Assembly (NCBI GenBank): GCA_046758445.1
Contig: JBHIAE010000069.1
Coordinates: 1-13,630 of the forward strand
Length of the DNA stretch: 13,630 bases
Source of the DNA: Candidatus Thorarchaeota archaeon
Lineage (GTDB): Archaea > Asgardarchaeota > Thorarchaeia > Thorarchaeales > Thorarchaeaceae
Reading direction: 5' to 3'
The translations under genes were made by a program, and so were the position numbers. Shown piece after piece: positions 1-13,630 of the stretch (within the stretch, counting starts at the first letter, position 1; every line of letters begins with the position of its first letter). The notes beneath the pieces were generated by a model, which saw only the letters and a program-made list of their open reading frames with translations, searched no databases and was not told the origin of the DNA.

Positions 1-40
1 ACAGTACCTAGATACACCCAGTGATGTGTGATGATGGAAT

Positions 41-421
41 GTGTCAAATGCAGACAAGAAGAAGTCGAAATCAGAACAAGAGATGGAAAGGTGGGCTAAA
101 GAAGTGAAGCGCGGTGCCATTACTCTAGCGGTCCTAGCTCTTCTCAACAAGAAGCCTGCCTATGGCTACGAAGTTGTGAAGGATCTCGAGGATCGGGCAT
201 CCTTTCTTCAACTTGAACAGGGCACTGTCTATCCGATTCTTCGCAGAATGGAGAAACGTGGACTCCTCTCATCCGAGTGGGATTACCAGGACCCCACTAA
301 GCCAAAGAAGTACTATAGACTGACTTCAGAGGGTCGAAAGGCCCTGCGAATGATGGCCATGACCTGGAAGGTCTTGTCTCATGAGATGCAACAGATAACC
401 AGGGAGGTTGGAACACAATGA
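41..421 (+). CDS. PadR-family winged-helix transcriptional regulator
   Basis: Contains typical PadR motifs: LAVLALL..KPAYGYEVVKDL, GTVYPILRRMEKRGLL, KKYYRLTSEGRKAL. GTG start. The stop overlaps the next start (ATGA). Confidence 0.93.
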   Translation: MSNADKKKSKSEQEMERWAKEVKRGAITLAVLALLNKKPAYGYEVVKDLEDRASFLQLEQGTVYPILRRMEKRGLLSSEWDYQDPTKPKKYYRLTSEGRKALRMMAMTWKVLSHEMQQITREVGTQ

Positions 422-1596
422 CCAAGGATCCAATGACGCTAATTGATGAATACCTCGAAAGAGTCAAGGTCTACTTGCCACTGGACAGTGAAAGCACACT
501 AATCGAGATTCGTACTCACCTGATTGAAGAGGCCGAGGCGATTGGAATTGGAGAAATCACTGTAGGTACAGCTCTGATGGCCATTGAGCGCATGGGCGAT
601 CCGAAGACTGTTGCCAGTGAGTACGCTGGAACTGGAAAGAGAGTCGGCTTAGTCCCGGCAGAATACACCCAGCCAGTGCTCCGAATCCATGGGGTTCTCG
701 TTGGTCTTGGACTTGCGTTCGTAATAGCCGCATATGTCATTGGTAGTGCATTTCTGGTGCATTTCGGAATCATCAGCGAAGTCGATAACTGGCCGTTCAG
801 TCTTCCCTTGATGATACTTGTCAATGTCATCTTCGTAGCCTTGATCATTGGGGGCGTAACACTTGCAGACAAGGAGAAGATGCCTTCTGAGAAGACCGCC
901 CTGGAGAGCTTCCTTGGGATTGGCACTGAGGGATTCAGACCCAAATATCGATCTGATGCTGTTGGAGATCTCGTCGGCGGGATGATCTTCGGATTCATTC
1001 TTCTTCTCCCCGAGGTCCGAGTACTCTACTCTCCTGCATTCGTGCCCTTTGTGACGACGATGGCCGGACTAGTGTTCCTAGGAGCACTCAAGGGTGCAAT
1101 GTTCCTGATTGGTGGTGAGAACAACCTCAACCTCATCTTTGAGGCCGGTCTTAGCGCAGTGTGGATCCTCTTCTCGACGCTCTTGATCAACGTCGGGTTT
1201 CCGTTAGACTATATCTGGGTGAACGAGAATGGAGTCTGGGGCCTGTTCAACATAACCGAGTTCTTCGTTGAGAACGAGATACCATTCATTTCGTTTGACC
1301 TGATCTGGACCTTCATCATCTTCATAATCGTGGTGCTTAGCACCTGGAGGCTGATTGTGGCATCCATGAAAGTCCCCATGTATCTTGGACGTGGTAGAGG
1401 CCTGTGGTGGCAAGGCGACTGGGGCAAGAGGAGTCAGAAGGGCCCTGGTGGTTGTTTCGGACGTGGTAGAGGCCAGTGGCGACAAGGTGACTGGGATAAG
1501 AGGCGCCAGAAGGTCTATGATGATCCTCTGGAGCGCGACCGTGAAGATAGAAACAACGATTCTCAGACATACCAGGATGGATACATGGGCAACTGA
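418..1596 (+). CDS. Multi-pass membrane protein with N-terminal HAAS/DUF1700-like helical domain (PadR partner)
   Basis: The N-terminus (IDEYLERVK..L..EIRTHL..E..AIERMGDPKTVASEY) has the pattern of PadR-associated HAAS domains. About 6-7 hydrophobic segments follow. It is translationally coupled to padR, with SD GGAGGT upstream. Confidence 0.8.
   Translation: MTKDPMTLIDEYLERVKVYLPLDSESTLIEIRTHLIEEAEAIGIGEITVGTALMAIERMGDPKTVASEYAGTGKRVGLVPAEYTQPVLRIHGVLVGLGLAFVIAAYVIGSAFLVHFGIISEVDNWPFSLPLMILVNVIFVALIIGGVTLADKEKMPSEKTALESFLGIGTEGFRPKYRSDAVGDLVGGMIFGFILLLPEVRVLYSPAFVPFVTTMAGLVFLGALKGAMFLIGGENNLNLIFEAGLSAVWILFSTLLINVGFPLDYIWVNENGVWGLFNITEFFVENEIPFISFDLIWTFIIFIIVVLSTWRLIVASMKVPMYLGRGRGLWWQGDWGKRSQKGPGGCFGRGRGQWRQGDWDKRRQKVYDDPLERDREDRNNDSQTYQDGYMGN
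1387..1513 (+). repeat. Intragenic direct repeat, 2 x 55 nt, period 72 nt
   Basis: 1387-1441 and 1459-1513 match at 47/55 positions. They encode GRGRGLWWQGDWGKRSQK and GRGRGQWRQGDWDKRRQK. Confidence 0.9.
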
Positions 1597-1647
1597 CATC
1601 AATCAGAGGCGGCACAAGCCCCCTTCCTCCTTCTTTTTCTTCTGCGA

Positions 1648-1866
1648 CTATTCAGGTTTGACCTTCTGCCCTCTCTTTTTCGCCTCGAAGAACGAAATGA
1701 CAAAGCCGAGCACAATCACTGCATCCACGAACAAGGCAACCTCGAACGGGAAGACCATGAAGATACTGATTACAAGGACGGCAAGAACGAAAACCGACAG
1801 AAGCATCATAATGCACTCGTTCTCATCTGTTGCAAGAGGGAACAATCCCCATGCCAAGTCATTCAT
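1648..1866 (-). CDS. Small hypothetical two-TM membrane protein (72 aa)
   Basis: Two hydrophobic helices and a basic tail (KKRGQKVK). ATG at 1866 is preferred because the longer ORF start runs through the tRNA remnant. Confidence 0.6.
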   Translation of the reverse strand: MNDLAWGLFPLATDENECIMMLLSVFVLAVLVISIFMVFPFEVALFVDAVIVLGFVISFFEAKKRGQKVKPE

Positions 1867-1920
1867 GGTTTTCTTCAGTCCACAACCCTGCTGATGACGA
1901 TGGTTCAGAAATGAAAGAAC

Positions 1921-1955
1921 CGATGCGGCGGTGTAGTTTCGAACTGCGGATACAC
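1921..1955 (-). repeat. Degenerate copy of the tRNA-Phe 3' end (att-like remnant)
   Basis: CGATGCGGCGGTGTAGTTTCGAACTGCGGATA versus the reverse complement of spliced tRNA-Phe, TGGTGCCGCGGCGCGGATTTGAACCGCGGACA, gives 22/32 ungapped. Eight of the 10 mismatches are transitions, and the orientation is the same as the tRNA. Confidence 0.65.
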
Positions 1956-2253
1956 CATGTGAATTCTGGTCGAAATTCACAATAAACAGTTGGGCCAGTC
2001 TTAGACGTCACTCCTCCTATGAACAACCCAACATTTGCACTACTGTGGCTCCGCATTTCCGAGGGTTGAATTGACTAGAAGGAAGCCATATCTCGACTGG
2101 TGGTGGTCTGCAATGACCTAGAACGAGGGAAGAATCCTTGCTCTCTTCAATGAGGACAGGCGAATTGGTTAGATACGACGGATAGTGTTCCCCGGGACGC
2201 CGACTTGCTAGGTCGGGGGTATGATATGTGTACATTAGGGGCTGCCTACAAGC

Positions 2254-3864
2254 ATGATTATGACCGTTCCGAGAATCACACTCCGAAGATCCTCCATTGG
2301 CAGGCGCAACCCTGACGAGTGCGACCAACTCATGTGTGATTTCAATTCACAGCTCTTAACGCCAGAATTGCACGACATGGTAGTCAAGGAGCAGCCACCG
2401 ATACAAAGGATGGAGAATCTGGCACAGGTGGCTGAGGACGTCTATGAGAGGGCCATTGGGAAGAATGCACGATTTGTGTTCTGGGAGGTCAATCAAGCCT
2501 ATCAGTCCGATTACACGATAACACCTCAAGGAATAGAGAACAAGCTTCGGGAATGCTTTGGACAGGAGGTGTTTGGTCAGCATATCCGTGTGGGGCATGT
2601 AGACGGACGATTATATCTCTGGAATCCTGACACGAAACCTAACAATCTGCTTAAGGCCTATGACCGCCAATTCTTCTACTTTCGAAGCGAAGACGAACTT
2701 GCACTACTCACGAAGCTTGCCGCACACATGATCCTATCAGACCACCCTTCTCAATCTCTTTCACATTTGAATCGGTTGATGCAACAGCTAGTTCACAGGG
2801 ATATATCGTACCTGAGGGAGAGGAAATCTCGCATTGAGGGGGCTTCCCTACATCTCCTCAGCGATATCTTGGGAATGACTCCGAGTCACCTTGAAGGAAG
2901 AATTGTCAAGATTGCTGGAGCCAATGGCAATGGAGGGATACGAAGCCCAAGATTCCCTGAGAACATGAACCTCGAGATTCTGAGAGCTCGTTTCATAGGC
3001 GTTGCCGTCAGTGATTGTTACATCCCTGAGTCGGGCACCTTGGAATTTTCTGAAGGTAGCCTAGACCGAATAGACCGGTTCAAATGTCTGCTCAGCGAGT
3101 TTGGCATGGCACATGGTAAGGAGTGTTTCTACAAGGAGAAGGGTCATTACAAGCTGTATGTCGCAAGCCCCCTAACCGCCGCACTTCACTTCTGGGAGAT
3201 ACCATCGGGTGACAGAACCATTCTGAACTATGGTTTACCAAGCGATGTTCCGACTTGGTCAAAGAAAGCCATGCGCGGATATATGCAGGAAATGCTAGCT
3301 CAAGAGGGAAACGTGGACAAGAATGGTGTGATTAACTGGACCCGATCTCATGCATTGTATGATGGGCGAAAGGCTACAAAGTATGGATTTCGGTCAAGAA
3401 TATCCGTCGAAACTAGGGAGTTCCTCGCTGAATCCAAACTGACGAGAAAGCATACTGGAATGGTTTCCGAGCGTTCTATTCCCATGGGACAACTCACGAA
3501 GCTAAGTCGCCTATCCGATGAATATCTTTCAAGGATAGCCAATGAACTTCGAAATGTTGTGTTTGCGTATCGAAATAGGCTGATTGACGATGAAAGAACG
3601 ATGAGCTTGAGTCTTCGTATAAAGGTTAAGCTCGACCCAGTTAGAATATCATTCTTTGAGAAATCGGACCGCGTTACTGTCCGATGGCAGGCCCGTGTGA
3701 GCGGACATGAGTCCAAGATTCGAAGCATCATCCTGATTGCCCCGAATTTCGACGTGAAGTATGATGACGCAATTGACTGGCTATTCAAGCAACCTGCTGA
3801 AGGTTTAGCGCCGATTCGATGCCAGCTTGAGCTAGAGGGGTTTGAGCTATCTAGTCAGGGATAA
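2254..3864 (+). CDS. Free-standing two-motif LAGLIDADG (DOD-type) homing-endonuclease-like protein with N-terminal extension; true start may lie further downstream
   Basis: Motif 1-like ARFIGVAVSDCYI (~2986-3024). Motif 2-like LPSDVPTWSKKAMRGYMQEMLAQEGNV (motif ~3277-3315). The spacing of about 95 aa is typical of intein-type endonucleases. No Hint/intein splice motifs are seen. Confidence 0.65.
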   Translation: MIMTVPRITLRRSSIGRRNPDECDQLMCDFNSQLLTPELHDMVVKEQPPIQRMENLAQVAEDVYERAIGKNARFVFWEVNQAYQSDYTITPQGIENKLRECFGQEVFGQHIRVGHVDGRLYLWNPDTKPNNLLKAYDRQFFYFRSEDELALLTKLAAHMILSDHPSQSLSHLNRLMQQLVHRDISYLRERKSRIEGASLHLLSDILGMTPSHLEGRIVKIAGANGNGGIRSPRFPENMNLEILRARFIGVAVSDCYIPESGTLEFSEGSLDRIDRFKCLLSEFGMAHGKECFYKEKGHYKLYVASPLTAALHFWEIPSGDRTILNYGLPSDVPTWSKKAMRGYMQEMLAQEGNVDKNGVINWTRSHALYDGRKATKYGFRSRISVETREFLAESKLTRKHTGMVSERSIPMGQLTKLSRLSDEYLSRIANELRNVVFAYRNRLIDDERTMSLSLRIKVKLDPVRISFFEKSDRVTVRWQARVSGHESKIRSIILIAPNFDVKYDDAIDWLFKQPAEGLAPIRCQLELEGFELSSQG

Positions 3865-3972
3865 TGGTGCCGCGGCGCGGATTTGAACTCCGCGACTAGG
3901 GGGCGAACCCCCATGTCTCCGCGGACAACACGGTCTTCAGCCGTGCGATCTCCCTGGCTGATCTACCGCGGC
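3865..3972 (-). tRNA. tRNA-Phe(GAA) with encoded CCA and a 31-nt intron at position 53/54
   Basis: Cloverleaf: acceptor GCCGCGG/CCGCGGC-A-CCA; D stem GATC/GATC; anticodon arm CACGG-CTGAAGA-CCGTG (anticodon at 3936-3938). The T arm CGCGG-TTCAAAT-CCGCG forms after removing 3888-3918. Confidence 0.96.
3888..3918 (-). other. Archaeal tRNA intron (relaxed bulge-helix-bulge) in the T arm
   Basis: Central helix CCGC/GCGG with 3-nt bulges GG^A and AG^T, inner helix GAC/GTC, capped by GGGGG-TTCG-CCCCC. Cleavage after the second bulge nucleotide restores G53-T54 exactly. The outer helix is not well paired. Confidence 0.88.
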
Positions 3973-4004
3973 ACGCTTTCGTTCCCATGCCTTCTGGCTT
4001 CCTG

Positions 4005-4011
4005 ATATAAA
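4005..4011 (-). promoter_or_regulatory. Putative TATA box of tRNA-Phe
   Basis: TTTATAT on the minus strand, 33-39 nt upstream of the mature tRNA 5' end. Confidence 0.55.
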
Positions 4012-4190
4012 GATAGCGACCAAGAGCACAGAATCTCTTGATATCCCGAAACAGAAATCGATGTGTAGCAAAAGCGATGAGTCAAGTCATGGGAGCACCC
4101 ACGATTCCCTTTGGTGTCCTTGTCTACGGCCTTCTAACAGTGAAGCTCGCAGTCTTCGGGTCTTTCCTGACTTGTGCTTGAGGCTCATGA

Positions 4191-4658
4191 CTAGTTGAGT
4201 GCTTGGGCTGCTTCCTTCACCTCATCGAAAGGAGGAAGCTTTTCGGGGTCTTCACTCACCCATCCGTACACTATCTTCCCGTTCCTATCAACGACAAATA
4301 CTGACCGCTTGGCCACATCCTTCATTCCTGCAAGACTCGAATACACGATGTCATAGGCATGAATGACAGTCTTCTCCCAATCAGAGAGTAGTGGGAACTG
4401 AATCTGGTTCTGATCCTTGAACGCCGCATGACTGAATATTCCATCAACGGATATACCGAGGACATTCACTCCCAGCTCGTTGTAGTCGCTTAGAGCGTCC
4501 CTGAACCGACAGAGCTCCTCCTTGCATACTGAAGTGAAATCCGCCGGATAGAACAAGAGGACAACTGGCCCCTTCTTCAGTTCTTCACTGAGTTTGATGC
4601 TCTTGCCGGGGGCTTCGAGAAGTTCGAAGTCTGGTGCACTATCTCCAACACTCATCAT
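4191..4658 (-). CDS. Peroxiredoxin (BCP/PrxQ or AhpE-like)
   Basis: VGDSAPDFEL; FYPADFTSVCKEELC (PxxxTxxC plus CxxxxC); GISVD; FPLLSD; RSVFVVD. The start was moved to MMSVGDS. Confidence 0.93.
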   Translation of the reverse strand: MMSVGDSAPDFELLEAPGKSIKLSEELKKGPVVLLFYPADFTSVCKEELCRFRDALSDYNELGVNVLGISVDGIFSHAAFKDQNQIQFPLLSDWEKTVIHAYDIVYSSLAGMKDVAKRSVFVVDRNGKIVYGWVSEDPEKLPPFDEVKEAAQALN

Positions 4659-4738
4659 TGTAGCCACCTCAAAATCACTATTGTTAAGTCTATGAGGCAC
4701 TTAAGGCTTCAGGTACAGATGTCTACTCGTGGGGCCTC

Positions 4739-5344
4739 TCATCTTATCTTGTGGTTCATGAAGCTGGCCACGAAGGCTGCAAGGATCGCTGCAGCGTTCA
4801 CTGCGAGGGGGTAGATGAATAACGAGTCGAGGAAGGCCAGTGTCGCCAGTGGAGAGGGCAGGTTGAAGCCATCCGCAATCGCGAACGGAAGGAAGTAGAA
4901 CATGAGAAACATGCTGGACAACAGGCCAACTCCAACAAAGGCAGGCATATCGGTGGTAGACCTAGCGAACTCAGAGAGTCTTGCTATCCATCCACCAGCA
5001 GCTCTCTGCCTTCTCCTCCTCTTCTTCTTAGAAATGATGTGGGCCCAACGATACATGGCCTCAGCCATCAGAACGTAGCCTCCAGCGAGGACAGCAGAAG
5101 CTCCCAGGGCGACAATCAGCTGTAGCTCCGAACTCAGGACATGAATGTATGTCTGTGCATGCCACAGAATGGGAATCTGAACCAGACCTGCAATCCCAAT
5201 GAATATCAGGATGAGTCCGGGTTTACTCCCTCGTCTCCACCATACTGCTAGGCTCATGTTTCTCGACCTGGTCTCTGAGTTGACCGCCCAGACATGTGGT
5301 CCCCACTTTAAACTTTTGGAACGCAGTTGGGCTTTGATGACCAT
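4739..5344 (-). CDS. Hypothetical membrane protein (about 4 TM, basic loop KKKRRRR)
   Basis: Long ORF with four hydrophobic segments. The start overlaps the upstream stop by 1 nt, although a later start is possible. Confidence 0.7.
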   Translation of the reverse strand: MVIKAQLRSKSLKWGPHVWAVNSETRSRNMSLAVWWRRGSKPGLILIFIGIAGLVQIPILWHAQTYIHVLSSELQLIVALGASAVLAGGYVLMAEAMYRWAHIISKKKRRRRQRAAGGWIARLSEFARSTTDMPAFVGVGLLSSMFLMFYFLPFAIADGFNLPSPLATLAFLDSLFIYPLAVNAAAILAAFVASFMNHKIR

Positions 5345-5919
5345 TACTCAACGCTCTTAGCAGTAATCCGGAACCAATGCCGATTGTCGCTGCTACCTAG
5401 CAATGCGAATCCTGAGTTCTCCAGTGTCTTCGCAACCGCTTCTAGGCTCTGGTTTTGATTACCGACGAGACCATAACTGATCTGGGAAATTGATCCGTCT
5501 GGAAATGTGAATTGGGCATTGAACAGGAACCTGTCCTGTTGGGAAACTACATTGGCGGCCAGAATGGATAGTATTCCGTTGGGTCTCAATACTCTGTGAG
5601 CCTCCTCAAGAACAGCCTTCTTCGTTTCCCAGTCTCTCATATACCCGAGAGAGAACCATAGAGTTGCGACATTAAACGTGTCCCTTCGAAAGCAAAGACT
5701 GCAGCCATCAGCTACTGTCCAGTGGGCAGACGGTCCATGTATCCTTGCCTCCCGAATCCTGTCCAGGCTAACATCCACTGCACAGACTCTCTCTCCTTCC
5801 AGTCTTGAAACAAGTCCCTCACCACCGCCTCCGATGTCAATTACCAGCCCTTTGAATTCAATACTCTTGAGGTCTATTTCCTGCAGAGGTGTTTCGAAAA
5901 CCGTGGGGTGCTCATTCAT
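5344..5919 (-). CDS. Class I SAM-dependent methyltransferase
   Basis: Motif I VIDIGGGGEG, then AVD, ADG..L.F...F, and EAHRVLRPNGIL. Confidence 0.9.
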   Translation of the reverse strand: MNEHPTVFETPLQEIDLKSIEFKGLVIDIGGGGEGLVSRLEGERVCAVDVSLDRIREARIHGPSAHWTVADGCSLCFRRDTFNVATLWFSLGYMRDWETKKAVLEEAHRVLRPNGILSILAANVVSQQDRFLFNAQFTFPDGSISQISYGLVGNQNQSLEAVAKTLENSGFALLGSSDNRHWFRITAKSVE

Positions 5920-6103
5920 CGGAACTCAATTCGACCTCGTGCGATTTGAACTCTGTGGCCCTGTGAGGCCGTGATGAGTGTGATCATGCCTCCCCCATGG
6001 CTTACTTGCGTGTATCACGAGGAGAACATAACATCTCAAGTTCTGTGTTTTCACACTTCTACACCAACGATACCAAAGGAAAACCCGTTTTGGTGGTCAC
6101 GTG

Positions 6104-6577
6104 ATGAGTGCAAGATGTGGTGCATGCGGTTCTGTAAACAATGTCCAGATAGTCTATGATTCATTATCGGAAGAAGGTGAACTGAGATGCCAGTCCTGTG
6201 TCAACACACGCTTCCCTCTGGGCACTCGGATCGTCAAGTTCACTGACAGTTCACGTCCGCTTCGACGTGCCTACTACATGAGTGTAGAGAACGAAGACGA
6301 TCTAGAGTTGATCTTGGACGTTGGCAGAAGGGCACGAAAGATAAGAGCGAGGGATTTTGAGGCGTGTTTCTATACTGCTCATATCCGGGAGAAGCACATT
6401 GGTCCCATGACATTCTCTCTAGGCCGCTCAGAAAGCAATATCATGTTGCGCGGCCATGTGGACAAACTTCGACTTTGGATGGAAACATCGAAGGTCCTTC
6501 CTCGGAGCAGGTATAAGACCGAAACTGTACCTGTCCCCGAGATACCCTATCCACTCTTTGCTCCTGTAAACCCCTAA
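6104..6577 (+). CDS. Hypothetical protein with N-terminal Zn ribbon
   Basis: CGAC...CQSC motif. The ORF fills the gap divergent from the methyltransferase. Confidence 0.65.
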   Translation: MSARCGACGSVNNVQIVYDSLSEEGELRCQSCVNTRFPLGTRIVKFTDSSRPLRRAYYMSVENEDDLELILDVGRRARKIRARDFEACFYTAHIREKHIGPMTFSLGRSESNIMLRGHVDKLRLWMETSKVLPRSRYKTETVPVPEIPYPLFAPVNP

Positions 6578-6681
6578 GCAATGGAAACCAGCCTCTGGAA
6601 AGAAGGACGAATCTGATGAGGTTTCCTTCAATTCACTGAGAATCCTCTCAGGAACTCAAGAAGATAGAATCCTACATTCTC

Positions 6682-6885
6682 CTATACTTGATACGTTCTG
6701 CTGCCGCCACCACGTCTTCGGACAACTACGAGTAGTACTATCCAGAATAGTGTATAGATTACGAAAAACCAGTCTCCTGGGCCCCAGGGAATCCATTGCT
6801 GTAGTGGGGTCGAGAAGAGCTGATCAAAGAAGCCGAATATGTATTGGAAGAATGTGTCCATATACTCAGGTTGTGCGAACTGCAA
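6682..6885 (-). CDS. Small single-TM hypothetical protein
   Basis: TTG start preceded by a GGTGA SD-like motif. A TM helix is followed by RRR. Confidence 0.5.
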   Translation of the reverse strand: MQFAQPEYMDTFFQYIFGFFDQLFSTPLQQWIPWGPGDWFFVIYTLFWIVLLVVVRRRGGGSRTYQV

Positions 6886-7041
6886 TTGGAATCACCCATG
6901 GTACATTATCCGTGTGGGTATCACTCTTTTGTACGCCTTCTGACTTGTCAGTCTTGTAGGTTTGTATCACGTACTTAGAACTTAACGTTAGAGGTTACTT
7001 AAGAAACTGTGCTGGGTATACTCTAGACTTCTGACATCATG

Positions 7042-7638
7042 CTACGATTCTTTCGAAACCATCCTCTCTCTGAATTCGTTTCTTAACAGTCCGTAGTAGA
7101 ACACGCCCCAACGCTCTCCATCACTTATGCCGCACTCTCGATGGTGGCCTTCTCTCACAAGACCCAAGCGTTCTGCCAATCTCCAACTTCTCTCGTTATT
7201 ATCGCGAGTGATGACTATCATCTTGTGGGCATTCAAGTCATCGAAGATGAAATCAATGGACCGCCTAGCTGCCTCGGTTGCCAAGCCTTTGCCTTGATGC
7301 CCTTGGTCCAAGAAGTACCCTAACTCAAAGGATGGCACCTCCCACTTCTTGGGCTCTATCCAGATCTCGCCTATGTACTCGTTGTCAGACTTGAGCCAGA
7401 TGCCCATCACAAATCTCTCTCGTGCTGTCCATTCTGCAGCGTGTCTTCTGACCTTGATTTCGGCATCTTTCTCGGAGTCTATGTCCTTGATTTCCTCTGC
7501 GTGTTCCTTGAGCAGCTCCCTGTTGTTGTCCCTCTGCAACAATCCATACAGATGTCTTCCATCCCCTTTGGCGTACTTTCTTACAACCACTCTGTGCGAT
7601 TCCAGTTTCGAGGGTAGGTCAGGTAAGAGCTTGTGCAT
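7042..7638 (-). CDS. GNAT N-acetyltransferase, RimJ/RimL family
   Basis: ELGYFL...QGKGLATEA and N.RSWRLAERLG...EG motifs. Confidence 0.92.
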   Translation of the reverse strand: MHKLLPDLPSKLESHRVVVRKYAKGDGRHLYGLLQRDNNRELLKEHAEEIKDIDSEKDAEIKVRRHAAEWTARERFVMGIWLKSDNEYIGEIWIEPKKWEVPSFELGYFLDQGHQGKGLATEAARRSIDFIFDDLNAHKMIVITRDNNERSWRLAERLGLVREGHHRECGISDGERWGVFYYGLLRNEFRERMVSKES

Positions 7639-7847
7639 GTTCGAGGCGGCCTCCTCTTGGAGTCTACCCTACAACATGCCTTCGTCCTAAAAGTGAGCTG
7701 CCGGACACCGCATAAATGAAACACCTATTGAAGCAAACAAGATGCAATGTGATCGTACAGAGATAGCGGCAGGATTCTACTCAGCTGACAATCTTTAACT
7801 CAGTAGATTACGAAATAGGAAGCAAGTATGGATGGAGGAGGCGCTGG

Positions 7848-8318
7848 TTGATTAGAATATTACTAGATAACGTTACTCCAATTGAAGATCTTATTGACCT
7901 CATAAAGGATGGTTACGCAAACGATTATCGGAGAATCTGGTCACTCTCCGAGCGAGTTGTCGGCTTGTTTATGCATGAATCAATAGGTTGGCTGGCTGGC
8001 AATGTCTACTCCATAATGACGGTGCTTGACTATGACCCGGCAAGAAGGAGCTGTGACTTGTTGATTCGATACTCTGGGGGAGCACTTTCCCTCATAGGGA
8101 CCGGTCGATCTGAGGATTTCATCTCTGACATGGTGAGAGCAATCTCTGGACTGGCTGAACAGAAGGAGTGGCTCTACAAAATCGAAAGGGCGAAAGTGAA
8201 ACCTGCAGGTGAAGAGTGTCCCTACTGTGGAGCATCTTACAGGTACCCAAAGGAGAAGGTGGGAGAGGATGGAACTGTGGAATGTCAGAACTGTGGAAGA
8301 CCATTCGCTCCCGGATAG
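7848..8318 (+). CDS. Hypothetical protein with C-terminal Zn ribbon
   Basis: CPYC...CQNC at the C-terminus. TTG start with a strong GGAGGAGG SD. Confidence 0.8.
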   Translation: MIRILLDNVTPIEDLIDLIKDGYANDYRRIWSLSERVVGLFMHESIGWLAGNVYSIMTVLDYDPARRSCDLLIRYSGGALSLIGTGRSEDFISDMVRAISGLAEQKEWLYKIERAKVKPAGEECPYCGASYRYPKEKVGEDGTVECQNCGRPFAPG

Positions 8319-8334
8319 AATCAAAGTGCGACTT

Positions 8335-8357
8335 AGATGGCTGGGCGAATTTTACAG
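8335..8357 (-). repeat. Possible highly decayed tRNA 3'-end copy (copy 1)
   Basis: AGATGG-CTGGGCGAATTTTACAG matches the consensus at about 15/24 with one gap. It lies 16 nt after a + strand stop, like the other copies. Confidence 0.35.
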
Positions 8358-9293
8358 GTGAATTGGCTCTCCCGGAACCTTCGGGAACAACGTTATCTCC
8401 CGAATGTGCGACCGTCTGGCAAGAAAGCGCACAAGTCTTTCAATACCTAGACCTCCGCCAGCACTAGGACCTAGCATGCTGGCCTTGGCAAGTTCAAGAT
8501 AGGGGCTGAAAGCCTGCAGTTGCAGCTTTCTCTCCTTCAGTTTCCTGACTAGAATCTCATATTTATAGTCCCGTTCTCCGCCGGAGAGCGCCTCACCGAA
8601 CCCTTCAGGGTAGAACATGTCATAGTTCACGTAGTGTCCTCTTCGCTCTTCTTCCTCTCTGTCGTAGAACTCTCTCTCGAAGTCCGTTATCCAGAACAGG
8701 TCCTCCTCGACACGAGAGATCTGGGACTCGAACTCTGGCCCTAGTTCGGCTCGAAGATCCCAGCTTGAGTATGTGCGAAATGGTTTTCTTGGAATCTTAA
8801 TGTACGAGTCCAGTTTCCTGAGCTCTTCGTCGCAAGTGTCTTTTACTCTTGTGAAGACATGAATCATCATGTCTTCCATCAATGATCTGAACTGCTCCGC
8901 TGTTGCATCTCTGATCTCAATGTCCAGTTGCGAGAACTCCAGAAGATGGCTATCACTCTTGATTCCTTTCTCCAATCGAACATTTGGGGACACTATGTAT
9001 ATTCCCTTGACATCCATAGCAGAAACTGCAATCTGCTTATGCATAATCATGCTCTTTGTTAGCTGGAGTTTCTGATTCAGGTACTCAATAGAAGCCTCAT
9101 AGACAGGGTGGCTCAACGGGTCAGTGATCGGGGACATGATCACTGGCATAAGCTGAAGGAGCCGTTCCTGATGGAGGAATTCATGAATCGCAAGCAGTGC
9201 CTCGGTCTGTATCCTAAGTATCTCGGCTATGCTTCCACAATCTTGTATATGTGACACAACCGGTTTCAAGGTTCGTGACTGGGTCATCTTCAT
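8352..9293 (-). CDS. asnA: Archaeal-type asparagine synthetase A (AsnRS paralog lacking the anticodon-binding domain)
   Basis: SPITDPL, LTKSMIMHKQ, SPNVRLE..HLLEFSQLD (motif 2), EFYD, GEALSGGER, SAGGGLGIERLVRF (motif 3). About 313 aa with no OB-fold. Confidence 0.9.
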   Translation of the reverse strand: MKMTQSRTLKPVVSHIQDCGSIAEILRIQTEALLAIHEFLHQERLLQLMPVIMSPITDPLSHPVYEASIEYLNQKLQLTKSMIMHKQIAVSAMDVKGIYIVSPNVRLEKGIKSDSHLLEFSQLDIEIRDATAEQFRSLMEDMMIHVFTRVKDTCDEELRKLDSYIKIPRKPFRTYSSWDLRAELGPEFESQISRVEEDLFWITDFEREFYDREEEERRGHYVNYDMFYPEGFGEALSGGERDYKYEILVRKLKERKLQLQAFSPYLELAKASMLGPSAGGGLGIERLVRFLARRSHIREITLFPKVPGEPIHL

Positions 9294-9411
9294 CACATAC
9301 AGGGTTTATCCTACCCGGGAGAGGAACCAAAGAAAAGGTCTTGCCAGAAAAAGTGGAAGATATAGCAAGAATAGCAATAGAACTATATGCTGAATGGAAT
9401 AATCTTCCATC

Positions 9412-9861
9412 ATGAGCGTGTTGAATGGTAAGGACTACCAGATTCTTACACTCCTCAAAGAGAACTCCCGAATGACGACAAAGGAGATGTCTGAGAAACT
9501 CGAGATTCCTCAAACGACTGTCCACAACCGAATCAAGAGGCTGACAAAGAGCGGCATCATAAAACGATTCACAATAGAGCTTGATAGAAAGAAGATTGGA
9601 AGGGCTCTCGTTGCCTATATTCTGTGTACTGTTTCCTACCGTTCCGCAAGAGGACAGAAGATTGACCAGTACTCTGTGGCACAGCAAATAGACAAACTTG
9701 CTGAGGTAGAAGAAGTGTCAATTGTGACTGGGGAGAATGATCTGATTGTGAAAGTGGCACTGAAAGACGTCGATGCATTGAATGACTTTGTGATATCCAC
9801 CTTGAGGAACATCGAAGGTGTGGAGAGGACAGTCACCAGCGTTGTTCTCTCAGAGATTTAA
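9412..9861 (+). CDS. Lrp/AsnC family transcriptional regulator
   Basis: HTH D.QIL.LLKENSR...TVHNRIKRL...GIIKRF, and RAM domain VTGENDLIVKV. Divergent from asnA. Confidence 0.95.
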   Translation: MSVLNGKDYQILTLLKENSRMTTKEMSEKLEIPQTTVHNRIKRLTKSGIIKRFTIELDRKKIGRALVAYILCTVSYRSARGQKIDQYSVAQQIDKLAEVEEVSIVTGENDLIVKVALKDVDALNDFVISTLRNIEGVERTVTSVVLSEI

Positions 9862-9903
9862 CGCAAGTCGAAGTCAAGAATCTCTGGAATGTTACTGAGA
9901 GAG

Positions 9904-9945
9904 TGATGGTCCGGGCTATGCCAGAAGACTTGGCATGGCGCCCGG
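9904..9945 (-). repeat. Decayed tRNA 3'-end copy (copy 2) embedded in a hairpin
   Basis: TGATGGTCCGGGC matches the consensus start at 11/13. Hairpin CCGGGC-TATGCCA / TGGCATG-GC-GCCCGG at 9911-9945. Confidence 0.5.
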
Positions 9946-10008
9946 TCTTGCTCGAGCCTGCACACTTATAATATTGGACGTCCGATACTTCTACGGTGGC
10001 ATCTGGCC

Positions 10009-10536
10009 TTGAAGCAAGAAATCAGAGGAAATGTGTTGAGCCCCTTGCCTGTAGCATTGGTTGGAGCCCTTGTAAATGGTCGCCCAAACTACTTGGTTAT
10101 TGGCTACATTTCACCGTTCAATTTTGGTAGGCACATCTTCTTCAGCCTGTACAAGAAACGCTACACAAGAATCGGTATCCATGAGAACATGACTTTCAGT
10201 GTGAACATACCATCGGAGGTGCTTCTGGAGAAGACCAGAATATGCGGAAGCAAATCTGGTCGTGACCATGACAAGTCATCGCTCTTTGAAGCATTCTATG
10301 GTGAGCTGAAGACGGCCCCAATGATTCGTGAGTGTCCAATCAACATGGAGTGTGAAGTCACAGAGATACTAGACTACGATCCCAATGAGGGCATCATTGG
10401 GAAGGTCATCGGATCATATGCTGACAGTCATGTGCTTGAAGACGGCAAGCTTGACATGAGGAAGGTCCACCCGCTCATCTGGGCTATTGGTGGTGATTTC
10501 AACTACTATCGACTCGGAGAGAGGATAGGTGACTAG
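10009..10536 (+). CDS. Flavin reductase family (flavoredoxin-like) FMN-binding protein
   Basis: PLPVALVGA...G.PN, FSVNIPS, CGSKSGRDHDK, APMIRECPINMEC. TTG start, with a TATA-like CTTATAAT at about 9966. Confidence 0.9.
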   Translation: MKQEIRGNVLSPLPVALVGALVNGRPNYLVIGYISPFNFGRHIFFSLYKKRYTRIGIHENMTFSVNIPSEVLLEKTRICGSKSGRDHDKSSLFEAFYGELKTAPMIRECPINMECEVTEILDYDPNEGIIGKVIGSYADSHVLEDGKLDMRKVHPLIWAIGGDFNYYRLGERIGD

Positions 10537-10556
10537 GATTTCTGGGTGAGTAGAAG

Positions 10557-10585
10557 TGCTAGGCCGGGCGAGTTCACATGTCAAG
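10557..10585 (-). repeat. Decayed tRNA 3'-end copy (copy 3)
   Basis: TGCTAGGCCGGGCGAG matches the consensus start at 13/16. It is followed by TCACATGT, which copy 4 also contains. Confidence 0.6.
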
Positions 10586-10654
10586 ATGCTAACACAGTTC
10601 GGGAATGTGGGTAGATAACACAACTTAACTGCAGGATGCTGCATTGGTCGCACA

Positions 10655-11680
10655 ATGAACATCGGTCAAGCAATCAAGGAACTTCCAAAGGCCGAGTTGC
10701 ACATCCACCTTCTGGGAGCAATACGTCCAAGTATGCTTCTCTCACTAATCCTAGAAACAGAGCCTGACTCAAGCTATAGAACAGTAGAGGACATCGCTCC
10801 TGTATTTCAGTTCCAAACATTTAGACATTTCATCCTGGCCTATACCAAGGTAGTTGACTATGTGACTCAAGAGAAGCATTTTGAGCAGATCGCTTTTGAG
10901 ATGCTAGAGGATTGTGCCAACTGCAACACGCGCTATGTTGAGGCAAGTTTCTCCGCCATAGACCACATCCAGAGAGGATTGAGTTATGAGAAGATGCTTG
11001 ACGCCATCAACAGGGGGGTACGCAGGGCTAAGCGTCGTTTTGGAATTGACTGCAGCATCAGAATTGACTTTGTTCGCAATGAAGGCCCGAGTGGTGCCAT
11101 GAGAATCCTAGACCTAATAGAGGCGAAACCTGACAATGTCATCTCAGTTGATATTGGGGGCAGTGAGGATCTTTATCCACCGAAACCTTTCGCGAATGCA
11201 TTCCGTCGCGCCCGAAGACTTGGTCTTCACACAGTTGCACATGCGGGCGAGGCGGCTGGTCCGAAATCTGTGTGGGAAGCTATCAAACACTTGAATGTAG
11301 AGCGTGTTGGACATGCGGTTTCAGCAGTAAGAGACCAGAAACTCCTTGACCGAATGAAGTCACAAGGGATTGGTATTGAGTCATGTCCAACTAGTAATCT
11401 AAGGACTGGGGCTGTACAATCTCTGCAGGACCATCCCATAAGAGAGTTCTATGACCGCGAACTCTTAGTGACAGTGAATAGCGACGATCCAACATTCTTC
11501 CAGACAGATCTGAACAACGAATACCTGCAGCTCAATCAGAAGCTGGGCTTCTCGATATCAGATCTGTTTCAGCTGTCTGTCAACGCAATTGAAGCATCGT
11601 TCCTGCCAGAGGAAAGGAAGGAGAGAATGCGAAACTCGTTTAGAAAGGAGGCTGAACAGATCTGCGATTCAGTTGATTGA
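10655..11680 (+). CDS. add: Adenosine/adenine deaminase
   Basis: LPKAELHIHL, HAGE, ERVGHA, CPTSN and VTVNSDDP motifs. Confidence 0.93.
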   Translation: MNIGQAIKELPKAELHIHLLGAIRPSMLLSLILETEPDSSYRTVEDIAPVFQFQTFRHFILAYTKVVDYVTQEKHFEQIAFEMLEDCANCNTRYVEASFSAIDHIQRGLSYEKMLDAINRGVRRAKRRFGIDCSIRIDFVRNEGPSGAMRILDLIEAKPDNVISVDIGGSEDLYPPKPFANAFRRARRLGLHTVAHAGEAAGPKSVWEAIKHLNVERVGHAVSAVRDQKLLDRMKSQGIGIESCPTSNLRTGAVQSLQDHPIREFYDRELLVTVNSDDPTFFQTDLNNEYLQLNQKLGFSISDLFQLSVNAIEASFLPEERKERMRNSFRKEAEQICDSVD

Positions 11681-11710
11681 CGCTTGAATCAGTTTGAAGC
11701 ACAGAACGAA

Positions 11711-11759
11711 TGGTGGACGGGCGAGATTTGAACTGGCGACTTGCGACTCTCTCACATGT
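11711..11759 (-). repeat. tRNA 3'-half copy (copy 4, best preserved)
   Basis: TGGTGGAC-GGGCGAGATTTGAACTGGCGAC; the reverse complement is GTC-GCCAG-TTCAAAT-CTCGC-CCGTCC-A-CCA (T arm, acceptor strand, CCA). It may extend to the anticodon stem (CTCTCACATG). No 5' half is present. Confidence 0.88.
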
Positions 11760-11802
11760 TGATAAAGCAAGAACTTTAACCGCTGGCTACTTAACAATAA
11801 TT

Positions 11803-12213
11803 ATGAGCGAACCAAAGACAACACCTACGGATGTGGACGTGGAGGACTTCCTAAATGCGGTTGAACATCCTCGGAGAAAAGAGGACGGATTTGAACTCTT
11901 ACGAATTATGAGGGAAATCACTAAGGAAGAACCTGTGATGTGGGGTCCGAGCATAGTCGGTTTTGGTTCATACCACTATAGGTACGAGAGTGGTCGTGAG
12001 GGTGACATGCCTGTCACGGGATTCTCCCCGCGAAAAAGGAGCCTATCGGTGTATATTATGTCGGGTTTCGATGAGTACAGCGATCTCTTAGGAAGACTTG
12101 GCAAGCACCGGGTCGGAAAATCATGTCTCTACATAAACAAACTCGCAGATGTAGACATCTCGATACTCAAAGAGATAATCAAGGAATCCGTTGAGGAACT
12201 TACCAAAGAATGA
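11803..12213 (+). CDS. DUF1801 (YdhG-like) domain protein
   Basis: KT.PT..DV..FL, MWGPSIVGFGSYHYRYESGREGD, GFSPRK, LGKH..GKSCLYI.KL.DVD. The start was moved to ATG 11803. Confidence 0.92.
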   Translation: MSEPKTTPTDVDVEDFLNAVEHPRRKEDGFELLRIMREITKEEPVMWGPSIVGFGSYHYRYESGREGDMPVTGFSPRKRSLSVYIMSGFDEYSDLLGRLGKHRVGKSCLYINKLADVDISILKEIIKESVEELTKE

Positions 12214-12235
12214 AACCAATGAACAACATAAAGAA

Positions 12236-12260
12236 TGGTGGATCGGGCGAAACGCGAACT
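12236..12260 (-). repeat. tRNA 3'-end copy (copy 5)
   Basis: TGGTGGATCGGGCGAAACGCGAACT matches the consensus at 20/25, ungapped. Confidence 0.82.
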
Positions 12261-12316
12261 AGCTCCGAACTAAACTTCTTTCAGAAGTGGTTTCTTAATG
12301 ATTTGGGAAACCACGA

Positions 12317-12817
12317 ATGTCATTTGGCGAAAACATGAAATTGCAATCTATCCAATGTATACATTGGAGAACAAGCCAGGTGAATGAGGATCACTTTCGC
12401 TTGATTGGTGAGGCACTGGCATTCGCTGGGACAGTGATACTCATATCTCCCATTTTAATGCCGCTTTTTCCCAGTTCTGCCCGTCCGTCCGTTTACCGCA
12501 TATATGAATTGTTCTTATTTCTTGGAGTCGTATCAGCCTGCAGTGGAGTGACTATTCTTAGAACGTTCAAAGAGATGAGGCCCTATCTTGCCAAGGCTGG
12601 TGAGCCCATACACTCAGGCAGGACTTGGAAGAAGGAGTCTGAGTCAGGCTTGTTCCTCACCTCATGTGAACGTGTGGTGTCAACAAACCTAGAATCAAGA
12701 GAAACAGTAGAAGTTGGATATAGACTTGTTTCGACAGAAGGCCCCACGTGCAGGGATTGCAGCATCAGGGCAGGGAGGGTAATATTGGAGAGCTTCGGAA
12801 AGCATAGATCATATTGA
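12317..12817 (+). CDS. Hypothetical two-TM membrane protein with C-terminal Cys motif (start uncertain)
   Basis: Two hydrophobic segments and a CRDC near the C-terminus. The ORF fills the space between copies 5 and 6. Confidence 0.6.
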   Translation: MSFGENMKLQSIQCIHWRTSQVNEDHFRLIGEALAFAGTVILISPILMPLFPSSARPSVYRIYELFLFLGVVSACSGVTILRTFKEMRPYLAKAGEPIHSGRTWKKESESGLFLTSCERVVSTNLESRETVEVGYRLVSTEGPTCRDCSIRAGRVILESFGKHRSY

Positions 12818-12822
12818 GGATA

Positions 12823-12848
12823 TGATGAACCGGGCGAGACTTGAACTC
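12823..12848 (-). repeat. tRNA 3'-end copy (copy 6)
   Basis: TGATGAACCGGGCGAGACTTGAACTC matches the consensus at 22/25, and all three mismatches are transitions. Confidence 0.85.
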
Positions 12849-12871
12849 AAAGATGCCTTCAGATTCAAACC

Positions 12872-13591
12872 TCATTCAAGATCATCATCGAATAATCGAC
12901 TGCTAGACCCACTTGCAGTTACTTCTTGTGCAAGTCTGTCCACAATTTGATTCAATTGCTCTGCTGTGTAGCTCCTTTGAATGGTCACTATGCCAGTCTG
13001 CTCCAAAAGAAGTGAATACAGAATTCCTCTTCCCTTGTAGTATGTATCCCTATCAACTGGAATTGTGAAATCACCCTCCCTTCTTGCGACTTTGAGATTC
13101 CCAATTGGATGGATATACTCCCACTTCCATATCACTCTTGGAAGTACAACACTCTTGTCAAATGATCTCTCAGACTCATAGAAACCCACAAAGAAGAGTA
13201 CGTTCGACCCCCATTGAGCAATAGCGTACACCGGGTCCTTGTTCAAGACCGCAACCTTTCCCTCGATGAATGGCTCAGGAGGGGACATTTGACGGAGAAT
13301 ACCCATGCCACGAAACAACATAGAACTCCCCGTACCATAGTATACAACGACGAGGATGCCAAGAGTTCCAATCGCGATAAGTGCGATGAACACAATCAAC
13401 ATAGTATCCCCAGGCAATGTGAATCGCGTAAGGATTATCGTGAAGAACAGAAGTGGGACTGCAACGCACATTATTGCACCAATGCGCAATCCTCTCTTGA
13501 TAGATCCTCGGAACTCTTCTTCAGAACTTGATTCCAAATCGCTATGAAACTCTTCCACAGTAGTTCCCAGCTTATGGGAAGACTCAGTCAT
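12872..13591 (-). CDS. Hypothetical two-TM membrane protein
   Basis: 239-aa ORF with two N-terminal TM helices and a soluble C-terminal domain. Confidence 0.75.
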   Translation of the reverse strand: MTESSHKLGTTVEEFHSDLESSSEEEFRGSIKRGLRIGAIMCVAVPLLFFTIILTRFTLPGDTMLIVFIALIAIGTLGILVVVYYGTGSSMLFRGMGILRQMSPPEPFIEGKVAVLNKDPVYAIAQWGSNVLFFVGFYESERSFDKSVVLPRVIWKWEYIHPIGNLKVARREGDFTIPVDRDTYYKGRGILYSLLLEQTGIVTIQRSYTAEQLNQIVDRLAQEVTASGSSSRLFDDDLE

Positions 13592-13630
13592 GAGATGAGA
13601 TAAGGTTTGGTGAGAAAAGAGGTGAAATGG

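Follow-up and report, generated by a model that had tools for sequence, protein, structure and literature searches.

Here we describe, in a Thorarchaeota contig, an insertion of about 1.95 kb that carries a single gene, P0001, for a protein predicted to adopt a LAGLIDADG fold, and that supplied the adjoining tRNA-Phe gene with a new 3' part containing a 31-nt intron. We consider it probable that this unit is a free-standing homing-endonuclease cassette, presumably able to cleave its target, which replaces the tRNA 3' end in the manner of the mORFs of fungal mitochondria. The layout is best explained by a cassette spanning about positions 1958-3930 of the window (the whole 13,630-nt stretch of DNA analysed) and consisting of one nuclease gene and a replacement for the last third of tRNA-Phe.

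The insertion and the tRNA-Phe gene

The original prediction, a 1.9-kb unit bracketed by tRNA-Phe and a decayed copy of its 3' end, with the stop codon of the gene directly abutting the tRNA's CCA, is borne out by the coordinates (Table 1). The TAA of P0001 (3862-3864) touches the TGG (3865-3867) that is the complement of the tRNA-Phe CCA, and the unit, 1944 nt from 1921 to 3865, holds one ORF; no recombinase was found in it or among the scanned ORFs of the window. About 30 nt 5' of the P0001 ATG is a TATA-like stretch, rich in A and T, that may, to judge from its letters, be the promoter, and tblastn with longer homologs found no coding remnant, N-terminal or other, in the spacer between the decayed copy and the gene.

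Table 1. Features of the unit at tRNA-Phe (window coordinates)
Feature	Position	Strand	Evidence
Chromosomal left flank	1711..1885		72% identity to G058:C119 and G059:C1 (alignment)
Displaced, decayed, intron-less tRNA-Phe 3' part (about positions 44-76)	1921..1957	-	20/27 identity and collinearity with empty sites
Spacer 5' of nuclease gene	1958..2253	+	Direct sequence reading; tblastn
Free-standing double-LAGLIDADG endonuclease-like gene P0001, 536 aa	2254..3864	+	AlphaFold2, VIA, Foldseek
tRNA-Phe 3' exon (T-loop to CCA)	3865..3888	-	100% identical to intron-less tRNA-Phe of G058, G059 and G061
Hairpin-forming intron, 31 nt, tRNA position 53/54	3889..3919	-	Alignment gap against G058, G059, G061 and G062; fold
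tRNA-Phe(GAA) 5' exon, positions 1-53	3920..3972	-	Identical in relatives

The direct repeat of the tRNA end is real, but its identity, previously put at 22 of 32 positions, is 19/32 when 1921-1952 is aligned without gaps to 3865-3896, and 20/27 (about 74%) for 1924-1950 against the intron-less tRNA; on the letters alone, its score was matched by 15 of 2000 shuffles. We accept the repeat despite this weak identity because it lines up with the 3' part of the tRNA in empty sites, the alleles in relatives for which the original prediction had proposed a search. Specifically, in the relatives G058 and G059 the left flank continues into a tRNA-Phe that lacks the intron, 37 nt separate the counterpart of window 1711-1885 from the tRNA-Phe CCA end, and window 1921-1952 aligns with the tRNA 3' part. 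Since the left flank of these two genomes meets the tRNA at the position of the decayed copy, the intervening DNA was inserted in the window. A third relative, G061, also carries tRNA-Phe without the nuclease gene. The closest relative by left flank, G071 (92% identity), departs after window 1763 into other genes.

The decayed copy probably represents the tRNA's own former end, which had also served as the homology arm on the right; the 3' exon now in use sits inside the segment duplicated by the insertion. Which copy appears native is judged from position, because the exons of the window tRNA are identical to those of the relatives. Equivalent intron-less distal copies occur at five other family loci (L006, L008, L132, L134, L136) and in G062, and their length across related units ranges between 24 and about 40 nt with different end points in the tRNA, as would be expected of homology-based repair and not of a fixed recombinase core. 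A conserved stem once considered in the distal copy (GTGTA..TACAC) was dropped, as TACAC aligns with the variable region of the empty sites.

The tRNA-Phe(GAA) gene itself is 108 nt long, a 77-nt tRNA plus a 31-nt insert between T-stem and T-loop (placed with 1-nt ambiguity), the removal of which restores the 77-nt tRNA of relatives. This intron, which lies within the segment brought by the insertion, had been missed by the original prediction. ARAGORN called only 3889-3971, and at neither threshold did Rfam detect a tRNA in the window, a consequence of the intron. The 5' half of the tRNA is single copy in the source assembly (92.7% complete). At the intron one can draw a CGCG/CGCG helix of 4 bp whose GAG bulges lie on opposite strands; symmetric cuts there would take out 29 nt, whereas 31 nt are needed to match the relatives' tRNA, and no canonical bulge-helix-bulge (BHB) register yielding exactly 31 nt can be drawn at this site.

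Fold and family of P0001

The protein had been described as LAGLIDADG-like, and this holds by predicted fold and by no sequence library. The AlphaFold2 model (pLDDT 87.4, pTM 0.87) confirms a double-LAGLIDADG endonuclease fold at the level of predicted structure: two alpha-beta-beta-alpha-beta-beta-alpha domains are joined by two LAGLIDADG helices in a nuclease core at residues 235-520, preceded by an alpha/beta domain and a helical domain. VIA matched it to 7qsu (Z 18.7, rmsd 2.6, 188 aligned), 1dq3 (Z 17.9) and 2dch (Z 17.3), with further matches to I-DmoI (2vs8, Z 15.1) and WhiA (Z 15.3); the best of these (Z 17-19) are PI-PfuI, I-Tsp061I and the TliVMA intein, and the top Foldseek matches agree. 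An SSV-type split integrase was rejected as incompatible with this fold. By sequence, P0001 matched no family in Pfam, NCBIfam, PHROG or PADLOC (E<=0.1-1), and neither P0001 alone nor a 44-sequence profile found a match in the PDB. Helix 237-254 ends ..VSD(C/G), and helix 337-350 is followed by ..Q(E/D)G; the acids, placed by motif and helix position and not by residue-level superposition, are D254, which is D in 95/95 family members, and E351, which is D or E in 95/95. Compared with P0006 and P0010 the protein is full length, and its chain ends 16 residues past the core, with no C-terminal HTH.

The family was found only in Thorarchaeota, where it is multi-copy and present in 48 of 87 genomes at 0-8 matches per genome (related genomes are not independent samples in these counts), and it comprises at least 243 sequence clusters that lack annotation. 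In the proposed survey of homologs for tRNA 3' ends, about 28 of 95 family loci have a convergent tRNA no more than about 120 nt from the stop, and the tRNAs approached in this way are of at least five kinds, including the tRNA-Ala(GGC) of the array in the right-hand part of the window; some members adjoin 5S rRNA instead. Both points on which the original prediction had staked itself, a tRNA association of homologs and a repeat beyond shuffled controls, are thus observed.

Protein clades match targets (Phe, Ala-GGC, Val-GAC and one tRNA-like gene labelled tX). In a FastTree phylogeny, which gives SH-like supports only, the Phe clade is next to tRNA-Phe in 5/5 members (support 99), the tX clade is equally uniform (9/9, support 100), and the Ala-GGC loci form seven rows within one 10-row clade. 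The tRNA-like neighbour of the tX clade has no match in Rfam, and ARAGORN after systematic intron deletion called it inconsistently, twice as Sec(TCA).

The architecture recurs at eight tRNA-Phe units (L006, L007, L008, L069, L132, L133, L134, L136), in the order distal intron-less 3' copy, 180-510 nt, gene, 0-13 nt, intron-bearing tRNA-Phe; the right flank is syntenic across these loci, whereas the left flank differs. For L008, ARAGORN reported a 2232-nt giant tRNA intron holding the gene, which is not real: a complete tRNA adjoins the gene, and the program had wrongly joined the distal 3' copy onto the 5' part of the tRNA. L069 is a frameshifted gene copy, and 12-codon tail remnants touching the CCA were seen on reading G063, G060, G064, G067 and G018. 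Such a frameshifted copy and tail remnants are decay stages expected of a homing cycle; an HMM search of 14 genus loci found no longer remnant of the nuclease gene.

Homing and its alternatives

We propose that the enzyme would cut an intron-less tRNA-Phe gene, probably in the variable-loop and T-arm region (positions about 44-65), and that the break would be repaired from the cassette-bearing copy, with the tRNA 5' part and the distal partial 3' copy serving as arms. In this way, and without an integrase, the recipient would acquire the intron, a new 3' exon and the nuclease gene, along with a 3' end that is displaced. The tRNA-splicing enzymes would remove the 31-nt intron at the RNA level, and the intron, by splitting the presumed target, may render the resident gene immune.

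Gene and intron co-occur: introns at positions 44-61 are present in 9/9 gene-bearing tRNA-Phe alleles versus 19/48 gene-less alleles in the class (one-sided Fisher about 8e-4, computed over kin alleles that are not independent), and the displaced tRNA-Phe copies lack the intron in 7/7 cases. The intron positions (48/49, 53/54, 57/58, 58/59, 60/61) all fall inside a span of about 13 nt, a spread compatible, as far as sequence can indicate, with one nuclease site of about 22 bp. The intron is not a general immunity device, because some family members adjoin intron-less tRNAs (Ala at L086, Glu at L071, Val at L089). Against homing stand the 19 gene-less alleles that also bear an intron, the failure of every sequence library to recognise P0001, the cleavage of tRNA genes being a prediction, and the decay of the distal copy to about 74% beside an intact P0001 ORF.

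The original prediction left a choice between a cassette captured by the system that built the right-hand array and a self-mobile endonuclease element, and the latter is favoured because of the true insertion, the conserved catalytic acids, the association with tRNA 3' ends and the match between clades and targets. Capture by a trans-acting, integron-like system at tRNA 3' ends, with the LAGLIDADG gene as cargo or a host-useful passenger, seems unlikely to us. It would account for cassettes that are bounded by tRNA 3' copies and lack a nuclease, such as those marked by the right-hand tRNA-Ala-like copies at 11710, 12235 and 12826 and the tRNA-Phe modules, about 550-720 nt long, of G029, G036, G047b and G062, and it is in line with the 'long introns' that ARAGORN called at three further tRNAs of G000; however, nuclease-less cassettes might also be leftovers of gene loss, or these same nucleases might move them in trans. 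Neither the unit nor the scanned ORFs offer a recombinase for such a system, the junction position within the tRNA varies, random cargo would not be expected to track the target tRNA by clade, and the catalytic acids are kept throughout the family.

We give still less credence to P0001 being a domesticated LAGLIDADG DNA-binding protein, WhiA-like or tRNA-linked, with a host function, the polymorphism then reflecting ordinary locus turnover. The intact ORF beside a decayed repeat could point to such a host-beneficial, domesticated role, and the family is large, with many members away from tRNAs, a co-oriented downstream ORF at 25 loci, N-terminal HTH extensions in many members and WhiA among the fold matches. 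WhiA does not retain both metal-binding acids, whereas every family member does, and P0001 has no C-terminal HTH of the kind seen in WhiA-like regulators; we read the likeness, on the model, as reflecting the shared LAGLIDADG scaffold. Patchy presence among genomes, pseudogenes and tail remnants, and the duplicated tRNA 3' end likewise speak against domestication. Finally, an eroded integrase-type element (plasmid or virus) that once sat in the tRNA-Phe 3' part and lost its integrase and all else is very improbable: direct repeats of a tRNA 3' part around foreign DNA are its classical signature, and cases of integration at tRNA genes have been described for Asgard archaea (PMC8813620), but the one-gene architecture of 1.9-2.2 kb recurs at at least eight independent loci in several genera, none of them with an integrase fragment, and the repeats are neither exact nor fixed in extent.

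Known systems and implications

The homing cassette proposed here has parallels in several known systems. The mORFs of fungal mitochondria, known from atp6 of Allomyces macrogynus and from atp6, atp9, cox2 and nad3 of Glomus, are likewise LAGLIDADG (or GIY-YIG) ORFs that have entered a conserved gene in its 3' part; they too bring a replacement 3' end, the native end being displaced downstream of the ORF and decaying, and have ORF-less alleles in close relatives (PMC3630166). In contrast, the window unit lies in an archaeal chromosome and targets a tRNA gene instead of a protein gene, its ORF is on the opposite strand and unfused to the target, its replacement end carries an archaeal-type mini-intron, and P0001 is too divergent for the Pfam LAGLIDADG models. 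In collaborative homing, as described for a free-standing homing endonuclease and an ORF-less intron in cyanophage psbA, the nuclease gene similarly lies outside but near the intron of a neighbouring gene; this intron has been proposed to split the nuclease target, and gene and intron are co-inherited (PMC3984707). The window intron differs in being a 31-nt, protein-spliced (BHB-type) tRNA intron and not a group I ribozyme, and its splitting of the target is a conjecture tempered by the members beside intron-less tRNAs. P0001 also departs from classical intron homing, its gene being antisense to the tRNA and outside the intron.

Among archaeal intron and intein enzymes, I-DmoI, I-Tsp061I, I-Vdi141I, PI-PfuI and the TliVMA intein endonuclease have the same two-domain fold as P0001 (Z 15-19); an acidic residue ends each LAGLIDADG helix, the hosts are archaeal, and conserved genes, for RNA or protein, serve as targets. 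P0001, in contrast, is free-standing, in neither intron nor intein, and has about 230 extra N-terminal residues and no detectable sequence similarity to them. Integrase-type elements (tyrosine-recombinase, SSV-type) also place foreign DNA after a tRNA gene with a direct repeat of its 3' part and rebuild the tRNA with element sequence; unlike them, the window unit has no tyrosine or serine recombinase, its sole gene encodes a nuclease-fold protein, and there is no identical att core of fixed extent. HeimM2, a mobile element of the Asgard archaeon Heimdallarchaeum that carries a gene resembling those of homing endonucleases, lies between a 16S rRNA gene and a tRNA gene, and its authors propose that the nuclease was co-opted for site-specific integration; it resembles the window unit by description, but is 8 kb long with other cargo, and the part of that report drawn on here describes for it no duplicated tRNA end or intron link (PMC8813620).

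The one-gene insert suggests a route by which cassettes spread independently of integrases and by which odd tRNA introns originate. More broadly, and tentatively, the LAGLIDADG family could be the engine of integrase-free cassette arrays at tRNA and 5S rRNA 3' ends, the tRNA-Ala array included, and the selective force behind Asgard mini-introns. On this view every clade would have a single conserved RNA gene as its cutting target; cassettes would enter during repair of the break, with the duplicated 3' end supplying the homology arm, and cargo would stay in place where the nuclease gene is lost. The same enzymes may also have given rise to, and be spreading, the non-canonical mini-introns of 30 nt found in Asgard tRNA genes.

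If the enzyme does cut intron-less tRNA genes, this would explain the pile-up of Asgard cassettes behind tRNA and 5S genes without an integrase, through homing by break repair in which a duplicated gene end is the homology arm. For annotation, tRNA finders miss or mis-call such genes, and assemblies often break there. The unannotated LAGLIDADG clusters, at least 243 in number and with apparently clade-specific, predictable targets, would be candidate meganuclease scaffolds. That tRNA introns protect against mobile elements has already been proposed (PMC3488258), and, if intron-less tRNA genes are indeed cut, these nucleases would provide a driver for the non-canonical tRNA introns of archaea and for their spread.

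An insertion in the 3′ third of a tRNA-Phe gene

As the original prediction had it, the stop codon of the LAGLIDADG-like ORF abuts the CCA end of the convergent tRNA-Phe(GAA), the base after TAA opening the TGG that is the complement of that end. ARAGORN placed the 3′ end of this tRNA wrongly, and Rfam did not detect the tRNA at its coordinates (see table). The window, contig C69, belongs to a Thorarchaeota (Asgard) genome bin of 3.25 Mb, and because the assembly has no other tRNA-Phe 5′ half, the gene must be functional and its insert must leave the RNA. The symmetric structure that can be drawn for this intron, a 4-bp helix with two GAG bulges, yields 29 nt rather than 31 on symmetric cutting, and no canonical bulge-helix-bulge excising exactly 31 nt could be drawn. 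On the minus strand, the 3′ end of the intron duplicates the final bases of the 5′ exon (CGCGGAG twice).

Features of the window, with positions and strand
Feature	Position	Strand	Remarks
HAAS-like gene	418-1596
Direct repeat, 64 nt	1387-1522		81% identical, 72-nt spacing; 3′ end of the HAAS-like gene
Segment aligned with the empty-site tRNA 3′ part	1921-1952
LAGLIDADG-like ORF (P0001)	2254-3864	+	536 aa; TAA at 3862-3864
tRNA-Phe(GAA)	3865-3972	-	108 nt: standard 77-nt tRNA plus 31-nt insert
Hairpin-forming tRNA insert	3889-3919	-	31 nt, between T-stem and T-loop
AhpC/peroxiredoxin gene	4191-4700		between tRNA-Phe promoter and 172-aa gene
Adenosine-deaminase-like ORF	10655-11680	+
tRNA-Ala-like 3′-end copy	11710-11741	-
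ORF	starts near 11804	+
tRNA-Ala-like 3′-end copy	12235-12262	-
ORF	12317-12817	+
tRNA-Ala-like 3′-end copy	12826-12850	-

The direct repeat of the tRNA end at 1921 proved weaker than predicted, with 19 rather than 22 ungapped identities in 32 (20 of 27 against the intron-less tRNA), a score reached by 15 of 2000 shuffles and modestly above chance on sequence alone. We take the copy as real despite this, since synteny with empty sites settles the matter. Such alleles, whose existence in relatives had been put forward as a check, are present in two congeneric relatives (G058 and, at both its tRNA-Phe loci, G059), where a homolog of window 1711-1885 is followed by 37 nt and then the CCA end of an intron-less tRNA-Phe, and the 1921 segment falls exactly on the empty-site tRNA 3′ part. 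Given this collinear alignment, the 3′ third of the tRNA gene has received an insertion of approximately 1.95 kb. With it came a separate copy of tRNA positions ~44-76, now intron-bearing, and the former 3′ part, displaced beyond the insert, is by now roughly as divergent as the neutral flank. The single-contig relative G059 carries two tRNA-Phe copies 183 kb apart (C1:848132-848216 and 1030899-1031021; loci L048 and L049), each preceded by the 1711-1885 homolog; the left flank adjoins one of them and the right flank the other, an arrangement that may reflect a very large insertion, or else a rearrangement, at this one site.

The architecture is repeated at eight further loci from other genera and metagenomes (L006, L007, L008, L069, L132, L133, L134, L136), always in the order distal intron-less partial tRNA-Phe 3′ copy, 180-510 nt spacer, gene, 0-13 nt and tRNA-Phe. 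Upstream of the tRNA, all cassette loci share a syntenic chromosomal side with a 172-aa gene, a methyltransferase and, at some of them, AhpC; the far side varies locus by locus. The distal copies stop at differing tRNA positions, keeping 24 to ~40 nt, and because these ends vary, homology-dependent repair fits better than a fixed-core recombinase. Stages of decay range from a frameshifted nuclease gene (L069) to five gene-less genomes that retain, next to the CCA end, no more than the final dozen codons (..SEG[FY]..) (G063, G060, G064, G067, G018).

The AhpC/peroxiredoxin gene is an indel among relatives: L132 and L136 have it, and G058, G059, G061, L133 and L134 lack it. Nuclease-less modules of ~550-720 nt lie between tRNA-Phe and a second 3′-end copy at L154 (G029), L159 (G036), L170 (G047) and L050 (G062), and the same tRNA-adjoining module sequence is common to G029, G036, G045 and G052. 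In nine bins (G011, G012, G020, G045, G046, G047, G048, G054, G080; loci L141, L142, L150, L166, L168, L169, L171, L175, L182) the contig breaks in or just past the tRNA-Phe 3′ end, as expected if, among the populations sampled, the sequence that follows varies or is repeated.

The P0001 protein and its relatives

None of the sequence libraries recognises P0001, which is full length relative to its homologs P0006 and P0010. In a confident AlphaFold2 model built from 44 relatives (pLDDT 87.4, pTM 0.87), the similarity of residues 235-520 to two-domain LAGLIDADG endonucleases is well above background, with Z scores of 18.7 for the TliVMA intein endonuclease, 17.9 for PI-PfuI and 17.3 for I-Tsp061I, followed by 15.3 for WhiA and 15.1 for I-DmoI. 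The motifs ..VSD(C/G) and ..Q(E/D)G close the two LAGLIDADG-type helices, and the acidic residues at D254 and E351 are retained in all 95 aligned family members; this family-wide conservation argues for an active nuclease rather than a WhiA-like binder. A small alpha/beta domain and a helical domain occupy the first 230 residues, neither with a convincing match; other relatives carry N-terminal, HTH-bearing extensions.

A library-wide search returned 243 clusters at E<=1e-3, and all family members for which the source names an organism are from Thorarchaeota. The family is multi-copy and patchily distributed: 48 of the 87 genomes in the class have a match, the number per genome runs from 0 to 8, and this genome has five. 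Whether homologs adjoin tRNA 3′ ends had been put forward as a check, and among 95 non-redundant loci ~28 have a convergent tRNA 3′ end 0 to ~120 nt from the stop codon, which at L090 lies inside the T-loop. Target identity follows the protein tree: tRNA-Phe neighbours fall in one clade (5/5; support 99), as do nine neighbours of an intron-rich tRNA-like gene (support 100); seven convergent tRNA-Ala(GGC) neighbours from other genomes (L029, L031, L077, L086, L087, L090, L095) lie within one 10-member clade, and two tRNA-Val(GAC) neighbours pair. Since related genomes share target labels by descent and the tree is from FastTree only, these counts indicate clustering, not independent events. More members adjoin tRNA-Glu, other tRNAs and 5S rRNA (by Rfam).

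The remaining clades have no tRNA link, and 25 such members have a conserved, co-oriented small ORF beginning a few bases after the stop (L003, L014, L016, L019, L027, L032, L073, L079, L082, L084, L092, L093 and others); many of these proteins reach 800-1200 aa with HTH-bearing N-terminal parts. The tRNA-like gene of the nine-locus clade (L002 on G000:C91 of this genome, L017, L018, L022, L024, L028, L075, L078, L080) has discriminator G, a long variable arm, a T-loop intron and further inserts; after intron deletion, ARAGORN called tRNA-Sec(TCA) in 2/9.

Introns and a candidate homing route

Across 60 genomes of the class and four metagenome loci, every tRNA-Phe allele with the convergent gene (9/9) has one or two 29-32-nt introns within tRNA positions 44-61 (sites 48/49, 53/54, 57/58, 58/59 and 60/61), whereas complete alleles without the gene have introns in 19 of 48 and none in 29 (one-sided Fisher ~8e-4, a value overstated because kin are not independent). 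The displaced distal copies are intron-less (7/7). Class-wide, positions 10-43 do not vary, whereas alleles of the T-stem and acceptor form a mosaic across genera. These sequence patterns fit, imperfectly, a nuclease that would recognise the intron-less variable-loop/T-arm region, with a resident gene that would owe immunity to its cassette-borne intron; gene-less, intron-bearing alleles would be what remains after nuclease-gene decay. Against the intron as a general immunity stand intron-less tRNAs among the Ala, Glu and Val neighbours (L086, L071, L089).

The enzyme would cut an intron-less tRNA-Phe gene, and the 5′ side of the break would invade a cassette-bearing copy at its tRNA 5′ part. 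From there, synthesis would continue through the intron, the 3′ exon, the nuclease gene and finally the distal copy, to which the other break end, still with its tRNA 3′ part, would anneal. Because the homology needed would be tRNA sequence only, any genome with the tRNA would be open to the cassette regardless of flanking sequence. With repeated events, units would pile up outward, and nuclease-gene loss would leave cargo bounded by tRNA ends. The original prediction had offered either a cassette captured by a tRNA-array system or a self-mobile endonuclease element that cuts tRNA genes. The second is the reading best supported by the insertion, duplication, fold and target associations, and we favour it with somewhat better than even confidence; the cleavage it supposes, the cut site, the immunity and the route of repair we infer.

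Other tRNA-end copies and known systems

The three tRNA-Ala-like 3′-end copies (TGGTGGACGGGCGAGATTTGAAC and decayed versions) each come after one of the plus-strand ORFs at the right of the window. The family clade at tRNA-Ala(GGC) and the members at 5S rRNA bear on integrase-free arrays, an association short of a proven causal link. Elsewhere in this genome, ARAGORN reports tRNA-Val (C8:70841-71536), tRNA-Ile (C25:9538-11106) and tRNA-Arg (C34:3011-4385) with 'introns' of 599, 1472 and 1285 nt, where the program has probably spliced a tRNA to a distal 3′-half copy, as at L008; if so, these are more cassettes bounded by tRNA ends.

The closest analogue of the tRNA-Phe cassette is the fungal mitochondrial mobile endonuclease ORF (mORF), in which a LAGLIDADG ORF in the 3′ part of atp6, atp9, cox2 or nad3 has brought a foreign C-terminal segment and displaced the native one (PMC3630166). 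Cyanophage collaborative homing is similar in that an intron is paired with a nuclease gene outside it (PMC3984707). One Asgard element, HeimM2, has a homing-endonuclease-like gene, placed between the 16S rRNA gene and a tRNA gene, whose co-option for site-specific integration has been suggested (PMC8813620), and disrupted tRNA genes have been proposed earlier as a defence against mobile elements (PMC3488258). Our literature search found no description of archaeal LAGLIDADG cassettes replacing tRNA 3′ ends. Through the cassette, the tRNA introns and tRNA-end duplications of Asgard archaea would be linked to their cassette arrays that lack an integrase.

Follow-up and report, generated by a model that had tools for sequence, protein, structure and literature searches.

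What left the short tRNA-like repeats that separate single genes at the end of this archaeal contig, and does their layout reflect gene capture at a tRNA gene? The window analysed here is the whole 13,630-nt stretch of contig JBHIAE010000069.1 (positions 1–13,630, forward strand) from the Candidatus Thorarchaeota archaeon assembly GCA_046758445.1. An initial annotation described six repeat copies in its right part, whose positions and spacings (1569, 653, 1154, 525 and 587 bp) were confirmed on remeasurement, as was their location 5–42 nt after plus-strand stop codons.

Repeat copies and cassettes at the contig end

The repeat motif is the reverse complement of the 3' end of tRNA-Ala, and comprises the 3' strand of the T stem, the acceptor strand CCGGTCC with its Ala-specific U70, and then ACCA. 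The features of the variable region are given below, with semi-global scores and the E-values within the window of a profile made from 59 fragments of other genomes only.

7708–10556, no strand assigned: older, decayed part of the variable region (Pfam; comparison with relatives)
7848–8318: Zn-ribbon gene, within 7708–10556
8335–8359, minus strand: weak copy of the initial annotation, unsupported (no profile match)
8352–9296, minus strand: AsnA-like class II synthetase paralogue
9412–9861: Lrp/AsnC regulator, divergent from the AsnA-like gene
9904–9928, minus strand: claimed weak copy, doubtful (E = 1.1)
10009–10536: flavin reductase
10557–10581, minus strand: decayed tRNA-Ala fragment, left boundary of the deaminase cassette (score 7, E = 0.29; position in relatives)
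10582–11709, plus strand: cassette A, adenosine deaminase (ORF 10655–11680; PF00962, E = 2.9e-82)
11710–11734, minus strand: tRNA-Ala 3'-end fragment (24/25, one gap; score 22; E = 6.7e-7)
11735–12235, plus strand: cassette B, DUF1801 protein (ORF 11803–12213; PF08818)
12236–12260, minus strand: tRNA-Ala 3'-end fragment, partly decayed (20/25; score 15; E = 1.8e-4)
12261–12822, plus strand: cassette C, orphan protein (ORF 12317–12817; no Pfam match)
12823–12847, minus strand: tRNA-Ala 3'-end fragment (22/25; score 19; E = 1.4e-5)
12848–13627, minus strand: cassette D, 239-aa protein with no Pfam family above threshold (ORF 12872–13591)
13628–13630, minus strand: three initial bases (TGG) of a fourth fragment, within which the contig ends

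The profile was tested on the window and on the whole source genome (G000, 3.25 Mb; other G numbers denote related archaeal genomes that were compared with it), where its E-values were 1.6e-4, 0.042 and 0.0034 for the copies at 11710, 12236 and 12823, respectively. About 19 sites on both strands of the source genome (6.5 Mb) scored 15 or higher, and all of them besides these three copies were true tRNA genes; the copy at 12823 was the sole match in the window at three or fewer mismatches, versus 0 expected. Judged by sequence, 11710–11734, 12236–12260 and 12823–12847 are genuine reverse-complement tRNA-Ala 3' ends. Copies of this end outside tRNA genes were confined to this contig of the source genome, and the motif is thus not scattered.

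The three left copies were not significant by sequence, and chance matches within the window (at 5952, 9743 and 11897) scored equally well or better. An Rfam scan of the window returned no match, and missed the intron-bearing tRNA-Phe too. At the spot orthologous to 10557, G009 has TGTGGGCCGGGCGAGATTAGTCAAT and G010 a recognisable remnant, while G010 and G007 both carry an additional 671 bp at this boundary; since the fragments that G009 and G010 retain at the corresponding boundary are more distinct, we accepted 10557 as a copy. The copy at 9904 sits in a hairpin conserved with G010, and no relative has a breakpoint there. That at 8335 had no profile match in the window and is not conserved in G010, and an indel of the Zn-ribbon gene (7708 to about 8310) ends elsewhere. 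Both are at chance level, which makes the former doubtful and leaves the latter unsupported. The annotated set of six copies therefore held for the three right ones (by score and profile) and for 10557 (by its position in relatives), and lost 8335 and 9904.

Homology to related genomes breaks at the repeats. It stops at fragment 11710–11734 in G007, G009 and G010 (tRNA-like sequence here extends to ~11740, and the fragment forms the left boundary of the DUF1801 cassette), and at 12258, inside fragment 12236–12260, in G012; homology to contig C242 of G010 begins at 12819, by fragment 12823. The window ends in ...gaggtgaaaTGG, and the same place in G010 and G007 reads ggaggtgaaaTGGTGGACCGGGCGAGA...; independent Logan assemblies stop at or just before base 13630.

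G007, G009 and G010 each have cassette A over its full length, with differing left or right neighbours. Cassette B is missing at this place in G007 and lies directly after a conserved GNAT flank in G012. Only the 3' half of cassette C is common to G007, and weaker relatives of it occur in an array of G080; cassette D lies between fragments in G007, G010 and G012. Further to the left, G012 is without all of 7654–11800 and G010 without 7708–8343.

In five genomes (G020, G005, G015, G014 and G013), the flavin reductase and DUF1801 genes have homologues without detectable adjoining fragments, indicating that these genes exist outside arrays too.

The anchoring tRNA gene and arrays in related genomes

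The source genome has no assembled tRNA-Ala(GGC), and the anchor was seen instead in the syntenic contig of a congener, where the cognate tRNA lies to the right as the initial annotation required. Contig C242 of G010 extends the window through a fragment, cassette D, a fragment, a cassette, a fragment and another cassette to an intact tRNA-Ala(GGC) (fragments at 534–558, 1333–1357 and 1900–1924; tRNA gene at 2883–2959).

Arrays of 3–11 same-strand fragments are present in the congeners G004, G005, G007, G009, G010, G012 and G015 and in four other genera. The cassettes usually hold one gene and span 0.4–1.6 kb, with ORFs on either strand in roughly equal numbers. Their cargo consists mostly of flavin-dependent redox enzymes, small-molecule-modifying enzymes and surface proteins, and includes a methyltransferase, GNAT, a kinase and surface repeats. 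Whole cassettes match end to end across genomes with different neighbours, so that relatives differ by whole cassettes and their breakpoints fall at the repeats, as had been anticipated. Conflicting orders between genomes were observed for the pairs F/G, I/J, M/N and N/F, and cassette orientation relative to the fragments was constant throughout the compared arrays. Between G009 and G005, cassette F shows 91% identity, versus 74% for the core flank, and between G010 and G004 cassette E shows 90%, versus about 71% for the core; G005 and G015, with about 93% identical core DNA, have yet only one clear cassette in common. These comparisons indicate that the cassettes are modular, reordered and exchanged between species. 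All of the genomes compared are MAGs, and some joins at repeats could be assembly errors, an explanation that is unlikely given so many independent assemblies. In assemblies of this population the cassette order is fixed (exact-protein look-ups of cassette proteins returned same-population assemblies only), and present-day activity in this population is therefore only a possibility.

The tests for three outcomes named beforehand as counting against gene capture (a scattered motif, a conserved gene order, the lack of a cognate tRNA) all turned out in favour of the initial annotation, whose interpretation is upheld in its core, though only in part.

Across 60 fragments, identity to the tRNA mostly ends 22–23 nt from the 3' end, in the T loop, with a second group of ends at 39–46 nt, in the anticodon arm. 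The T loop and anticodon loop are known crossover sublocations of tRNA-targeting integrases (PMC4383910). At least four of the five T-stem pairs are kept in 31 of the 60 fragments, versus 7.7% by chance, and three of the six fragments in G080 join differing T-stem variants across the T loop. An attC-like palindrome is absent, and the repeats have just the 5-bp T-stem inverted repeat, in about half of cases. The 9 nt beside the CCA end are 84% purine on the plus strand, and thus T-rich in the tRNA sense (compared with 79% pyrimidine in real tRNA trailers and 50% in random 9-mers); every cassette brings its own T-rich tRNA trailer. Copy lengths vary from 16 to 50 nt, with decay in the form of a 1-nt deletion and substitutions and with unrelated cassette DNA adjoining. 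Some fragments contain tRNA intron sequence, indicating that DNA rather than mature tRNA served as their template.

Two further origins were considered and rejected. Retro-copying through tRNA-primed cDNA, suggested by the resemblance of the plus-strand motif to a primer-binding site, does not fit the intron-containing copies and the genes facing both ways. Split or permuted tRNA halves, in which an intact 3' half would begin at a defined split site and have a leader complementary to a 5' half located elsewhere, do not fit decayed copies that vary between 16 and 50 nt and are followed by unrelated cassette DNA.

Fragment preservation rises toward the tRNA (pooled rho = 0.40, p = 0.0016, across arrays that are not independent), a polarity that is only a trend. 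Stepwise addition at the tRNA end, as initially proposed, agrees with this trend but not with the position of the deaminase block, which in the window is placed left of a DUF1801 cassette; other genomes have that DUF1801 cassette immediately after the conserved flank. Internal repeat copies can therefore probably also be targets.

Search for a recombinase and candidate mechanisms

As the initial annotation had noted, no sizeable ORF in the window matched an integrase or transposase family; nor was a recombinase found among about 40 array ORFs or adjoining the tRNA. The neighbours of tRNA-Ala(GGC) in G010, G046 and G080 encode HEAT-repeat, RHH, LRR and beta-lactamase-fold proteins, with no intI. 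A search for PF00589 in the source genome, five relatives and 61 family genomes found it in 23 of the 61, and in 1 of 10 other congeners searched. Ten family integrases whose contexts were checked had no tRNA nearby and no flanking repeats, and tblastn with these ten against all arrays returned no match or remnant. Resolvase, Cas1 and Y1 families were absent from five array-rich genomes (casposase PF01867, or Cas1, gave no match in G000, G005, G009, G015 and G077), and IS110 was present in the source genome alone. Tyrosine, serine, Cas1, Y1 and IS110 recombinases thus include none common to the array-bearing genomes and none in or beside arrays. Replication or virion genes were likewise absent from the roughly 40 array ORFs, which come from many genomes, and the 19-mer core of the repeat had no match on viral contigs. 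No terminal overlap indicative of free circles was seen in 80 metagenome contigs with the 19-mer, in a scan that is not specific because the 19-mer is common to tRNA-Ala genes of many archaea.

We lean, by a modest degree, toward the interpretation that the window from ~7.7 kb to the contig end is the tRNA-distal part of a small mobile gene-cassette array downstream of tRNA-Ala(GGC), formed by site-specific capture, for which we infer a recombinase acting in trans and a circular cassette intermediate. Each cassette is bounded on its tRNA-distal side by a copy of the last 19–45 nt of the tRNA, and has a T-rich trailer of its own at the end. The circular form would bear a short tRNA-like site that could recombine with either the tRNA gene or a spare copy that is still intact, through a crossover in the T loop (or, for some cassettes, the anticodon loop). 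The cassette's copy would then complete the tRNA, and the old 3' end would be displaced outward as a fragment and subsequently decay. Repetition, excision and re-insertion would build and shuffle the array, and cassettes would pass between species. The gene for the catalyst may lie elsewhere or on an element that escaped binning, or the enzyme may be of a family not yet recognised.

Several other explanations have to be weighed against site-specific capture. One dispenses with a dedicated recombinase altogether: spare tRNA ends would provide short portable homology, and homologous recombination by RadA would excise cassettes between direct repeats and either re-insert the circles or bring in foreign fragment-cassette-fragment DNA through a double crossover. 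That no recombinase family is common to array-bearing genomes and that insertions are not strictly at the tRNA end are both in keeping with this idea, and some archaea recombine with very short homology. Many copies, however, have just 19–23 nt in common with the tRNA, identity tends to stop at the T loop or anticodon loop and not at dispersed positions, and half of the copies retain inverted T-stem arms; the first acquisition of a tRNA end and trailer by a new gene would also go unexplained. We therefore consider this route rather unlikely.

Single-gene units that recur with exact ends, in other genomes and other orders, would not be reproduced by random decay, and we find it improbable that the arrays are the decayed remains of much larger integrase-carrying islands or proviruses that integrated serially at tRNA-Ala and then lost nearly all of their content by deletion. 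Tandem accretion that leaves partial tRNAs behind is well known (Islander, PMC4383910; tycheposon islands, 10.1101/2020.12.28.424599), and the older copies in the window are decayed; but the array ORFs yielded no integrase remnant, replication or virion gene, tblastn found no integrase remnant in the arrays, and only 4 of 3919 Islander islands form tandems of three or more. Similarity arising by chance or from a functional intergenic element (a terminator, for instance), unrelated to recombination, could account for the two of six claimed copies at chance level, but is contradicted by the three strong copies, which match a profile from other genomes, carry the Ala-specific acceptor sequence and coincide with breakpoints in relatives, and by repeats that lead on to an intact tRNA in G010; we give it almost no credence.

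Relation to known systems and significance

No published description of such arrays was found. Tandem accretion at tRNA genes, as in the tycheposon islands of Prochlorococcus (10.1101/2020.12.28.424599) and Islander-type islands (PMC4383910), is alike in that insertion is into the 3' portion of a tRNA gene, which the incoming DNA restores, direct-orientation partial tRNAs mark the boundaries, newer inserts displace older ones outward, and identity blocks extend from one of two loops (T or anticodon) as far as the tRNA 3' end. As in Islander's definition, a displaced 3' tDNA fragment lies downstream of, and in direct orientation with, an intact cognate tDNA (in G010), and an identity block runs from a loop crossover to the tRNA 3' end (in the 60 fragments); an integrase inside each island is absent from the window and from about 40 array ORFs. 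The tyrosine or large serine recombinase and the replication or packaging module that accompany tycheposon cargo are also missing, leaving cargo-type genes only. Unlike islands of 5–100 kb, the units here comprise one gene in 0.4–1.6 kb, without an integrase, replication gene or remnants of these; arrays reach 10 or more units, the same unit occurs in other orders, and the host belongs to an Asgard family with only sporadic recognisable tyrosine recombinases.

Integrons share with these arrays mostly single-gene cassettes, free of recombination genes, at one chromosomal platform, with content and order that vary between relatives, cassettes that cross species and insertion that tends toward the anchor end. 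They have reportedly been described in archaeal MAGs by Ghaly et al. in 2022. They differ in having an intI beside the platform and attC hairpins, in place of which we observed tRNA 3' ends; the anchor here is an essential tRNA gene that would be rebuilt at each insertion, and the cassette genes face both ways, with no common promoter logic, rather than being co-oriented and read from a platform promoter. The term integron analogue used in the initial annotation is thus apt for the behaviour of the arrays and fails for the orientation of their genes.

The Cas1 casposase that marks casposons was absent from the five genomes searched for it. CIMEs are cis-mobilisable, att-flanked elements that lack an integrase, are mobilised by a related ICE, and occur singly beside an integrase-encoding ICE; the cassettes resemble them as att-bounded DNA that would depend on an enzyme supplied in trans, but no helper element was seen at or near the arrays. 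The capture of genes into archaeal chromosomes by SSV-type integrases, in which the integrase gene is split and its halves lie at the borders, is said to have been described by She et al. in 2001. It is likewise archaeal and leaves tRNA-fragment direct repeats around captured foreign DNA, but no integrase halves were found here and the units are far smaller.

Beyond this locus, we propose tentatively, as a possibility that falls short of probable, that a true functional analogue of the integron, differently constructed, operates in Thorarchaeota and perhaps across Asgard archaea. Promoter-independent one-gene cassettes, with a 19–23-nt tRNA-tail site and a replacement trailer, would integrate at an essential tRNA gene, excise from it and be exchanged there, catalysed either by a recombinase of an unrecognised family or by host machinery able to read the 3' end of the tRNA. 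The short site (a 19–23-nt core and T-rich tract) and the sharp cassette ends make the idea directly testable. If the arrays are active, they would join integrons as a second cassette-array system of independent origin and would point to a new recombination activity. Asgard archaea would then have a compact means, requiring no integrases of their own, of gathering and trading single accessory genes at tRNA genes, and some of their large flexible gene pool would be accounted for in this way.

tRNA-Ala fragments and their anchoring gene

G000, the genome to which the window belongs, is a 3.25 Mb archaeal MAG in 113 contigs with 49% G+C, and the window is its entire contig C69. Many G000 tRNA genes bear introns and encode CCA. 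Among public records, the nearest relatives of G000 are Candidatus Thorarchaeota MAGs. The initial annotation had described a row of genes in the window, separated by six copies of a 25-mer, and its spacings, stop-codon distances and gene content were all confirmed in the sequence. The genes comprise an AsnA-like class II synthetase paralogue with a divergent Lrp/AsnC gene, a flavin reductase, an adenosine deaminase, a DUF1801 gene and an orphan, followed by a minus-strand gene for a 239-aa unknown protein. The divergent pair (8352–9861), in which a gene and its own regulator travel together in a variable region, resembles the layout of asnA-asnC in E. coli.

When reverse-complemented, the 25-mer corresponds to a tRNA 3' end (T-loop, T-stem 3' strand, acceptor strand CCGGTCC and ACCA). 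Its best match in G000 is tRNA-Ala(CGC), with one mismatch, and its source was assigned to tRNA-Ala because U70 lies opposite G3. The claimed copies were evaluated by a gapped scan of both genome strands and by a profile built from 59 fragments taken from other genomes (E-values are for a search of the window):

11710–11734, minus strand in the tRNA sense: tRNA-Ala fragment, score 22, profile E = 6.7e-7
12236–12260, minus strand in the tRNA sense: tRNA-Ala fragment, score 15, profile E = 1.8e-4
12823–12847, minus strand in the tRNA sense: tRNA-Ala fragment, score 19, profile E = 1.4e-5
10557: claimed weaker copy, score 7, profile E = 0.29
9904: claimed weaker copy, profile E = 1.1
8335: claimed weaker copy, missed by the profile

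Only about 19 sites in G000 score at least 15, and apart from the three array copies all are true tRNA genes; chance matches elsewhere in the window score as high as or above the weak copies. Scores and profile thus uphold the three right-hand copies. Comparison with relatives indicates that 10557 is a genuine but decayed fragment, because two congeners retain copies at the same position (TGTGGGCCGGGCGAGATTAGTCAAT in G009, immediately abutting the deaminase cassette, and ...GACCGACCGAGAATCGAATCC in G010). The other two claimed copies are unsupported: 9904 coincides with no breakpoint in any relative and falls within a hairpin that is also conserved in G010, while 8335 shows no conservation in G010 and a Zn-ribbon indel stops short of it. 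The hairpin itself (∼45 nt, 9900–9950, between Lrp and flavin reductase; CCGGGC-TATGCCA-loop-TGGCATG-GCGCCCGG) is more strongly conserved with G010 than its surroundings, and its minus strand bears a loose likeness to a tRNA-Ala(GGC) anticodon loop joined to an acceptor end.

Read as tRNA, the fragments run on the minus strand, which places the expected intact gene rightward, past the contig end. The window's last bases, ...gaggtgaaaTGG, are extended in G010 and in a further congener, G007, by TGGTGGACCGGGCGAGA..., which forms a fourth fragment. A G010 contig (C242) is collinear with 12819–13630 and continues with a fragment, a 0.5-kb cassette, another fragment, a 1-kb cassette encoding an Rce1-like protease and finally, on the strand predicted from the fragments, an intact tRNA-Ala(GGC). 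The cognate tRNA anticipated to the right of the array is therefore present in the syntenic contig, and the G000 copy is unassembled: the G000 assembly contains no tRNA-Ala(GGC), and Logan assemblies made independently from the same population, which is present in runs SRR29324602 and SRR29324603, stop at or shortly before 13630. An ARAGORN ‘Ala GGC’ call on another G000 contig (C2) was rejected as the anchor, being without G3:U70. Two arrays in single-contig assemblies (G004:C1:1758000–1762300 and G056:C1:496000–497700) are not followed within 6 kb by any intact tRNA-Ala that could be recognised, either because the gene is unusual (intron-bearing) or because the array has been parted from its anchor.

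Cassettes among relatives

Fragment arrays are general across the family, with 11 same-strand fragments within 14.8 kb in G009, 10 in G005, and 2–7 each in G015, G004, G076, G080, G077, G046 and G056. Cassettes are mostly 0.4–1.6 kb (a few are 2–5 kb) and hold one ORF on either strand.

The comparison of relatives proposed by the initial annotation places breakpoints at the repeats. Between congeners (∼85–87% identical in DNA) the differences are of entire cassettes: the DUF1801 cassette is missing from G007; G010 and G007 carry 671 bp extra at 10572–10614; the deaminase cassette of G009 is preceded by wholly different genes; and G012 lacks 7654–11800, so that DUF1801 adjoins the conserved GNAT flank, and has 3.1 kb of different DNA ahead of the cassette encoding the 239-aa protein. 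In an all-against-all comparison cassettes matched end to end across genomes while their neighbours differed, and orientation relative to the fragments was identical in every match. One cassette (F) precedes another (G) in G004 and follows it in G009, and orders also conflict for the pairs I/J, M/N and N/F; deletion alone is therefore insufficient to explain the differences.

Between G009 and G005, cassette F shows 91% identity against 74% for adjacent core DNA; for cassette E, in G010 and G004, the figures are 90% and ∼71%. These comparisons set different genes side by side and are to that extent imperfect, but the differences are wide and non-coding ends are part of the alignments. G005 and G015, at ∼93% identity in core DNA, have only one clear cassette in common.

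Probable recombination site and other tRNA loci

We aligned 60 fragments in register. They strongly share TGGTGGACCGGGCGAGATT, with the following four bases less well conserved, beyond which the sequence is that of the cassette on the tRNA-proximal side. The extent of tRNA identity peaks at 22–23 nt, the far edge of the T loop, and a second group extends 39–46 nt, into the anticodon arm; both end points are crossover sublocations of tRNA-targeting integrases (PMC4383910). At least four of the five T-stem pairs across the loop are kept in 31 of the 60 fragments (chance, 7.7%). In G080, three of six fragments carry different T-stem variants on either side of the loop, the outcome expected if exchange takes place there. 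Some fragments include tRNA intron sequence and were therefore copied from DNA.

Next to the CCA end, purines make up 84% of the nine plus-strand bases, a tract that is T-rich in the tRNA sense (real G000 tRNA trailers are 79% pyrimidine, random 9-mers 50%). Every cassette thus supplies a new tRNA trailer, a feature that makes sense only where insertion happens, or once happened, immediately behind the intact tRNA gene. Fragments are better preserved the nearer they lie to the tRNA (pooled rho 0.40, p = 0.0016, with related arrays not independent).

Several features were observed at tRNA-Phe:

1885–3864: 2-kb block directly behind the tRNA-Phe 3' end, with a 536-aa ORF of no Pfam family; absent in G012
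1924–1948: possible decayed tRNA-Phe 3' copy near the breakpoint, 18/25 in register (3.7% of random windows score equally)
3865–3972, minus strand: tRNA-Phe(GAA) with a 31-nt insertion exactly between T-stem 5' strand and T loop (53/54)
4018–4737: peroxiredoxin (AhpC/TSA) gene on the 5' side of tRNA-Phe; absent in G012

The tRNA-Phe gene was mis-called by ARAGORN (3889–3971) and missed by Rfam, and its G012 orthologue is a plain 77-nt tRNA. The insertion occupies the spot where cassette fragments lose tRNA-Ala identity, which recalls an idea reportedly advanced by Randau and Soll in 2008, that introns in archaeal tRNA genes disrupt sites used for integration. As genes on both sides are missing in G012, both flanks are variable, and 1885–3864 possibly represents one cassette inserted at another tRNA. 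What look like single cassettes at other G000 tRNAs are marked by an exact 24-nt tRNA-Gln 3'-end copy 1.7 kb downstream of tRNA-Gln(TTG) (C3:78138) and a tRNA-Leu 3' copy with three mismatches 0.7 kb downstream of tRNA-Leu(TAG) (C70:1202). ARAGORN tRNAs with 599–1472-nt ‘introns’ (C8:70841, C25:9538, C34:3011) are probably false calls.

The proposed enzyme and the nature of the array

The absence of an integrase from the window was borne out, with no recombinase family matching any of its ORFs. Neither did we find a recombinase among ∼40 array ORFs, which encode redox proteins (luciferase-like monooxygenases, old-yellow-enzyme-type reductases, FMN reductase, flavodoxin), surface proteins (LVIVD, NosD, FG-GAP), and methyltransferase, GNAT, kinase, beta-lactamase-fold and solute-binding proteins; no gene adjoining the tRNA is related to recombination. 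Tyrosine recombinases (PF00589) were detected in only 23 of 61 family genomes, 8 of the 23 high-quality genomes among them and one of ten other congeners searched, none of them close to tRNAs or repeats. Even a Xer-type recombinase thus seems to be missing from many of these Thorarchaeota, provided that the search's first-pass filter does not overlook such genes. Resolvase, Cas1 and Y1 transposase were undetected in five array-rich genomes; IS110 was found only in G000. These five are MAGs, 83–95% complete, and plasmids and viruses usually escape binning; an enzyme may therefore be encoded on an extrachromosomal element.

The main rival to the recombinase acting in trans that the initial annotation had suggested is homologous recombination on the short repeats. 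No enzyme was found, but the points where identity ends, the survival of the inverted T-stem arms and the hybrid make-up of some fragments make a site-specific recombinase supplied in trans the best reading. An origin from ordinary islands by decay is improbable: integrase remnants were nowhere seen, and single-gene units recur with exact ends.

The scar pattern is like that of tycheposon islands, which accrete in tandem by classical tRNA integration, but such islands carry an integrase and the array units do not. The array behaves like an integron, but has no intI, attC or common orientation. It thus lacks defining features of both classical tRNA-integrating islands and integrons, and literature searches yielded no account of arrays like these from Asgard archaea. 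The locus is a tRNA-anchored cassette array, and movement of its units through recombination at copies of the tRNA tail is well supported.
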